In this document: positions 1-64,000 of the stretch, piece after piece
Position numbering within the stretch: the first letter of the stretch is position 1
How the letters are laid out: the number at the start of each line of letters is the position of its first letter
Source of the DNA: Escherichia coli O127:H6 str. E2348/69
GTDB lineage: Bacteria; Pseudomonadota; Gammaproteobacteria; Enterobacterales; Enterobacteriaceae
NCBI RefSeq assembly: GCF_000026545.1
Contig: NC_011601.1
DNA length: 64,000 bases
Strand: one strand, 5' to 3'
Made by a program: the position numbers and the translations under genes
The notes under the pieces: generated by a model
Told to the model about the DNA's origin: nothing
The model's database searches: none
The model's input: the letters and a program-made list of their open reading frames with translations, nothing else

Positions 1-2
1 CA

Positions 3-182
3 GAAGAAAAAAGAATCAAGGACGAAGAAGAGCGTAGAGCAAAGGATAAAGCTCACCGGAAAGAAGTAAATAACAAAATACTTGCTGACCTTATCAAGGT
101 TGGTGCATCAGAAGATGTTGCTAAAAATATCATAACAGCCATCGCAAAAGGCGAAGTATTCGCAACAAAAATAACCTACTAA
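3..182 (+). CDS. Hypothetical phage protein, C-terminal fragment (5' end outside window)
   Basis: Open frame from window edge to TAA at 180..182; lysine/glutamate-rich translation. Confidence 0.3.
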   Translation, partial: EEKRIKDEEERRAKDKAHRKEVNNKILADLIKVGASEDVAKNIITAIAKGEVFATKITY

Positions 183-205
183 TAAACCAACATAAGGAAC
201 CACCC

Positions 206-337
206 ATGATTTACGCAATCGCGGGAGGCGCTCGCATGGGTGCCTTCCAACTAAATGAATCTTTACTTGAACGAATCACCCGTAAATTACGTGACGGATG
301 GAAAAGAGTTGAGGTCTTATTATGCGCAATGAAATAG
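206..337 (+). CDS. Small hypothetical phage protein (43 aa)
   Basis: ATG at 206 preceded by AAGGA; overlaps next ORF. Confidence 0.3.
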   Translation: MIYAIAGGARMGAFQLNESLLERITRKLRDGWKRVEVLLCAMK

Positions 338-474
338 CCATCAATCACCAGATGCTTCGTGCTGCACAGAACAAAGCAGTAATAGCCAGATTTATTGGTG
401 ATTCAAAAATGTGGCTTGAAGCAAATAAAGCGATGAAATCAGCTATCAACCTTCCGTGGTATCGCAGGAAATGA
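322..474 (+). CDS. Small hypothetical phage protein (50 aa)
   Basis: ATG 322 overlaps the end of the previous ORF; stop overlaps the next start (ATGA at 471..474). Confidence 0.3.
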   Translation: MRNEIAINHQMLRAAQNKAVIARFIGDSKMWLEANKAMKSAINLPWYRRK

Positions 475-629
475 GTTTTACAGATAACTGGTCAGACGAA
501 GAATTCATTCGTCAGATGAAAGAATTAATCGGTAACGAAGGAGATATTCATGTCACTTGCAACCACAGTGAAGGAGAGCAAGTTACAGAGACGCATGTAC
601 ACGCAGAAAGCTCTCTGGTATCGCCATAA
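471..629 (+). CDS. Small hypothetical phage protein (52 aa)
   Basis: ATG 471 preceded by AGGAA; part of a coupled small-ORF stack. Confidence 0.3.
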   Translation: MSFTDNWSDEEFIRQMKELIGNEGDIHVTCNHSEGEQVTETHVHAESSLVSP

Positions 630-728
630 TGGTGACCGCGAAGGAATGCGGGTATGCCTTAATTTGTCCCGAGTCGAAGTATTAAATCAGCGTTATTTCC
701 TTGGGCCGTGTCCATTCTGAGGTGAATT

Positions 729-1436
729 ATGGATTTGAACAAATTCGATGAGCCATTCAGCCCTGAAGATATAGAATGGAGAATACAGCAAAGCGGTAAA
801 ACACGCGATGGCAAGGTGTGGGCTATGGTGCTGGCTTATGTCACGAACAGGGCAATCATGAAACGCCTTGACGATGTTTGCGGCAAAGCAGGATGGCGCA
901 ATGAATACCGAGATATTCCCAACAACGGAGGCGTTGAATGCGGCATATCAATCAGGATTGATTCCGAATGGGTAACCAAATGGGATGCTGCTGAAAACAC
1001 GCAGGTAGAAGCCGTAAAAGGTGGTCGTTCCGGTGCAATGAAGCGCGCTGCCGTTCAGTGGGGAATCGGTCGGTATCTGTATAACCTTGAGGAAGGTTTC
1101 GCACAAACATCTCTCGATAAAAAGCAGGGATGGCACAGGGCAAAACTCAAGGATGGAACAGGATTTTACTGGCTCCCTCCATCGCTGCCGGGATGGGCAA
1201 TCCCAGCATCAGATAACAAACCATCACCAGAAAATACCAACCAGACATCTCCATCGGTTGACTGCGAACAAATCCTGAAAGACTTCAGCGATTATGCATC
1301 AACAGAAACTGACAAGAAAAAACTCATCGAGCGTTATCAGCGTGACTGGCAATTAATGGCTGGCAACGAGGAGGCACAGGCTAAATGCGTTCAGGTAATG
1401 AACATCAGAGTTAACGAACTAAAACAGGCGGCATAA
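729..1436 (+). CDS. Rad52/Sak-like single-strand annealing protein (putative)
   Basis: 235 aa; motif AMKRAAVQWGIGRYLY resembles the Rad52 N-domain signature; sits upstream of ssb in a phage recombination module; GAGG RBS. Confidence 0.5.
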   Translation: MDLNKFDEPFSPEDIEWRIQQSGKTRDGKVWAMVLAYVTNRAIMKRLDDVCGKAGWRNEYRDIPNNGGVECGISIRIDSEWVTKWDAAENTQVEAVKGGRSGAMKRAAVQWGIGRYLYNLEEGFAQTSLDKKQGWHRAKLKDGTGFYWLPPSLPGWAIPASDNKPSPENTNQTSPSVDCEQILKDFSDYASTETDKKKLIERYQRDWQLMAGNEEAQAKCVQVMNIRVNELKQAA

Positions 1437-1904
1437 ATGTCTCACTTGGACGGAATTATTAAAAGATTCGAGTCCAGCTACAAAGTTAATGAAACAACAG
1501 GTTGCTGGGAGTCTACCTATTCAAAAAACAAAGGAGGATACACAAAATTTGTAGCCTTTGGCGTAACAATGCTTTCTCATCGGGTTGCTTTTGAGCTTTA
1601 TCACTCCCCCATTCCATCTGGGAAGATGGTTTGCCACAAATGCGATAACCAATGCTGCGTTAATCCTGAACATCTCTTTTTAGGTAGCGCGCAAGAAAAC
1701 ATGGACGACAAGATAGCAAAAGGAAGGCATCGTGGAGCCAAGAAAGGTCATGCTCATCATGGTGCAAAATTAACAGAGTGGCAGGTTATAGAAATTAGGA
1801 AAAGACTCTCTGAAAAAGAGAGTCAGTACAAGATAGCAAAAGACATGGGTGTATCTCAATCAATTATAAGCAACATAAAAACTGGCAAGAGGTGGAGCAA
1901 ATGA
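1437..1904 (+). CDS. HNH endonuclease with C-terminal HTH
   Basis: Motif [23 protein letters not shown] (HNH_3-type); start abuts the stop of the upstream gene; stop overlaps ssb start. Confidence 0.7.
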
Positions 1905-2407
1905 GTTCTCGCGGGATAAATAAGGTGATTATCCTTGGTCGGGTAGGACAAGACCCGGAAGTTCGATACTCACCATCAGGAACAGCGTTCGCTAACCTGA
2001 CAATAGCCACGTCAGAACAATGGCGAGATAAAAATACTGGCGAGCAAAAGGAATTGACTGAATGGCATCGTGTTGCTGTATCCGGGAAACTGGCTGAGGT
2101 CGTGGGGCAGTATGTGAAAAAAGGTGATCAGATTTATTTCGAGGGAATGCTGAGAACCAGAAAGTGGAAAGACCAGTCAGGGCAAGACCGTTACACAACC
2201 GAGGTTCATGTCGGAATTAATGGCGTGATGCAAATGCTTGGCGGCATTGGCGACAGCAAACAACAAGCAGCCAGCAGGCAATCACAGAAGCCACAGCAGC
2301 AATCATCACCAGCACAACACAACGAACCTCCGATGGATTTTGACGACGATATACCCTTTGCACCAGTAACTCTCCCCTTCCCTCGTCACGCTATTCACGC
2401 AATTTAA
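1901..2407 (+). CDS. ssb: Single-stranded DNA-binding protein (prophage SSB) with 15-residue extension after DDDIPF
   Basis: N-terminus [25 protein letters not shown]-fold core, Q/P-rich linker and DFDDDIPF motif; ATG 1901 with AGGTGGAG RBS (the ORF track starts at GTG 1892). Confidence 0.85.
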
Positions 2408-2420
2408 TCAGGAGAAAATC

Positions 2421-2714
2421 ATGCCAGCGCCTCTGTATGGTGCGGATGACCCGCGCCGCTGTTCCGGCAATTCCGTATCGGAGGTGCTGGATAAATTCAG
2501 AAAAAACTACGATCGAATAATGTCTCTACCGCAGGAAACGAAAGAGGAAAAGGAATTTCGCCACTGTATATGGCTTGCAGAGAAAGAAGAACGCGAGCGA
2601 ATTTACCAGACATCAATCCGACCATTCCGCAAAGCCACATATACCCACTTCCCTGAAATTGACCCGCGCCTGCGTAATTACCGCTCACGTTATGGCGCTA
2701 TCAGTAATGACTGA
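2421..2714 (+). CDS. Hypothetical phage protein (97 aa)
   Basis: ORF with AGGAGA RBS directly after ssb. Confidence 0.45.
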
Positions 2715-2724
2715 GGAATTTACC

Positions 2725-2892
2725 ATGAGAGGACTTGCATACAATCCCGGCATTCTTCCGGCAGAAATGATTATTCGCCAACGCGTAAAGCCAATGCCAT
2801 CGAGAGAGGAATTGCTTAAGAGAAATTCTTCTCCGTCAGTGAATCAAAACAAATATCTGAATGCGATGTGGCGCAAAGGAGGCAACCAGTGA
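2725..2892 (+). CDS. Small hypothetical phage protein (55 aa)
   Basis: ATG 2725 with GAGGAA RBS; the track's longer 2575 start overlaps the previous gene. Confidence 0.35.
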
Positions 2893-3158
2893 GTGAGTCA
2901 AAATGCCAAATTAATGGCAACAAGATAGAACCGTGCGCGGCGTTGGCAAAATCTCTCGAATATGGAAATCCAACATTCAAGAGTAAAGGCATATTTATCC
3001 CGGAGCGTGTGAACATAAACACCGGCGAGTCATGCATAGATATTGCTCAAATTCACTCGGGGAAATATATCGGTCGTGGCGTTGCAATGTGCTTTTGCCC
3101 GTTCTGTGGTGAAAGTTTGAAAACGTGGGAAGCGGAGGCAGCCAGTGAGCAAAATTGA
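2890..3158 (+). CDS. Hypothetical phage protein with C-terminal CPFC motif
   Basis: GTG 2890 preceded by AGGAGG; start overlaps the upstream stop. Confidence 0.4.
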
Positions 3159-3783
3159 CCATCAGGCACTGCGTGAGGCGGCAGAGCAGGCAATGCATGA
3201 CGACTGGGGATTTGACGCGGACCTTTTCCATGAGCTGGTAACACCATCGATTGTGCTGGAACTGCTGGATGAACAGGAAAGAAACCAGCAATACATCAAA
3301 CGCCGCGACCAGGAGAACGAGGAGATTGCGCTTACGGTTGGGAAGCTGCGTGTTGAGCTTGAAGCAGCAGAGAACAACCTTATTGATAGTGAATGCCATG
3401 TTGCTGAACTGGAAGAAGCTCTACGCGATAAGCAGGCGTTACTTGAAGCCTCAGAAAAGCGCAACGCAAAATTACAAAGCGAGAATGCATACATCCGCAA
3501 CCGGTACAAAGAACTGGACCTATTAATCGGGAAAAACATTCTGGTCATGCAGGCTGCCATTATCGAATGGCAGGCAACTGGCGACGCTAAGAGCGGACTA
3601 GCATGGATTTATAACACACTGTTTGGCCCTGGCGAATTACCGGACGAATCTGAGAAAGATGCTCAGGCCTACTTTAATCGCAAATATGCACCGATTGACG
3701 AAAAGCTTATGGCGCTTCACAAGTGGTTTTGGGAACAAAGTGAAGCCGAGCGCGCCGCTGGCATTCGCATCAAAGGAGAGTGA
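3145..3783 (+). CDS. Coiled-coil phage protein (ea-region type)
   Basis: 212 aa; acidic, heptad-rich central segment; position in the ea region. Confidence 0.5.
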   Translation: MSKIDHQALREAAEQAMHDDWGFDADLFHELVTPSIVLELLDEQERNQQYIKRRDQENEEIALTVGKLRVELEAAENNLIDSECHVAELEEALRDKQALLEASEKRNAKLQSENAYIRNRYKELDLLIGKNILVMQAAIIEWQATGDAKSGLAWIYNTLFGPGELPDESEKDAQAYFNRKYAPIDEKLMALHKWFWEQSEAERAAGIRIKGE

Positions 3784-3784
3784 G

Positions 3785-3976
3785 ATGAACGGACAAATCT
3801 CAATTGTTCGACCGGGAGCATGTGACGATTGCGAGATACGAATGATTATTCGTCTGGCGAGGGGGAAAACAATAACTGCTCTCATTACTCCAGAAAATCT
3901 CGCATTAGCATTAACCGGAAAGTCAGACCTGCCAGTAGAGCTAAAGCTGCGAAATGTTGAGATTAAGGTGAAATAG
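3785..3976 (+). CDS. Small hypothetical phage protein (63 aa)
   Basis: ATG 3785 with GGAGAG RBS immediately after the upstream stop. Confidence 0.4.
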   Translation: MNGQISIVRPGACDDCEIRMIIRLARGKTITALITPENLALALTGKSDLPVELKLRNVEIKVK

Positions 3977-3978
3977 CT

Positions 3979-4374
3979 ATGACCACTATTACCAAAGAGC
4001 GACTGCTGACAATCAAGCAGTGGCGCGAAACATACGGACCGGGTAGCAACGTTGTACTGCCAGCAGAAGAAGCGGAAGAACTGGCACGAATTGCTCTGGC
4101 ATCGCTGGAAGTCGAGCCGATAGGTTTCCGTTGCAGGCGCAATGATAACCTTGGTGATTGGAGTTACGTATATCATCGAGAGCCAGATGATTTTGAGCGC
4201 AAACATTTAGTGATAGAGGGCATTTACGCCGCCCCTCCAGCGCAAGTAGTACCGAAAGAAAAACCAATGCCTAATCCTCTTAGCATGTACGCGGTTGATG
4301 CTGTTGCCGCTATTGCAGAGGTGAGAGGCTGGAACGCCTGCCGTGCCGCTATGCTTCAGGGGAAAGGAGACTGA
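3979..4374 (+). CDS. Hypothetical phage protein sharing an N-terminal module with the 4584..5216 gene
   Basis: 131 aa; MTTIT start and ELARIALASLEVEP block shared with the downstream paralogue. Confidence 0.5.
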   Translation: MTTITKERLLTIKQWRETYGPGSNVVLPAEEAEELARIALASLEVEPIGFRCRRNDNLGDWSYVYHREPDDFERKHLVIEGIYAAPPAQVVPKEKPMPNPLSMYAVDAVAAIAEVRGWNACRAAMLQGKGD

Positions 4375-4375
4375 T

Positions 4376-4573
4376 ATGGATAAAAACACCACTGCTTACT
4401 GGAATCTGTCACTTGATACCGAATGCCCAAAATGCGGTCACAATTTCGATCTGCTTTGTGACGCTGATTTCTGGGAGTTTTCTGGAGCTAAACAGGCATG
4501 TGAAGAAATAAAAGGTTACGAAACATGCTGTCCAGAATGTAACCATGAATTTAAAACAGATTTCGTGTATTGA
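4376..4573 (+). CDS. Small zinc-ribbon protein (CPKC ... CPEC)
   Basis: 65 aa; two CxxC pairs; AGGAGA RBS before ATG 4376. Confidence 0.45.
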   Translation: MDKNTTAYWNLSLDTECPKCGHNFDLLCDADFWEFSGAKQACEEIKGYETCCPECNHEFKTDFVY

Positions 4574-4583
4574 GGCATAACAA

Positions 4584-5216
4584 ATGACCACTATTACCAG
4601 AGAACAGGCACAGAAAATTATTGAAGCAGCCGATGAGGTTATTAGTGCGCTTGCCGGAACTAACGAGGATGTTCACCCTGGTAGCGATAACATGCTACGC
4701 CTGTGGGATGACCTGAATGACCGTTACGCGCCCCCTGAAGTTGTGCGTGAGCTGGCACGAATTGCACTGGCATCACTGGAAGCAGAGCCTGTAAGCCAAA
4801 CTTACAACTTGCCAGAATTAATCGAAGGGATGGAAGTTTCCATTGATGTAAGCACTTGTGATGCTGATTTAGGTAATCGCTATTTCGGTACCGTCACCGA
4901 GGCGTTAGAACTTGATACAGCCAAGAATGGTTACATCCTCCTAGTTCAGGACGCAGAGCCAAACTTCGATGTAAATGGCAACTCTCCGGTAATTCCGGGC
5001 GGTTGGATAAGCTGTAGTGAGCGAATGCCGGATAGCAAAACAGCCGTTCTTGTTGCCAGGGAGTTTGACAGGAAAGGTGACTGGCGAATGAAATGGGCGA
5101 CTTACATCCCGGGGCATCCTGACGCTAATGATGGGTGGGTAATACCTGGTGCGTCGTGGATACCATCACACTGGATGCCGCTACCAGAACCGCCGCAGGA
5201 GGTTAACCATGGCTAA
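4584..5216 (+). CDS. Phage protein with DUF551-like C-terminal domain
   Basis: 210 aa; N-terminal module paralogous to 3979..4374; C-terminal W-rich segment (WISCSERMP ... WIPSHWMPLPEPP). Confidence 0.55.
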   Translation: MTTITREQAQKIIEAADEVISALAGTNEDVHPGSDNMLRLWDDLNDRYAPPEVVRELARIALASLEAEPVSQTYNLPELIEGMEVSIDVSTCDADLGNRYFGTVTEALELDTAKNGYILLVQDAEPNFDVNGNSPVIPGGWISCSERMPDSKTAVLVAREFDRKGDWRMKWATYIPGHPDANDGWVIPGASWIPSHWMPLPEPPQEVNHG

Positions 5217-5316
5217 CCTGCAACTTGCCGTCAAAGGTGAATAACAATCCTCGCACTCGCGGGGATTTCTTTTATCTGAACTCGCTACGGCGAGTTTTGT
5301 TTTATGGAGATGATAA

Positions 5317-5484
5317 ATGCACTTCCGAGTCACAGGTGAATGGAATGGAGAACCATTCAACAGAGTTATCGAAGCGGAGAACATCAACGACTGCTATGAC
5401 CACTGGATGCTGTGGGCGCAGATAGCACATGCAGACGTAACCAATATTCGAATTGAAGAACTGAAAGAACACCAAGCCGCCTGA
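5317..5484 (+). CDS. Small hypothetical phage protein (55 aa)
   Basis: ATG 5317 with GGAGA RBS; stop lies in the loop of a terminator hairpin. Confidence 0.35.
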   Translation: MHFRVTGEWNGEPFNRVIEAENINDCYDHWMLWAQIAHADVTNIRIEELKEHQAA

Positions 5485-5496
5485 TGGCGGTTTTTT
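5477..5496 (+). terminator. Rho-independent terminator upstream of torI
   Basis: CCGCC-TGAT-GGCGG hairpin followed by TTTTTT. Confidence 0.5.
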
Positions 5497-5541
5497 ATTA
5501 CCTGATTTGCAGGTTCGATTCCCTATTCGGAGATAGCACTC

Positions 5542-5742
5542 ATGCAACACGAATTACAGCCTGATTCACTGGTTGATTTGAAATTCATCATGGCCGATAC
5601 TGGCTTCGGTAAAACCTTCATCTATGACCGGATTAAGTCCGGCGACCTGCCAAAAGCCAAAGTTATCCACGGGCGAGCAAGATGGTTATATCGTGACCAT
5701 TGTGAATTCAAAAATAAGCTCTTAAGCCGCGCCAATGGGTAA
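5542..5742 (+). CDS. torI: Prophage excisionase / recombination directionality factor TorI
   Basis: 66 aa translation recognised as TorI (MQHELQPDSLVDLKFIMADTGFGKTFIYDRIKSGDLPKA...); lies next to the att core. Confidence 0.9.
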   Translation: MQHELQPDSLVDLKFIMADTGFGKTFIYDRIKSGDLPKAKVIHGRARWLYRDHCEFKNKLLSRANG

Positions 5743-5814
5743 AATAGCGGGTAAAATATTTCTCACATCTAAAAAACTCCATTCCAATCAATCCCCTGCC
5801 GCTTCAAGTAGATG

Positions 5815-5830
5815 TCTGCAGGGGACACCA
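5815..5830 (+). repeat. Prophage attR core (copy of the tRNA-Arg argW 3' end)
   Basis: TCTGCAGGGGACACCA matches the 3' end of argW; located 73 bp downstream of torI. Confidence 0.7.
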
Positions 5831-6269
5831 GATACCCTTCAAACGATATCTACCTTCACCCCGTAAAAGATAAGTTTGGCAGCACATTTGCCCTATCTAC
5901 TCATTTTTCCTGCAACAGGTTGAAATCTCAACACGGTCAGAAAACGCTGATGACTAAACAGCCCTGGGCCGGGCGATGTAACCATCACACACAATCCTGA
6001 TCGCGAAATATGGCGTGACTTGATACTTCACTCCACAATGCTTTCCTTGATGAATTCGCAGGCCCGTGATACACGGGACAGGTCGCTGAATTACGACAAT
6101 GCCCTGGAAATCAGCGAGCCGTGTATCCAGAGTACATTTGAGCGACTGTACCAGAACATGAATGAGGCGTTTGGATTAGGCGATTATTAGCAGGGCTAAG
6201 CATTTTGGTATTATTATTTTCCGGTTGAGGGATATAGAGCTATCGACAACAACCGGAAAAAGTTTACGT

Positions 6270-7517
6270 TTATATTGCTGAAGGTACTGGCGTTTCCATC
6301 ACTATTTGCTCACGTTTTTTACTCAGGAAGAAAATGCCAAATAGCAACATCAGGCAGACAATACCCGAAATTGCGAAAAAAACCGTCTGGTAGCCTGCGT
6401 GGTCAAAGAGTATCCCAGTCGGCGTTGAAAGCAGCACAATCCCCAACGAACTGGCAATTTGAAAACCAATCAGAAAGATCGTCGACGACAGGCGCTTATC
6501 AAAATTTGCCACGCTGTATTTGAAGACGGATATGACACAAAGTGGAACCTCAATGGCATGTAACAGCTTCACTAATGAAATAATCCAGGGGTTAACGAAT
6601 AGCGCGCAGGAAAGGATACGCAACGCCATAATCACAACACCGATAAGTAATGCATTTTTTGGCCCTACCCGATTCACAAAGAAAGGAATAATCGCCATGC
6701 ACAGCGCTTCGAGTACCACCTGGAATGAGTTGAGATAACCATACAGGCGCGTTCCTACATCGTGTGATTCGAATAAACCTGCATAAAAGACAGGAAAGAG
6801 TTGTTGATCAAAAATGTTATAGAAAGACCACGTCCCCACAATAAATATGACGAAAACCCAGAAGTTTCGATCCTTGAAAACTGCGATAAAATCCTCTTTT
6901 TTTACCCCTCCCGCATCCGCCGCTATGCACTGGTGATCCTTATCTTTAAAACGCATGTTGATCATCATAAATACAGCGCCAAATAGCGAGACCAACCAGA
7001 AGTTGATATGGGGACTGATACTAAAAAATATACCGGCAAAGAACGCGCCAATAGCATAGCCAAAAGATCCCCAGGCGCGCGCTGTTCCATATTCGAAATG
7101 AAAATTTCGCGCCATTTTTTCGGTGAAGCTGTCAAGCAAACCGCATCCCGCCAGATACCCCAGGCCAAAAAAGAGCGCCCCCAGAATTAGACCTGCAGAA
7201 AAATTGCTTTGCAGTAACGGTTCATAAACGTAAATCATAAACGGTCCGGTCAAGACCAGAATGAAACTCATACACCAGATGAGCGGTTTCTTCAGACCGA
7301 GTTTATCCTGAACGATGCCGTAGAACATCATAAATAGAATGCTGGTAAACTGGTTGACCGAATAAAGTGTACCTAATTCCGTCCCTGTTAATCCTAGATG
7401 TCCTTTCAGCCAAATAGCGTATAATGACCACCACAGCGACCAGGAAATAAAAAAGAGAAATGAGTAACTGGATGCAAAACGATAGTACGCATTTCTGAAT
7501 GGAATATTCAGTGCCAT
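6270..7517 (-). CDS. cscB: Sucrose:H+ symporter (oligosaccharide:H+ symporter family)
   Basis: 415 aa, 12-TMS-like; N-terminus MALNIPFRNAYYRFASSYSF recognised as CscB. Confidence 0.9.
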   Translation of the reverse strand: MALNIPFRNAYYRFASSYSFLFFISWSLWWSLYAIWLKGHLGLTGTELGTLYSVNQFTSILFMMFYGIVQDKLGLKKPLIWCMSFILVLTGPFMIYVYEPLLQSNFSAGLILGALFFGLGYLAGCGLLDSFTEKMARNFHFEYGTARAWGSFGYAIGAFFAGIFFSISPHINFWLVSLFGAVFMMINMRFKDKDHQCIAADAGGVKKEDFIAVFKDRNFWVFVIFIVGTWSFYNIFDQQLFPVFYAGLFESHDVGTRLYGYLNSFQVVLEALCMAIIPFFVNRVGPKNALLIGVVIMALRILSCALFVNPWIISLVKLLHAIEVPLCVISVFKYSVANFDKRLSSTIFLIGFQIASSLGIVLLSTPTGILFDHAGYQTVFFAISGIVCLMLLFGIFFLSKKREQIVMETPVPSAI

Positions 7518-7578
7518 AATTACCTGCCTGTCGTTAAAAAATTCATGTCCTATTTAGAGATAAGAGCGGCCTCGCCGT

Positions 7579-8502
7579 TTACTTCTCACTTTCCAGTTCT
7601 TGTCGACATGGCAGCGCTGTCATTGCCCCTTTCGCTGTTACTGCAAGCGCTCCGCAACGTTGAGCGAGATCGATAATTCGTCGCATTTCTCTCTCATCTG
7701 TAGATAACCCCGTAGAGGACAGACCTGTGAGTAACCCGGCAACGAACGCATCTCCCGCCCCCGTGCTATCGACACAATTCACAGACATTCCAGCAAAATG
7801 GTGAACTTGTCCTCGATAACAGACCACCACCCCTTCTGCACCTTTAGTCACCAACAGCATGGCGATCTCATACTCTTTTGCCAGGGCGCATATATCCCGA
7901 TCGTTCTGTGTTTTTCCACTGATAAGTCGCCATTCTTCTTCCGAGAGCTTGACGACATCCGCCAGTTGTAGCGCCTGCCGCAAACACAAGCGGAGCAAAT
8001 GCTCGTCTTGCCATAGATCTTCACGAATATTGGGATCGAAGCTGACAAAACCTCCGGCATGCCGGAGCGCCGTCATCGCAGTAAATGCGCTGGTACGCGA
8101 AGGCTCGGCAGACAACGCAATTGAACAGAGATGTAACCATTCGCCATGTCGCCAGCAGGGCAAGTCTGTCGTCTCTAAAAAAAGATCGGCACTGGGGCGG
8201 ACCATAAACGTAAATGAACGTTCTCCTTGATCGTTCAGATCGACAAGCACCGTGGATGTCCGGTGCCATTCATCTTGCTTCAGATACGTGATATCGACAC
8301 CCTCAGTTAGCAGCGTTCTTTGCATTAACGCACCAAAAGGATCATCACCGACCCGACCTATAAACCCACTTGTTCCGCCTAATCTGGCGATTCCCACCGC
8401 AACGTTAGCTGGCGCACCGCCAGGACAAGGCAGTAGCCGCCCGTCTGATTCTGGCAAGAGATCTACGACCGCATCCCCTAAAACCCACACTTTGGCTGAC
8501 AT
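7579..8502 (-). CDS. cscK: Fructokinase (PfkB family)
   Basis: 307 aa; GG motif and C-terminal DTxGAGD ribokinase-family signature; position in the csc cluster. Confidence 0.9.
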   Translation of the reverse strand: MSAKVWVLGDAVVDLLPESDGRLLPCPGGAPANVAVGIARLGGTSGFIGRVGDDPFGALMQRTLLTEGVDITYLKQDEWHRTSTVLVDLNDQGERSFTFMVRPSADLFLETTDLPCWRHGEWLHLCSIALSAEPSRTSAFTAMTALRHAGGFVSFDPNIREDLWQDEHLLRLCLRQALQLADVVKLSEEEWRLISGKTQNDRDICALAKEYEIAMLLVTKGAEGVVVCYRGQVHHFAGMSVNCVDSTGAGDAFVAGLLTGLSSTGLSTDEREMRRIIDLAQRCGALAVTAKGAMTALPCRQELESEK

Positions 8503-8607
8503 TTTTTTCCCTTAAATTCATCTGACTTACGCATAGTGATAAACCTCTTTTTCGCAAAATCGTCATGGATTTACTAAAACATGCATATTCGATCACAAAA
8601 CGTCATA

Positions 8608-8683
8608 GTTAACGTTAACATTTGTGATATTCATCGCATTTATGAAAGTAAGGGACTTTATTTTTATAAAAGTTAACGTTAAC
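8608..8683. promoter_or_regulatory. Divergent cscK/cscA control region: two GTTAACGTTAAC palindromes flanking a CRP-like site
   Basis: Perfect 12-bp palindrome at 8608..8619 and 8672..8683; TGTGA-N6-TCGCA at 8623..8638. Confidence 0.5.
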
Positions 8684-19700: not shown

Positions 19701-20380
19701 TATTACTCAAACGCCAGCTAAATCTATTAGGATATGATGTTGATGAAGCCACTGATGGTGTGCAAGCGCTACACAAAGTCAGTATGCAACATTATGATCT
19801 GCTTATTACTGACGTTAATATGCCGAATATGGATGGTTTTGAGTTGACTCGCAAACTCCGTGAGCAAAATTCTTCCTTACCCATCTGGGGGCTTACAGCC
19901 AACGCACAGGCTAACGAACGTGAAAAAGGGTTAAATTGCGGCATGAACTTATGTTTGTTCAAACCGTTGACTCTGGATGTACTGAAAACACATTTAAGTC
20001 AGTTACACCAGGTTGCGCATATTGCACCTCAGTATCGCCACCTTGATATCGAGGCCCTGAAGAATAATACGGCGAATGATCTACAACTGATGCAGGAGAT
20101 TCTCATGACTTTCCAGCATGAAACGCATAAAGATCTACCCGCCGCGTTTCATGCACTAGAAGCTGGCGATAACAGAACTTTCCATCAGTGTATTCATCGC
20201 ATCCACGGTGCGGCTAACATCCTGAATTTGCAAAAGTTGATTAATATTAGCCACCAGTTAGAAATAACACCTGTTTCAGATGACAGTAAGCCTGAAATTC
20301 TTCAGTTGCTGAACTCTGTAAAAGAACACATTGCAGAGCTGGACCAGGAGATTACTGCTTTCTGTCAGCAAAATGACTAA
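16787..20380 (+). CDS. evgS: Hybrid sensor histidine kinase
   Basis: 1197 aa; periplasmic domain, HisKA/HATPase, receiver and HPt domains. Confidence 0.92.
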   Translation: MKFLPYIFLLCCGLWSTISFADGDYIEYRGISSNNRVTLDPLRLSNKELRWLASKKNLVIAVHKSQTATLLHTDSQQRIRGINADYLNLLKRALNIKLTLREYADHQKAMDALEDGEVDIVLSHLVASPPLNDDIAATNPLIITFPALVTTLHDSMRPLTSSKPVNIARVANYPPDEVIHQSFPKATIISFTNLYQALASVSAGQNDYFIGSNIITSSMISRYFTHSLNVVKYYNSPRQYNFLLTRKDSIVLNEVLNRFVDALTNEVRYEVSQNWLDTGNLAFLNKPLELTEHEKQWIKQHPDLKVLENPYSPPYSMTDETGSVRGVMGDILNIITLQTGLNFSPITVSHNIHAGTQLNPGGWDILPAAIYSEDRENNVSFSEVFITTPYVFVMQKAPDSEQTLKKGMKVAIPYYYELHSQLKEMYPEVEWIKVDNASAAFHKVKEGELDALVATQLNSRYMIDHYYPNELYHFLIPGVQNASLSFAFPRGEPELKDIINKALNAIPPSEVLRLTEKWIKMPNVTIDTWDLYSEQFYIVTTLSVLLVGSSLLWGFYLLRSVRRRKVIQGDLENQISFRKALSDSLPNPTYVVNWQGNVISHNSAFEHYFTDDYYKNAMLPLENSESPFKDVFSNTHEVTAETKENRTIYTQVFEIDNGIEKRCINHWHTLCNLPASEHAVYICGWQDITETRDLIHALEVERNKAINATVAKSQFLATMSHEIRTPISSIMGFLELLSGSGLSKEQRVEAISLAYATGQSLLGLIGEILDVDKIESGNYQLQPQWVDIPTLVQNTCHSFAAIAASKSIALSCSSTLPERYLVKIDPQAFKQVLSNLLSNALKFTTEGAVKITTSLGHINDNHAVIKMTIMDSGSGLSQEEQQQLFKRYSQTSAGRQQTGSGLGLMICKELIKNMQGDLSLESHPGIGTIFTITIPVEITQQVAAVEAKAEQPITLPEKLSILIADDHPTNRLLLKRQLNLLGYDVDEATDGVQALHKVSMQHYDLLITDVNMPNMDGFELTRKLREQNSSLPIWGLTANAQANEREKGLNCGMNLCLFKPLTLDVLKTHLSQLHQVAHIAPQYRHLDIEALKNNTANDLQLMQEILMTFQHETHKDLPAAFHALEAGDNRTFHQCIHRIHGAANILNLQKLINISHQLEITPVSDDSKPEILQLLNSVKEHIAELDQEITAFCQQND

Positions 20381-20386
20381 ATAGCG

Positions 20387-20414
20387 GCTCCCACAATGTT
20401 CAAATGTGGGAGCT
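20387..20414. terminator. Bidirectional terminator between evgS and yfdE
   Basis: GCTCCCACA ... TGTGGGAGC hairpin with flanking T/A runs. Confidence 0.5.
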
Positions 20415-20435
20415 ATTTACCAGCACATCTTACAT

Positions 20436-21581
20436 TTATGATGAGAACTCCTGGCGAATTTGTTCCCCATGCTGGTCGAGCGTTGCCGCTCCCGGCATAA
20501 CATGCGGGTCCGCGCAGCCGCTGATTTTTATCGGATTACCCGGCATCATTATTCCCCCGGCTTCAATCAACATATTTCTCGCCTGAGTTTGTGGTAAATT
20601 AATGGCCTCAGCCACACTTAATAACGGCGCGACGGGCACACCAACTTCATGTATTCTGGCTAACCAAACTTCAGCTGCCTGCGTTTTTAACGTTCGCTCA
20701 ATATATTGTTTAAGAATAGCCTGGTTTTGTACGCGTAAAATATTGCTGCTAAATCGGGGATCATTAACCAGTTCTGTAAGCTCCAGTGCCTGGCATAACA
20801 CAGAAAAAAGCTTGTCATTACCACAACAAATCGTAATCGGCTTATCCTGAGTATCAAAAACATCAAAAGGTGCCATGTAGGGGTGACGATTTCCCAGACG
20901 TTGTGGTGACTTCCCAGTCGCGATATATGCCATCAGTCCGTGCTCCAGAAAACTCAGAGTGGCATCAAACATCGCTATATCGACATGCGCCCCTCGTTGG
21001 CTCTTTTCGCGGCCATAAAGTGCACTCACTATTCCACTGAATAAATAGACACCGCCACATAAATCCGCAAGAGAGGTACCCACGCGCACTGGCGGAGCAT
21101 CAGGGTATCCCGTTTCCATCATTATCCCGCTCATTGCCTGAATGATGGTATCGTAGGCAGGAGCATCTTTTAGCGGGCCGGTATGTCCGAAACCTGACGA
21201 TGAAGCATAGATGAGGCGCGGGTTGATTTCTTGTAGCGTTTCCCATGAAAACCCGAGTTTTTCCATTGTACCTAGGCGAAAATTCTCAGCTAATACATCC
21301 GCTTGTTTAAGCATATTTATAAATATGCTTTTATCGTGATCATTCTTTAAATCAAGAACCACACTCTCTTTGCCATGATTAATAAAACTGTAATAGAGTG
21401 ACTGTCCATCCACATAGGGACCAAATGTGCGGGTATCATCACCATGACCCGGCGGCTCAACTTTAATTACCCTTGCACCCATATTACAAAGAAGTTGAGT
21501 TCCGAAAGGCCCATTAAGGACATGCGTCATATCGATAACTAATAAGCCTTCAAACGGCCCTTTGCATTCATTATTTGTCAT
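20436..21581 (-). CDS. yfdE: Acetyl-CoA:oxalate CoA-transferase (family III CoA transferase)
   Basis: 381 aa from MTNNECKGPFEGLLVIDMTHV; CaiB/BaiF family. Confidence 0.85.
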   Translation of the reverse strand: MTNNECKGPFEGLLVIDMTHVLNGPFGTQLLCNMGARVIKVEPPGHGDDTRTFGPYVDGQSLYYSFINHGKESVVLDLKNDHDKSIFINMLKQADVLAENFRLGTMEKLGFSWETLQEINPRLIYASSSGFGHTGPLKDAPAYDTIIQAMSGIMMETGYPDAPPVRVGTSLADLCGGVYLFSGIVSALYGREKSQRGAHVDIAMFDATLSFLEHGLMAYIATGKSPQRLGNRHPYMAPFDVFDTQDKPITICCGNDKLFSVLCQALELTELVNDPRFSSNILRVQNQAILKQYIERTLKTQAAEVWLARIHEVGVPVAPLLSVAEAINLPQTQARNMLIEAGGIMMPGNPIKISGCADPHVMPGAATLDQHGEQIRQEFSS

Positions 21582-21654
21582 TTGCTTATGCCTTGAAAAA
21601 AGCCGAAGGTGAAAAGACACTTCGGCATTTATGTAAAATAAATAACATGATTAA

Positions 21655-22599
21655 TTATGAAACCAGTCGACTGACATAAATCCACAAAGGAGCCGTGACG
21701 ACAAAACCCAGTACGCTCACAGCCAATGACGCTGTACCAGTGCGGGTGTAGACATTAAACCGACTGGCAATAATGATTCCGGAGAATGCCGGCGGTAATG
21801 CGCCTGCCAGTACCATCATCTGCAGATGTTCGCTGTTCAAATGACATGCCATACCGACGAGAAGCAGCGCCAGTGGCATCAGAATCAGCTTCAGGAAAGT
21901 GTTATAAGCAATTTCGGCACTGAACTCGAATTTATGTGCAGCCAGAGTCAACCCCGCAGCAAATACCGCTACCCCTGAGTTAGCCTTCGCAATCAGATTA
22001 AAGGTTGGGTCCCATGCTGCCGGAATTTTTACCCCAACCAATACCAGGATCGTTGCCAGAACAGGTGCCCATACTACTGGCTCCTTTGCCGCAGAAATTA
22101 ATGCGCTCAGATTACTATTCTTCTTACCATCCGCTCCTGAGGAAGGATTCAGCAAATACAGACCAATAGGAATAGTAATTGCGTTAACAATAATAGAAAT
22201 AATTGCTACCACTAAACCTGTTGATACGGAATCACCATAAATAGGATCGAGAACTGCAAATCCCAGGAATCCGATGGTAGGTGAACCTGCAATTAATGCA
22301 CATACTGCTGCTTCTGCATGGGTACGTTTAAAAAATTTGTAGCAACCAAACCAGGAGAAAAAGAAACATCCGACAATAACCACAAGTGATACAAGGGTCA
22401 GACGAGTGTCCGCAAAAATCATTTCCCTGTTTGCCCGGGTAATAGAAACAAATAGGGCCGCAGGAAGAGCGTAGTTTAATACCAGTTTATTAAATGCCCG
22501 GGCTTGATCTTCTGAAAAAGTTTCTCGTCTGCCGCTAAAATAACCCAACAGCATGATTACGATAATAGGCAATAAATCGCCAATAAAAAATGTTAGCAT
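21655..22599 (-). CDS. yfdV: AEC-family membrane transporter
   Basis: 314 aa polytopic membrane protein; position between yfdE and oxc. Confidence 0.85.
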
Positions 22600-22668
22600 A
22601 ATAGTATTTCCGATAAGGGTCCCCTCACCATCGCATAATGAGTTGGCAAGAGGAGACGATGTCAGTAT

Positions 22669-24363
22669 TTAATTACCAGCGACTTGTTTTGGGTTAAGTT
22701 TGGTAATATGGCCACTTTCAGTTCCTGCTGCAGGGTCGATGACCACATTAATAATGGTCGGTTTGCGCGACTGAATACCGGTGGTTAAAGCATGACGAAG
22801 TTCATCTGTCGTGGTGACGTTATAGCCAACGCCACGAAACGCATCCATTAATTTGTCATACCTTGCATGGTGCAGCAGATCCGTTGGTGATGGTGCACCA
22901 GCGCCACTGAGATCAACACCGTCTCCTCTGTAGATGCCGCCATTATTAAAAATAACGATCGTCACCGGCAGGTTATATCGACAAATCGTTTCAATCTCCA
23001 TCCCACTGAAACCAAAAGCACTATCACCTTCAATGGCGACAACCGGAGAACCAGAGGTCACGCTAGCACCGATGGCATAGCCCATACCGATGCCCATGAC
23101 ACCCCAGGTGCCACAATCCAGACGACGACGTGGTTTATACATATCAATAATATTTCGTGCATTATCCAGGGTATTTGCCCCTTCATTAACTAAATAAATA
23201 TCCTGGTTCTCGCGCAAAACATCGCGCACAGCACTCAATGCATTAAAGTAATTTAATGGTTGGGTATCTGTACTTAACTTTTCATGCATTTTTTGTGCAT
23301 TTTGCTGCTTGTGGATATTTAAAATATCGCGCCACACCAGTGGAGTCGTGAATGTGTTTTGTTTCAATTCTGCCAGCATACCTTGCATACTGGATGCAAT
23401 ATCGCCAACGACTGGAACAGCAATGGGGCGGTTGCTGTCAATTTCCTGCGGTTCAATATCCAGTTGAATAAACTGTGTATCTGCCGCCCATCCTTTTTTA
23501 CCGTGTGCCAGTAACCAATTCAGTCGTGCACCGACAAGCATGACAACGTCAGCATTTGCCAGGGCAAACGAACGCGCAGCTGCCGCAGAAAGTGGATGCG
23601 TATCTTCGAGGATCCCTTTCGCCATAGACATTGGCAGGAATGGAATCTGGGCACTTTCAATAAATTCACGAAGCTGTTCATCAGATTGTGAATACGCCGC
23701 GCCTTTGCCAAGGATAACTAATGGTCGTTCAGCTTTTGCTAAAAGCGAAATTGCGCTAGCGACTGACTTTGGGCATGGCAATAATGCTGGCGACGGATTT
23801 TCAACTTTAACAATCGTGGTTAACGCTTCGTCTTTTTCCATCGTCGCGGCCAGGACATTTGCTGGCAAATCAAGATAAACACCGCCAGGACGACCCGATA
23901 CTGAGACCCGGATAGCGCGTGCCAATGCAATGCCAAGATCCTGCGGCTGATTAACGCGAAATGCTGCTTTGGCATACGGTTTTGCCGCATTCATTTGGTC
24001 CAGCTCTTCATAATCACCTTGCTGGAGATCGACGATCGCGCGGTCGCTGGAGCCGCTAATCATGATCATCGGAAAACCATTTACCGTTGCATTGGCCAAT
24101 GCAGTCAAACCGTTGAGGAATCCTGGCGCAGACACTGTCAGGCAGATCCCTGGTTTTTGGGTAAGAAAACCGCTTGCTGCAGCGGCATAGCCTGCCGACT
24201 GCTCATGACGAAAACCAATATAACGAATGCCTTCCGCCTGGGCATGGCGCGCCATATCCGTCACAGGAATACCTACAACACCATAAATAGTGTCAATATT
24301 ATTCTGTTTTAATGCTTCAACGATGATATGCATACCATCTGTCATTTGAAGTTGATCTGACAT
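22669..24363 (-). CDS. oxc: Oxalyl-CoA decarboxylase (ThDP-dependent)
   Basis: 564 aa; ThDP-binding motif GDSAFGFSGME...NNGGIY. Confidence 0.9.
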   Translation of the reverse strand: MSDQLQMTDGMHIIVEALKQNNIDTIYGVVGIPVTDMARHAQAEGIRYIGFRHEQSAGYAAAASGFLTQKPGICLTVSAPGFLNGLTALANATVNGFPMIMISGSSDRAIVDLQQGDYEELDQMNAAKPYAKAAFRVNQPQDLGIALARAIRVSVSGRPGGVYLDLPANVLAATMEKDEALTTIVKVENPSPALLPCPKSVASAISLLAKAERPLVILGKGAAYSQSDEQLREFIESAQIPFLPMSMAKGILEDTHPLSAAAARSFALANADVVMLVGARLNWLLAHGKKGWAADTQFIQLDIEPQEIDSNRPIAVPVVGDIASSMQGMLAELKQNTFTTPLVWRDILNIHKQQNAQKMHEKLSTDTQPLNYFNALSAVRDVLRENQDIYLVNEGANTLDNARNIIDMYKPRRRLDCGTWGVMGIGMGYAIGASVTSGSPVVAIEGDSAFGFSGMEIETICRYNLPVTIVIFNNGGIYRGDGVDLSGAGAPSPTDLLHHARYDKLMDAFRGVGYNVTTTDELRHALTTGIQSRKPTIINVVIDPAAGTESGHITKLNPKQVAGN

Positions 24364-24416
24364 GATTAATAACCTCGAAATTTTTATAAATTGGGAGCCA
24401 GAAGCCCCCGTTAATA

Positions 24417-25667
24417 TCAGATGGCGTGGTTTTGCTTCATTGCAGCAATTTCATCGTCGCTATAACCCAGCTCCTGCAATACAGCAGCGGTATGTTCACC
24501 TAATAGCGGAGCAGCTTTAATATCCGGCGTAAAGGCAGAGAACTTCATTGGACAACCAACTGTCAGATATTTTCCACGCAACGGTTGTTCCACTTCGACA
24601 ACACTGCCACTTTGGCGCAACGAGGGATCAAGTGAAATTTCTTTCATACTTAAAACCGGTGCACAAGGAATATCAAACTGAGTCAAATAGGCCACAGCTT
24701 CATGTTTATCAATAGTGACAGTGTATTTTTCGATTTCAGCAAAAATATCGAAAATATGTGGCTGTCGGGCATGGGCTGTACTGTATGCCGGATCGGTAAT
24801 CCATTCTGGTTTGCCGATGGCTTTACAGGTGTTTTCCCAGTTTTGCTCCTGAATAGTGAAATAAATATAGGCGTTAGGATCGGTTTCCCAGCCTTTACAT
24901 TTCAGGATCCAGCCAGGCTGACCGCCCCCACCTGCATTACCACCGCGGGGAACTGCATCACCAAATGTGCCATTCGGATACTGCGGGTATTCTTCCAGAT
25001 ACCCCAACTTATCGAGACGCTGCTGGTCGCGTAATTTCACGCGGCAAAGGTTCAACACGGCATCCTGCATTGACATGGTGACTCGTTGCCCACGCCCCGT
25101 TTTTTCGCGATGCAGCAAAGCAGCAAGTAAACCGATCAGCAAATGCATTCCGGTGTTGCTGTCACCCAACGCTGCAGCGCTTACCAGCGGCGGACCGTCC
25201 CAAAAACCTGTAGTAGATGCCGCGCCACCCGCTGCCTGAGCAACGTTTTCATAGGCTTTTACATTCACATAAGGCGAACACTCATCAAACCCTTTGATCG
25301 AACCAAAAATCAGACGTGGATTGATTTCTTGAATATGCTCCCAGGTGAAGCCCATATGATCAATGGCCCCTGGATGAAAGTTCTCGACTAAGATATCAGC
25401 TTCGCGGATCAGCTTTTCCATTACCTCTTTGCCTTCCGCTGTTTTGGTATTTAATTCAATAGAACGTTTGTTACTGTTAAGCATGGTGAAGTAAAGCGCA
25501 TCGATATCGGGAATATCTCGCAGCTGGTGACGCGTTACGTCACCAACGCCGGGACGTTCAATTTTAATGACGTCAGCGCCAAACCAGGCCAGCATCTGAG
25601 TACAAGATGGGCCAGATTGCACACCGGTGAAATCGAGAACTTTAATTCCTTGAAGTGGAGTTGACAT
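24417..25667 (-). CDS. frc: Formyl-CoA:oxalate CoA-transferase
   Basis: 416 aa; family III CoA transferase paralogous to yfdE. Confidence 0.9.
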
Positions 25668-25917
25668 AGCAATACCTATTAGTTAATTAAATATGTGTTA
25701 ATTTAGCGTTTATTTAAGGCATAACGCCTCTATAAATAATCTGCAAAATATCGTCGTAGCTGCACTCGATATTTTTAAATTCCTGTATCAAGTGCTGAAA
25801 ATCATTTCATCGCCACTTCCAATTCCTTTCTGCATGGTAAGTAGTGAGGACGAAAAGAAGAATATAATAAATATTGGTTCGCGGTAATCAGAGAGAGCCG
25901 TGACATTTGTGATGTTA

Positions 25918-25935
25918 TTCTTACAACTGTAAGAA
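25918..25935. promoter_or_regulatory. EvgA box upstream of frc
   Basis: Perfect inverted repeat TTCTTACA-AC-TGTAAGAA. Confidence 0.6.
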
Positions 25936-26178
25936 GTGTCAGTGATTTACAAGTAAGGTTATGATTACACTATTTAAAGCGTACCATAAAATATAACATA
26001 ATAAATGATTTGTGATAACATGGGATTATTGCGGTTTACTTTGAGGAAGATAAAGTGCGAGTTTATAGAACCGCGAGCGCCAAATAATTTTATGACCACA
26101 ACCTGTCGTATTGTGGTCATAAAAAATTGTCGGCTGGAGGGAGTTAAATCCTTTACCTCAATATATTGCCTGTCAGGT

Positions 26179-26811
26179 TTAGTTCACAAACAGTGCTTCG
26201 CTATCGACGATGATTCCATCTTCCGCACCTTTAAGCGCCAGGTTTGCCTCGTAGTATTGCTTTTTATCAAGCAGTTTCTGTGCATCAGCAAGTGCATTAC
26301 GAGTCTGTTTAAGCGGCATCAAATATTGGTTTTCCATTACACCAACACCGGCCAGGCGAAGCTCTTCCATTGCACCCTTTTTATCCCCTTTCGCCATTTT
26401 TTCGTTGGCAATTTTTATCGCGGCTTCTTTTTCGGGGGTTGCTACATAACTCTCAGAAATTCCGACAGATGCATTAATGACAATATATTGGTCATCATTG
26501 ACGTTGGTCTTTTTACCTGGTTTAGCGAACTTTGCCCATTCGGTACTATCATCTGACAGCAAAGCGGAAGCTTCATTGGTCAGTTCTTTTGCCTTTTCCG
26601 GATCGCCATGAAACAGAGCCAGGCGCGCTACCTGCACGTCACGCATCGCATATAAACCTTGTTCAGAGATACGCTCTGCTGCTGCCGTTTTCTGGGTTTG
26701 CTTAACTTGCTGAGTTTGCTGTTGTGCCGCTACCGGTGCATTATCAGTAGCCCATACAGTTGAAGATGCCAGAATTGCTGTGACCATCGTAGCCATAATT
26801 AAACGTTTCAT
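26179..26811 (-). CDS. yfdX: Periplasmic protein YfdX (EvgA regulon)
   Basis: 210 aa with signal peptide; translation matches YfdX. Confidence 0.85.
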
Positions 26812-26946
26812 ACTTACCTCATTCTTTAACAGTTTTAGAAAACGCCGCCATCATATTGGGTGAGCATGAAATGAGAAATCAGAGAGCAACGGTCATTTTG
26901 AAAGGGTTATCTTACAACTGTAGTTATTATCGCAAAGCCGCTTTTA

Positions 26947-26964
26947 GTCTTACAGTTGTAGGAA
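26947..26964. promoter_or_regulatory. EvgA box upstream of yfdX
   Basis: Reverse strand reads TTCCTACA-AC-TGTAAGAC; a weaker second copy lies at ~26905..26925. Confidence 0.55.
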
Positions 26965-27105
26965 TCTGCTTCCTGTCGCAGAGAACTATTCTTATATACC
27001 ACAAAGATATGTCATTTATTATATCGATGTAAATACTGATTAATTAAATATAAATACAGCCATAACATCGTAGGTTTTCAGTGAACCATTTTCAGGATAT
27101 TTTCT

Positions 27106-27381
27106 ATGAAAGTAAACTTAATGCTTTTTAGCTTATTTTTATTTGTCTCTATTATGGCATGCAATGTTTTTGCATTTTCTATTTCTGGTGGTGGTAGTGA
27201 GGCGAGCTATAAAGAGACAGAAAAAACGTCAGTGATGACGACAACGCATTCTACAAAACTTCAGCCATCACAGGCGATTTTGTTTAAGATGAGAGAAGAT
27301 GCACCACCATTAAACCTCACAGAAGACATCACGCCTACTTATCCGACAAAGGCGAATTATCTCATTCATCCTTTGCGATAG
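27106..27381 (+). CDS. ypdI: Small lipoprotein
   Basis: 91 aa; signal peptide with cysteine; position. Confidence 0.75.
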   Translation: MKVNLMLFSLFLFVSIMACNVFAFSISGGGSEASYKETEKTSVMTTTHSTKLQPSQAILFKMREDAPPLNLTEDITPTYPTKANYLIHPLR

Positions 27382-27457
27382 CGTCTGTCACCTGGCAGGT
27401 GAACAATCATGTCTGATGCTGATGTGAACACCTGCCCAAATGAGCCATCCTGACCCA

Positions 27458-27700
27458 CTATCGCCTGCCATACCCCACCATAAAGCGAATCATCAAGCCA
27501 CAAGCCGGGGCAAGAAACATAAATATCCCCGTCACCAGTTCATTACCGCCAGTTAACCACATGGTGAAGTAATAAATGAGTGCAGCGAGGATCACCATGC
27601 CGAAGAAAGAAGAGATCGCCGATACCATGTTCAGTACCTGACCGATGTATCCGCTTACGCAGACAATACACAGGGCGAGAAACATCCATAAATAAATCAT
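27458..27700 (-). CDS. yfdY: Small inner-membrane protein (DUF2545)
   Basis: 80 aa with two TM helices. Confidence 0.75.
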   Translation of the reverse strand: MIYLWMFLALCIVCVSGYIGQVLNMVSAISSFFGMVILAALIYYFTMWLTGGNELVTGIFMFLAPACGLMIRFMVGYGRR

Positions 27701-28052
27701 AGCTCAACCTCCTGCCGCGCTAAAAAACCTGTAACTTCAGTCACTTTAATAGTAAGACAATCCTTAACCTCTGGCAATTTTTGCTAAGCATCAATGAAAA
27801 CAGCATGTTAAATGCAAGACTGTTGTGTACGGAAAAATATTTACTTTGCACGATTAATAATCAGTAGCTGAAAGCAGTCAGCGAGTGATAAAGTACAGAT
27901 ACCGCATTCATGCTCCTCGTGGTTATGTCCTGACTAGTCTTTACACTCTTTACAGGAACCATTGTCGTACATGATGGCCTAATCAATTGAGTGTACCGCT
28001 GTCGACATGGAATCTTCTGCGATACAACAATTCGTATCTACAGAAGGTAACT

Positions 28053-28973
28053 ATGTTTCCAAAATGCAAATTTTCCCGCGAGTTTCTGCATCCTCGCTAC
28101 TGGCTCACGTGGTTTGGGCTTGGTGTACTCTGGCTTTGGGTACAGCTTCCTTATCCTGTTCTCTGCTTTCTCGGCACGCGTATCGGCACAATGGCGCGAC
28201 CATTCCTGAAACGTCGTGAATCTATCGCCCGTAAAAACCTGGAACTTTGTTTCCCGCAGCATTCTGCGAAAGAGCGCGAGAAGATGATTGCCGAAAACTT
28301 TCGTTCACTCGGCATGGCGCTGGTAGAAACCGGCATGGCGTGGTTCTGGCCCGACAGTCGCGTACGTAAATGGTTTGATGTTGAAGGGCTGGATAACCTC
28401 AAACGCGCACAACTGCAAAATCGTGGCGTGATGGTTGTCGGCGTCCATTTTATGTCGCTGGAACTGGGCGGCCGCGTGATGGGACTGTGCCAACCAATGA
28501 TGGCTACCTATCGTCCACATAATAATCAGCTGATGGAATGGGTGCAGACCCGTGGGCGCATGCGCTCTAACAAAGCGATGATCGGCAGAAATAATCTGCG
28601 CGGCATTGTCGGTGCACTGAAGAAAGGTGAAGCGGTTTGGTTTGCTCCCGATCAGGATTATGGTCGTAAAGGCAGCTCCTTCGCGCCGTTCTTTGCGGTA
28701 GAAAATGTCGCCACAACCAATGGCACCTATGTCCTCTCCCGTCTCTCTGGCGCAGCCATGTTGACCGTAACGATGGTAAGAAAAGCGGATTACAGCGGAT
28801 ATCGTTTGTTCATCACCCCAGAAATGGAAGGCTACCCGGCAGATGAAAATCAAGCCGCTGCCTATATGAACAAGATTATCGAGAAAGAGATCATGCGCGC
28901 GCCGGAGCAGTACCTATGGATCCACCGTCGCTTTAAAACGCGCCCGGTGGGAGAATCGTCGCTATACATTTAA
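28053..28973 (+). CDS. lpxP: Lipid A palmitoleoyl-ACP acyltransferase (cold-induced LpxL paralogue)
   Basis: 306 aa from MFPKCKFSREFLHPRYW; HtrB/MsbB family. Confidence 0.88.
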   Translation: MFPKCKFSREFLHPRYWLTWFGLGVLWLWVQLPYPVLCFLGTRIGTMARPFLKRRESIARKNLELCFPQHSAKEREKMIAENFRSLGMALVETGMAWFWPDSRVRKWFDVEGLDNLKRAQLQNRGVMVVGVHFMSLELGGRVMGLCQPMMATYRPHNNQLMEWVQTRGRMRSNKAMIGRNNLRGIVGALKKGEAVWFAPDQDYGRKGSSFAPFFAVENVATTNGTYVLSRLSGAAMLTVTMVRKADYSGYRLFITPEMEGYPADENQAAAYMNKIIEKEIMRAPEQYLWIHRRFKTRPVGESSLYI

Positions 28974-29328
28974 CAAACTGCTCTTACTCTTTCCCTCCTC
29001 AAATCAGCCATAATAACCTCATGGTTTTTATGGCTTTTTTCTTAAGGTTTTTTCCTTCGCTGAATCTCTAATTATTACCGTCAGAAATTAAACTGTCGCC
29101 GATATGAGACACCTGTAAGTTACTAAAAGTAAATAAGAAAATGCCTCTTGTCTCGTTTCAGTTTTAGGCGTACATTAGCGCCGTCTCGAGCAGTTTAGCT
29201 CAGAATTCTGGGGTGATGCCCACGGTAAAATACAGGGCTTTTAAGGTCGTTTTGCCCGGTGTCAACTCACTGTATCAGGTGTAATGAAGTCATTCAGGCG
29301 TAACAGTAATTACGCGGAGAGATGTAAA

Positions 29329-29400
29329 GTGAAATATTTCTTTATGGGCATTTCTTTTATGGTCATCGTTTGGGCCGGTACTTTTGCCCTGATGATCTAA
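29329..29400 (+). CDS. ypdK: Very small membrane protein (23 aa)
   Basis: VKYFFMGISFMVIVWAGTFALMI with GTG start and GGAGAG RBS; not in the ORF track because of its size. Confidence 0.6.
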   Translation: MKYFFMGISFMVIVWAGTFALMI

Positions 29401-29420
29401 AAGCAAACTGTGCAATGAAA

Positions 29421-29444
29421 AACAGGAGCCATCAGGCTCCTGTT
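29421..29444. terminator. Bidirectional terminator between ypdK and yfdZ
   Basis: AACAGGAGCC-ATCA-GGCTCCTGTT hairpin followed by a T-run. Confidence 0.55.
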
Positions 29445-29464
29445 TGCATTTTTGAGGTCGGTGT

Positions 29465-30703
29465 TTATTCCGCGTTTTCGTGAATATGTTTGCTGCTGGC
29501 GGGTAGTAAACCATCGGCACGGAACATCGCTTTAATCCCACGAATCGCCTGACGAATACGGTCGCGGTTTTCAATCAGTGCAAAGCGCACATGCGTGTCG
29601 CCGTAGTCGCCAAAGCCAATCCCTGGAGAGACACAGACCTTCGCTTCGTTAAGCAATTTCTTGGCAAATTCCAGCGAGCCCATGGCAGCATACGGTTCCG
29701 GGATTTTCGCCCAGACATACATCGAAGCCTTCGGCATTTCGACCATCCAGCCCGCTTCATGCAGCCCTTTCACCAGCACATCGCGGCGGCGTTTGTACTG
29801 TTCGGCAATATCGCGCACGCACTGTTGATCGCCCTCCAGCGCCGCAATAGCCGCCACCTGCAACGGCGTAAAGGTGCCGTAATCGTGATAGCTTTTAATA
29901 CGTGCCAACGCGCTGACCAGCGTTTTGTTACCGACCATAAAGCCGATACGCCAGCCCGCCATGTTGTAGCTTTTCGACAGCGTAAAGAACTCGACCGCCA
30001 CGTCGCGTGCACCTGGCACCTGCATGATTGACGGCGCTTTCCAGCCATCGTAGACGATATCGGCATAGGCCAGGTCGTGGACCACCAGCACATCGTAGCG
30101 TTTAGCCAGCGCCACAACCTTCTCAAAGAATTCCAGTTCCACGCATTGCGCGGTTGGGTTTGACGGGAAGCCGAGGATCATCATCTTCGGTTTCGGATAA
30201 CTTTCACGAATGGCGCGCTCCAGTTCATTGAAGAAGTCGACACCTTCCACCAGCGGCACTGAGCGTACCTGCGCCCCGGCAATCACCGCGCCATAAATAT
30301 GAATGGGGTAACTTGGATTCGGCACCAGCACTGTGTCACCGTGATCCAGTGTCGCCAGCATCAGATGCGCCAGGCCCTCTTTCGAACCAATAGTGACGAT
30401 GGCTTCTGATTCCGGGTCGATTTCAACGTCGTAGCGATCCTGATACCAGCGGGAAATGGCGCGACGTAACCGCGGAATGCCGCGTGAAGTGGAGTAACCA
30501 TGCGTGTCCGGGCGCTGGGCCACCGTACATAATTTTTCGACGATATGCGGCGGAGTCGCACCGTCCGGGTTACCCATACTGAAATCGATAATATCTTCGC
30601 CGCGCCGACGCGCAGCCATTTTCAGTTCAGCGGTAATGTTAAAAACGTAGGGCGGGAGACGATCAATACGCGTAAAGCGACGTTCAGGGCGAGTGTCAGC
30701 CAT
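29465..30703 (-). CDS. alaC: PLP-dependent aminotransferase (glutamate-pyruvate type)
   Basis: 412 aa class I/II aminotransferase; translation matches YfdZ/AlaC. Confidence 0.88.
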
Positions 30704-54962: not shown

Positions 54963-55796
54963 TCAGGCAATTTTGCGCAGAAAGCCGCAAATAAGATTAA
55001 TAAAGTTTTGCTTTGAGAGTTCCGCTGCTGCCAGCGTTTGGGCATGAGAAAGCTTCACGTCACTCAGACCTTCCGCCATGTTGGTAATCGCAGAGACCGC
55101 AACGACTTTAAGTTCGCAATGGCGAGCTGAAATAACCTCAGGCACCACAGACATACCAACAACATCCCCACCAATAATTTGCATCATGCGAATTTCCGCC
55201 GCAGTCTCGAAATTCGGCCCCGGATATGAGACGAACACGCCCTCCGTCAGAGGGAACCCCTCTTCTTTCGCCACTTTTTGTAACAGTGCGCGGTATTCCG
55301 CATCGTAGGCATTCGCCAGCGAGAAGAAGCGCTCACCAAAACGTTCATCATTAAGACCCACCATCGGCGTTCCCGGCATGGTGTTGATGTGATCTTTCAA
55401 TGCGACCAGACTGCCGGCCCCCACTTCAGGACGCAGTGAGCCAGCCGCATTGGTGCAGAACAGCAACTCGCAGCCCAGCAACTTAAAGGTACGGATTGCA
55501 TCCGTCATGATGGTCATCCCACGACCTTCGTAGAAATGTCCGCGACCTTTCATGCACGCCACTGGCACCCCCTGGAGATAACCCAGCACCAGCTCACCCG
55601 CATGACCGTGTACGGTACTTACCGGGAACCCAGGCAGCTTTTCGTAGGAAATTGCGACCGCGTTCTCAATCTGATCGGCCAGCGCGCCCAGCCCGGAACC
55701 TAAAATAAAGGCCACTCGTGGCGTGAAATCAGGTTTATAAGTCTTGATAATATCTACGCAATACAGTGGGTTATGAGAAAACTGAGCCTGATACAT
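54963..55796 (-). CDS. xapA: Xanthosine / purine nucleoside phosphorylase II
   Basis: 277 aa PNP family. Confidence 0.9.
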   Translation of the reverse strand: MYQAQFSHNPLYCVDIIKTYKPDFTPRVAFILGSGLGALADQIENAVAISYEKLPGFPVSTVHGHAGELVLGYLQGVPVACMKGRGHFYEGRGMTIMTDAIRTFKLLGCELLFCTNAAGSLRPEVGAGSLVALKDHINTMPGTPMVGLNDERFGERFFSLANAYDAEYRALLQKVAKEEGFPLTEGVFVSYPGPNFETAAEIRMMQIIGGDVVGMSVVPEVISARHCELKVVAVSAITNMAEGLSDVKLSHAQTLAAAELSKQNFINLICGFLRKIA

Positions 55797-56043
55797 ATAT
55801 ATCCTTTTTTTGTAGGGTGGAATCTAACGCCTTTTTATAACGAGATTGCCCTACCTCATACCAATACACTTTTTTCATGTATCCGATAGTTATTCGATAT
55901 CGATATATTTATATTTTTTCACTATTAATAGGCTGAAAAAACTGTATTGGTACTCTCCTTTCCCTTGCATTAACAATATGCCGCTTTTAATCAACCTTTT
56001 ATTAAGCAATCAACTAATAACGATCGGCATAGGGAATTATGCT

Positions 56044-56808
56044 ATGAAAAAACATCTTTTTACTCTGACACTCTCTTCTGTATTGGCGATACCAGCAGTA
56101 TCCCATGCAGAATTTAAAGGCGGTTTTGCTGATATAGGTATTCATTATCTTGACTGGACTAGCAGAACCACTGAGAAATCGTCGACCAAATCACACAAAG
56201 ATGATTTTGGATATCTGGAACTGGAAGGCGGCGCTAACTTTAGTTGGGGAGAAATGTACGGGTTCTTCGACTGGGAAAACTTTTATAATGATCGTCATGA
56301 TAAACAGGGTAGCGAGCAGCGTTATACATTTAAAAATACCAACCGTATTTACCTGGGTGACACCGGATTTAATCTCTACTTGCATGCGTATGGCACCTAC
56401 GGTTCTGCGAATCGTGTGAATTTCCATGACGATATGTTCCTTTACGGGATCGGCTACAATTTCACCGGCAGCGGTTGGTGGTTCAAACCGTTCTTTGCAA
56501 AACGCTATACAGACCAAACCTATTATACCGGCGATAACGGTTATGTCGCCGGTTGGGTTGCAGGTTGCAGCTTTATGCTGGGCAGTGAGAAATTCACCCT
56601 CACCAACTGGAACGAGTACGAGTTTGATCGTGATGCCACCTACGCGGCAGGTAATGGCGGCAAAGAAGGTCTGAACGGTGCCGTCGCACTTTGGTGGAAT
56701 GCAACTTCACACATCACCACAGGGATTCAGTATCGTTATGCAGATGACAAACTGGGCGAAGATTTTTACCAGGATGCAATAATCTACTCCATCAAATTTA
56801 ATTTCTGA
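56044..56808 (+). CDS. yfeN: Putative outer-membrane protein (OmpG/Tsx-like beta-barrel)
   Basis: 254 aa from MKKHLFTLTLSSVLAIPAVSHA (signal peptide); aromatic-rich strands ending in F. Confidence 0.8.
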   Translation: MKKHLFTLTLSSVLAIPAVSHAEFKGGFADIGIHYLDWTSRTTEKSSTKSHKDDFGYLELEGGANFSWGEMYGFFDWENFYNDRHDKQGSEQRYTFKNTNRIYLGDTGFNLYLHAYGTYGSANRVNFHDDMFLYGIGYNFTGSGWWFKPFFAKRYTDQTYYTGDNGYVAGWVAGCSFMLGSEKFTLTNWNEYEFDRDATYAAGNGGKEGLNGAVALWWNATSHITTGIQYRYADDKLGEDFYQDAIIYSIKFNF

Positions 56809-56813
56809 TTGAT

Positions 56814-56836
56814 TACTGCCGGAGCTCCCGGCAGTA
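56814..56836. terminator. Bidirectional terminator between yfeN and yfeR
   Basis: TACTGCCGG-AGCTC-CCGGCAGTA perfect palindrome. Confidence 0.55.
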
Positions 56837-56846
56837 TGAATTCACT

Positions 56847-57773
56847 CTATATCTGATACAACGGATCCCCTTCCCGCCCAGCCATTAGCGCATTGCCCTG
56901 GTCTCGTACTACGTCCCATAACGCTTCAGCGGCGGTGGAAAGTGAACGGTTCTTCCTGCGCACCAGCATCAACTGGCGTTCAACCACCGGCGTAATGCGC
57001 TTTACCACCAGTGGGCTACCTTCAGGCAATGGTAGCGCCAGTGCGGGAAGAATACTGATGCTGATGCCTGCAGCTACCATCGGGAACAGCGTCGCCGGAT
57101 GACCAATCTCCTGCACAATATTCGCCTGAATACCGTTGCGCGCCAGCGCTGCATCAATCAGCGGTCGGCTGCCTGACGCGTAATCCTGCAACACCAATTT
57201 CGCTCCCTGTAATGCCTGCCAGGGGACATAATCTTCCACGGCCAAAGCGCTATCGCGATGGCAAAGCAGAAAGAAAGGCTCGGAAAGAATCGCTTCACAT
57301 TGCAGATCGCCCACTGGGCCTGGATCGATGACGATGCCAAAATCGACATCTCCCTGGCGAATACTTTCCATCACCCACTGCTGCGGACGATCGTGCAGGA
57401 CAAACTGAATATCTGGATAGCGGCGATGGCTTTCAGCAATGCATTGCGGAATAAGATGCGCGGAAATGGTCTGGCTGGCAGCGACCCGAACTTTTCCGCT
57501 CAGTTGTTGCCCCATACGCCCGGTCTCGCGCAACGTGCTGTTAAGTTCATCCAGCAGTCGCTCAAGACGCAAAGCCAACTGCTGCCCTGCATCTGTAAGC
57601 ACCACTTCACGCGTGGTTCTGTCCAGCAGGCGAACACCAGTATGATTTTCCAGCTCCTTCACACTGTGACTCACTGCCGACTGGCTCAGGCCGATACGCT
57701 CTCCTGCACGACTAAAACTTTTCTCCTGCGCTACTGTGACGAAAACCTTTAATTGCTTTAAAGAATAATTCAT
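56847..57773 (-). CDS. yfeR: LysR-family transcriptional regulator
   Basis: 308 aa; N-terminal HTH then LysR substrate-binding domain. Confidence 0.85.
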
Positions 57774-57862
57774 CTGTTTTTTTCATGAATGGATGCAATA
57801 AATCAATTTTATTTCTCAAACTGGAAGACGCACAATAGAACCATCGATCATCTGGAGTCTTT

Positions 57863-58861
57863 ATGAAACTTTTTCGTATCCTCGATCCTTTCACCTTAAC
57901 CCTGATCACGGTGGTGTTGCTGGCCTCTTTCTTTCCGGCCAGAGGCGATTTCGTCCCCTTCTTTGAAAATCTGACCACTGCAGCTATTGCTCTGCTGTTC
58001 TTTATGCACGGCGCGAAGTTGTCGCGTGAGGCGATTATTGCTGGCGGTGGTCACTGGCGACTGCATTTGTGGGTAATGTGCAGCACCTTCGTACTGTTTC
58101 CGATTCTGGGCGTGCTGTTTGCCTGGTGGAAACCGGTAAATGTCGACCCGATGCTCTACTCCGGTTTTCTCTACTTGTGCATTCTCCCCGCGACCGTGCA
58201 GTCTGCAATCGCCTTCACGTCAATGGCGGGCGGTAACGTCGCGGCGGCGGTTTGTTCTGCGTCAGCATCCAGCCTGCTGGGGATTTTCCTTTCACCATTG
58301 CTGGTTGGTCTGGTGATGAATGTTCACGGTGCAGGGGGCAGCCTTGAGCAGGTCGGTAAAATTATGCTGCAACTGTTGCTGCCATTTGTGTTGGGGCATC
58401 TTTCCCGGCCGTGGATTGGTGACTGGGTGTCGCGTAATAAAAAATGGATTGCGAAAACTGACCAGACGTCCATTCTGTTGGTGGTTTATACGGCATTCAG
58501 CGAAGCCGTCGTTAACGGTATCTGGCACAAAGTTGGCTGGGGATCATTGCTGTTTATCGTGGTGGTCAGTTGCGTTCTTCTGGCTATCGTGATTGTAGTT
58601 AACGTCTTTATGGCACGCCGACTGGGCTTCAATAAGGCAGATGAAATTACTATCGTCTTTTGTGGTTCGAAAAAGAGTCTGGCAAATGGCATCCCGATGG
58701 CAAACATTCTGTTCCCCACATCGGTGATCGGTATGATGGTGCTGCCCCTGATGATTTTCCATCAGATCCAATTGATGGTCTGTGCGGTGCTGGCGCGTCG
58801 ATACAAACGCCAGACCGAACAGTTACAGGCACAGCAGGAAAGCAGCGCCGATAAAGCTTAA
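57863..58861 (+). CDS. yfeH: Bile acid:sodium symporter-family transporter
   Basis: 332 aa polytopic membrane protein. Confidence 0.85.
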   Translation: MKLFRILDPFTLTLITVVLLASFFPARGDFVPFFENLTTAAIALLFFMHGAKLSREAIIAGGGHWRLHLWVMCSTFVLFPILGVLFAWWKPVNVDPMLYSGFLYLCILPATVQSAIAFTSMAGGNVAAAVCSASASSLLGIFLSPLLVGLVMNVHGAGGSLEQVGKIMLQLLLPFVLGHLSRPWIGDWVSRNKKWIAKTDQTSILLVVYTAFSEAVVNGIWHKVGWGSLLFIVVVSCVLLAIVIVVNVFMARRLGFNKADEITIVFCGSKKSLANGIPMANILFPTSVIGMMVLPLMIFHQIQLMVCAVLARRYKRQTEQLQAQQESSADKA

Positions 58862-59076
58862 AGCGGACGCTTCAGGGGCTGGACCAGTTGCGTCAGCCCC
58901 TCGGTTTTAATCAGCAGCGTGATTTGCATTAGCTCACCGAGTTTCCCTGCCGGGAACTCATCTTTGCGGGCAAACCACAGCAGATACTCCTCCGGCAGGT
59001 CGATTAAGCGACGCCCTTTGTACTTGCCAAACGGCATTATCGTATTGGCTATTTCAATCAGCTGCTCTTTTTCCAT
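58858..59076 (-). CDS. ypeB: DUF3820 small protein
   Basis: 72 aa from MEKEQLIEIANTIMPFGKYKG; adjacent to and co-oriented with ligA. Confidence 0.75.
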   Translation of the reverse strand: MEKEQLIEIANTIMPFGKYKGRRLIDLPEEYLLWFARKDEFPAGKLGELMQITLLIKTEGLTQLVQPLKRPL

Positions 59077-59077
59077 C

Positions 59078-61102
<2,025 letters not shown>

Positions 61103-61163
61103 TCAATGCTAAAAACCCCCGACAAGCGGGGGTTCGAAGAGGAGTTAGTTTGCCTTAAGTGTA

Positions 61164-62162
61164 TCAGGCGTTGGCGTCTTTGACTTCGCGGATGATGTCC
61201 TGGTACTCGCGCAATTTCTGCGGAGTCATCATACGGCGCTGATCGTCAAGCACTACACCGCCCACTTCATCGGCAATATGCTGCGCAGATTGCAGCATCA
61301 GCTTAAAGTTCTGCAGCTCGTCACCGTAAGACGGTACCTGCATAAAGATAGTGACACCCGGAGTAGTGAAATCCTTCATTTCAGGATCAAAGGTTCCCGG
61401 TTTCACCATATTCGCCAGGCTGAATAACGCCGGGCCGCTGCCATCCGGGCTAAGATGACGATGGTAAATGTTCATATCGCCAAAAATGAAGCCCGCTTGT
61501 TGAATGCTGTTAAGAAGCAGTTCACCGTTTAACTCGCTACCGTGATGCGCCGCGACGTTCATGATAATCACCGCTTCTTTGCGCTTCGGTTTATCCATAA
61601 CTGGAGCCGGTTCCGCTACAGGCTCAGGCTGTGGTGCCGCTACGGGTTCTGCAGGCTGAAAAGCCTGTTGTGCCGGTTGCGGTGCTGAATGCACTGGCTG
61701 CGGCGCTGACGCGAGCTGTGGCGAAACTGGCTGCTGCAACGGCTGTTCAGGCTGCGGCTGATAGGCAGGCTGCTGCACGGGTTGCTGCACCGGCTGCGTT
61801 GGACGCGGAGCATGTTGCGGCGGTACCTGCGCTTCAGGCGGCTGCTGGACCGGTTGACGCGGCTGCGCAGACGCATAAGGCGGTTGGTACTGGTGTTGCG
61901 GCGACGGACGAGCAACCTCATGCTCCTGGGCGTTAGCCGGGGCATGATTCACGCGGTGAACACGAACCTCACCAACGCCCTCATCATCTTCGACATCCTC
62001 GTCATAAGAATCGTCGTCACGTTTTGACTTCATTCGTTTTAATGGCCGATCGCGGAACATAGAAGATCGTTCTTTACGGCTGGTCCAGAAACCATGTACC
62101 AGTAAAGCGATTATGGCGATCGCGCCAACAATGATTAATATCAGACGCAAATCCTGCATCAT
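61164..62162 (-). CDS. zipA: Cell division protein ZipA
   Basis: About 332 aa from [22 protein letters not shown] (N-terminal TM), P/Q-rich linker, C-terminal FtsZ-binding domain. Confidence 0.9.
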
Positions 62163-62391
62163 TATATTCTCTGTTGTTCTAACACCTTGCCACCACGGCA
62201 AACATTTACTCACTAAGAGTATTTGCCGATTACCTCAAGTGCAAGTGCACTATTAACTTTCACAGCACAAAGATAGATGAAATCGTGCTTTTTGCTGTTT
62301 TTTCGAACATATCCTAACTGTCCATTGCGCAATTACCCGGTAAAATACGCAGAATTTTCCTGGGATTGGTCAAAAGGAGCTCATCCTGATT

Positions 62392-63153
62392 ATGGTTTCA
62401 TCATTCACATCTGCCCCACGCAGCGGTTTTTACTATTTTGCGCAAGGCTGGAAGCTCGTCTCGCAACCTGGGATTCGGCGTTTCGTTATTTTACCGCTGC
62501 TGGTCAATATTTTGTTGATGGGGGGCGCATTCTGGTGGCTCTTTACGCAACTCGATGTCTGGATCCCGACTCTCATGAGTTATGTTCCGGACTGGTTACA
62601 ATGGCTGAGCTATCTGTTGTGGCCTCTGGCTGTCATCTCTGTGCTGTTAGTGTTTGGCTATTTCTTCTCAACGATTGCTAACTGGATTGCCGCTCCGTTC
62701 AATGGTTTATTGGCTGAACAACTGGAAGCACGATTGACTGGCGCTACACCGCCAGATACCGGGATTTTCGGTATCATGAAAGATGTGCCGCGAATCATGA
62801 AACGCGAATGGCAAAAATTTGCCTGGTATCTGCCGCGCGCAATTGTATTGCTAATTCTTTACTTCATCCCTGGTATTGGGCAAACCGTCGCGCCGGTACT
62901 GTGGTTCCTGTTTAGCGCCTGGATGTTAGCCATCCAGTATTGCGATTACCCCTTCGATAACCACAAAGTGCCGTTTAAAGAGATGCGCACCGCCCTGCGC
63001 ACACGCAAAATCACCAATATGCAGTTTGGTGCTTTAACCAGCCTGTTTACGATGATCCCGTTGCTTAATCTGTTCATCATGCCCGTTGCCGTTTGTGGTG
63101 CGACGGCGATGTGGGTCGATTGCTATCGCGATAAACACGCGATGTGGCGGTAA
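62392..63153 (+). CDS. cysZ: Sulfate transporter CysZ
   Basis: 253 aa membrane protein; translation matches CysZ. Confidence 0.9.
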
Positions 63154-63337
63154 CAATCTACCGGTTATTTTGTAAACCGCTTGTGTGAAACAGGGGTGGC
63201 TTATGCCGCCCCTTATTCCATCTTGCATGTCATTATTTCCCTTCTGCATATAGATATGCTAAATCCTTACTTCCGCATATTCTCTGAGCGGGTATGCTAC
63301 CTGTTGTATCCCAATTTCATACAGTTAAGGACAGACC

Positions 63338-64000
63338 ATGAGTAAGATTTTTGAAGATAACTCGCTGACTATCGGTCACACGCCGCTGGTTCGCCTGAAT
63401 CGTATCGGTAACGGACGCATTCTGGCGAAGGTGGAATCTCGTAACCCCAGCTTCAGCGTTAAGTGCCGTATCGGTGCCAACATGATTTGGGATGCCGAAA
63501 AGCGCGGCGTGCTGAAACCAGGCGTTGAACTGGTTGAACCAACCAGCGGTAATACCGGGATTGCACTGGCCTATGTAGCTGCCGCTCGCGGTTACAAACT
63601 TACCCTGACCATGCCAGAAACCATGAGTATTGAACGCCGCAAGCTGCTGAAAGCGTTAGGTGCAAACCTGGTGCTGACCGAAGGTGCTAAAGGCATGAAA
63701 GGCGCAATCCAAAAAGCAGAAGAAATTGTCGCCAGCAATCCAGAGAAATACCTGCTGCTGCAACAATTCAGCAATCCGGCAAACCCTGAAATTCACGAAA
63801 AAACCACCGGTCCGGAGATCTGGGAAGATACCGACGGTCAGGTTGATGTATTTATTGCTGGTGTTGGGACTGGCGGTACGTTGACTGGCGTCAGCCGCTA
63901 CATTAAAGGCACCAAAGGCAAGACCGATCTTATCTCTGTCGCCGTTGAGCCAACCGATTCTCCAGTTATCGCCCAGGCGCTGGCAGGTGAAGAGATTAAA
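63338..64000 (+). CDS. cysK: Cysteine synthase A (O-acetylserine sulfhydrylase), N-terminal 220 codons; 3' end outside window
   Basis: ATG 63338 with [28 protein letters not shown]...[23 protein letters not shown]-enzyme N-terminus; runs off the window end. Confidence 0.9.

Follow-up and report, generated by a model that had tools for sequence, protein, structure and literature searches.

A probable cIII-kil-gp33 head of a lambdoid early-left operon, with a further overlapping gene, in Escherichia coli E2348/69

The gene chains cIII-kil-gam-bet-exo of phage lambda and c3-kil-arf-erf of P22 are close described counterparts of the locus considered here, and the first two products have been dissected in some detail. 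Kobiler et al. found that a 24-residue amphipathic region of lambda CIII (residues 14-37) is both essential and sufficient for activity, and an alanine mutant of R32 is dominant negative (PMC1838920). Kil has a helix-turn-helix core with a Gly-Asp turn, and Naha et al. showed that the FIGD sequence at this turn is indispensable; a C-terminal RSK or RSSK motif has been reported in most Kil homologues (PMC11762379). That Kil blocks FtsZ assembly in a ZipA-dependent manner is established for the lambda protein; besides it, only HK629 Kil has been shown to disrupt FtsZ rings in this way. The gene that follows kil is gam in lambda and arf in P22 and, since the same chain exists in both phages, this slot is in each case that of a recombination or anti-RecBCD accessory gene. 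Arf is described as stimulating Erf-dependent recombination (Poteete et al. 1991). A 2026 preprint has now reported that Gp33 of phage HK75, expressed alone from pBAD, triggers the toxicity of the anti-phage nuclease P2 OLD as strongly as the whole HK75 recombination locus, and that Gam and T7 gp5.9 are likewise OLD triggers when expressed; its authors raise the hypothesis that Gp33 represents a new inhibitor or manipulator of RecBCD (bioRxiv 10.64898/2026.07.10.737580). Here, we describe a related locus at the left edge of a 64,000-nucleotide stretch of DNA from E. coli O127:H6 str. E2348/69 (GCF_000026545.1, NC_011601.1), which is referred to as the window.

Positions 1-1500 of the window match the E. 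coli E2348/69 (EPEC O127:H6) chromosome with 100% identity, and resembling DNA is present in 2,198 of the 5,426 complete E. coli genomes, with the stack of small overlapping reading frames at 206-629 conserved in about 2,200 of them. Over most of its length this part of the window shares 98.6% identity with Shigella phage Sf6 and 95.8% with phage HK75. In the E2348/69 record the antitermination gene N lies upstream of the window start and all genes from N onward are co-oriented with the stack, which is therefore a segment of the N-antiterminated pL early-left operon of a Sf6/HK75-like lambdoid prophage. The feature is real, and we consider it very likely to be of a known kind, namely the cIII-kil-gp33 head of a lambdoid early-left operon. 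As such it is the familiar cIII-kil region of lambdoid prophages, as opposed to a new cluster for host takeover. The recombination module lies 3' of the stack, comprising ORF4 (discussed below), a Rad52-type annealing protein, SSB and Abc2; the gene marking the module start, for a Rad52/Rad22-type single-strand annealing protein, is found at 729..1436 on the plus strand (Pfam PF04098, 91.4 bits, in agreement with the RefSeq annotation; omega 0.05). Scanning for promoters and terminators gave no signal above chance inside the region, where there were fewer sites than in shuffled sequences, and an Rfam scan of 1-2500 placed no family in the region, its one sub-threshold chance match falling outside. 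None of the four small proteins matched any family in an NCBIfam search.

The surroundings of the stack also yielded some observations of their own. Window 1-182 is part of a 322-aa coiled-coil protein, a homologue of Sf6 gp33, which is named either 'coiled-coil domain-containing protein' or 'cell envelope biogenesis protein TolA' in RefSeq. Unlike HK75 and Sf6, E2348/69 has an HNH endonuclease gene (window 1437-1904) that separates ssb from the gene of the annealing protein. For Sf6, HK75 and the majority of E. coli matches, the similarity ends at window 1439 with ssb directly next, and for this reason the HNH gene looks like a homing-endonuclease-type insertion; only about 140 of 2,214 matching records span the junction. 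The prophage SSB itself (window 1901-2407) carries 15 extra residues beyond the canonical C-terminal DDDIPF tip, which is the partner-binding end of E. coli SSB.

The list of open reading frames contains 206..337 (ATG, 43 aa), 322..474 (ATG, 50 aa) and 456..629 (GTG, 57 aa), and an internal ATG at 471 in the last of these gives the 52-aa frame 471..629. The coordinates 206..337, 322..474 and 471..629 given in the earlier note are thus exact, and the chaining by overlapping stop and start codons that it described is also found, as overlaps of 16 nt between cIII and kil and 4 nt between kil and ORF3 (ATGA, the TGA at 472-474 sharing bases with the ATG at 471-473) that are conserved across relatives. 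Its proposal that each frame has a plausible ribosome-binding site applies to cIII and kil, but does not extend to ORF3. Read directly, the Shine-Dalgarno sequences on the plus strand are AAGGA for cIII (194..198) and GAGG for kil (311..314, inside the 3' end of cIII), each 7 nt before its ATG. The only such sequence ahead of ORF3 is AGGA at 466-469, 1 nt from the ATG, and given this poor spacing it is more likely that ORF3 translation depends on coupling to kil. The ATGA at 471..474 (plus strand), formed by the kil stop and the ORF3 start, is a likely termination-reinitiation coupling site, at which ORF3 would probably be translated by reinitiation. The junction is retained in 8 of 8 variant contexts, even those whose upstream gene is not kil. 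It is also retained in a metagenomic contig (L098) that served as our divergent comparison and carries the chain CIII, Kil, ORF3-like, ORF4-like, Rad52, SSB and Abc2, although the SD-like AGGAA is lost there. ORF size alone is within chance expectation: window 1-5000 contains 38 ORFs of 43 aa or longer, and Markov-1 random sequence 36.9 +/- 4.6. A chain of three overlapping ORFs turns up in about 6% of random sequences of 5 kb. It is for their homology, conservation and purifying selection, and not for their geometry, that we accept the genes as real.

Judged by its sequence, ORF1 (206..337, plus strand; 43 aa) is CIII, the FtsH-inhibitory lysogeny factor. It matches Pfam PF02061 (Lambda_CIII) with 56.0 bits (E 4e-15, gathering cut-off 25.7) and the PHROG CIII family phrog_550 with an E of 1.6e-20, and its RefSeq label (WP_000638547.1) is 'protease FtsH-inhibitory lysogeny factor CIII'. 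Aligned with lambda CIII, 24 of 35 residues are identical, and in the 14-37 region of the lambda protein this rises to 18 of 24, including the identical segment ESLLERITRKLRDGWKR and R32, which is R34 in the window. The N-terminal YAIAG..G motif is also common to ORF1 and lambda CIII (HK022/Sf6 class), as is the place of the gene in the pL operon, directly upstream of kil and overlapping it. The two differ in length (43 aa in the window and 54 aa in lambda), in the C-terminal tail, which reads EVLLCAMK in the window and is unrelated to that of lambda, and in the overlap between cIII and kil, which is 16 nt here compared with 32 nt in lambda. The activity of CIII is known from the literature on orthologues, and by analogy the amphipathic helix of the window protein would inhibit the FtsH protease competitively once the N-antiterminated pL transcript is translated after infection or induction, which would stabilise CII and favour lysogeny.

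The same kinds of comparison identify ORF2 (322..474, plus strand; 50 aa) as Kil, an inhibitor of host cell division acting on the FtsZ ring. The protein, which RefSeq names kil (WP_001243355.1), scores 72.6 bits against Pfam PF06301 (Lambda_Kil; cut-off 27.6) with the full profile (1-31) covered, and matches phrog_2055 with an E of 1.2e-35. In the helix-turn-helix core 17 of 30 residues (57%) are identical to lambda Kil and the FIGD turn is conserved, with G26-D27 of the window protein aligned with G19-D20 of lambda. The C-terminus (...SAINLPWYRRK) is basic, with YRRK in place of the exact RSK or RSSK motif, and there are 7 additional N-terminal residues compared with the lambda protein. As for lambda Kil and the HK97/Sf6-type Kil, the gene lies directly 3' of cIII. 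Its helix-turn-helix peptide would, if it acts as its studied orthologues do, block FtsZ-ring assembly in a ZipA-dependent manner and so cause a transient stop of host division.

These assignments bear upon the view that the three small early genes of the stack are uncharacterised, were not recognised before, and serve new functions in host takeover or superinfection exclusion. The genes are indeed small, overlapping and early. However, two of the three are CIII and Kil, which refutes this view for ORF1 and ORF2, and the third is identical to an annotated Sf6 gene and orthologous to an HK75 gene that has been studied. Nothing in the stack resembles an exclusion protein, and in these phages the sieB-type genes are located elsewhere in the operon, so that we regard this explanation as extremely improbable. 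The earlier note had correctly recognised phage early genes, which lie in the pL operon downstream of N, and had anticipated functions in host manipulation, a kind to which inhibitors of FtsH and of the FtsZ ring belong. Nothing points towards the superinfection exclusion it also mentioned, and its statement that none of the three resembles a recognised protein no longer stands given that ORF1 and ORF2 are assigned to CIII and Kil by Pfam and RefSeq and ORF3 corresponds to Sf6 gp30 and HK75 Gp33.

ORF3 (471..629, plus strand) encodes an acidic protein of 52 aa with a net charge of -9, the counterpart of Sf6 gp30, HK97/HK022 gp42.1 and HK75 Gp33. It matches phrog_2123 over its entire length (1-52 of 52, E 6.6e-42), is 100% identical to Sf6 gp30 and shares 88-98% identity with genes found in HK022, HK97-like, mEp and Stx phages. 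HK75_33 begins at the kil stop and is identical to ORF3 at 48 of 52 residues (92%), and the forward primer used for gp33 in the preprint carries ATGAGTTTTACAGATAACTGGTC, which is window 471-493 exactly. Taken together, the level of identity, the same start at the kil stop and the matching primers identify ORF3 as an orthologue of the tested HK75 gp33. Importantly, the reverse primer ends at the HK022-type stop and the clone spans gp33 from start to stop, and in doing so also contains the Shine-Dalgarno sequence, the ATG and about 30 of the 56 codons of the overlapping ORF4. The OLD phenotype is therefore not cleanly assigned to the ORF3 peptide and, with part of ORF4 in the clone, needs separating between the gp33 and ORF4 products. 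In the PHROG database both phrog_2123 and phrog_1723, the family of ORF4, are labelled 'recombinase', a label that has spread into RefSeq phage annotations (NC_005344 and NC_016160); we found no basis for it in sequence, fold or literature.

The stack had been described as one of three ORFs and, whilst all three are real, a fourth overlapping gene was missed. ORF4 (550..720, plus strand) encodes a basic protein of 56 aa, predicted to form a two-helix hairpin, that corresponds to Sf6 gp29 and HK97/HK022 gp42 (phrog_1723, E 9.4e-36). It lies in the +1 frame relative to ORF3, which it overlaps by 80 nt, and its Shine-Dalgarno sequence AAGGAG (538..543, plus strand) is found inside ORF3, 6 nt before the ATG, and is conserved in L098. 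Selection on this frame is evident in two comparisons. Across 51 haplotypes, codon changes in the non-overlapped part are 21 synonymous to 16 nonsynonymous when read in frame, as against 6:33 and 2:37 in the two other frames. In the comparison with L098 the pN/pS is 0.27 overall (p=8e-6), with 0.21 (p=2e-4) for the unique part alone and 0.34 (p=0.006) where the frames overlap. ORF4 is thus a real gene, and is constrained more strongly than ORF3. PGAP/RefSeq leaves 471-720 unannotated in E2348/69, omitting both ORF3 and ORF4, so this gap holds two conserved, selected genes; the ORF4 orthologue is also unannotated in the HK75 record used in the OLD preprint. The AlphaFold2 model of ORF4 is a confident two-helix hairpin (pLDDT 92). 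A fold search with it gave no significant match, the best being generic helical hairpins with E 0.3 to 1.1, and PDB sequence searches with ORF3 and ORF4 gave no match. The two products contrast in charge, ORF4 being basic (net +6) and ORF3 acidic.

The pair travels together through different neighbourhoods. Both ORF3 and ORF4 are intact in 88 of 88 loci with this type of ORF3. Next after the pair comes a Rad52-type annealing protein in 58 of these loci and an Erf-type protein in 30, and before it lies kil in 64 and a different, CIII-like gene in about 23. At several loci (L091 1034-1204; L094-L096 834-1004) the gene before ORF3 encodes 56 aa with a CIII-like start (MQQFAIAGAASVRP...) and has the same ATGA junction, and the phages with this gene, about a quarter of the loci, appear to be without kil there. 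Many database entries are fusions of 81-82 aa that join the N-terminus of ORF3 to the C-terminus of ORF4 at varied junctions (P0007, P0014, P0017, P0023, P0030, P0046 and P0049), one of which, P0030, is present on 36 NCBI contigs. These fusions are probably indels or sequencing errors, and their existence shows that joining both frames is tolerated. A programmed frameshift from ORF3 into ORF4, which they might bring to mind, is unlikely given that the junctions vary as they do with indels, that ORF4 has its own perfect Shine-Dalgarno sequence and ATG, and that a +1 shift would be needed. A diverged ORF4-like frame in Salmonella phage 103203_sal5, seen by eye, was dropped when BLASTP gave no alignment.

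The constraint on ORF3 itself needs careful interpretation. A set of 80 IMG/VR loci was uninformative in this respect, having been chosen by identity in ORF3's own frame, and was replaced by L098. Measured against this contig, pN/pS is 0.37 for cIII (p=0.005) and 0.27 for kil (p=3e-9). For ORF3 the two halves behave differently: codons 1-26 give 0.29 (p=0.014), with off-frame omega values of 1.5 and 3.0, from one divergent pair with 13 differences, whereas codons 27-52 give 2.33 in the ORF3 frame and the same nucleotides 0.34 in the ORF4 frame. Absence of coding constraint, which the earlier note had raised as the point on which the genes might fail, is hence seen for the second half of ORF3, whilst CIII, Kil and the first half of ORF3 are constrained. 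The AlphaFold2 model of ORF3 predicts, at low confidence (pLDDT 62), a helix at residues 9-20 only, with the rest disordered, and the N-terminal helix segment is amphipathic, its hydrophobic moment ranking among the top 3% when compared with shuffles. This N-terminus is found with three different tails, all of them open. Its first 16-18 residues reappear with other acidic tails in a 35-aa form, upstream of RecT in HK140, SEN22, mEpX1 and Louie, and in Salmonella phages as a 60-aa form. At the DNA level the first 48 nt hardly vary in any flanking context, breakpoints of similarity are seen at 320/321, 471 and 721, and the indels observed are all in frame. Considered together, the constraint, the predicted helix, the exchange of tails, the nearly invariant 48 nt and the in-frame indels indicate that ORF3 is translated into a peptide, that the N-terminal helix is the part of it that functions, and that the 5' end of ORF3 doubles as a mosaic boundary. 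Two homologues, P0001 and P0022, carry in-frame tandem duplications of the heptad FIRQMKE in this conserved helix.

Several of these observations could also be accommodated if the ORF3 peptide had no function of its own. The 5' end of ORF3 would then be a recombination boundary, the frame would relay ribosomes from kil to ORF4 and the annealing-protein gene, its 3' half would be held in place by ORF4, and the OLD trigger would come from an ORF4 fragment or from RNA. The contrast between the two frames in the C-terminal half is in keeping with this, as are the near identity of the first 48 nt across contexts, which would be anticipated at a mosaic boundary and need not reflect selection on the protein alone, the breakpoints at 471 and 721, the poorly spaced Shine-Dalgarno sequence, the start signals and codons of ORF4 within the gp33 clone, and a fold that is poorly predicted compared with that of ORF4. 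Such an explanation does not, however, account for the excess of synonymous over nonsynonymous change in codons 1-26, which is seen in the ORF3 frame only, nor for the HK140-type form of 35 aa, in which the N-terminus and an acidic tail are kept in a context that lacks ORF4. The indels that remain in frame also speak against it, and activity is unlikely for a two-helix hairpin of which only a truncated half is present. We therefore hold it to be quite improbable, and favour a translated peptide acting through its N-terminal helix. Only the N-terminal half of Gp33/ORF3 is under selection, and for this reason the roughly 25 N-terminal residues can be singled out for testing as the candidate active element of a possible new anti-RecBCD peptide.

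If ORF3 acts as a peptide, one possibility is that it is a diverged member of the P22 Arf family, serving as a cofactor of the annealing protein (Erf- or Rad52-type) and not directed at RecBCD. Arf occupies the same place between kil and the annealing-protein gene, is similarly small and acidic (47 aa and net -11, compared with 52 aa and net -9), and shares with ORF3 a [W/F]SDEEFI motif that gives a BLASTP E of 0.013 on 7 residues and a match to phrog_2445 with an E of 0.037 over 22 residues. In addition, one database cluster with 90% identity to ORF3 carries, from its source, the name 'accessory recombination function protein'. Profile methods do not support this relationship. ORF3 has no match to PF17585 (Arf) at E<=1, and none is seen at E<=10 among 16 family members; hhalign of ORF3 with Arf gives a probability of 11.6% over 16 columns; and an exhaustive HMMER search of 1.84 billion proteins returned 29 matches, all from ORF3's own narrow family and with no link to Arf. 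Since these tests failed we rejected ORF3 as a family member at the level of profile homology and treat Arf as a positional and compositional analogue. The ORF3/ORF4 pair is, moreover, indifferent to the type of annealing protein that comes after it. Overall, we think an Arf-family role unlikely.

That the pair is found upstream of both Rad52-type and Erf-type proteins instead favours a host target over a specific phage recombinase. When this indifference is considered alongside the OLD phenotype and the position equivalent to gam, RecBCD or another end-processing enzyme is the most likely, though unproven, target of ORF3. We infer that the acidic, amphipathic N-terminal helix (approximately residues 7-22) would bind a host factor for DNA-end processing or recombination, most likely RecBCD. 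Its action would serve the downstream recombination module (ORF4, the annealing protein, SSB and Abc2) as Gam does in lambda, and the perturbation it causes would be what the P2 OLD defence detects. Against a RecBCD target, the module already encodes Abc2, a known modifier of this enzyme. It may also be that ORF3 and ORF4 together form a previously unrecognised two-gene module that heads lambdoid recombination modules, in which an acidic peptide, constrained only in its N-terminal helix of about 25 residues, has a basic two-helix hairpin as its partner. Such a module would disable RecBCD or another end-processing enzyme of the host, or redirect it, through a mechanism unrelated to those of Gam, gp5.9 or Abc2. 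We put this forward tentatively, and consider it less likely than not. If it is true, then the published OLD-trigger phenotype may need to be re-assigned between the overlapping products.

Set against the known systems, ORF3 resembles several proteins in part. Lambda Gam occupies the same slot, kil being followed by ORF3 in the window and by gam in lambda, and T7 gp5.9 is of the same size with almost the same charge (52 aa and net -8, compared with 52 aa and net -9). A relationship with gp5.9 was rejected, as BLASTP gave no alignment with ORF3, and compared with gp5.9 and Gam the window protein is predicted to have one helix and a disordered tail. P22 Arf and ORF3 are both chained to their neighbours by overlaps, yet outside the common motif their sequences are unrelated and, unlike the window, P22 is without an overlapping gene like ORF4. 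The closest counterpart is HK75 Gp33, the allele for which OLD triggering was reported, which has the same ATGA junction with kil and the same overlapping ORF4. The Rad52-type annealing protein, SSB and Abc2 downstream are also shared between HK75/Sf6 and the window. The differences between Gp33 and ORF3 are confined to the tail, which is of the Sf6 type in the window (AESSLVSP, in a protein of 52 aa) and reads AAGVNVSPEGRS in the tested HK75 allele of 56 aa.

Follow-up and report, generated by a model that had tools for sequence, protein, structure and literature searches.

An HNH gene seated in the first ssb codons of a lambdoid recombination module of Escherichia coli E2348/69 is probably a homing cassette

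In a prophage of Escherichia coli O127:H6 str. E2348/69, a gene for a 155-aa HNH endonuclease lies, without a gap, between the gene for a Rad52-like annealing protein and a phage ssb gene. Does it belong to the recombination module, or is it a mobile nuclease gene that has settled there? The initial annotation recognised that HNH genes are often selfish insertions, and took the tight coupling of the three genes as a sign that this one might be a functional partner of the recombination proteins. We addressed the question from the window, by which we mean the whole 64,000-nt stretch of contig NC_011601.1 that was analysed, and from related loci in bacterial and viral genomes.

Positions 1-6000 of the window hold the early-left operon of a lambdoid, P22-like prophage, which includes the following genes:

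206-337, plus strand: cIII
322-474, plus strand: kil, the upstream neighbour of the three-gene module
729-1436, plus strand: Rad52/Rad22-family annealing protein, 235 aa (Pfam PF04098; PHROG 1097)
1437-1904, plus strand: HNH_3 (His-Me finger) endonuclease, 155 aa, with a C-terminal helix-turn-helix (Pfam HNH_3)
1901-2407, plus strand: phage ssb, 168 aa (Pfam SSB, E 2e-36; translation)
2421-2714, plus strand: abc2, anti-RecBCD, the last canonical member of the Rec module (Pfam PF11043, E 6e-64)

Small early genes follow abc2, then a TorI/excisionase-like gene (5542-5742, plus strand), and E. coli chromosomal genes start at ~6.2 kb. No plus-strand promoter-like or terminator-like site was found within 729-2407, consistent with a single operon. 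The open reading frame listing and the sequence confirm the three genes proposed for 729-2407, and both junctions are as first described. The HNH start abuts the upstream stop (GCATAA followed directly by ATG, with TAA at 1434-1436 and ATG at 1437), and the HNH stop overlaps the ssb start (caaATGAgt, with the ssb ATG at 1901 and the HNH TGA at 1902-1904). The listing also offers a longer, GTG-start ssb from 1892; the ATG at 1901 (MSSRG...) is used in every relative. The Rad52-type gene, ssb and abc2 are a genuine lambdoid Rec module.

Pfam bears out the Rad52-like assignment of the 235-aa protein, placing it in Rad52_Rad22 and not in an unrelated family (E 7e-26; 91.4 bits against a cut-off of 20.3). 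The match covers residues 4-136, the N-terminal annealing core, and model positions 7-153 of 153; the motif that had been compared to the Rad52 N-domain, GAMKRAAVQWGIGRYLYN, occupies residues 102-119. The RefSeq name agrees with this naming, and PHROG 1097 is called 'Erf-like' in PHROGs. The C-terminal ~58 aa (nt ~1257-1433), which terminate in ELKQAA before the stop codon, correspond to a domain common to P22-type Erf proteins and align with the ERF-core protein of a related locus, L007. These alignments make the annealing protein a chimera, with a Rad52 core joined to a P22 Erf-type C-terminal domain; a 'domain swap' in Erf has been described (PMC2629481). A PDB sequence search with the protein gave no match at E <= 0.1, and its predicted role in ssDNA annealing is the family assignment from Pfam.

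The third gene encodes SSB, as proposed (PF00436, E 1.7e-36), with the OB-fold domain at residues 6-104. In SSB proteins, the free terminal Phe of the acidic tip binds partner proteins. Here the acidic motif, DFDDDIPF, is followed by a 15-aa extension (nt 2360-2404), and ...DDDIPF is thus not at the extreme C-terminus. The module resembles both Sak (Rad52-like)/SSB pairs and P22 Erf/Abc modules in having a Rad52 core followed by a phage SSB and abc2 in the early-left operon; unlike these, it has a Rad52-Erf chimera and an SSB tip that is not C-terminal.

The family of the 155-aa protein was also correctly named: it matches HNH_3 (PF13392) with E 4e-13 and 49.3 bits, against a cut-off of 24.8. 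A weak Pfam match to HTH_38 covers residues 111-146. Across 50 homologues, C23, H67, C69, D70, C74, N76, H79 and N88 are invariant and C66 is nearly so (at least 90%); the catalytic and zinc residues are conserved and the protein is intact. Its AlphaFold (AF2) model has a pLDDT of 90.4. In a Foldseek search of the PDB, the best folds were the homing endonucleases I-HmuI and I-PpoI, with modest scores; the top match, 1u3e (I-HmuI), extends over 173 columns at a probability of 0.98 but is weak (E 5e-3, TM 0.36). A PDB sequence search returned nothing significant. The protein is probably a free-standing homing endonuclease. The GC content of its gene is 40.6%, against 47.7-49.3% in the flanking genes. 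Between HNH lineages, pN is 0.12-0.19 and pS 0.70-0.87, with synonymous sites saturated, and omega is ~0.07 where computable, values that indicate strong purifying selection on the protein. Such selection, together with long retention beside ssb, is also expected of a beneficial accessory gene.

Comparison with HNH-less phages delimits the insertion. In HK75, Sf6 and mEp235, the stop of the Rad52 gene abuts the ssb ATG with no gene between them, the flanks are 97-98% identical, and the HK75-type junction reads ...CAGGCGGCATAAATGGCAAGCAGAGGCGTAAATAAGGTGAT.... Identity between the window and these empty sites runs through ...CAGGCGGCATAAATG and is back at TAAATAAGGTGAT. The junction comprises these features:

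1425-1439, plus strand: left junction CAGGCGGCATAA-ATG; its ATG starts the HNH gene in the window and ssb in relatives without the HNH gene
1440-1916, plus strand: mobile cassette, 477 nt replacing 13 nt (GCAAGCAGAGGCG) of HNH-less alleles (junction alignments)
1889-1897, plus strand: Shine-Dalgarno-like GAGGTGGAG within the last HNH codons (KRWSK), read from the sequence
1904-1916, plus strand: rewritten ssb codons 2-6, AGT TCT CGC GGG A (junction comparison)

The left junction is the same in the window, HK75, Sf6, mEp235 and the ERF-type loci L007 and L009-L011; in L008 it is one base off (GCG for GCA). Since the stop of the annealing-protein gene abuts the ssb ATG in the HNH-less relatives, the HNH gene here uses what is the ssb start codon of other phages. 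The cassette consists of the HNH reading frame plus the rewritten ssb codons 2-6, and the alignments show that it sits inside the first ssb codons, having taken over the old ssb start codon together with its coupling to the stop of the preceding gene. Upstream of the new ssb ATG, GAGGTGGAG is separated from it by 3 nt (1898-1900) and is the putative ribosome-binding site for ssb; an analogous AAGGTGG, encoded by the last HNH codons (KRW...), precedes ssb in all HNH lineages. The 3' end of the cassette carries both this new ribosome-binding site, whose function we infer, and rewritten ssb codons 1-6, which leaves ssb intact and coupled.

The rewriting is extensive in the DNA and slight in the protein. 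The ssb start reads ATG AGT TCT CGC GGG ATA here and ATG GCA AGC AGA GGC GTA in HNH-less phages, so that 10 of 13 bases in codons 2-6 are changed, including a switch between two serine codon families, and the protein goes only from MASRGV to MSSRGI. The rewritten codons are presumably a disrupted target that gives immunity. Some I-HmuI-type enzymes cut carrier as well as non-carrier DNA, and the codons may accordingly be a co-converted remnant of the donor and not an immunity device.

How often is the gene present at this site? Among 5426 complete E. coli genomes, about 406 have a Rad52-ssb junction of this kind, the Rad52 gene is joined directly to ssb in about 140-220, and 40 carry the HNH gene. 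With a probe that covers the end of the HNH gene and the start of ssb, these 40 genomes matched from the HNH gene onward. In the next class, of 141 genomes, the match began only at window position 1917; these genomes have the same ssb 5' region with no HNH gene. The exact 41-nt empty site is found in at least 120 IMG/VR viral contigs. The rewritten ssb start occurs together with the HNH gene in all 40 E. coli carriers and with a full-length upstream HNH gene in 28 of 28 IMG/VR contigs, and neither the probed complete E. coli genomes nor IMG/VR contained an HNH-less allele with the rewritten start. A truncated HNH gene in strain Z0117EC0133, considered as a case of gradual decay, is instead the product of a prophage rearrangement. 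In 50,697 phage records, megablast with the HNH DNA gave no near match, the closest relative among sequenced phages is from a Vibrio phage (61% protein identity), and a peptide-pattern scan of one genome per species, which are representative genomes without the prophage, found no relative.

The initial annotation had proposed that absence of the gene from all relatives, with no flanking homology, would mark a simple selfish insertion. In the comparison, the gene is absent from most near-identical modules, which speaks against partnership, and the flanking homology is intact. Most modules with a 97-99% identical Rad52 gene lack it, and the two genes do not co-occur obligately.

We then compared 23 carrier with 113 non-carrier loci. 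In the Rad52 gene, diversity was 0.0219 within carriers (pi++), 0.0210 within non-carriers (pi--) and 0.0225 between them (dxy), and 11 of the 23 carriers had a non-carrier as their nearest neighbour. Neither the 708 nt upstream nor ssb nt 17-500 contained a near-fixed difference between the groups. Fixed differences were confined to 10 positions in ssb nt 4-16, a stretch that is fixed by construction among the non-carriers, which were picked by an exact 41-mer; the spanning-probe result supports the linkage independently. A gradient of reduced diversity beside the cassette, as a co-conversion tract would leave, was looked for, and none extended beyond the 13 rewritten bases. Flat flank diversity with fixed differences only in ssb nt 4-16 describes a sharply bounded unit, and on either flank the carriers are, by these measures, not a clade. 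Lambdoid phages recombine freely, and ordinary recombination could also erase flank linkage.

The cassette itself is far more uniform than its surroundings. Among 25 carrier loci the HNH gene differs on average by 0.2-0.8% and the Rad52 gene typically by about 2-2.5%; HNH identity stays at 99.4-100% even where the Rad52 genes of the backgrounds are about 2-3% apart. The carrier ssb genes fall into two allele types differing by 25-30%, the HK75 type and, in loci L006, L028 and L030, the Sf6 type. Diversity of the HNH gene is about 3- to 10-fold below that of the flanks, which suggests that the cassette spread across these backgrounds more recently than the backgrounds diverged. One locus, L017, had appeared to hold a 99% identical HNH gene behind another annealing protein; it was dropped, as that gene is the same Rad52 gene with a frameshift.

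More distant relatives keep the position next to ssb. Homologues of 73-74% identity turned up in a database search in Cronobacter, Citrobacter and other Enterobacteriaceae. All are placed between ssb and the gene for an annealing protein, and all abut the upstream stop and overlap the ssb start in ATGA, as in the window; the upstream gene has an ERF core in some loci and a Rad52 core in others. Vibrio phage 1.079.O, a Shewanella prophage and metagenomic contigs have relatives of 51-61% identity, again directly upstream of ssb, and the genes before these relatives encode ERF, RdgC/FtsK-gamma, Sipho_Gp157 or unknown proteins. All eight further lineages examined (51-74%) thus lie directly upstream of ssb with a 4-8 nt start overlap. 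In the loci compared, the constant neighbour of the HNH clade is ssb and not the annealing protein, and by its placement the whole clade, down to about 51% identity, is evidently specialised on the conserved 5' end of ssb. Beyond it, a 46% relative is located among structural genes and not beside ssb, and ES18 gp47, a 34%-identical paralogue, lies between ssb and abc2. Paralogues in different slots are typical of mobile nuclease genes.

The Vibrio phages are an independent case and retain a trace of the insertion. Phages 1.003.O and 1.067.O have no HNH gene, and their ERF and ssb genes are 95-96% identical to those of 1.079.O. In 1.079.O a remnant upstream preserves the opening 14 nt of the original ssb, ATGGCATCACGCGG. 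Then come inserted DNA, the HNH gene and ATGAGTAGTAGAGGGATA, a new start for ssb (MSSRGI), and beyond it identity to the HNH-less phages returns. The remnant and the new start together place the insertion point inside the first ssb codons and indicate that the cassette brings its own replacement.

We therefore favour, with good though not full confidence, the explanation that the 155-aa protein comes from a free-standing HNH homing cassette, probably of the I-HmuI-like kind, and is not a dedicated recombination subunit. Two marks of a homing gene are present: the gene is found or missing at one precise site between conserved flanks, in E. coli as in Vibrio phages, and the site of the empty allele, the predicted target, is split and altered in every carrier. 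Upon induction, or co-infection with an HNH-less relative, the enzyme would be made from the early-left operon alongside the recombination proteins. It would recognise the un-rewritten junction (...CAGGCGGCATAAATGGCAAGCAGAGGCGTAAATAAGG...), as the sequence comparison suggests, and nick or cut it, and repair from the HNH-bearing genome would copy the cassette into the relative. The carrier's own site would be immune because the target is split and 10 of its 13 bases are changed. The tight coupling, from which a partnership had been deduced, is more readily understood as a means by which the cassette leaves ssb expression undisturbed.

Known elements of this kind offer close parallels. Like I-HmuI of SPO1 and the I-HmuI-like genes of Skunavirus (PMC12724721), the protein is a small HNH/His-Me finger nuclease with a C-terminal HTH, occurs sporadically among close relatives and has relatives that group by insertion site; the lactococcal Skunavirus genes also group by insertion site and cause marker exclusion (PMC12724721). 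It differs from I-HmuI in sequence (17% identity, with the weak fold score given above) and in not lying in an intron, and its predicted target, in temperate lambdoid and other prophages, is the point where ssb begins. With T4-type free-standing genes such as SegF and MobE it shares a position between, or at the edge of, conserved genes, absence from relatives and, in the carrier, sequence differences at the presumed target. The Seg enzymes, though, are of the GIY-YIG type, and T4-type elements lie in intergenic gaps with their own signals. The cassette described here differs in being gap-free, in reusing the start codon of the host gene and in carrying rewritten first codons. By its arrangement it is a cassette of a known type, free-standing homing, with an unusually neat and well-delimited presumptive target.

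An alternative that we consider unlikely is that the gene is passive cargo, or serves another purpose such as a nuclease against competing phages or host DNA, and has moved by general homologous recombination only, with no site-specific cleavage at the ssb junction. Lambdoid genomes are mosaics with conserved junction sequences, and flank shuffling alone could erase linkage. E2348/69 itself has a second HNH copy, in a prophage that has in common with this one a 4.4-kb block, 99.9% identical and far larger than the cassette; we had considered this copy as direct evidence of homing, for which a shared block of that size is not diagnostic. Free recombination alone does not account for the constant point of insertion, the replacement start or the Vibrio remnant. 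It fails on the use of one ssb-codon position in unrelated backgrounds (Rad52-type in E. coli, ERF-type in Cronobacter, Vibrio, Shewanella), on the ever-present replacement ssb start with the remnant in 1.079.O, and on the low diversity of the HNH gene relative to its flanks.

Membership in the Rec module, with the nuclease making nicks or ends for the Rad52-type protein and SSB, we regard as a shade more doubtful. It is the view of a 2025 survey of lambdoid Rec modules, in which tight packing was taken as a sign that the HNH gene is a legitimate member (PMC12315714), and it fits the close packing and translational coupling of the gene within the module, the strong purifying selection on it and the placement of its 51-100% relatives, which in every context examined adjoin ssb and usually an annealing-protein gene too. 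Yet roughly 80-90% of near-identical modules have no HNH gene, and their Rad52-ssb junctions are intact and coupled; carriers form no clade on either flank; and the ssb position is kept while the upstream partner varies freely. Rewriting ssb codons, as this sharply bounded, low-diversity cassette does, would serve no purpose for a cooperating nuclease, and the 34% paralogue of ES18 occupies a different slot. ES18 gp47 and Sf6 gp26 (PMC12315714) are found in the same operon as our gene, and gp47 is also an HNH_3 protein with an HTH. Both lie behind ssb, between it and abc2; gp47, unlike the gene studied here, is separated from each of its neighbours by an ordinary intergenic gap, and gp26 has no Pfam match. 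The functional partnership suggested for the HNH gene is thus not supported, though the gene may still make an accessory contribution to recombination. Two further models do not apply: HK97 gp74-type packaging HNH genes lie by terminase or portal genes, and this one lies between kil and abc2, and an obligate nuclease of the lambda Exo-Beta type would keep a constant annealing partner, which this gene lacks.

The homing explanation bears on how such modules are read. The locus is a testable counter-example in which tight packing is a property of the insertion and not proof that an HNH gene belongs to the module, and, with a known empty site, a known carrier site of 13 rewritten bases and many natural backgrounds, it lends itself well to the study of intronless homing in temperate phages. 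For recombineering, it shows which reading frame can be omitted from Rad52/SSB cassettes. With the ES18 gene on the far side, both ends of phage ssb genes appear as hot-spots for nuclease-gene insertion.

Finally, the HNH clade might be more than a parasite, cutting the ssb of a rival prophage or phage, perhaps even of the host, just as Rad52, SSB and Abc2 are made; we hold this to be improbable. If true, cutting ssb would be a competitive weapon, or a trigger of recombination-dependent replication for the carrier phage. The idea is speculative and starts from the near-universal, MASRGVNKV-coding ssb start and its likeness to the host gene: the E. coli chromosomal ssb begins ATGGCCAGCAGAGGCG... 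in 5424 of 5426 genomes, one base from the 13-nt block that carriers have rewritten.

The canonical tip of the window SSB is not terminal: DFDDDIPF is followed by 15 further residues. This extension is common to the window, HK75, mEp235, and L006 (an HNH carrier with an Sf6-type ssb), and a diverged copy is present in L007, a locus with an ERF-core annealing protein. In phage Sf6, the ssb stop codon lies directly after ...DIPF, and the following gene is gp26, a zinc-ribbon HNH-like "endonuclease" whose C-terminal end carries the same tail residues as the extended SSB.

Window 2360-2404, ssb 3' end: 15-residue C-terminal extension of the SSB, from translation
L002 (Sf6) 3421-3900: ssb 3' end and gp26 region

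From the sequence, a second nuclease cassette in Sf6 appears to be located exactly at the DIPF/extension point of ssb, and for this reason the ssb 3' end appears to be a second insertion hot-spot.

The contents of the slot between ssb and the anti-RecBCD gene abc2 vary among loci. The window and HK75 have nothing there, while mEp235 and most Cronobacter/Citrobacter-type loci encode an Rv2179c-like 3'-5' exonuclease. The ES18 slot holds an HNH gene, whereas that of Sf6 holds a nuclease of another kind than either of these.

L003 (mEp235) 3133-3681; L007-L015 about 4435-5097: Rv2179c-like 3'-5' exonuclease in the slot

On the other side of ssb, annealing proteins with a Rad52 core and those with an ERF core are homologous over their C-terminal ~58 aa, a domain whose last residues before the stop are ELKQAA.

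Window 1257-1433; L007 2877-3500: C-terminal domain of annealing proteins

Because this domain is common to both, the junction DNA before ssb is identical in the two kinds of module. This sharing of one C-terminal domain by two kinds of core corresponds to the Erf "domain swap" already described (PMC2629481).

An HNH protein identical to that of the window is encoded by a second lambdoid prophage in E2348/69 (L185, about 3.436 Mb). The two prophages have in common a 4.4-kb block, 99.9% identical, that extends from 966 bp upstream of HNH to past a DUF551 gene; the DNA upstream of the block is unrelated. In E. coli Z0117EC0133 (L045 1341-1544), a 5'-truncated HNH gene (67 aa, annotated hypothetical) is still upstream of an ssb with the rewritten start, in which codons 2-6 are altered. 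Since it adjoins virion-gene fragments, this locus is a rearranged prophage rather than an intact module.

At the prophage end in the window (5542-6270), which also contains a DUF4942 fragment, no integrase gene was found ahead of the chromosomal MFS transporter gene; this absence suggests that the attachment end has decayed or been rearranged.

Window 5542-5742: TorI/excisionase-like gene, at the prophage end
Window 6270-7517, minus strand: chromosomal MFS transporter gene

A 41-nt direct repeat (window 4078-4118 and 4749-4789; copies 88% identical) falls in two adjacent ORFs, 3979-4374 and 4584-5216. Both start with MTTIT(K/R)E and contain ELARIALASLE(V/A)EP, so their N-terminal modules look paralogous.

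Follow-up and report, generated by a model that had tools for sequence, protein, structure and literature searches.

A conserved peptide follows the acidic tip of SSB in an Escherichia coli prophage and in other mobile elements

The tip of bacterial SSB ends in a Phe with a free carboxylate and is regarded as a universal docking site for genome-maintenance proteins and as a drug target. The closest described counterparts of the prophage protein are E. coli chromosomal SSB and the DDDIPF-ending SSBs of plasmids and phages (Sf6, ES18 ‘SSB-1’), which have the same OB fold, a Q/P/G-rich linker and an identical tip. The ‘SSB-1’ proteins of lambdoid recombination modules also occupy the same module position as the prophage ssb (PMC12315714). 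Partner proteins hold the tip in pockets that require its alpha-carboxyl group (PMC10164576, PMC5872125). In E. coli SSB the tip is terminal, whereas in the prophage SSB it is capped by 15 conserved residues that follow Phe153.

Phage SSB tails can be retargeted, since recruitment and stimulation of the phage annealase require the last six residues (NDYPPF) of HhaK, the ‘SSB-2’ of phage HK620 and cognate partner of a Sak4 annealase (PMC5928155). HhaK is likewise a recombination-module SSB with a specialised C-terminus, but it has no homology to bacterial SSB and its motif is terminal and Phe-ended, while the prophage SSB keeps a host-type tip and then caps it; HhaK has a cognate annealase, whereas the tail of the prophage type is tied to no single annealase family. 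RecT and Red-beta annealases depend on the last 7 residues of host SSB (bioRxiv 10.1101/2020.04.14.041095), which shows that phage recombination proteins read the very end of SSB as a modular determinant of specificity; that work covers the terminal tips of host SSBs and not extended tips.

The prophage ssb gene, its product and its recombination module

The window, a 64,000-nt stretch of the E. coli O127:H6 str. E2348/69 genome, contains the following features.

729..1436, + strand: gene for a Rad52/Sak-type single-strand annealing protein (SSAP; phrog_1097, E = 1e-129; RefSeq Rad52/Rad22 family)
1437..1916, + strand: insert made up of a free-standing HNH homing-endonuclease ORF (1437-1904) and recoded ssb codons 1-5 (phrog_59, phrog_1872, phrog_6254)
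1901..2407, + strand: ssb, with ATG at 1901 and TAA at 2405-2407; 168 aa plus stop
1916..2212, + strand: OB-fold ssDNA-binding domain, aa 6-104 (Pfam PF00436, AlphaFold2)
2237..2326, + strand: Q/P/S-rich disordered linker, approximately aa 113-142 (composition, pLDDT)
2327..2359, + strand: acidic tip, aa 143-153, internal and not C-terminal (identity to the E. coli SSB tip)
2360..2404, + strand: 15-residue tail, aa 154-168 (family consensus, selection, predicted disorder)
2360..2362, + strand: GCA codon (Ala154) at the tip/tail junction, a recurrent mosaic breakpoint and homing-endonuclease insertion point
2405..2407, + strand: TAA stop of ssb (direct reading of the sequence)
2421..2714, + strand: abc2, P22-type anti-RecBCD gene (phrog_656, E = 3e-55; RefSeq phage anti-RecBCD protein)

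The annealing-protein gene is the first and abc2 the last gene of a recombination module of the HK75 type, which has been described (PMC12315714). In HK75 the ATG of ssb comes directly after the SSAP stop. The 1437..1916 insert is absent from HK75 and most relatives, and in the alignment the identity of HK75 to the window resumes at 1917, so that the gene starts with ATGAGTTCTCGCGGGATA in the window and with ATGGCAAGCAGAGGCGTA in HK75. E. coli matches likewise begin at window position 1917 (query position 68). An AGGAG ribosome-binding site at 2410-2414, 3′ of the ssb stop, serves the next gene.

The initial annotation, made from the letters alone, described an SSB with an OB-fold, a Q/P-rich linker and a DFDDDIPF motif followed by 15 more residues. 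The ORF bears this anatomy out, with DDDIPF, the stop and the tail between them encoded at positions 2342-2407. The Pfam match to PF00436 spans aa 6-104 (E = 2e-36), the strands and helix of the OB fold are predicted by AlphaFold2 with pLDDT of 88-92, and in the linker pLDDT drops under 50 from residue 116 on. PDB chains 1eqq and 4mz9 end in an identical tip, that of E. coli SSB, and its counterpart in 1eqq is residues 164-178. Thus, the OB fold, the disordered linker and the DFDDDIPF tip of a bacterial-type SSB are all present, and what is missing is a tip placed at the extreme C-terminus with a free Phe alpha-carboxyl. The TIGR00621 match reaches 166 bits, where the cut-off is 54, and the end of the model falls on aa 153, the Phe of IPF; all curated models that reach the SSB C-terminus stop at this residue and leave the tail outside. 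The DNA at the tip/tail junction reads GACGACGATATACCCTTTGCACCAGTAACTC. Because 15 residues come after Phe153, the alpha-carboxyl that partner pockets anchor belongs to Ile168.

The tail is predicted to be disordered: pLDDT is about 49 for residues 161-168 and below 50 for residues 116-161. The AlphaFold2 model is of a monomer and lends no support to the tail folding back on its own OB domain. A profile search of the PDB returned canonical tips only, literature searches, literal motif strings included, turned up no account of the tail, and PADLOC gave no match for SSB, Abc2 or the annealase.

Spread and conservation of tip and tail

The same tail was found in phages HK75, mEp235, mEpX2, epsilon34 and g341c, and also in HZ41, CP-1639, ECP1, Pocitis76 and BUCT618. 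The initial annotation had proposed a comparison with prophage and plasmid SSBs. Of the 120 best database homologues, approximately 110 share the extension and only 7 end at IPF. That annotation had reckoned that its view of an abnormal tip would fall if close homologues uniformly carried the extension and interacted normally; of these two, it is the carriage of the extension that was found, nearly uniformly. The window itself is 100% identical to E2348/69, and contiguous tip and tail are present in 296 of 5,426 complete E. coli genomes. SSBs of IncN conjugative plasmids share the tail as well, with 13 of 15 residues matching the window, and elements of Hafnia, Proteus and Xenorhabdus have SSBs with diverged tails. 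A database query with the C-terminal 61 aa, which returned short fragments only, gave the first examples of such diverged tails. The family consensus is [AS]P[VI][TG]L[PQM][FYH]xxxx[ILV]xx[ILVM]. It always stands immediately after ...DDIPF, and its length is tightly kept at 14-15 aa, with occasional variants 1 residue longer.

An open run of 15 sense codons has a chance probability of (61/64)^15, or about 0.49, and is unsurprising alone. What goes beyond chance, judging by the codon comparisons, is the conservation of the tail and not the open frame. In a diverse subset, codon analysis gave pS of 0.80 and pN of 0.35 for the tail; pN was 0.49 for the OB fold, 0.575 for the linker (the highest of the four regions) and 0.13 for the tip, which is the most conserved part of the SSB though internal. 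Identity at third codon positions between the IncN and window tails is only 0.36 despite the match of their residues, and synonymous sites are saturated among distant homologues that keep the tail. These values indicate purifying selection on the tail that is at least as strong as that on the OB fold. Together with its spread, they show that the tail is a genuine, ancient and conserved C-terminal peptide.

Two other sources of conservation were considered and rejected. A function of the 45 nt at the level of DNA or RNA is not in evidence, as the tail segment contains no promoter or terminator matches, its RNA fold z-score is +1.2 and third positions vary freely. A programmed frameshift at CCC TTT G was discarded, the heptamer being in the wrong frame and unconserved.

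The tip and tail are found together on other N-terminal domains. A profile of the last 30 aa matched 49 representative proteins of up to 480 aa, and in these the tip and tail nearly always lie at the C-terminus or within ~6 residues of it. Klebsiella phage BIS47 and Salmonella phage PVP-SE1 (gp39) are among these matches. Proteins of phrog_44, phrog_743, phrog_4477 and phrog_2544 carry the pair, which is thus present on at least four unrelated N-terminal families, one of them represented by a protein of virulent Vequintavirinae phages. We regard tip plus tail as a portable cassette, characteristic of the ssDNA-binding proteins of mobile elements. At least two further tail families follow FDDDIPF, the 9-aa xPLHHLAGA and the 12-aa xxPYRGxRxLL(I/V), next to the 14-15-aa AP(I/V)GLxY...I family to which the prophage SSB belongs.

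Genes next to the tail vary. The accompanying annealases are Rad52-like or Erf, and IncN plasmids have none. A link between the tail and abc2 was rejected, since what comes next varies between abc2, a DnaQ-like exonuclease gene and other genes. All-against-all clustering of ORFs from 26 loci with distinct tails revealed no shared neighbours other than the cassette proteins themselves, the largest other real protein cluster being present at 7 of the 26 diverse loci. An adjacent phage-encoded partner was rejected because only the cassette proteins are common to these loci. The recruitment of a phage partner through the tail, one of the options raised by the initial annotation, is unlikely, as no neighbouring gene co-occurs with the tail and IncN plasmids are also tailed.

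Homing-endonuclease genes at the tip/tail junction

Phages of the Sf6/ES18/Huey type have an HNH homing-endonuclease gene exactly at the tip/tail junction. This gene restores a terminal IPF on the SSB, and its reading frame runs on into the former tail codons. In two Sf6-type prophages (L003 and L004) and in phage Huey, which has a window-type ssb together with the HNH gene, the Ala154 codon is replaced by a stop and an HNH ORF that rejoins at CCAGTAACT. Prophages L004 and L005 share ~99% identity as far as codon 145 and agree fully from CCAGTAACT on; a 447-nt insert separates the two stretches. The junction HNH matches phrog_2340 (E = 2.5e-47). The Ala154 codon is also a breakpoint elsewhere: approximately 108 E. 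coli genomes match only from window position 2362/2363 on, and in L002 a cargo replacement breaks within ~8 nt of it. In the HNH-bearing allele the last 27 nt of ssb have many synonymous differences and one extra Ser codon, a recoded tip that looks typical of homing-endonuclease insertion with co-converted flanks. Presence or absence at one precise site and a recoded, presumably cleavage-immune flanking target, as expected of a homing endonuclease, are both found here. Annotation pipelines often miss the junction HNH gene, and they label tailed proteins plain ‘single-stranded DNA-binding protein’.

Free-standing phage HNH genes (Sf6 gp26/phrog_2340 and relatives of I-KsaII) provide the nearest comparison, which concerns the element that splits the cassette and not the tail. 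They share with the junction gene the presence/absence polymorphism at one site in ~99% identical ssb alleles and the recoded flanking target, and their relatives repeatedly adjoin ssb or other IPF-tipped genes. The junction HNH is unusual in that its ORF has no stop of its own and terminates in the tail codons of the host gene. As a homing-endonuclease gene repeatedly splits the tail off (Sf6, ES18, Huey), the tail is dispensable for phage viability. The viability of these phages implies that any benefit of the tail is conditional.

Possible roles of the tail and their implications

We propose that, by obstructing docking that depends on the carboxylate and by supplying a hydrophobic docking peptide, the tail retargets or gates the SSB hub; we put the probability of this reading at roughly 0.4. 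Burying Phe153 would remove or weaken canonical docking, for example of ExoI, RecQ, RecO, PriA, chi, DnaG and RecG, and some of the host hub, at least, would therefore be out of reach of the element's own SSB. Since the tip stays the most conserved part of the protein rather than decaying, pure insulation is insufficient, and we assume a composite or conditional use of the tip. The still-conserved tip and the conserved hydrophobic/basic tail, in which Pro would induce a turn at +2, phi-G-L-x-Y would form an extended segment and the C-terminus is non-polar, would then act as one composite docking peptide. The tail has the character of a short linear motif, being predicted to be disordered. Its partner would be conserved and most probably host-encoded, and its engagement would change which proteins reach the ssDNA of the element. 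The evidence fits both options of the initial annotation, coating of ssDNA with no recruitment of host factors and recruitment of a different partner through the tail.

Several other explanations have to be weighed against this reading. The initial annotation also entertained a stop-loss mutation or a sequencing error that removed a stop codon, and a recent event or assembly error of this kind would agree with canonical SSBs ending at IPF, though with nothing more. Identical sequence in independent complete genomes and phage isolates, the tail on IncN plasmids and its retention across genera despite saturated synonymous sites contradict it. The age of the tail, its wide spread and the purifying selection on it exclude both versions, to which we give a negligible probability. 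The tail could instead be a relic of an HNH gene, a scar left when an in-frame deletion removed the ssb stop and most of the HNH and so fused its end to the SSB. Indeed, in L003, L004 and Huey, where the HNH ORF lies between ssb and the downstream genes, the 14 tail codons end that ORF and 45 of 45 nt match the window. Yet for HNH homologues elsewhere, among them the I-KsaII that Staphylococcus phages encode in an intron, the alignment stops at aa ~134-151 of 159; only 7 near-identical matches (≥95%) reach the HNH end, phrog_2340 ends at aa 143, and the HNH of DU_PP_IV ends in ..NNDPVY without a tail. The diverged tails of Hafnia, Proteus and Xenorhabdus, of IncN plasmids and of the Vequintavirinae proteins have no HNH nearby, the tail is under purifying selection within SSBs, and the HNH-bearing alleles have a recoded tip, as in homing insertion. 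On these sequence comparisons an origin of the tail as an HNH relic is strongly disfavoured, and the tail is not native to the HNH gene, its homologues and phrog_2340 ending at about aa 137-143 of 159. It is also quite improbable that the tail is a second, independent docking motif for a host replication factor such as the beta sliding clamp, with PVTLPF/PIGLQY as an acidic-flanked clamp-binding hexapeptide that recruits clamp or polymerase to element ssDNA. The pattern P-[VI]-[TG]-L-x-[FY] does fit positions 2-6 of Q-phi-x-[LM]-x-[FL], and the cassette is found on elements that depend on host replication (IncN leading regions, lambdoid phages). Clamp-binding motifs occur in disordered termini with acidic flanks, their Gln being important but not essential and their position 6 restrictive (PMC11139829). 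The defining Gln at position 1 is, however, absent in all tails, which have Pro there, or Thr in BUCT618. At positions 2, 4 and 6 the window tail (V, L, F) conforms; subfamilies in which position 6 is Tyr, His or Glu depart from the motif, and His or Glu is found there in whole subfamilies (APIGLQEGRxFLHMI, APIGLMHP..). Moreover, phi-x-L-x-aromatic is common by chance, and the conserved C-terminal half of the tail would be left unexplained.

The main rival to retargeting is a C-terminal degradation or instability tag, which would deliver the mobile-element SSB tetramer to ClpXP, ClpAP, FtsH or Lon; we consider it unlikely, though far from trivial. A non-polar C-terminus, possibly with APIGLxY as an upstream enhancer, would render an otherwise very stable SSB transient after plasmid entry, in early infection or upon leaky expression in the lysogen. 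Cytoplasmic proteins are destabilised by non-polar pentapeptides at the C-terminus, ClpX recognises the ssrA tag (..YALAA) and the MuA tail (..RRKKAI) as C-terminal signals, and instability is built into many lambda early proteins (O, N, cII, Xis). These signals are short, disordered and C-terminal with a non-polar end, like the tail, and the ends ..RHAIHAI and ..IYAL of some tails resemble the ssrA and MuA signals. The window tail, predicted to be exposed and disordered, ends in ..AIHAI, and most of the otherwise unrelated tail families also end non-polar (...AIHAI, ...FIHCI, ...LLNCM, ...HLAGA, ...RSLLI, ...AWAVL). Length and stop position are tightly conserved in the 14-15-aa tails. Fixed length and a non-polar end fit recognition of the C-terminus by a degradation machinery at least as well as docking. 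Two features set the tail apart from these signals: its junction with the SSB tip is obligatory, and its N-terminal half is strongly conserved. This half (A-P-phi-G-L-x-Y) is its best-conserved part and is unneeded by a simple tag, direct fusion to the tip would not be necessary for a generic tag, the internal tip is still strongly selected, and some variants have one more residue at the C-terminus.

The SSBs of many phages and plasmids, which form a large and conserved group, bury the terminal Phe under a selected peptide and so constitute a natural experiment in hub rewiring. Retargeting or gating of the hub predicts SSBs that coat ssDNA and yet engage a different set of partners. This is relevant to phage recombination and recombineering (annealase-SSB compatibility), to the establishment of conjugative plasmids with leading-region SSBs, and to defence systems triggered by the SSBs of phages or by proteins resembling SSB. 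With culturable tailed phages (HK75, mEp235, epsilon34) and naturally tail-less ones (Sf6, ES18, Huey) at hand, the question is directly testable. More tentatively, mobile elements of Gammaproteobacteria may carry previously undescribed capped SSB tips that reprogramme the SSB interactome on element ssDNA. If so, host nucleases and helicases (ExoI, RecQ, RecO) could be excluded, extra affinity for one host factor could be gained, or the capped tip could serve to decoy or inhibit tip-binding proteins or immune sensors, and the tail families would represent different solutions in the conflict between host and element.

The tailed SSB and its prophage setting

The initial annotation described a prophage SSB that continues for 15 residues beyond DDDIPF, and reading of the frame proved both the description and its coordinates correct. 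The protein is a bacterial-type SSB by fold and motifs (Pfam PF00436 at residues 6–104, E = 2e-36; TIGR00621, 166 bits, cut-off 54), except that its docking tip is not terminal. In an AlphaFold2 model built from 42 aligned sequences the OB fold is confident (pLDDT about 90) and the C-terminal region disordered, including the 15-residue tail, which does not dock on the OB domain of its own monomer. The window matches E. coli E2348/69 at 100% identity, and ssb belongs to the early-left operon of what looks like a complete lambdoid prophage, with the gene order cIII, kil, annealase, HNH, ssb, abc2.

Features of the ssb region in the window (all on the + strand)
729–1436, +: Rad52/Sak-type annealase gene, recombination module of the prophage
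1437–1904, +: HNH gene, between the annealase gene and ssb
ATG 1901 to TAA 2405–2407, +: ssb ORF, 168 aa
aa 143–153, +: acidic tip, same as the tip closing E. coli SSB in PDB 1eqq and 4mz9
aa 154–168, nt 2360–2404, +: tail, 15 aa followed by the stop, read from the ORF
2421–2714, +: abc2, anti-RecBCD gene, after ssb

The cIII-to-abc2 stretch is an HK75-type recombination module, which consists of Abc2, SSB-1 and an annealase without a nuclease (Casjens and colleagues, PMC12315714); a C-terminal SSB extension goes unmentioned in that work. The window contains one prophage end, marked by the excisionase-like gene torI (about 5545–5745); the opposite end, about 40 kb from torI, has intS and the tRNA-Arg attachment site (NZ_CP059840.2 1593253–1594646, L212), as in KplE1. 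Only about 6 kb of the window is prophage, the remainder being chromosome, csc sucrose genes included. Two chromosomal tRNA clusters, unrelated to the tail, comprise two tRNA-Ala(GGC) on the minus strand (49099–49289), and three tRNA-Val(UAC) with tRNA-Lys(UUU) on the plus strand (51988–52385).

Distribution and conservation of the tail

An open run of 15 sense codons past a lost stop is expected with a chance of (61/64)^15, about 0.49. Since such a run is not improbable alone, conservation of the extension becomes the deciding question. The 168-aa protein occurs at 98.8% identity in phages HK75, mEp235 and mEpX2, and a 91% version is found in Salmonella phages epsilon34, g341c and NM-3. SSBs at 58–69% identity have the same tail or a diverged one: it is the same as the window's in HZ41, CP-1639 and ECP1, and reads APIGLMHPTHAIFSI in Hafnia phage Pocitis76 and ATIGLQYGKSRIYAL in phage BUCT618. 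In the homologue alignment suggested in the initial annotation, about 110 of the best 120 database homologues (from Klebsiella, Citrobacter, Enterobacter, Salmonella, Kluyvera, Pluralibacter and Phytobacter) carry the extension, while 7 stop at IPF. Contiguous tip and tail sequence is present in 296 of 5,426 complete E. coli genomes, and a tailed ssb lies beside antirestriction genes in the leading region of IncN conjugative plasmids (pTR4, L130 2005–2538; also L131 2501–3031). Its neighbours there are genes for a TrfB-like regulator, a SprT-family metalloprotease, ArdA and ArdR-type antirestriction proteins and a DinQ-like toxin. Recurrence in phages, genomes and plasmids leaves a negligible probability for the stop-loss mutation or sequencing error proposed in the initial annotation, both of which are effectively excluded.

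Codon alignment covered 70 distinct tailed genes, with pS and pN calculated for a diverse subset (n = 14).

Synonymous and non-synonymous divergence by region
Tail: pS 0.80 (saturated), pN 0.35
OB fold: pS 0.76, pN 0.49
Linker: pS 0.79, pN 0.575
Tip: pS 0.97, pN 0.13

The IncN and window tails share 13 of 15 residues at a third-codon identity of 0.36, which is not above the 0.42 of the OB domain. Because residues are kept in this way and the pS and pN values agree, the tail peptide is maintained by purifying selection. The tail-coding segment has neither promoter-like nor terminator-like sites, and its RNA structure is not unusual.

The tail family follows the consensus DDDIPF-[AS]-P-[IV]-[GT]-L-x-[YFH]-x-x-x-phi-[ILV]-[HYN]-x-[ILVM]-COOH, with a 14-aa variant, APIGLQYPALLNCM. 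Tip and tail together form a portable cassette on unrelated N-terminal domains, borne by phrog_44 proteins (canonical SSBs as well as a short, divergent kind of SSB), SSBs of phrog_743, the functionally uncharacterised phrog_4477 family of 393 aa (with members in Klebsiella phage BIS47 and, as gp39, in Salmonella phage PVP-SE1, both virulent Vequintavirinae) and a 362-aa family (phrog_2544). The phrog_4477 and phrog_2544 profiles stop at IPF, as do phrog_18154 and phrog_7364, which are C-terminal-only matches. Homologues of the phrog_4477 protein in rV5-like E. coli phages are annotated as two ORFs, and their alignment reaches no further than aa 324. Run against 1.84 billion representative proteins, a profile of the C-terminal 30 residues gave 49 matches of up to 480 aa, with the cassette at the C-terminus or no more than about 6 residues from it, two outliers excepted. 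One metagenomic protein (P0162, 575 aa) has eight tandem units with HAIPFATISLHHSTVSG, resembling IPF-A-x-I-x-L, and eight stretches matching the tip-plus-tail profile; a spurious ORF made of repeats or low-complexity sequence is the probable explanation.

Viral contigs were also scanned without bias for FDDDIPF followed by a codon not beginning with T. Two further families recurred, of 9 aa (xPLHHLAGA; e.g. L043, L112, L146) and 12 aa (xxPYRGxRxLL[IV]; e.g. L144, L170, L176), and 5-aa tails (APEWR, APEVR; L027, L137) were seen in phage SSB-like proteins. Most viral-contig tails end non-polar and Pro is often at +2, the 9-, 12- and 5-aa families having it mostly at +2 or +3. Given these recurrent families, extended tips are a general feature of mobile-element ssDNA-binding proteins and no peculiarity of the E2348/69 prophage. 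The DRT10 defence trigger Bas52_0087 is described as an SSB-like phage protein with two OB folds and FDDDIPF in its C-terminal region (bioRxiv 10.64898/2026.04.29.721553).

HNH insertions around ssb

In about 108 further E. coli genomes the match begins only at window position 2362/2363 and so covers the tail codons alone. In such Sf6-type prophages (L003, L004) ssb ends ...DDSDIPF-TAG and is followed by a 159-aa HNH ORF, whose 3′ end uses the former ssb tail codons, unchanged from the window at 45/45 nt, together with the old ssb stop. This Sf6 gp26-type ORF (L004 2567–3046, same position in L003; L213 1978–2445), which many RefSeq E. coli genomes leave unannotated, lies between ssb and an exonuclease or abc2 gene, lacks a stop of its own and takes its last 14 codons from the SSB tail. 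The L004 allele is about 99% identical to the tailed allele of phage HZ41 up to codon 145; from there L004 has its tip recoded and carries a stop plus the HNH gene, and the alleles rejoin exactly at CCAGTAACT. Phage Huey has the ssb allele of the window except that the tip is recoded (NFDDEIPF-stop); a variant HNH with an identical 3′ junction comes next, and then abc2. The Huey HNH differs in the N-terminal half and shares the C-terminal ~45 aa and junction with the Sf6 gp26 type.

An origin of the tail from the HNH gene would explain this overlap, yet HNH homologues elsewhere, including intron-encoded I-KsaII, are without the tail. All 159 residues are covered only by seven near-identical matches (≥95%), other homologues listed stop at about aa 134–151, the phrog_2340 profile stops at aa 143, and the HNH of Pectobacterium phage DU_PP_IV (51% identity) ends ..NNDPVY at its own stop. 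That origin has a very low probability and is effectively excluded; on this comparison, the tail is ancestral to ssb and the junction HNH gene a secondary insertion.

The junction HNH is best read as a putative homing-endonuclease gene targeting the highly conserved tip-coding DNA, a reading that three loci fit. The DU_PP_IV HNH starts directly after a gene ending ..DVDFDLDIPF-stop (L132 1–1626), which suggests that the Sf6-type family may repeatedly target such DNA. CP-1639 has a recoded tip and no HNH, as expected if the allele is resistant or the HNH has since been lost. In an E. coli ABWA45 prophage (L002, 546–3068) the annealase gene and ssb are replaced by an anti-phage dGTPase gene and an AbrB/MazE-family gene, leaving only ...CCTTTTGCA and a 45-nt tail remnant upstream of abc2; the breakpoint lies about 8 nt from the junction of tip and tail, and the recombination module looks as if defence cargo had been exchanged into it there.

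The HNH homing-endonuclease insert in the window itself (1437–1916, phrog_59/1872/6254 type), between the annealase stop and ssb, is unrelated to the junction HNH; neither HK75 nor most of the E. coli relatives have it. Recoding affects ssb codons 1–5 (ATGAGTTCTCGCGGGATA versus ATGGCAAGCAGAGGCGTA in HK75; protein MSSRGI versus MASRGV). Thus, two alternative putative homing sites flank ssb.

Possible functions of the tail

Pockets of SSB partners combine a hydrophobic pocket for the terminal Phe with a basic lip anchoring its alpha-carboxyl (PMC10164576), an anchoring that ranks among the most important SSB-partner contacts (PMC10164576; DnaG R452, PMC5872125). Because 15 residues follow Phe153, the tailed SSB should be unable to present this carboxylate there. 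The tip is the most constrained of the four regions in tailed SSBs, and is therefore still in use; the tail is always fused straight to it, with Pro at +2. We tentatively propose (probability about 0.4) that the tail is a specificity switch: by capping Phe153 it would insulate the element's SSB from carboxylate-dependent host partners, and the tip would join with the hydrophobic/basic tail in one composite peptide on which a conserved factor, probably encoded by the host, would dock. Clustering of ORFs from 26 loci with distinct tails revealed no phage gene co-occurring with the tail; the annealase beside it may be Rad52-like, of the Erf type or missing altogether, and abc2 may be present or absent.

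The main rival, a degradation tag, draws on the non-polar C-terminus and fixed length of the tail; as a sole role it is unlikely, given the conserved N-terminal half and the fact that the tail is always joined to the tip. The lead towards a clamp-binding motif is weak and its probability slight: the tail agrees with Q-phi-x-L-x-F at positions 2, 4 and 6, but it lacks the defining Gln, and tail subfamilies have His or Glu at position 6. Whatever its role, the tail is not essential to phage growth, because Sf6, ES18 and Huey, where it is split off, are viable.

The closest functional precedents for the proposed switch are HK620 SSB, which recruits Sak4 through its final six residues (PMC5928155), and RecT/Red-beta, which depend on the seven C-terminal residues of host SSB (bioRxiv 10.1101/2020.04.14.041095); in both the motif is terminal, whereas the tip of the window SSB is internal. 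No curated model (PHROG, Pfam, TIGR00621) and no solved structure in a PDB profile search covers the tail, and no description of it was found in the searchable literature, subscription-only work lying outside the search. Tailed SSBs are widespread and contradict the textbook generalisation about SSB, and the function that we infer from sequence would be testable at once with existing phages and natural tail-less alleles.

Follow-up and report, generated by a model that had tools for sequence, protein, structure and literature searches.

Two mosaic genes of the DUF551 family sharing short seams in the exo-xis region of an Escherichia coli E2348/69 prophage

We analysed a 64,000-nucleotide stretch of Escherichia coli O127:H6 str. 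E2348/69 (contig NC_011601.1; hereafter the window) and found that two of its genes, ORF1 and ORF2, which lie in the exo-xis ("ea") region of a prophage of the lambdoid/P22-like type, were probably put together independently of each other and belong to a single, very large family of early-operon accessory genes that is shuffled combinatorially. The similarity between the two genes is genuine, yet it is ordinary phage mosaicism, and the short seams that they share are points at which parts are exchanged. The mosaic family (PHROG 60, 'DUF551 proteins') resides in enterobacterial prophages of the lambdoid and P22-like types, and the pattern agrees with the modular ea/exo-xis organisation that a first-pass annotation of this DNA had proposed.

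Architecture of ORF1, ORF2 and their neighbourhood

All the genes described here lie on the plus strand. Upstream of ORF1 we located a Rad52/Rad22-family single-strand-annealing recombinase gene (729–1436; annotated by RefSeq in the identical E2348/69 record, L001 1630–2337), an ead/Ea22-like gene ending in ...IRIKGE (3193–3783; PF13935, E=2e-22, and RefSeq annotation) and, directly after the latter, a 63-aa gene (3785–3976; phrog_1222, from the ORF list, RefSeq and PHROG). Between ORF1 and ORF2 lies a 65-aa ORF with four cysteines (CPKCG...CPECN; 4376–4573), a putative zinc-ribbon gene by its Cys motifs together with Pfam zinc-ribbon and NCBIfam YnfU matches, all below their cut-offs; it matched phrog_4173 (E=9e-28), its UniRef name is 'CPXCG motif-containing cysteine-rich protein', and the exact protein was found on at least 1000 contigs. 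Cluster membership had hinted at zinc-ribbon/Ea22 fusions, which we rejected: the Ea22-like members P0290 and P0295 contain no zinc ribbon.

ORF1 (3979–4374; ORF list, homologue searches and structure model) encodes 131 aa and consists, in order, of an N1 helical module, a conserved block, a C1 beta cassette, a YAAPPAQVVP linker, a second cassette, a WNACRAAMLQ helix and a terminal GKGD before the stop. ORF2 (4584–5216; ORF list and Pfam, RefSeq WP_000208133.1) encodes 210 aa, in which an N0 three-helix module and the same block are followed by a C0 cassette (4779–4988, beginning AEPVSQTYNLPELIEGMEVSIDVS, delimited by cassette comparison), a GNSPVIPGGW linker and a DUF551 domain (aa 140–205; 5001–5198). 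The W-rich DUF551-like C-terminus suspected in ORF2 is a complete PF04448 domain (E=1e-20, 74.8 bits against a gathering score of 22 bits, profile positions 1–68 of 68), whereas ORF1 matched no Pfam family at E<=0.1 and hence not PF04448. Neither protein matched the Ead/Ea22 N-terminal domain PF13935 or any NCBIfam family. Both matched phrog_60 from profile position 116 (ORF1, E=9e-24; ORF2, E=4.6e-55), and the N-module of both also matched phrog_3323, phrog_660 and phrog_5117.

A homologue search with ORF1, whose exact protein is deposited as CAS10099.1 (UniProt B7UG69), returned 4840 matches at E<=1e-3. Over its full length ORF1 was 94–98% identical to the first ~129 aa of proteins of 200–228 aa, and its homology to DUF551 proteins was confined to their non-DUF551 N-terminal parts. 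Since most of these close relatives carry DUF551, we read ORF1 as a DUF551-less form; for the same reason the earlier statement that the second copy had gained DUF551 does not hold, as no polarity of gain can be derived from the comparison. Intact short forms of 125–137 aa recurred in E. coli (one of them on 41 contigs), E. albertii and Salmonella, and at least 20 distinct short forms ended at the same boundary (GKG[ED] and stop, with GGAG, TGA, n and ATG) before many different downstream genes. In some relatives (L007, L055) DUF551 is a separate downstream ORF, and therefore split forms fall within the normal range of the family. ORF1 thus appears from these comparisons to be a natural and recurrent DUF551-less short form.

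The main competing view of ORF1 is that it is a pseudogene in decay: a full-length DUF551 gene would have lost its 3' part as the zinc-ribbon gene came in, and the shared module would be no more than the remainder. That its closest full-length relatives are mostly longer and have DUF551 fits this view, as does the automatic annotation: PGAP calls only 3979–4107, as a pseudogene fragment ('incomplete; missing C-terminus') in two assemblies, and labels the MS14384 homologue a partial DUF551 protein. The 43-codon PGAP fragment is, however, a mis-annotation caused by mosaicism, because the PGAP reference protein has only the N1 module and the block in common with ORF1. The reading frame of ORF1 is intact, a ribosome-binding site (AGGTGA) lies 7 nt before it, and the recurrent short forms, their conserved terminal boundary and the split DUF551 ORFs also speak against decay; we therefore consider a pseudogene unlikely.

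Shared seams and reassortment across the family

ORF1 and ORF2 both begin with ATGACCACTATTACC (MTTIT) and both contain ELARIALASLE[V/A]EP (ORF1 aa 34–47, ORF2 aa 56–69), as the first-pass annotation had reported together with the coordinates of the two ORFs. The near-identical DNA stretches that it described were also recovered. In a DNA repeat comparison the gene-start seam ATGACCACTATTACCAAAGA (MTTITKE; 3979–3998) and its second copy ATGACCACTATTACCAGAGA (MTTITRE; 4584–4603) were identical at 19/20 nt. The ELARIAL block, which encodes the final helix of the N-terminal helical module and is a mosaic junction, is present as ELARIALASLEVEP (4078–4119) in ORF1 and as ELARIALASLEAEP (4749–4790) in ORF2, with 36/42 nt identical and a longest exact shared word of 14–16 nt; identity over 4059–4118 versus 4730–4789 was 77%. 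BLASTP aligned only ORF1 aa 1–48 with ORF2 aa 1–70 (27/70 identities, E=5e-7), and in 200 codon-shuffled pairs the best-matching 42-nt stretch had on average 23.7 matches (sd 1.0, max 27) against the 36 observed; on these two results chance similarity was rejected. The two proteins were otherwise unrelated, save for a weak PGS[ND]xxL motif. The alignment thus reached well past the first codons and was significant, so that a common N-terminal module stands as a real similarity, but it is made of two short seams and the weak motif and not of one uniformly diverged module.

A third repeated seam lies at gene boundaries (consensus AAAGGAGAsTGAnATG, gene end/gene start). Sequence comparison, including with relative L160, located its first copy, AAGGAGAGTGAGATG, at 3773–3787 (Shine-Dalgarno, ea22 stop and start of the next gene) and its second, AAGGAGACTGATATG, at 4364–4378 (Shine-Dalgarno within ...GKGD, ORF1 stop and start of the zinc-ribbon gene). 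The GGAG of the terminal boundary of ORF1 provides the next gene with its ribosome-binding site, and in relatives at least 8 different genes, unrelated to one another, come after the junction of ...AMLQGKG[ED], stop and TGAnATG. In L160 ea22 leads straight into the zinc-ribbon gene at this seam and ORF1 is absent, probably through an exchange there.

Across the family, the recurrent seams were ATGACCACTATTACC (MTTIT), ELARIALASLEAEP[VI], [IV]YAAPPAPVVP, GWNxCRxAMLQ, GNSPVTPDGW, HWMPLPEPPQ and the gene boundary. The 158 IMG/VR loci gave 113 distinct block-bearing genes, in which N-parts of 10 clusters and C-parts of 18 clusters are variously combined across the block; the table is conditioned on the ORF1 and ORF2 cassettes, since the loci were retrieved by similarity to one or the other gene. 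Over 2992 gene pairs the block was 84% identical while its 90-nt flanks were 29–32% identical (about the random level); identity within a cassette cluster was 95–97%, that is, above the 84% of the block. The block DNA occurred in 2075 of 5426 complete E. coli genomes (38%), at up to 9 places per genome.

Natural hybrids place the exchange inside the block. We found 17 distinct natural proteins that combine an ORF1-type N-part (N1) with an ORF2-type middle part (C0), and in these the diagnostic bases switch from ORF1-type to ORF2-type at differing points within the block. The block has non-homologous flanks on both sides and a switch of parent inside it. Two relatives, L134 and L097, are collinear with the window over 3442/3764–4118 and again from 4749 onward, the two alignments overlapping by the 41-nt block; they lack 4119–4789 and have one hybrid gene joined inside the block. 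Judged by sequence, recombination between the two copies in the window would yield exactly this hybrid gene, and the suggestion that the blocks can serve as recombination sites is supported to that extent.

ORF2 gave the same picture. Its relatives (1942 among 50%-identity representatives) had homology breakpoints whose starts clustered at aa ~1, 48–57, 66 and 130–134 and whose ends clustered at aa 70–79, 140–160 and 204–210. In other phages the C0 cassette follows CRAAMLQGAEPV or an Ea22 coiled coil (KRIAELEAEPV), and the sequence context upstream of ORF2 (4567–4603) stands before N1-type genes in L123, L131, L006 and L094.

The first-pass annotation had regarded ORF1 and ORF2 as partial paralogs a few hundred bp apart. 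A tandem duplication in situ would make them local paralogs that diverged extremely everywhere except in their N-terminal blocks, with the zinc-ribbon gene inserted between them. They are indeed near neighbours on the same strand with a common start and one internal block, and in about 20 of the 158 related loci two genes with the block lie within 4 kb of each other, but most of these two-gene loci are near-identical copies of the same E2348/69 prophage. Outside the blocks the two window genes are at random-level identity (~30%), and both have far closer relatives elsewhere (94–98% for ORF1; 99–100% in other contigs for ORF2, whose cassettes are also found at 92–94% joined to other N-parts). 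Moreover, the two window copies of the block differ at 3 synonymous sites and one codon, each shares codon variants with genes elsewhere, and relatives have either gene alone or the hybrid. We consider local duplication very unlikely, and independent assembly of the two genes from shuffled parts remains the preferred reading.

The block peptide was invariant or nearly so, and synonymous variation was abundant in 5 of its 13 codons (CGA 75 and CGG 31; GCA 44, GCT 37 and GCG 27; TCG 79 and TCA 26; three Pro codons). Because synonymous variation accompanies conserved amino acids, these counts show that the block is, as far as codon patterns can tell, kept by purifying selection on the peptide, which forms the final helix of a small helical domain at the N-terminus. 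A role of the blocks at the nucleic-acid level (recombination signal, regulatory RNA or sRNA target) would fit the near fixation of some non-preferred synonyms (GCA three times, CGA) and the coincidence of crossover points with blocks, but it is very unlikely given the synonymous polymorphism, a block DNA more diverged than the adjacent cassettes, no Rfam match in 1–7000 at E<=0.1, no inverted repeat or site-specific recombinase associated with the block, and common descent as a sufficient account of the shared rare codons.

Known systems and a proposed route of exchange

That exo-xis/ea genes are mosaic, that DUF551 is portable and that exchange takes place at conserved boundary sequences are already established ideas. 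Mosaicism has been described for ea22, and DUF551 is found, as a portable domain, on varied N-terminal parts (PMC10834534; PMC4776307). DUF551 proteins such as YfdS of CPS-53 resemble ORF2 in their full-length DUF551 and in their neighbourhood between recombination genes and xis; ORF1, in contrast, lacks DUF551 and is related to them through N-terminal and middle cassettes only, which are unmodelled in Pfam.

DUF551 is also located in the C-terminal region of Ea22_V2 (PMC10834534), and Ea22_V2 of Stx phages lies, like ORF1 and ORF2, in the exo-xis region and shows block mosaicism of the kind seen in them. We found fragments with an Ea22-type coiled coil (...EKRIAELEAEPV|SQTYNLPELIEGMEVS...) that run on into the C0 cassette of ORF2, and some of them into DUF551, the join lying at the same '..LEAEPV' seam as the end of the ELARIAL block. 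The Ea22_V2 proteins of PMC10834534 presumably correspond to these Ea22-type fragments leading into C0. Unlike Ea22, ORF1 and ORF2 have neither the Ead/Ea22 N-terminal domain nor the coiled coil, but another short helical N-module instead; the pro-lysogenic phenotype has been shown for ea22 and not for the ORF1 and ORF2 genes.

Homologous exchange at short conserved boundary sequences of lambdoid phages was proposed by Susskind & Botstein 1978 and Clark 2001 (HK620), as cited in PMC3029335. Such boundary linkers resemble the seams described here in being short and conserved, in having unrelated flanks, in lying at gene or module boundaries and in marking exchange points. They differ in that the classical examples are mostly intergenic or at gene ends, whereas two of the three seams here are inside coding sequence and peptide-selected.

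Selection on the peptide turns the ELARIAL block, which ends in a Pro linker, into an island of ~84–88% DNA identity between unrelated sequences, and we propose that a divergence-tolerant, homology-driven recombination would take such islands as crossover points. The likeliest enzyme would be a phage single-strand-annealing recombinase, for example the Rad52-family protein encoded ~2.5 kb upstream (inferred from PMC3945230). Chimeras joined at linkers between cassettes would still fold, and so could survive and spread, and the window order (ORF1, zinc-ribbon gene, ORF2) would differ from the orders of its relatives by exchanges at exactly the seams. The comparisons suggest no direction for the individual events, each of which may be a deletion here or an insertion there.

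Rad52-like phage recombinases recombine short, diverged homology, with quantified substrates of hundreds of bp (PMC3945230, De Paepe et al. 2014). Such relaxed recombination is a tested mechanism for short diverged homology, and the E2348/69 prophage encodes a recombinase of this family, but the homology here is 42 nt at 86% identity with a perfect run of 14–16 nt. That perfect match is short even for relaxed homologous recombination, and some junctions could be illegitimate events that were later selected to linkers.

Predicted structure, candidate roles and significance

AlphaFold2 models, of low to medium confidence, had a mean pLDDT of 69.6 and pTM of 0.32 for ORF1 (26-sequence alignment) and of 57.2 and 0.34 for ORF2 (52 sequences), in which only the N-terminal three helices were confident. 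In the models the block forms the final helix of an N-terminal element of 2 or 3 helices (ORF2 H51–66, pLDDT 70–85; ORF1 H29–43). Foldseek gave nothing at E<=0.001 for ORF1 against PDB or ORF2 against BFVD, sequence and profile searches of PDB (ORF2, alignment A2 and alignment A1) gave no credible match, and in seven long family members Pfam found DUF551 alone. A tRNA scan of 1–12000 found none, and a full-text literature search for the peptide motifs returned unrelated words only.

Because the position of the N-module relative to C0-DUF551 matches that of the Ea22 N-terminus and coiled coil in Stx-phage Ea22 variants, we guess, with weak support, that the N-terminal helical module may be a generic scaffold or oligomerisation element. 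On the same guess, DUF551 and the variable cassettes may then be the specificity-bearing parts of early-expressed proteins that modulate the host or phage development.

It is distinctly unlikely, although conceivable, that the family is a cassette-shuffling diversification system, in which linker peptides and their DNA are retained for rapid recombining of small target-binding cassettes, DUF551 included. The number of cassette types, the 95–97% identity within types beside an older seam and the wide presence in E. coli genomes are compatible with it. If it were true, the N-terminal helical module would be a common scaffold, and new early-expressed effectors would arise in an arms race, for example in anti-defence, superinfection exclusion or lysis-lysogeny control.

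ORF1 and ORF2 open no new kind of biology, and their main use is for annotation and as a clean worked example of mosaicism. The N-terminal module and most cassettes are without a Pfam model, though over a third of the complete E. coli genomes contain the block. Finally, the locus with its natural 'collapsed' relatives would be a convenient substrate for measuring phage Rad52-like recombination at very short diverged homology.

Similarity between ORF1 and ORF2

We compared two genes, ORF1 (3979-4374, plus strand; 131 aa) and ORF2 (4584-5216, plus strand; 210 aa), which are separated, as the first-pass annotation had claimed, by a 65-aa four-Cys ORF (a putative zinc-ribbon gene, hereafter the zinc-ribbon gene; 4376-4573, plus strand). 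Translation confirmed that both carry the MTTIT start and the motif ELARIALASLE[V/A]EP, and their similarity is real and statistically solid: BLASTP aligned ORF1 aa 1-48 with ORF2 aa 1-70 (E=5e-7; 27/70 identities, 22 gaps), with nothing significant beyond these stretches. The near-identical DNA stretches reported earlier were also recovered, with 19 of 20 nt matching between 3979-3998 and 4584-4603, a 77% match between 4059-4118 and 4730-4789, and 36 of 42 nt identical in the core of the DNA encoding the second motif (hereafter the block; 4078-4119 in ORF1, 4749-4790 in ORF2). The best 42-nt window of 200 codon-shuffled pairs had on average 23.7 matches (sd 1.0, maximum 27). Exact words common to both genes reached 16 nt at most, and no further copies of the shared motifs were found elsewhere in the 64-kb window.

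A complete DUF551 domain (PF04448; 74.8 bits) was present in ORF2 (aa 140-205), and ORF1 had no Pfam match. The earlier reading that the second copy had gained DUF551 is not supported in its direction, as ORF1-type proteins usually carry this domain. The ORF1 search returned 4840 proteins, and the best matches (94-98% identity over the full ORF1) were 200-228 aa long and mostly ended in DUF551, which makes ORF1 the DUF551-less form of this protein type; shorter forms (125-137 aa) with an ORF1-like ending were also present. For ORF2, a search of 1.84 billion 50%-identity representatives yielded 1942 relatives (E<=1e-3). Their matched stretches began at aa ~1, 48-57, 66 and 130-134 and stopped at aa 70-79, 140-160 and 204-210, as expected for a mosaic of N-module, block, middle cassette (C0) and DUF551. 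Both proteins matched phrog_60, and their N-modules matched phrog_3323, phrog_660 and phrog_5117.

The PGAP annotation covers no more than the initial 43 codons of ORF1 (3979-4107), given as an incomplete gene (pseudogene 'missing C-terminus'). However, a pseudogene is improbable here: the fragment is most simply explained by a reference protein having just the N1 module (the ORF1-type part before the block) and the block in common with ORF1, and the entry (BQ9544_RS26360 / H4J01_RS25340) looks like an annotation artefact from mosaic reference proteins. The reading frame is intact, with a ribosome-binding site (AGGTGA) 7 nt upstream, and its end is a conserved boundary that provides the ribosome-binding site of the next gene. 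Moreover, the exact 131-aa protein was deposited in the original E2348/69 annotation (CAS10099.1 / B7UG69), E. coli, E. albertii and Salmonella all have intact forms of 125-137 aa, and DUF551 is found as a separate downstream ORF in some relatives (loci L007 and L055).

Surroundings in the prophage

The segment 3100-5500 was 100% identical to three E. coli O127:H6 E2348/69 assemblies. According to the RefSeq annotation, the stretch is the left early operon of a lambdoid/P22-like prophage, starting with cIII and kil, followed by a Rad52/Rad22-family recombinase, an HNH endonuclease, ssb, an anti-RecBCD protein and DUF2737, then by the ead/Ea22-like gene, several small genes and the DUF551 gene, and ending with a TorI-type excisionase before chromosomal cscB, cscK and cscA. 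This order, from recombination genes to excisionase, places ORF1 and ORF2 in the exo-xis ("ea") accessory region. The excisionase gene (5542-5742) lies at the prophage right end with no integrase after it; a DUF4942 fragment (~5984-6190) is the sole feature between it and cscB (6270-7517, minus strand), and no tRNA gene was found in 1-12000. The layout is similar to that of KplE1/CPS-53, where int and xis lie at the two different ends of the prophage.

Downstream of ORF2 are two terminator-like hairpins in tandem, with T-runs (5246-5267 and 5278-5297), and a third lies 3' of a 55-aa gene matching phrog_676 (5474-5493); 5 terminator-like sites were counted in the region, versus 2.6 +/- 1.5 in shuffles. 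An 11-codon mini-ORF (MANLQLAVKGE*; 5209-5244) overlaps the ORF2 stop. The same 35 nt open a full 93-aa gene in the related locus L094 (3916-4197; beginning MANLQLAVKGEYFDAMIRGEKTEEYR), so only a truncated 5' remnant of that gene is left in the window; the break falls at none of the conserved seams described below. The full gene looks ASCH-like. The 90%-identity cluster holding the zinc-ribbon protein also lists two Ea22-like proteins (P0290 and P0295), in which the zinc ribbon was absent.

Cassettes and seams in related loci

The survey covered 158 related IMG/VR loci, from which 115 distinct genes carrying an ELARIAL-type block were taken. The alignments consisted of invariant or near-invariant seams (M..IT; ELARIAL..LE.EP; (Y)AAPP.PVVP; WN.CR.AML; GNSPV.PDGW) with unrelated cassettes between them, and the seams repeated several times within long members. 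The parts before and after the block, clustered separately, formed 10 N-types and 18 C-types. These types reassort, and in this sample, conditioned on similarity to ORF1 and ORF2, ORF1-type N1 was joined to ORF1-type C1 in 9 distinct proteins and to ORF2-type C0 in 17, ORF2-type N0 to C0 in 11, and another type, N2, to C0 in 12 and to C1 in 2. The modular interpretation of the ea region was correct. In three loci (L017, L019 and L020; ~4389 onward), genes after the GKGE* boundary start with MTTITDKKQYPGEQYLNELITNIEFAARAPVEVVRAMAAELQKRREADSAEP and represent a further N-module type that begins with MTTIT and ends in ...AEP[VA] but has no ELARIAL block, which shows that start seam and block can be separated.

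In N1+C0 hybrids, the diagnostic bases switched from ORF1-type to ORF2-type at varying positions within the block. Two loci, L134 and L097, were collinear with the window from 3442 and 3764, respectively, to 4118 and then from 4749 onward, their two window alignments overlapping by exactly the 41-nt block. L134 comprises an Ea22-like gene (3193-3783 in the window), the same 63-aa gene (3785-3976) and a single 188-aa hybrid, N1-block-C0-DUF551. Such a hybrid is the product that recombination between the window's block copies, 671 bp apart, would be expected to yield, bearing out in relatives the prediction that these blocks could mediate recombination. At ~96% identity, this arrangement is a relative of the window, not a derivative, and the event was either a deletion or an insertion.

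A second repeated seam, a Shine-Dalgarno/stop/start boundary, is common to the ends of ea22 (3773-3787, AAGGAGAGTGAGATG) and ORF1 (4364-4378, AAGGAGACTGATATG). In strain 2018-10-1CC (L160), the zinc-ribbon gene directly follows ea22 at this seam, without the 63-aa gene and ORF1, so the boundary marks an exchange there too; across loci, the genes that come after the junction ...AMLQGKG[ED]* TGAnATG are of at least 8 unrelated kinds. A third seam lies at the gene start: the upstream context of ORF2 (4567-4603) precedes N1-type genes in L123, L131, L006 and L094. All repeated sequences in this 1.5-kb stretch, at block, gene boundary and gene start, are thus junctions that other family members use.

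The block peptide was near-invariant, and 5 of its 13 codons had abundant synonymous variants (CGA 75 / CGG 31; GCA 44 / GCT 37 / GCG 27; TCG 79 / TCA 26; GAG 67 / GAA 23; CCT 50 / CCA 33 / CCG 27). Gene pairs unlike in both N and C type had a mean DNA identity of 84% in the block and about 30% in the 90-nt flanks, compared with 95% in the N-part flank inside one N-type and 97% in the C-part flank inside one C-type. The synonymous variation and the lower identity of the block than of the cassettes argue that the seam predates the cassettes on either side and that selection on the amino-acid sequence maintains it. Neither recent homogenisation nor a DNA-level signal accounts for its conservation. 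No Rfam match was found in the region. AlphaFold located the block in the final helix of a short helical element at the N-terminus (helices at ORF2 aa 6-28, 35-47 and 51-66, pLDDT 70-85; ORF1 aa 6-19 and 29-43), followed by a Pro-containing linker, both models being of low confidence outside these elements.

Exchange at the block would use an island of 84-88% identity, the sole homology between otherwise unrelated sequences, and the Rad52-like recombinase of this prophage is a candidate for it. Phage Rad52-like recombinases are far better than RecA at short, diverged homology (PMC3945230), and lambdoid phages were long ago proposed to exchange DNA at short conserved boundary sequences (Clark 2001; Susskind & Botstein 1978, as cited in PMC3029335). 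Perfect matches in the present case span at most 14-16 nt, however, which is much shorter than experimentally measured recombination substrates. Junctions in linkers or terminal helices ought to keep the cassettes foldable, and such recombinants would therefore persist.

Function, distribution and meaning

No solved structures related by sequence were found, fold searches were empty, and Pfam recognised DUF551 alone on seven long relatives. DUF551 has been described as a portable domain that is found in YfdS of CPS-53 and in one of the Ea22 variants of Stx phages; yfdS loss leads to higher H2O2 sensitivity, and ea22 itself favours lysogeny (PMC10834534, PMC4776307). Fragments from other phages have C0 joined to the Ea22 coiled coil (KRIAELEAEPV followed by SQTYNLPELIEGMEVS...), some of them continuing into DUF551, and C0 was also found attached after CRAAMLQGAEPV. 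From this analogy of position, we speculate that the N-module may be a generic scaffold or oligomerisation element, with the cassettes carrying specificity.

Of 5426 complete E. coli genomes, 2075 contained block DNA, in 3495 places altogether, with up to 9 per genome and 4 in E2348/69 (NZ_CP059840.2). Plasmids of ~100 kb, possibly phage-plasmids, held 349 of the 3495 places (e.g. NC_018651.1 and NZ_CP077462.1), so the family extends beyond integrated lambdoid prophages. The exact three-gene arrangement is rare: at least 80% of the 2.4-kb query was covered in only three E2348/69 assemblies, and about five near-identical IMG/VR contigs also had it. Two E2348/69 accessions (CAS08202.1 and CAS10100.1) exist for the exact ORF2 protein, and another prophage of this strain thus appears to carry an identical copy; if true, this copy would offer inter-prophage recombination a long substrate. 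The locus represents ordinary lambdoid mosaicism of a kind already described, within a known family that is functionally uncharacterised, and its value lies in annotation and as a natural substrate for studies of recombination at very short homology.

Follow-up and report, generated by a model that had tools for sequence, protein, structure and literature searches.

In the window (the whole stretch of 64,000 nucleotides that was analysed), positions 5542-5830 are very probably the attR end of one lambdoid prophage, 43,314 bp long, that sits in the 3' end of argW and carries a KplE1/HK620-type recombination module. An attR junction of this kind, with torI and intS, is an ordinary, RefSeq-annotated part of a well-studied module and is already known. 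The main result is a confirmation of an annotated prophage boundary in a reference EPEC genome, and its import is small.

The genome comparison places positions 1-6300 at 100% identity in E. coli O127:H6 E2348/69 (NZ_LT827011.1), and two more assemblies of this strain match likewise. At least 80% of this segment is covered in only 3 of 5426 complete genomes, all of them E2348/69 assemblies. A 49.9-kb stretch of NZ_LT827011.1, here called L001, was taken for the analysis, with window position 1 at L001 42215. The features of the two prophage ends are as follows.

5474-5498, + strand: intrinsic-terminator-like hairpin and T-run (8-bp stem, 5 G-C pairs; consensus match)
5492-5830, + strand: conserved right arm of the IntS/TorI module, comprising torI, the attR P arm and the core (K-12 comparison)
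5507-5523, + strand: TTGCAGGTTCGATTCC(C), with 16 nt that match argW nt 46-61 exactly (T-stem 5' strand and T-loop)
5542-5742, + strand: torI, recombination directionality factor (RDF, excisionase), 66 aa (ORF list; RefSeq annotation torI)
5737-5757, + strand: two direct GGGTAAAAT repeats in the P arm, predicted IntS arm-type sites with a TAAA-containing motif (PMC2951348)
5816-5830, + strand: attR core CTGCAGGGGACACCA, duplicate of the argW 3' end
5831-6269, + strand: chromosomal flank on the B' side, contiguous with argW in 1415 genomes
L001 4656-4730, same strand as intS, outside the window: argW, tRNA-Arg(CCU)
L001 4738, 4758, 4801, 4811 and 4821: predicted TorI pentamers on attL (site definitions from PMC2951348)
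L001 4848-4890: four predicted TAAA-containing IntS arm-type repeats on attL (site definitions from PMC2951348)
L001 4892-6049, + strand, outside the window: intS (RefSeq annotation)

The right end closely follows its K-12 counterpart. TorI is identical to K-12 TorI at 66 of 66 residues, with a Pfam HTH_17 match that stays below threshold, and its gene lies directly inside attR, 73 nt from its stop codon to the 15-mer core, a distance equal to that in K-12. The segment 5492-5830 is 98.2% identical to K-12 torI-attR over 339 bp, and its P-arm GGGTAAAAT repeats are the same. This homology reaches the final base of the core, position 5830, and no further; 5830 is also the last base of the prophage, and the sequences are unrelated from 5831 onward. 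A sequence-only reading of this DNA had named a TorI excisionase gene at the attR side of a KplE1-type element, and both assignments are borne out. Nineteen cultured phage records, among them HK620, Sf6, HK633, Kapi1 and IME10, also have the torI-attR segment, at 96-99% identity, and 467 confirmed stretches in IMG/VR carry the module.

The core at 5816-5830 equals argW nt 61-75, the last 15 bases of the tRNA-Arg, so that CTGCAGGGGACACCA(T) is duplicated at argW and attR with 15 nt exact; argW itself reads ...GATTCCTGCAGGGGACACCA, and the tRNA end is ...GGTTCGATTCCTGCAGGGGACACCA. The same reading had claimed an identity to the argW 3' end 73 bp after torI. The 15 nt and the 73-nt gap hold, but the sixteenth base, a leading T at 5815, is outside the tRNA identity, because argW has C at the corresponding base. 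With this T included, the 16-mer TCTGCAGGGGACACCA begins 72 nt after the torI stop codon; it occurs once in the 64-kb window (5815-5830), which contains no second core copy. The published K-12 core is also 16 nt long (CTGCAGGGGACACCAT; PMC2951348). Its sixteenth base is T in K-12 and G at the E2348/69 attR, since the chromosomal flank here is unlike that of K-12. Every relative with a locatable core shares the TGCAGGGG core, and the layout of core and inverted repeat is common to all lineages examined.

An ORF of 43 aa (5735-5866) starts in the region of the torI stop codon and crosses the attR core into the chromosome, which makes its 3' part host sequence in the prophage state. In HK620 and Sf6 the corresponding ORF is hkaB/gene 17, whose annotation spans attP. 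A Pfam search with this ORF gave no match, and it is probably not a real gene.

The sequence-only reading had placed the integrase arm outside the window and looked for argW and the integrase upstream, with a matching core repeat or integrase within about 10-50 kb. All three were located in that range: argW and intS lie about 37.5 kb ahead of window position 1, and the left core copy begins 37,499 nt ahead of the window. The core copies start at L001 4716 and 48030, a spacing of 43,314 bp. No further copy with up to 2 mismatches exists in the 49.9-kb region, which contains one integrase gene and two cores, and no IntS-like coding sequence was found in the window itself (tblastn, best E = 2.1). 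The intS gene starts 161 nt past argW and is transcribed away from the tRNA. Its product is identical to K-12 IntS at 383 of 384 residues and has the Arm-DNA-bind_3, Phage_int_M and Phage_integrase domains. The attL sequences of E2348/69 and K-12 are 99% identical, with the intS promoter and all five predicted TorI pentamers intact (GTTCG, GTCCG, GTTCG, GTTCG and GATCG, in that order). Pentamers and arm sites are present in the sequence of attL, as are arm sites in that of attR.

The boundary was located precisely by comparison with unoccupied sites. A chimeric query, composed of the 300 bp ending at the argW CCA and window positions 5831-6130, was aligned with complete E. coli genomes. In 1415 of 5426 genomes it aligns without a break, at 98.7-99.8% identity; strain 536 is an example of an unoccupied argW site with the 5831 flank. 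Since the chimera is unbroken in these genomes, the prophage was inserted precisely: compared with an unoccupied attB it adds exactly 43,314 bp, 15 nt of the target are duplicated, and the true boundary falls between 5830 and 5831.

Two other explanations for the junction can be weighed against these results. The 15-16 nt match to argW is short, and ARAGORN called no tRNA-Arg in the window, as might be expected if the match had arisen by chance, or from an unrelated pseudo-tRNA fragment, and played no part in recombination. However, TCTGCAGGGGACACCA yields a mean of only 0.01 matches per shuffle over 100 shuffles with up to 2 mismatches allowed. The same 73-nt distance after torI is found in K-12, HK620 and Sf6, with the attP core annotated at this place in HK620 and Sf6, and homology to both K-12 and the empty site breaks exactly at the core edge. 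The empty-site comparison refutes a chance match, which retains practically no probability.

The other explanation takes torI and the core as the lone relic of an older KplE1-like element, with the 43 kb to the left belonging to a different prophage in a tandem or composite array. It can draw on the degraded genes beside intS, on the mosaic nature of lambdoid prophages and on the presence of this exact cargo combination in only 3 genomes. Yet the 49.9-kb region has only one integrase and two core copies, both ends are of the same module type, the gene order is that of a single genome, and the whole 43,314 bp is missing as a unit in the empty-site genomes. A relic or tandem array is largely refuted on these grounds and is very improbable, and a single prophage bounded by argW and position 5830 is the reading retained here.

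The cargo next to attR is the right-hand (early-left, PL-direction) part of this prophage and occupies positions 1-5491, in which no homology to K-12 CPS-53 was found. Its genes, taken from the ORF list, Pfam and RefSeq, are these.

206-337, + strand: cIII
322-474, + strand: kil
729-1436, + strand: Rad52-like
1437-1904, + strand: HNH endonuclease
1892-2407, + strand: SSB
2421-2714, + strand: Abc2 anti-RecBCD
3145-3783, + strand: Ea22-like
4584-5216, + strand: DUF551
5317-5484, + strand: 55-aa ORF

The annotation between the two ends describes one lambdoid genome with a single gene order. From the left, genes for tail fibre assembly, baseplate, tape measure, sheath/tube-type proteins, head, portal and terminase are followed by a minus-strand series of lysis genes, Q, nin, replication genes, cII and cro. 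The plus strand then has a cI-like repressor of the LexA family (annotated 'LexA family protein') and, after it, the PL genes as far as torI. The element has cI/cro/cII, O/P-like replication, Q, holin/endolysin, terminase, portal, sheath/tube and baseplate genes. The suggestion in the sequence-only reading that a cargo unlike that of K-12 CPS-53 is carried on the same integration module proved correct: the cargo is a lambdoid genome, its structural genes are of myovirus type, and the only DNA that it shares with CPS-53 between the recombination arms is a 69-bp tail-fibre fragment (BLAST).

Several details of the cargo are worth recording. The HNH gene (HNH_3 with an HTH tail) lies between the Rad52-like and SSB genes; it begins directly at the stop codon of the Rad52-like gene, and the SSB ORF opens within its last codons. 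This placement resembles a homing-endonuclease insertion in a recombination module. Genes for tRNA-Thr(TGT) and tRNA-Asn(GTT) occur at L001 30201-30356, between the Q/HNH region and the lysis genes. At the left end, the tail-fibre gene beside intS is annotated as truncated with its C-terminus missing, and an HTH gene fragment (pseudogene) lies between intS and the tail genes (both within L001 6280-7864). No O-antigen-modifying genes follow intS, unlike in Sf6 and K-12. Because the tail-fibre gene is truncated, the prophage is possibly defective for infection; it may be excision-proficient yet non-infectious, and adsorption may be the defective step.

The last gene of the PL-direction string is torI itself, which stands behind terminator-like hairpins. 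The hairpin at 5474-5498 is directly upstream of the conserved module. Three such hairpins with T-runs occur in the 300 bp before torI (5246-5305 and 5474-5498), and a count on both strands gave 5 terminator-like sites versus 1.0 expected from shuffles. The position of torI behind these hairpins implies that its expression may depend on read-through. Rho is reportedly involved in the control of torI, as Menouni is said to have described in 2013. The torI promoter, PtorI, was described as uncharacterised in 2010 (PMC2951348).

The chromosome to the right of attR begins with a DUF4942 gene fragment (5984-6190, E = 3.6e-10) within the B' flank, and genes for sucrose utilisation (csc) follow.

6270-7517: MFS transporter (csc)
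7579-8502: fructokinase (csc)
8709-10151: sucrose-6-phosphate hydrolase (csc)
10159-11247: 362-aa ORF of the sucrose-utilisation group

The E2348/69 region 5831-11384 replaces dsdC and most of dsdX of K-12, whose homology returns at 11385, and it resembles what an older island at argW would leave behind.

The recombination mechanism worked out in K-12 and HK620 can be carried over to E2348/69 because the module is near-identical. The tyrosine recombinase IntS recognises both arm-type and core-type sites. Excision requires TorI, which binds GTTCG-type pentamers on attL, and IHF gives assistance on attR, while the intS promoter within attL is repressed by both IntS and TorI (PMC2951348). The circular phage has the order torI - attP - intS, so that on integration intS comes to lie at attL and torI at attR. 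By analogy with these systems, IntS of E2348/69 would bind its arm-type GGGTAAAA sites and the core, and TorI would direct the reaction towards excision. Strand exchange is predicted from the alignment of lineages to take place across a 7-bp overlap, TGCAGGG, flanked by an imperfect inverted repeat (GATGTC / GACACC) such as surrounds the overlap in other tyrosine-integrase cores. Across lineages, the left flank reads G[AG][TC]GT[CAT] and the right flank GACACCA. Recombination of attL with attR would restore argW joined to GATACC... and release a 43.3-kb circle. The predicted attB junction after excision is ...GGGGACACCA joined to GATACCC, and the predicted attP junction is ...GATGTCTGCAGGGGACACCA joined to TTTATCAG. 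The analysis thereby supplies exact coordinates for excision (attB as argW...CACCA joined to GATACC, and a circle of 43,314 bp).

A conserved tRNA-derived motif before torI may be a new observation. The argW copy TTGCAGGTTCGATTCC at 5507-5522 is located 19 nt ahead of the torI ATG in the block shared with K-12, and its 11-nt portion GTTCGATTCCC (5513-5523) closely precedes the torI ribosome-binding site. This GTTCGATTCCC also stands ahead of the RDF gene in distant xis-attP-int modules, with GGAG 3-6 nt further on. It is kept in Salmonella phage Emek and Erwinia phage phiEt88, whose RDFs are 49% and 36% identical to TorI, and it precedes the RDF gene in many IMG/VR prophages. In Erwinia phage Midgardsormr38 (RDF 88% identical), it is present as two tandem copies. 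The tandem duplicate CAGGTTCGATTCCCGTCAGGTTCGATTCCC before this RDF gene spans positions 1955-1985 of the Midgardsormr38 locus (L005) and is also seen in loci L162 and L165. Some lineages have no motif, and their terminator adjoins the ribosome-binding site. The TorI pentamer GTTCG forms part of the motif, which corresponds to the attB sequence directly left of the crossover region. A full-text literature search returned no relevant description of the motif together with an excisionase or integrase.

One account, somewhat short of an even chance, takes GTTCGATTCCC to be a neutral fossil, left by an attP block that was once tRNA-identical over a greater length, or the scar of a mosaic joint, without present function. 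The exact copy of argW nt 46-61 stands at the left edge of the conserved module as such a fossil would, several lineages do without it, and an RNA structure is unsupported. In addition, the published attR substrate for excision in vitro, 135 bp in length, begins inside the torI 3' end and excludes the motif (PMC3509656). A fossil is harder to reconcile with retention of the motif next to RDFs that are only 36-49% identical to TorI, where the 5' flanks are unrelated among the lineages. In 1.17 Mb of fetched loci, 132 of the 136 occurrences of GTTCGATTCC fall at the one pre-RDF position and strand. Within the E. coli lineage, 2 of 17 motif sites vary versus 19 of 73 in the P arm (a small sample of 30 loci and 28 haplotypes), which makes the motif about as invariant as coding sequence. 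It is conceivable, though doubtful, that GTTCGATTCCC, which stands 3-6 nt ahead of the RDF ribosome-binding site in many argW-targeting xis-attP-int modules, is a functional control element for RDF expression. It could then serve as an attB-like (B-type) half-site for integrase binding, or as an operator that includes the TorI pentamer. If so, either arrangement would couple RDF output to the recombination proteins. The motif is the only part of the junction that may raise a new question, and the silencing and switching on of torI is the least characterised step.

Other candidate explanations for the motif were set aside or weakened. A 'split tRNA', with torI inserted in a 30-nt tRNA block that left argW nt 46-61 upstream and 61-75 downstream of the gene, was dropped as the simplest description because the sequence left of the core in all lineages is a diverged T-loop copy, which implies two T-arm-like copies rather than one that was split. 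For an RNA element, the one structure that RNAalifold predicted from 16 diverse 5' regions was a 4-bp UUCC/GGAG hairpin (-1.55 kcal/mol); the alignment has no compensatory changes, and full T-arm hairpins are limited to a few lineages. The HK620 record labels this spot a predicted cII-activated integration promoter (PI), but its TTGC repeats are not conserved elsewhere and read TTAC in E2348/69 and K-12. A sigma-70 scan found no promoter at the spot. A pure TorI operator is weakened by phiEt88, which keeps the motif and has P' arm repeats of GATGTAAC/GCGTTAC, not GTTCG, at the presumed RDF sites. The sole Rfam match, to STnc130 on the minus strand (24.8 bits against a threshold of 55 bits), was not reproduced in 8 related loci and was attributed to chance.

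Among the closest known systems is the defective prophage KplE1 (CPS-53) of K-12. It has the same integration site, 15 of the 16 published core bases, TorI and IntS proteins that are 100% and 99.7% identical to those of E2348/69, and the same layout with int at the left and the RDF gene at the right. It differs in retaining only 10.2 kb of remnant genes (yfdG-yfdT) compared with the 43.3-kb lambdoid genome of E2348/69, which has repressor, replication, lysis and structural genes. The right flanks of attR also differ, with dsdC-dsdX in K-12 and the DUF4942 fragment and csc genes in E2348/69.

The P22-like podoviruses HK620, Sf6, HK633, Kapi1 and IME10 (Lederbergvirus) share the module at 96-99% identity across torI-attP-int (350 bp tested), with 100% identical TorI proteins. 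Integration of Kapi1 at argW has been demonstrated by experiment (PMC8787464). These phages have genomes of about 38-46 kb, and several carry O-antigen-modifying genes after int, whereas in E2348/69 the tail and baseplate genes are of myovirus type and intS is followed by no conversion genes. Its structural region, from terminase to baseplate, instead resembles those of vB_EcoM-611R5 (95% identical over 75% of 24 kb) and Salmonella phage SEN34 (83% identical over 70% of 24 kb). Neither phage is among the 19 records with the torI-attR module, which are mostly P22-like podoviruses, and both must therefore use a different integration module.

Phage lambda likewise combines a tyrosine integrase that has an arm-binding domain with a small winged-helix-type RDF, arm-type and core-type sites, and assistance by IHF (PMC2951348). 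Its gene order is attP-int-xis, and int and xis are co-transcribed from PL, whereas here attP separates the RDF gene from int. The two genes are therefore found at opposite ends of the prophage, and intS is transcribed from an autoregulated promoter of its own within attL (PMC2951348). The module has been described as 'highly conserved' in CUS-3, HK620, Sf6 and other argW prophages, and the observation that it bears varied cargo is correct here and already published (PMC2951348, PMC3509656). The E2348/69 prophage illustrates this published point, that one argW recombination module is carried on very different phage genomes, with a myovirus-type lambdoid genome beyond the P22-like podoviruses.

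Follow-up and report, generated by a model that had tools for sequence, protein, structure and literature searches.

In Escherichia coli it is well known that the csc genes replace dsdCX next to argW (Jahreis et al., 2002 and Moritz & Welch, 2006, as cited in PMC13054288, PMC4366372, PMC3032704 and PMC11251922), and E. coli-type csc loci of a few Citrobacter genomes have been suggested to derive from E. coli (PMC11251922). The same tRNA gene carries the KplE1/CPS-53 prophage in K-12, a strain of the dsdCXA type. A third kind of described element bears on this locus: islands of the CP4/P4 type, inserted at tRNA genes, two of which (L004 and L005) close with an intact, 846-bp DUF4942 gene preceded by cbtA, DUF5983 and DUF957; in L004 it adjoins a tRNA gene. 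In the Shigella SRL island, too, cbtA/DUF5983/DUF957 are followed by the DUF4942 gene (PMC6980539). Here, we analyse the DNA between argW and cscB in E. coli O127:H6 strain E2348/69, positions 5831-6269 of a 64,000-nucleotide stretch of contig NC_011601.1 (hereafter, the window). We consider it highly probable that this DNA holds a dead relic of a DUF4942 gene, of the kind whose intact form closes the CP4/P4-type islands, and that the gene was cut when a patch of csc DNA replaced part of the region.

The junction between argW and cscB

The attR core of a KplE1/CPS-53-type prophage lies at 5816..5830 on the + strand and is at the same time the last 15 nt of tRNA-Arg (argW). This core, CTGCAGGGGACACCA, is identical to the 3' end of the annotated tRNA-Arg of a prophage-free csc+ strain (L002, positions 6001-6015), in which the tRNA gene is intact and the sequence beyond the end of argW is the same as in the window. 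Because the argW 3' end of L002 and the DNA downstream of it both match, 5816-5830 can be identified as the attR core, and argW is left behind at 5831. No second copy of the core was found in the 64-kb window with up to three mismatches allowed, 5816-5830 being the sole match. As in other attR sites of the KplE1 type at argW, the core is the tRNA 3' end and adjoins the excisionase-like torI (5542-5742), the last gene of the prophage, which belongs to the right arm of a lambdoid prophage and lies to the left of the junction. The visible arm is otherwise lambdoid, with a Rad52/Rad22-family recombinase, Kil, CIII, an anti-RecBCD protein and an ea22-like gene; since the torI/attR arm is K-12-like and the remaining arm lambdoid, the integration module seems to be common to different argW prophages. 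K-12, which has the same torI, matches the window up to 5830, the end of the argW CCA, but its argW flank shows no significant similarity to the window past that position (z −0.8 to 1.7). A candidate resemblance of this flank to 5831-5900, suggestive by eye, was dropped on the same values. The break in synteny that strain comparison had been expected to reveal here is therefore found, immediately after the argW CCA.

To the right of the junction, the RefSeq annotation and the ORF list place, in this order, cscB, cscK, cscA, cscR, a 219-bp 3' piece of dsdX, a frameshifted dsdA, emrYK and evgAS. The sucrose permease gene cscB, the first of the csc island, occupies 6270..7517 on the − strand, with its stop codon beginning at 6270 (ORF list and annotation). 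The locus is thus a chromosomal csc island of the argW-dsdA type, in that cscB, cscK, cscA and cscR are present, dsdC and the 5' part of dsdX are replaced, and dsdA is kept; this assignment is based on the annotation of E2348/69 and of four other csc+ strains. In E2348/69, dsdA itself (window 11620-12944) is a frameshifted pseudogene according to PGAP, its longest ORF having 399 aa (11620-12819); the intact dsdA of other strains measures 1329 bp. In 5831-6269 there is no full-length gene, which bears out the preliminary description on this point.

The first 50 bp of the junction (5831..5880) form a spacer specific to csc-type loci. It is not significantly similar to the K-12 argW flank (z within the range given above) or to a DUF4942 gene and the DNA upstream of it (z 0.8), and it is homologous to the corresponding DNA of a divergent csc+ lineage, L010 (z 5.5). 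The spacer may be the tRNA-proximal arm of an integrative island that has been lost. L010 (locus 9239-9500) is E. coli SCPM-O-B-8794, the representative of a separate GTDB species. Its csc genes are 89-93% identical to those of the window and the architecture is the same; the DUF4942 relic is much shorter, and the dsdX remnant has an extra deletion of ~104 bp. Shortened junctions of the L010 type are absent from 5,426 complete E. coli genomes. Among the same genomes, the relic is single-copy and confined to the csc locus in 2,620-2,630 (~48%), and the left spacer together with the 5' part of the relic is always present once, at the csc locus, in 2,630. In one genome, O157:H7 AC-5 (H197, NZ_CP169546.1), the left spacer matches up to query position 117 and is then followed by an annotated PfkB kinase (cscK-like), which suggests that a deletion took the 3' part of the relic together with cscB.

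A relic of a DUF4942 gene

The open frame described earlier at 6021..6191 exists and ends in the tail quoted for it, ...NALEISEPCIQSTFERLYQNMNEAFGLGDY, although its true position is one base to the left: the ORF list gives it at 6020-6190, with a TTG start and 56 aa, and the frame is open already from 5954 (5954-6190). RefSeq/PGAP annotates in it a + strand CDS of 50 aa (6038..6190; ATG at 6038; WP_032160942.1, 'DUF4942 domain-containing protein'), whose stop codon, at 6188-6190, falls past the end of the DUF4942 homology. The ORF is not a chance occurrence, because three kinds of search agree. Two full-length DUF4942 proteins of 281 aa match by tblastn at 58% identity over 76 aa (E 9e-25 and 3e-24); the Pfam model PF13708 is matched with 26.3 bits (E 7e-6), its gathering cut-off being 25; and blastn finds stretches of 74-78% identity within annotated full-length DUF4942 genes of ~1,800 other E. 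coli genomes. The suggestion that the fragment is a gene remnant with homologues in the databases is thereby upheld. The fragment matches the family model but lacks the complete domain (~190 positions) in an intact ORF of ~280 aa. In an exhaustive phmmer search the best full-length relatives share ~59-63% protein identity, in a protein library clustered at 50% in which a closer relative could be hidden, and the DNA identity by blastn is 78% at best. A word-indexed search for a closer intact relative returned only short fragment ORFs from csc loci. A collection of 1.84 billion representative proteins yielded no DUF4942 subfamily with members of ~150 aa that end in ...FGLGDY; where its longer proteins match the fragment, they do so at their own positions 83-151.

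The relic is larger than the open frame. It spans 5881-6181 (~300 bp) and represents codons ~33-151 of 281, so that ~40% of the gene is left, without the first ~32 and the last ~130 codons. Two blocks, both on the + strand and in different frames, can be distinguished. Block A (5881..5981) corresponds to gene nt ~97-198 (codons ~33-66); its local DNA score against the full-length gene of L004 (5759-6604) is 37-41, which none of 500 shuffles attained (their mean being 8.5; z = 22), and it is also recovered by blastn (71.6% over 88 nt, E 9e-12) and in a MAFFT alignment. Block B (5982..6181) corresponds to gene nt ~254-454 (codons ~85-151) and is 77.8% identical over 203 nt by blastn. At the boundary between them, 5981/5982, 55 nt present in intact genes are missing, a deletion that shifts the frame. 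The gap is common to the E2348/69, O157 and SW07099 alleles, while in L010 the loss comprises these nucleotides and extends further; for these reasons, the deletion is probably old. The open frame aligns to residues 76-151 of the full-length proteins, with convincing identity from about residue 85, and covers Pfam profile positions 15-62 of 190; in a full-length protein, positions 1-189 of the profile lie at aa 87-275. Beyond the relic, 6182-6269 does not resemble DUF4942 genes in their 3' half (z = 1.0), and the stop codon of the ORF sits in sequence that aligns to DNA downstream of cscB in Citrobacter. As judged from these alignments, the terminal ...DY and stop are read from unrelated junction sequence and do not represent the native end of the gene, and both the short ORF and its stop codon are probably by-products of the junction.

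Several observations indicate decay. Of five relic alleles compared, two (SW07099 and ES10) are interrupted by an in-frame TGA, and three (E2348/69, CFE299 and O157) have an open frame. PGAP flags the ES10 copy as a pseudogene, and its labels for the relic vary among genomes between CDS, pseudogene and nothing at all. Between E2348/69 and the common allele the relic has diverged by 6-7%, compared with 1-2% for the csc genes. In the relic frame dN is 0.070-0.077 and dN/dS 0.7-3.0; for cscB, cscA and cscR dS is 0.017-0.082 and dN/dS 0.04-0.17. The E2348/69 and O157 relics are separated by 11 nonsynonymous and one synonymous change. Since the dN of the relic is close to the dS of the csc genes, the relic changes at about the rate of silent sites; the coding sequence shows no sign of the purifying selection expected of a functional family member, and the substitution pattern indicates that the relic evolves neutrally and is non-functional. 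An Rfam scan of 5400-6600 at a permissive threshold found nothing in the junction, its sole match being a sub-threshold STnc130 inside the prophage; promoter-like matches in the region number 2 against a shuffled mean of 1.8, and terminator-like counts are also not above the shuffled level. In public assemblies we also encountered chimeric short ORFs (P0017, P0024, P0026, P0027 and P0028) that begin with N-terminal parts of other genes, TorI and a PF16473-domain protein among them, and continue in frame into the relic. In P0027 and P0028 the join falls just before ...SILHSAMH, and in P0026 a few residues earlier. These ORFs suggest recurrent deletions entering the relic from the argW side, or are possibly assembly artefacts.

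Borders of the imported csc segment

Comparison of both flanks with other genomes places the imported csc segment at ~6182-11389, that is, ~5.2 kb, with its left edge probably at about 6182-6202. This delimitation follows from an MCP vestige on the left and, on the right, a yjfF vestige fused to dsdX, so that the segment reads 'MCP-start, cscB, cscK, cscA, cscR, yjfF 3' end. On the left, 6182..6211 (− strand) is a probable vestige of the first ~10 codons of a gene for a methyl-accepting chemotaxis protein (MCP), with the start codon changed from ATG to ATA at 6209-6211. The match to MCP codons 1-10 amounts to 20 of 30 nt, as counted in the alignments, and lies next to a strongly conserved stretch; an intact MCP gene is found downstream of cscB in Citrobacter (L011 9310-10422, and also L015), and the blastn homology to L011 and L015 starts at 6187-6202. 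Between the vestige and cscB lies a hairpin (6217..6260), made of an 11-bp perfect inverted repeat, TTTTCCGGTTG / CAACCGGAAAA, with a 22-nt loop and a fold energy of −17.3 to −17.7 kcal/mol on either strand. Its arms are kept in both Citrobacter loci and in L010, and the hairpin is part of the csc segment, not of the relic. It was not called in a scan for consensus terminators; with the T-run preceding the stem and the A-run following it, on both strands, it is not a canonical intrinsic terminator.

On the right, what had been an unannotated 'spacer' between cscR and the dsdX remnant (11184..11389, − strand) is a decayed 3' part of yjfF, the gene for a galactofuranose ABC permease, with internal deletions. 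In a tblastn search, Citrobacter YjfF aligns colinearly with L010 at aa 209-230, 237-255 and 294-331 (E 9e-11) and with the window at aa 302-331 (E 0.002). The vestige is heavily decayed, with 58% identity to the yjfF of Citrobacter and likewise 58% to that of Escherichia; in 2,691 genomes it occurs solely at the csc locus, and it is highly variable, at 82-100% identity. A 4-nt microhomology, TGCT (11386-11389), links it to dsdX at nt 1121. Beyond it, the resident sequence resumes with the last 218 nt of dsdX (11385..11602, + strand; a partial GntP/DsdX permease in PGAP), 97.8% identical to K-12 dsdX from position 8457 of the K-12 locus (L003) onward. The csc segment would thus have taken the place of dsdC, of most of dsdX and of the DUF4942 gene's 3' half. 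The relic lies outside the segment, between it and argW, and is hence a mark of the recipient DNA and not part of the csc DNA. That the fragment marks the left boundary of the island, as first described, is accordingly right insofar as it adjoins the border, the edge itself being to its right, at ~6182-6202.

Origin of the junction and comparison with known systems

From these observations the following history may be proposed. The ancestor of csc+ E. coli would have carried at argW an island, or a remnant of one, ending in a DUF4942 gene and followed by dsdC-dsdX-dsdA. In a single illegitimate replacement of the microhomology type, a yjfF'-csc-'MCP patch would have come in and the DNA from DUF4942 codon ~151 to dsdX nt 1120 would have gone out; by a separate deletion, before or after, the body of the island between argW and DUF4942 codon ~33 would have been lost. 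The lambdoid/KplE1-type prophage would have inserted later, precisely at argW, leaving the scar untouched. No intact DUF4942 gene or CP4-type island was found at argW in any extant genome examined, and hence we infer the ancestral state rather than observe it. The late and precise insertion of the prophage, and the absence of any role for it in the truncation, rest on the junction being the same in the prophage-free L002, L007 and L008.

The preliminary description had tentatively read the fragment as the 3' remnant of a gene, the remainder having disappeared on the arrival of the csc island or of the prophage. That would account for an ORF at an island border that is closed by a stop codon but lacks a convincing start and a ribosome-binding site. 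However, the alignment covers codons ~33-151 of 281, within the first third of the Pfam domain, without the 130 codons of the native C-terminus; the DNA that follows is unlike the 3' halves of DUF4942 genes, the stop codon belongs to DNA shared with the Citrobacter sequence downstream of cscB, and the same fragment is present in prophage-free strains; the alignments refute this reading, and we regard it as extremely improbable. The fragment is a pseudogene scar of an ordinary kind: a 5'-proximal/internal piece of a gene, which lost its 3' end to the csc insertion, so that of the two agents of loss proposed, the csc island is retained and the prophage is not. A product kept by csc+ E. coli, in the form of a functional mini-protein or regulatory peptide of 50-79 aa, might be thought of because PGAP annotates a CDS in many genomes, the sequence is present in about half of the complete genomes and the frame is open in three of the alleles. 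Against it speak the in-frame TGA of SW07099 and ES10 and the pseudogene call in the latter, the excess of nonsynonymous changes with a dN equal to the dS of the neighbouring genes, the loss of most of the relic in the L010 lineage, promoter-like matches at the shuffled level and the lack of an Rfam match. We judge such a function to be extremely improbable; the relic persists because it is linked to csc.

It is less far-fetched, if still unlikely, that the DUF4942 piece travelled with csc, for example if csc had first entered the DUF4942 gene of a mobile CP4-type island and this island had then integrated at argW and decayed. The variable DNA begins exactly at the argW CCA, as insertion by an integrase predicts, and relic and csc occur together in all csc+ lineages examined, including the divergent L010. 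The distal genes of CP4-57-type islands point away from the tRNA gene, and the relic does so too. Yet the right end of the patch is fused directly, via microhomology, to dsdX, which is resident between argW and dsdA, and this makes replacement in situ the simpler account, and a distal tRNA repeat, an integrase and other island genes are all absent. A scan for CscB among species-representative genomes identified the same arrangement of cscB, cscK, cscA and cscR in two genomes of the Citrobacter amalonaticus group (L011 and L015). We lean, by a small degree, towards the csc island of E. coli being a chromosomal patch of ~5.2 kb copied from a Citrobacter-like genome, in which csc lay between yjfF and MCP-fbp. 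Illegitimate recombination at microhomologies would have placed the patch in a CP4-type island that was decaying at argW. The flanking vestiges indicate that csc occupied a yjfF-fbp position of the Citrobacter kind before it came to argW, and that the event was one of illegitimate recombination and not of phage or integrase activity. If this is true, the DUF4942 relic would be the sole surviving trace of an argW island that predates the split of the E. coli lineages, and the scars would record the origin and the direction of the csc transfer.

The DUF4942 label of the relic is already in RefSeq; what is modestly new are borders of the csc island at base level and a hint as to its origin. The papers compared here (PMC13054288, PMC4366372, PMC3032704 and PMC11251922) mention neither a DUF4942 relic nor yjfF/MCP vestiges. 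The 50-aa 'DUF4942 domain-containing protein' CDS in the RefSeq genomes inspected should be annotated as a pseudogene. The borders (~6182 on the left, 11386-11389 on the right) can be of use in typing the clinically discussed dsd/csc polymorphism and in engineering sucrose-positive strains, although the practical value is modest and no new mechanism or gene function is implied.

In relation to the systems described, the window fits the variable argW-dsdCXA/cscRAKB locus, in that cscB, cscK, cscA and cscR adjoin argW, dsdC and most of dsdX are replaced and dsdA is kept. The KplE1/CPS-53 attR of K-12 is matched closely, with an identical TorI product (WP_001163428.1), an attR arm of 97.7% identity and the same 15-nt core; with respect to the fragment, however, the prophage site is a mere neighbour and had no part in making it. 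The DUF4942 genes of CP4/P4 islands, of which full-length examples are SLK172 WP_001280435.1, E. coli B WP_000065752.1, L0010 of the O157 LEE-adjacent element and orf56 of the Shigella SRL island, resemble the relic at 58% aa and at most 78% nt identity over codons ~33-151, and the relic is also near a tRNA gene, starting 50 bp past the argW CCA and so immediately 3' of the tRNA, as such islands do. Unlike those genes, it is frameshifted, truncated at both ends and neutral, and it stands without the upstream cbtA/DUF5983/DUF957 module and integrase: no ORFs for a CP4/P4 integrase or for the yeeS/yeeT/cbeA/cbtA/DUF5983/DUF957 module occur in 5831-6269, and no distal direct repeat of the tRNA 3' end occurs within the 64 kb. 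The csc loci of the Citrobacter amalonaticus group have the gene order of the window and 80-83% nt identity across 6202-11195, including the hairpin downstream of cscB, and are flanked by ytfR-ytfT-yjfF on one side and by MCP, fbp, mpl and pmbA on the other. In Citrobacter, yjfF and MCP are intact; in E. coli only vestiges of them are left and the patch is at argW. A Citrobacter-like origin of the argW csc genes would run opposite to the direction suggested in PMC11251922.

Follow-up and report, generated by a model that had tools for sequence, protein, structure and literature searches.

Genes and features of the locus

The window, meaning the whole stretch of DNA analysed here, comprises 64,000 nucleotides from Escherichia coli O127:H6 str. 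E2348/69. Gene names follow the RefSeq annotation of the E2348/69 chromosome (NZ_CP059840.2), which is 100% identical to the window over the 1.4 kb around the regulatory boxes described below, and the list of open reading frames agrees with this annotation. The genes are arranged in the order emrKY-evgAS-yfdE-yfdV-oxc-frc-yfdX (Table 1), with evgA-evgS (16168..20380) separated from the end of yfdE by 56 bp. The G+C content of E. coli is roughly 51% overall, and in the region from 13000 to 27400 of the window most of the emrKY-evgAS-yfd block lies at 36-47%. This low G+C, together with the flagging of H-NS on the yfdX-frc spacer in a table of SELEX results, fits a horizontally acquired, silenced island that is switched on by EvgA.

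Two small reading frames were also noted. In the K-12 annotation, the 9-codon open reading frame evgL (b4781) overlaps the start of evgA, and by homology its equivalent in the window would lie at ~16142-16171. On the plus strand, a 183-aa open reading frame antisense to yfdX (26005-26556) is without RefSeq annotation and is probably spurious.

Table 1. Coordinates of genes, EvgA boxes and other sequence features (positions refer to the window unless a K-12 region is named).
Feature	Position	Strand	Remarks
emrK	14590-15753	-	RefSeq and ORF list
emrK/evgA intergenic EvgA box	15927..15944	.	TTCTTACGCCTGTAGGAT; fourth match in the window, two mismatches
evgA	16168-16782	+	regulator, 204 aa, intact
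evgS	16787-20380	+	sensor kinase, 1197 aa, intact
yfdE	20436-21581	-	RefSeq and ORF list
yfdV	21655-22599	-	RefSeq and ORF list
oxc	22669-24363	-	RefSeq and ORF list
frc	24417-25667	-	formyl-CoA transferase; first gene of frc-oxc-yfdV-yfdE, unit ends at 20436
Candidate frc -10 elements	25869->25864; 25866->25861	-	TATTAT; TATATT; read from the sequence
TCTGATT element	25886..25892	-	+26..+32 after the frc box
frc EvgA box	25918..25935	.	16/16 consensus; 250 nt 5' of the frc start codon
Intrinsic-terminator-like hairpin after yfdX	26088..26124	-	15-bp stem, then tail UUAUUUGG
yfdX	26179-26811	-	RefSeq and ORF list
Candidate yfdX core promoter	26850..26877	-	TTCTCA-16-TATGAT (26877->26850), promoter scan
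yfdX proximal, weaker EvgA-like box	26909..26926	.	three mismatches; 97 nt 5' of the ATG
yfdX distal EvgA box	26947..26964	.	one mismatch; 135 nt 5' of the yfdX ATG
ypdI	27106-27381	+	RefSeq and ORF list
safA box	K-12 L086 4072-4089		1 mismatch; 111 nt to start codon
ydeP box	K-12 L086 6731-6748		2 mismatches; 243 nt to start codon
yegR box	K-12 L087 5414-5431		1 mismatch; 106 nt to start codon

EvgA boxes upstream of frc and yfdX

The perfect inverted repeat that an earlier note on this DNA had claimed upstream of frc lies at exactly the coordinates given there. Positions 25918-25935 read TTCTTACAACTGTAAGAA, with the arms arranged as TTCTTACA-AC-TGTAAGAA; both 8-nt arms are fully complementary, and the AC spacer alone is not self-complementary (16/18). 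Against the degenerate consensus TTCYTACA-NN-TGTARGAA (TTCYTACANNTGTARGAA) the frc box has 0 mismatches and is the top match among all boxes found. Its arms are unchanged at 16/16 positions in six lineages (E2348/69, K-12, N3, 13P484A, CS5L and SCPM-O-B-8794), while adjoining bases differ. The boxes of K-12, EC332, A27 and FHI_NMBU_10 are identical to that of the window, and across the compared strains one spacer base differs, in SCPM-O-B-8794 only, where the spacer reads GC on the gene-sense strand. A 52-mer centred on the box was recovered from 5403/5426 complete E. coli genomes, and its common 94.1% identity class reflects three K-12 substitutions, none of which falls inside the box.

The comparison with SCPM-O-B-8794, a divergent lineage whose EvgS is 90% identical to that of the window, also shows where conservation begins and ends. 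The frc box itself is 94% identical and the following ~125 nt are 86-89% identical, whereas identity falls to 75% in the stretch between the hairpin and the box, the least conserved portion of the yfdX-frc spacer, and to 77% in the ATG-proximal part of the frc leader. The contrast between the box with its downstream ~125 nt (86-94%) and the flanks (75-77%) favours a transcription unit of its own for frc.

A near-perfect second box had been claimed upstream of yfdX and was located at 26947-26964, where GTCTTACAGTTGTAGGAA (reverse strand TTCCTACAACTGTAAGAC; TTCCTACA-AC-TGTAAGAC in the direction of the gene) departs from the consensus at one position. The weaker half-site pair placed by the same note at ~26905..26925 corresponds to ATCTTACAACTGTAGTTA at 26909-26926 (TAACTACA-GT-TGTAAGAT in the direction of the gene), and the two boxes are 38 bp apart. 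The arms of the distal box are unchanged in every strain compared, and the K-12 distal box differs from that of E2348/69 in its spacer only (AT in K-12). Compared with SCPM-O-B-8794, identity is 94-97% over both boxes and on from the proximal box as far as the ATG; constraint upstream of yfdX is weakest in the inter-box spacer, with only 60% of its columns invariant in four strains. The frc and yfdX boxes had further been described as sharing the same spacer, which holds when opposite strands are compared and fails on the gene strand, where the spacers are GT and AC, respectively. Since that comparison mixes strands and the spacer varies between strains, we regard the box spacer as uninformative.

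The EvgA-like box and its adjoining spacer form a 38-bp unit that is repeated in tandem upstream of yfdX (26909-26984). Most strains, including the window and K-12, carry two copies, and FHI_NMBU_10 carries three (L005 1543-1636). A three-copy query was matched at >=99% identity in ~414/5426 complete E. coli genomes, or roughly 8%, a count that is approximate as blast pieces were merged. The three-copy arrangement could tune the strength of the yfdX response to EvgA, and the natural polymorphism between two and three copies is a ready-made test of how the number of sites relates to that response.

Significance of the motif and relation to the EvgA regulon

The degenerate consensus was scanned with up to 3 mismatches allowed. 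Four matches were seen in the 64-kb window against 0.6 expected, and 0/100 shuffles reached four. For the exact frc box with <=3 mismatches, 0.04 matches were expected in the shuffled window and 3 were seen, which represent two distinct sites, as two of the three are both strands of the frc box itself. In other species, ~1.5 Mb of unrelated sequence gave two 3-mismatch matches only. The fourth match in the window, in the emrK/evgA intergenic region, served as an internal positive control for the scan, and the same pattern was run on K-12 regions fetched by coordinate, where boxes were recovered upstream of safA, ydeP and yegR (Table 1).

As a separate observation, the emrK/evgA box has two mismatches in E2348/69 (ATCCTACAGGCGTAAGAA) and is a perfect match to the consensus in SCPM-O-B-8794 (TTCCTACAGGTGTAAGAA, L006 19729-19746).

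The abstract of the 2003 paper by Masuda and Church reportedly describes an 18-bp inverted repeat found in six regions upstream of seven operons under direct EvgA control, and gel shifts with each of these regions. These six regions agree with the six box-bearing regions recovered here. The direct EvgA regulon of K-12 (ydeP, safA/b1500-ydeO, yegR, emrKY/evgAS, yfdX and yfdW, that is, frc) shares not only its consensus with the boxes of the window but also their placement, about 100-260 nt 5' of EvgA-induced genes; the gap of 250 nt between the frc box and its ATG resembles the 243 nt of ydeP. The frc and distal yfdX boxes match the K-12 sites described 5' of yfdW (frc) and yfdX, seen here in strain E2348/69, and no difference in kind separates the K-12 regulon from the boxes of the window. 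Identification of the motif as the EvgA box, which the earlier note had assumed, is upheld by the recovery of the emrK/evgA, safA, ydeP and yegR boxes with one consensus and by the EvgA binding to these inverted repeats that is reported in PMC3720670.

A terminator-like hairpin between yfdX and frc

An intrinsic-terminator-like hairpin lies 55 nt past the yfdX stop codon and ~150 nt ahead of the frc box. Its folding energy is -25.4 kcal/mol (z -6.5), with 0/200 shuffles as stable. With a stable stem-loop, a U-rich tail and a position just past the stop codon, it is predicted to be a Rho-independent terminator; G:C pairs make up only 4/15 of the stem, and its U tract is not continuous. Comparison between strains indicates that the fold is maintained, as the stem in EC332 (L004) carries a compensatory A:U -> G:C change (AUGACC...GGUCAU -> AUGGCC...GGCCAU), and in SCPM-O-B-8794 substitutions are found in the loop only. 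A search of 25500-27200 against Rfam gave two far-sub-threshold microRNA matches only, which are accounted for by the terminator hairpin and by the pairing of the yfdX boxes.

Promoter geometry and a signature downstream of the box

Two overlapping candidate -10 elements lie downstream of the frc box (Table 1), and at these positions other strains read TATCAT/CATATT. An automatic promoter scan returned no minus-strand sigma-70 site between the frc box and frc, where the -35 region is poor. Judging from the position of the -10 candidates, we infer that frc transcription starts near 25854-25857, ~60-65 nt past the box, and that the leader is ~190 nt long; the box would then be centred near -70, in a class-I-like geometry. 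The putative 190-nt leader, when folded, gave no significant structure (z -1.7). For yfdX, the promoter scan returned a candidate core promoter that shows no change in 5 strains and hardly any in SCPM8794. It would place the yfdX start near 26843 and the box centres near -74 (proximal) and -112 (distal).

Six promoters (frc, proximal yfdX, emrK, ydeP, safA and yegR) were then anchored on their boxes. Over the 40 nt that follow the box, 10 columns show >=5/6 identity; in 5000 shuffling trials, the number of such columns averaged 1.4 and never exceeded 7. Five positions (C+9, A+10, T+26, C+27 and T+31) are invariant across all six, and the candidate signature of these EvgA-target promoters reads CA at +9/+10, TC at +26/+27 and ATT at +30..+32. 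For example, CTCTCTGATT ends at +32 after both the frc and the proximal yfdX boxes (25886-25917 and 26877-26908), TCTGATT occupies +26..+32 at both, and ydeP, safA and yegR carry TCYTATT at +26..+32.

Since the proximal yfdX box had been picked post hoc, the signature was retrained on emrK, ydeP, safA and yegR only. The proximal yfdX box scores 15/22 on the retrained signature (background 3e-5). For the frc box the score is 10/22 (background 0.033), a marginal value, and the opposite flank of the safA box, taken as a control, reaches 11/22 (background fraction 0.011). The distal yfdX box scores 6/22, and 0.17 of the background already reach 8/22. On these scores, the proximal yfdX box appears to be solidly in the EvgA-promoter register and frc marginally so, and the register is absent at the distal box. 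A shared origin for the promoter modules of frc and the proximal yfdX box was also considered and set aside, the local alignment downstream of the boxes being only suggestive, with 13/500 shuffles reaching its score.

The closest studied homologue of EvgA is BvgA, and BvgA-activated promoters of Bordetella (fha, bvg P1) carry a high-affinity inverted repeat far upstream and weaker sites towards the -35 region. By analogy, the CA and TCYTATT-like elements resemble additional EvgA half-site cores, which recur at +3..+10 and +25..+32 after the box, at distances of 20 and 42 bp from its left arm. In contrast to the BvgA promoters, these putative secondary EvgA sites would be without matching right-hand halves. 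It is conceivable, and we offer this as a tentative idea that is more probably wrong than right, that EvgA promoters are richer than the 18-bp box, that the proximal yfdX box is the one in register and the distal box a high-affinity recruiter, and that copy number tunes yfdX. The proximal box and the conserved register downstream of it could guide footprint or ChIP-exo work on EvgA. No mention of the proximal box or of the 38-bp copy-number variant was found in the EvgA literature, in which the 2003 paper is represented through a paper that cites it; the only new points of this analysis may be the register in which the proximal box lies and the variation in copy number.

Independent control of frc-oxc-yfdV-yfdE

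Gene order, the hairpin, and the occurrence of the boxes with their statistical significance and conservation are results of the present analysis; binding by EvgA and EvgA-dependent induction are taken from the literature. According to Mullins et al., who cite Masuda & Church 2003, yfdX and yfdWUVE are separately induced and have an inverted repeat each, and EvgA binding is reported at the repeats 5' of both (PMC3720670). In evgS-constitutive mutants, frc and oxc belong to the genes with the strongest induction, and the EvgA sites found by Johnson et al. 2014 were confined to genes whose regulation by EvgA had been shown before, among which frc/oxc are listed (PMC4283999). Acid pH induces yfdX, frc, oxc and yfdV (PMC10746267). 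When EvgA is overproduced, the induction of yfdX exceeds that of yfdWUVE by orders of magnitude (PMC4759549), which fits either two units or an efficient terminator. Finally, genomic SELEX in K-12 places a peak of RNA polymerase holoenzyme in the yfdX-frc spacer, where H-NS is flagged as well (PMC3946193).

We therefore consider it very likely that the three boxes are EvgA sites and that they serve two EvgA-activated units, yfdX and frc-oxc-yfdV-yfdE. The proposal of the earlier note that the internal box allows frc-oxc-yfdV-yfdE to be driven without yfdX draws support from the literature, the terminator-like hairpin, the RNA polymerase SELEX peak and conservation; within the sequence, it is the conservation of the frc box and the hairpin lying between yfdX and that box which support an EvgA-driven unit of its own. 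The promoter of frc would be situated downstream of the internal box. It should be noted that the boxes and the independently driven frc unit are already published (2003, as cited in PMC3720670). Hence, reading of the raw sequence alone recovered a genuine, experimentally established regulatory layout, and current understanding is unchanged.

The arrangement would work as follows. In mild acid, EvgS would phosphorylate EvgA, a NarL/FixJ-type response regulator that is encoded ~6 kb from the boxes within the same low-GC island, and phosphorylated EvgA would bind the 18-bp inverted repeat as a dimer. On its boxes, EvgA would recruit RNA polymerase and would probably counteract H-NS silencing of this AT-rich region. 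The first unit would consist of yfdX, with a promoter preceded by the strong distal and the weak proximal box, and would end at the hairpin. The second would consist of frc-oxc-yfdV-yfdE, with its own promoter past the perfect box at 25918-25935. The outcome would be induction of the oxalate/formyl-CoA module, and through the two EvgA-controlled units E. coli would couple its oxalate/formyl-CoA metabolism to the sensing of acid. Some read-through from the yfdX promoter into the frc unit may also occur, given that much of the literature still writes of a 'yfdXWUVE operon'.

The alternative that survives best is a single operon, yfdX-frc-oxc-yfdV-yfdE, transcribed from the yfdX promoter only, in which the internal box binds EvgA without having a promoter of its own. 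The box might then be an H-NS anti-silencing or occupancy site, or might aid read-through past the hairpin. The wide use of the name yfdXWUVE operon for the cluster and the co-induction of all five genes speak for this arrangement, as do the scan, which finds no good minus-strand -35/-10 pair downstream of the frc box, and the weak match of the frc flank to the EvgA-promoter signature. Nevertheless, yfdX and the frc box are separated by a strong hairpin that is conserved and shows a compensatory change, the ~125 nt past the box are conserved above their flanks, and RNA polymerase holoenzyme binds the spacer in SELEX (PMC3946193). The induction levels of yfdX and yfdWUVE are also very different, and the account of Mullins et al., citing Masuda & Church 2003, has the two separately induced with an inverted repeat each (PMC3720670). 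We consequently regard a single operon as unlikely, and two EvgA-activated units remain the preferred reading.

A palindromic box has no intrinsic direction, and the promoter scan gives three plus-strand sigma-70-like sites at 25936-26002, abutting the frc box. The box could accordingly be imagined to drive a plus-strand promoter at its right (GTGTCA-18-TATGAT, 25936-25965), the product being an RNA antisense to yfdX or the 183-aa open reading frame at 26005-26556. Conservation argues against this, as the -35-like GTGTCA of E2348/69 is GCGCCG in K-12 and in most other strains, and the region right of the box is the least conserved in the spacer (75%). Moreover, the 183-aa frame is unannotated in RefSeq, and the plus-strand flank scores 7/22 on the EvgA promoter signature. 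The plus-strand promoter was rejected on the grounds that its -35 is not conserved, and we consider such an arrangement very improbable.

Least probable of all is that the palindromes are chance matches or sites of another regulator: a consensus match in general is no proof of binding, but chance would give only 0.04 matches, the arms stay the same between lineages while the flanks vary, the motif stands at four other EvgA-target promoters, and EvgA binding to these inverted repeats is published, as cited in PMC3720670.

frc-oxc clusters outside Escherichia

A scan of the genome collection with Frc had one Escherichia representative, Moellerella and Providencia among the matches listed. Moellerella wisconsensis (L007) and Providencia stuartii (L008), both at 10001-15640, have the same frc-oxc-yfdV order as E. 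coli, and at the protein level Frc is 86-87%, Oxc 70-73% and YfdV 75-77% identical. No yfdX, evgAS or EvgA box was found within 10 kb of either cluster. The occurrence of frc-oxc-yfdV without evgAS, yfdX and the box suggests that the box travels with EvgA control and not with frc, and, among the matches listed, EvgA control of frc-oxc appears from these sequences to be specific to Escherichia. The two clusters differ from that of E. coli in one further respect, as the place of yfdE is taken by a second frc paralogue with 74-89% identity to Frc.

Follow-up and report, generated by a model that had tools for sequence, protein, structure and literature searches.

The question raised by this locus was whether a stretch of only 23 codons and a stop, lying between lpxP and alaC on the chromosome of Escherichia coli O127:H6 str. 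E2348/69, encodes a protein, and if so, which protein it is and what might govern its synthesis. The window, as we use the word here, is the whole stretch of 64,000 nucleotides that was analyzed (contig NC_011601.1), and positions refer to it unless another genome is named. A first-pass annotation made from the letters alone had placed the small membrane protein gene ypdK at this spot.

Both the name and the coordinates held up. RefSeq lists at 29329-29400, plus strand, a coding sequence for WP_010723117.1, "membrane protein YpdK", matching exactly at both ends, and a K-12-lineage genome carries the identical protein accession. In MG1655, ypdK is b4680 and lies at 2,496,921-2,496,992 between lpxP and alaC, the gene order being that of the window. 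A genome search recovered E2348/69 at 100% identity over an 801-nt stretch around ypdK, and 5422 of the 5426 complete E. coli genomes contained this stretch at an identity of at least 95%. The unit of about 320 nt that runs from promoter to terminator was likewise found in 5422 of the 5426, at a median of one place per genome; at 99% identity or higher, the 321-nt unit was present in 3465 E. coli genomes, and 25 of 25 sampled rows were annotated as ypdK. The NCBIfam equivalog model NF033437 gave YpdK 57.5 bits against a cutoff of 30, with residues 1 to 23 falling on profile positions 1 to 23. A large protein collection contained the exact sequence under the names "membrane protein YpdK" and "Uncharacterized membrane protein YpdK", and a search of Pfam found no family for the peptide. 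The feature is almost certainly ypdK, the known chromosomal gene that is b4680 in K-12. It agrees with K-12 ypdK in every respect, having an identical protein, a place between lpxP and alaC, a GTG start, and a length of 23 codons; the gene in the window is ypdK itself in another E. coli strain and not a relative of it, and the finding is already known.

The first-pass annotation had also said that the gene is missed by open reading frame (ORF) tracks, which is true of ORF lists filtered by length and untrue of the RefSeq annotation, where ypdK is present. Its further remark that such genes are easily overlooked in annotation was overstated here, given a dedicated NCBI model and the listing of ypdK in 45 of 45 sampled E. 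coli records. As a discovery, then, ypdK matters little, having stood for years in the K-12 gene list and being annotated routinely. A passage of a tiling-array study (PMC3009722) includes ypdK in the set of 18 small membrane proteins that Hemm et al. reported in 2008, and two other papers name the gene as a landmark for an stx-phage insertion site (PMC6667211) or as a feature in a machine-learning model. What may be new is only the conserved promoter and leader of the gene. The features discussed below are collected in Table 1.

Table 1. Features of the ypdK locus, in window coordinates
Feature	Position	Strand	Description and basis
lpxP, upstream neighbor	28053..28973	+	RefSeq
Putative -35 element, TTGTCT	29148..29153	+	17-nt spacing to TACATT; conservation and published transcript start
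Putative -10 element, TACATT, followed by G+C-rich AGCGCC	29171..29176	+	Conservation and published transcript start
Helix P1, hairpin at predicted mRNA 5' end	29184..29204	+	Minimum-free-energy fold of the E. coli sequence
Palindrome CAGAATTCTG, bridging P1 and P2	29201..29210	+	Central A and T invariant, adjoining columns nearly so (39 Enterobacteriaceae)
Helix P2, long hairpin with variable tip	29210..29268	+	Basal 9 pairs predicted by RNAalifold
Helix P4, GCGTAA-cagtaa-TTACGC, directly 5' of the Shine-Dalgarno sequence	29298..29315	+	RNAalifold
Shine-Dalgarno sequence, GGAGAG	29316..29321	+	7-nt spacer ATGTAAA to GTG
ypdK coding sequence	29329..29400	+	GTG start 29329-29331, 23 codons, TAA stop 29398-29400; RefSeq, NF033437, pN/pS
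Predicted bidirectional intrinsic terminator, ypdK (+) and alaC (-)	29420..29453	both	11-bp stem, 4-nt loop, A and T runs
alaC (alanine transaminase), convergent neighbor	29465..30703	-	RefSeq; anchor for the 80 loci compared

Read directly, base for base, the frame consists of the GTG and 22 further codons, with the translation fM/V-KYFFMGISFMVIVWAGTFALMI, so that the 23-codon, GTG-initiated frame of the first-pass annotation was correct, and the GGAGAG ribosome-binding site that it had described was present 7 nt from the GTG. By itself such a frame is no more than chance would give, for the surrounding 3-kb stretch contains 49 ORFs of at least 20 amino acids. The ypdK frame stands above chance because of the RefSeq coordinates, the NF033437 score, and conservation in 75 species. 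The last of these comes from a set of 80 loci, one per species, anchored on the neighboring alaC, of which 79 were testable; the remaining locus was left out as untestable, its contig stopping at the terminator. A YpdK-like ORF convergent to alaC was found at the equivalent place in 75 of the 79 testable species, drawn from the Enterobacteriaceae, the Erwiniaceae, and Serratia. The carriers include Escherichia, Citrobacter, Salmonella, Enterobacter, Kluyvera, Kosakonia, Buttiauxella, Cedecea, Pantoea, Erwinia, Mixta, and Serratia. The gene was absent from the other four testable alaC loci, those of Erwinia endophytica, a Symbiopectobacterium, Lonsdalea, and a record labeled Pseudomonas. The divergent forms from Pantoea, Serratia, and Buttiauxella scored 43.7 to 55.4 bits against NF033437 and thus pass its cutoff, so the breadth of the family is already captured by that model.

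Across these species the sequence varied in the manner of a coding region. The start codon was GTG in 77 of 77 sequences, the stop varied among TAA, TAG, and TGA, and the length was 23 or 24 codons. Mean entropy at codon positions 1, 2, and 3 was 0.58, 0.19, and 1.13, respectively. Pooled pN/pS was 0.28 in the ypdK frame; the two remaining sense frames gave 1.15 and 2.0, and the antisense frames 1.67, 0.45, and 2.29. None of the 69 distinct ypdK sequences contained an internal stop codon. The GTG was invariant across all 69, and so was the second codon, AAA, save for two sequences with AGA. Synonymous sites of ypdK differ by 61% on average, and therefore this invariance does not come from lack of time; it suggests that the rate of translation initiation itself is under selection. 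At the Shine-Dalgarno position, GCGGAG was invariant in 39 Enterobacteriaceae, and a GGAG or GAGG core was found in nearly all 75 species. Taken together, the substitution patterns indicate that ypdK is a real protein-coding gene under purifying selection, initiated at GTG 29329 with a GGAG Shine-Dalgarno sequence before it. As a minor point, an out-of-frame ATG-TAA start-stop pair occupies 29323-29328 in E. coli, between the Shine-Dalgarno sequence and the GTG. Most other Enterobacteriaceae keep this ATG, with sense codons after it; it lies only 3 nt from the GGAG, probably too close for use, and the pN/pS of its frame is above 1.

Downstream of the gene, the first-pass annotation had described a strong bidirectional hairpin terminator, a fair description of what is there. 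The hairpin, AAACAGGAGCC-ATCA-GGCTCCTGTTT, occupies 29420-29445, 20 nt past the ypdK stop and within the 64-nt gap that separates this stop from that of alaC at 29465. The terminator scan gave it a stem of 11 pairs, 6 of them G-C, followed by GCATTTTTGA on the plus strand. After the hairpin comes GCATTTTT, the T run being five T at 29449-29453, and the five A at 29418-29422 before the hairpin read as CCTGTTTTTCATT on the minus strand. Folding gave -23.5 kcal/mol (z = -4.22) for the plus strand and -21.0 kcal/mol (z = -4.16) for the minus strand, and none of 200 shuffles did as well. The scan called the plus-strand site and no minus-strand site, the latter going unlisted because the scan's stem extension takes up three T's. 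Essentially every species has an equivalent hairpin in the gap between ypdK and alaC. In the Enterobacteriaceae A and T runs are found on its two sides, and its stems, such as CAGGAGCC, CAGGCGCC, AGCGCC, and GGGAGCC, have changed in both arms. These observations support the assignment of the hairpin as a terminator that would end both ypdK and the convergent alaC.

On the upstream side, a promoter-like element about 150 nt before ypdK is kept from Escherichia to Pantoea and Serratia. In the Enterobacteriaceae it reads CTTGT(C/A/T), 17 to 18 nt, TACATT, and then AGCGCC; in the Erwiniaceae the corresponding pair reads TTTATT ... TA(A/G)ATTAGCGC. A TA(C/A/G)ATTAG motif was found, mostly 120 to 165 nt from the GTG, at all loci with enough upstream sequence except one truncated locus (L027). 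A consensus promoter scan did not call TTGTCT-17-TACATT, because only 8 of its 12 positions match the consensus, and the putative promoter rests therefore on its conservation and on a published transcript start. The supplement of the tiling-array study (PMC3009722) gives a plus-strand transcript at 2,494,795-2,494,997 in old K-12 coordinates, in which ypdK lies at 2,494,943-2,495,014, so that the transcript begins 148 nt upstream of the GTG. This start corresponds to about position 29181 of the window, five to eight bases past TACATT, and coincides with the conserved promoter. The same study lists the ypdK transcript as up about two-fold after UV (log2, +1.06; PMC3009722). A search of 29100-29330 for a LexA box with up to one mismatch found none.

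Between lpxP and this promoter lies a terminator-like hairpin, AGCCATAA...TTATGGCT, at about 29006-29035 and followed by TTTTTTCTT, about 30 to 70 nt past the lpxP stop; folding of the region 29006-29043 gave -18.4 kcal/mol (z = -4.97). An A- and U-rich stem is the probable reason why it went unlisted by the simple terminator scan. The evidence supports, without proving it, the reading of ypdK as an independent transcription unit of about 270 nt that would be transcribed from a conserved sigma-70-type promoter and cut off from lpxP by the lpxP terminator. A second, proximal promoter was considered and rejected as a general feature: a TATAAT or TATACT about 55 nt upstream of ypdK occurs in many Enterobacter-like species, E. 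coli has a degenerate version of it, and in Citrobacter youngae-like sequences it has been deleted. The sole promoter-like site that the scan called in the region, GCGACA-17-AATAAT at 29099-29071 on the minus strand, faces the 3' end of lpxP and probably matches by chance.

With the start at this promoter, the leader of ypdK runs from about 29183 to 29328, some 146 nt, about twice the length of the ORF. An alignment of the leaders from 39 Enterobacteriaceae consisted of conserved blocks and variable stretches. Among the conserved blocks that remain unpaired are CAGAATTCTG and TTCATT; the former is a palindrome, reads CTCAGAATTCTGAG in many species, and could form a small hairpin of its own as an alternative to P1 and P2, or could serve as a protein-binding site. 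For P1, a hairpin with a different stem sequence was predicted at the equivalent place in most species, with a median folding z of -1.34, and pairing holds for 76% of cells on a MAFFT alignment in which the loops are misaligned. In P2, 94.5% of cells pair and four pairs have changed on both sides, an example being AU to UG or UA in 21 sequences. The tip of P2 is 33 nt shorter in E. coli SCPM-O-B-8794, the species representative (L003; its 4360-4487 against 29183-29343 of the window), with the basal pairs kept, and two Pseudocitrobacter sequences have a similarly shortened tip. In P4, 91.9% of cells pair and four of the six pairs show compensatory changes (GCGTAC/GTACGC, GCATAC/GTATGC, and GCACAC/GTGTGC). 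Counting the base of P2 and P4 as predicted by RNAalifold, 8 of 15 pairs carry compensatory changes among the 39 Enterobacteriaceae. The leaders of the Erwiniaceae are arranged differently and contain what looks like a long-range CGATCC/GGGATCG pairing.

Over P1, P2, and P4 together, 87.9% of cells pair, compared with 31 to 45% when the partners are slid. Cells that changed on both sides numbered 74, against 34 in shuffles, and none of 500 shuffles reached 74. A more conservative count that is robust to phylogeny gave 12 leader pairs with change on both sides against 9.2 expected, a value reached by 17 of 500 shuffles. Folding of single sequences gave modest values, with z = -1.67 for the E. 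coli leader and medians of about -1.3 for P1 and P4, compared with +0.4 for a control segment. The fold predicted for E. coli pairs the Shine-Dalgarno region with codons 3 to 6; this helix showed no covariation, and one of its pairs is broken in 26 of the 39 sequences. Rfam 15, searched with 28900-29500, returned nothing at the gathering threshold, the best score being 23.5 bits against 65.6, for an unrelated plastid element. From the pairing pattern, the ypdK leader is probably structured and possibly regulatory.

Four other readings of the locus were weighed against that of a 23-codon gene starting at GTG 29329. The true product might be a protein of 38 residues that begins at ATG 29284 (MKSFRRNSNYAERCKV-KYFF...), with the GTG serving as an internal valine codon. 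The mechanical ORF list does merge ypdK into a single ATG-initiated ORF of 38 amino acids at 29284-29400, and two further E. coli sequences (L002 and L003) also leave the extension open. However, most other genera have an in-frame stop one or two codons before the GTG, so that only E. coli and a few further genera could make the 38-residue form; NF033437 aligns to its residues 17 to 38 only; the ATG has just a GGTG two bases upstream, too close for a Shine-Dalgarno sequence; and the invariant GCGGAG is spaced for the GTG. We regard the longer product as very unlikely. Still less probable, to the point where we give it almost no weight, is a chance ORF whose conservation would be owed not to a peptide but to signals in the RNA or DNA, for example those of a small RNA or of the terminator region of alaC. 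ORFs of 20 to 40 codons are indeed abundant by chance, as the count for the surrounding 3 kb makes plain, and the transcript around this one has conserved RNA hairpins, but the variation is concentrated at third codon positions, the low pN/pS is confined among the sense frames to that of ypdK, eight residues are invariant, and the frame, start, hydrophobicity, and length of 23 to 24 codons are kept in 75 species despite the synonymous divergence.

The RNA itself offers a reading that is compatible with the coding function of ypdK, namely, that the transcript of about 270 nt is mainly or additionally a regulatory RNA, either with a dual function, as in SgrS/SgrT and AzuCR, or with a leader that acts as a sensor gating translation. 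The length of the leader relative to the ORF, the conserved promoter, the conserved single-stranded blocks, and the helices with compensatory changes, whose pairing and both-side changes exceed those of slid and shuffled controls, speak for it, as does the lack of any Rfam family at the gathering score. Yet folding energies are only modestly better than those of shuffled sequences, the phylogeny-robust count is weak, the helix predicted to sequester the Shine-Dalgarno sequence does not covary, the Erwiniaceae leaders are laid out differently, and no target or ligand is known. Like SgrS/SgrT and AzuCR, ypdK has a short transcript of which the small ORF is a minority, a conserved RNA structure, and an intrinsic terminator; it differs from them in having no known base-pairing target, Hfq dependence, or regulatory phenotype, and the structural evidence is moderate. 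We consider a regulatory RNA here rather doubtful, and we offer only as a tentative suggestion, with the balance against it, that the leader (29183-29328) would be an undescribed conserved cis-regulatory RNA that, together with the GTG, sets or switches the synthesis of YpdK, or that the whole transcript would double as a base-pairing RNA. Very improbable, in turn, is a type I toxin-like peptide (compare Ibs, Ldr, TisB, and ShoB) kept nearly silent by a long leader and a weak start. YpdK is very short and hydrophobic, as this would require, and has a GTG start behind a long, structured 5' leader. However, a patchy, multicopy, and strain-variable distribution is typical of type I toxin loci, whereas ypdK is single copy and syntenic across three bacterial families. 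No antisense promoter was found over the transcript, the sole minus-strand site lying upstream and pointing away, and the purifying selection acting on eight particular residues points to a specific interaction.

The reading that we prefer, a 23-codon gene with its start at the GTG, leaves the question of what so small a protein might do. YpdK has 23 residues and a GRAVY of 1.73, with K2 as its sole charged residue; residues 3 to 23 have a mean Kyte-Doolittle value of 1.99. It is thus one of the proteins below 50 residues whose single hydrophobic segment is of sufficient length to cross a membrane. In 2008, Hemm et al. reportedly detected the epitope-tagged YpdK protein. M1, Y3, M6, G7, S9, G17, T18, and F19 are invariant, and K2, W15, L21, and M22 are nearly so. 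The helical moment of conservation was 0.112, compared with 0.072 in shuffles (P = 0.15), so that a single conserved face was not significant. A search of the PDB by sequence and by profile found no YpdK-like chain in solved structures, barring a 10-residue coincidence with an E value of 0.55.

AcrZ, MgrB, MgtS, PmrR, and CydX are E. coli proteins of fewer than 50 residues that bind larger membrane proteins. By analogy with other small E. coli proteins and from its own sequence, YpdK would insert in the inner membrane as one transmembrane helix, with the Lys-2 end probably on the cytoplasmic side, and might use its conserved small and aromatic residues to pack against a larger membrane protein. 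That YpdK acts by binding such a protein is about an even call, and we go no further than that because the analysis identifies no partner. With AcrZ, MgrB, MgtS, PmrR, CydX, and KdpF, YpdK shares a length below 50 residues, one hydrophobic helix, a chromosomal location, and conservation in enterobacteria. It has no sequence similarity to any of them and, at 23 residues, is shorter than all. CydX and KdpF are encoded in the operons of their complexes, whereas YpdK has no known partner and none is encoded adjacent to it or cotranscribed with it. Across the 75 species, the gene neighborhood gave no partner candidate or functional clue beyond the linkage to alaC. The gene is nonetheless a well-behaved example of how 23 codons can be recognized from sequence, with an invariant start, three-base periodicity, and conserved synteny, and if the promoter and leader do regulate it, they would offer a route to the conditions under which YpdK is produced and from there to its role.

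The constant company of ypdK consists of alaC on one side and about 160 to 200 nt of upstream sequence on the other. The linkage to alaC may be explained by the little room for rearrangement in the 64-nt gap. A functional tie to lpxP was rejected, since just some 20 of the 75 species have lpxP next to ypdK and the upstream neighbors vary widely, also within the Enterobacteriaceae. In Pantoea, Erwinia, and Mixta (L056-L082), the upstream gene encodes a conserved protein of about 342 residues with an N-terminal membrane anchor; this gene is co-oriented with ypdK and ends about 200 nt before it. The N-terminal motif of the protein, RTNDAWVNADYT, is reminiscent of membrane fusion proteins of the HlyD/EmrA type, to which the protein may perhaps be compared. 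In a Shiga toxin-producing E. coli (STEC) O26:H11 strain, a 102.6-kb stx2a prophage is reported to lie in the "mlaA-ypdK intergenic region" (PMC6667211), and the ypdK region can therefore act as a phage integration site in some strains.
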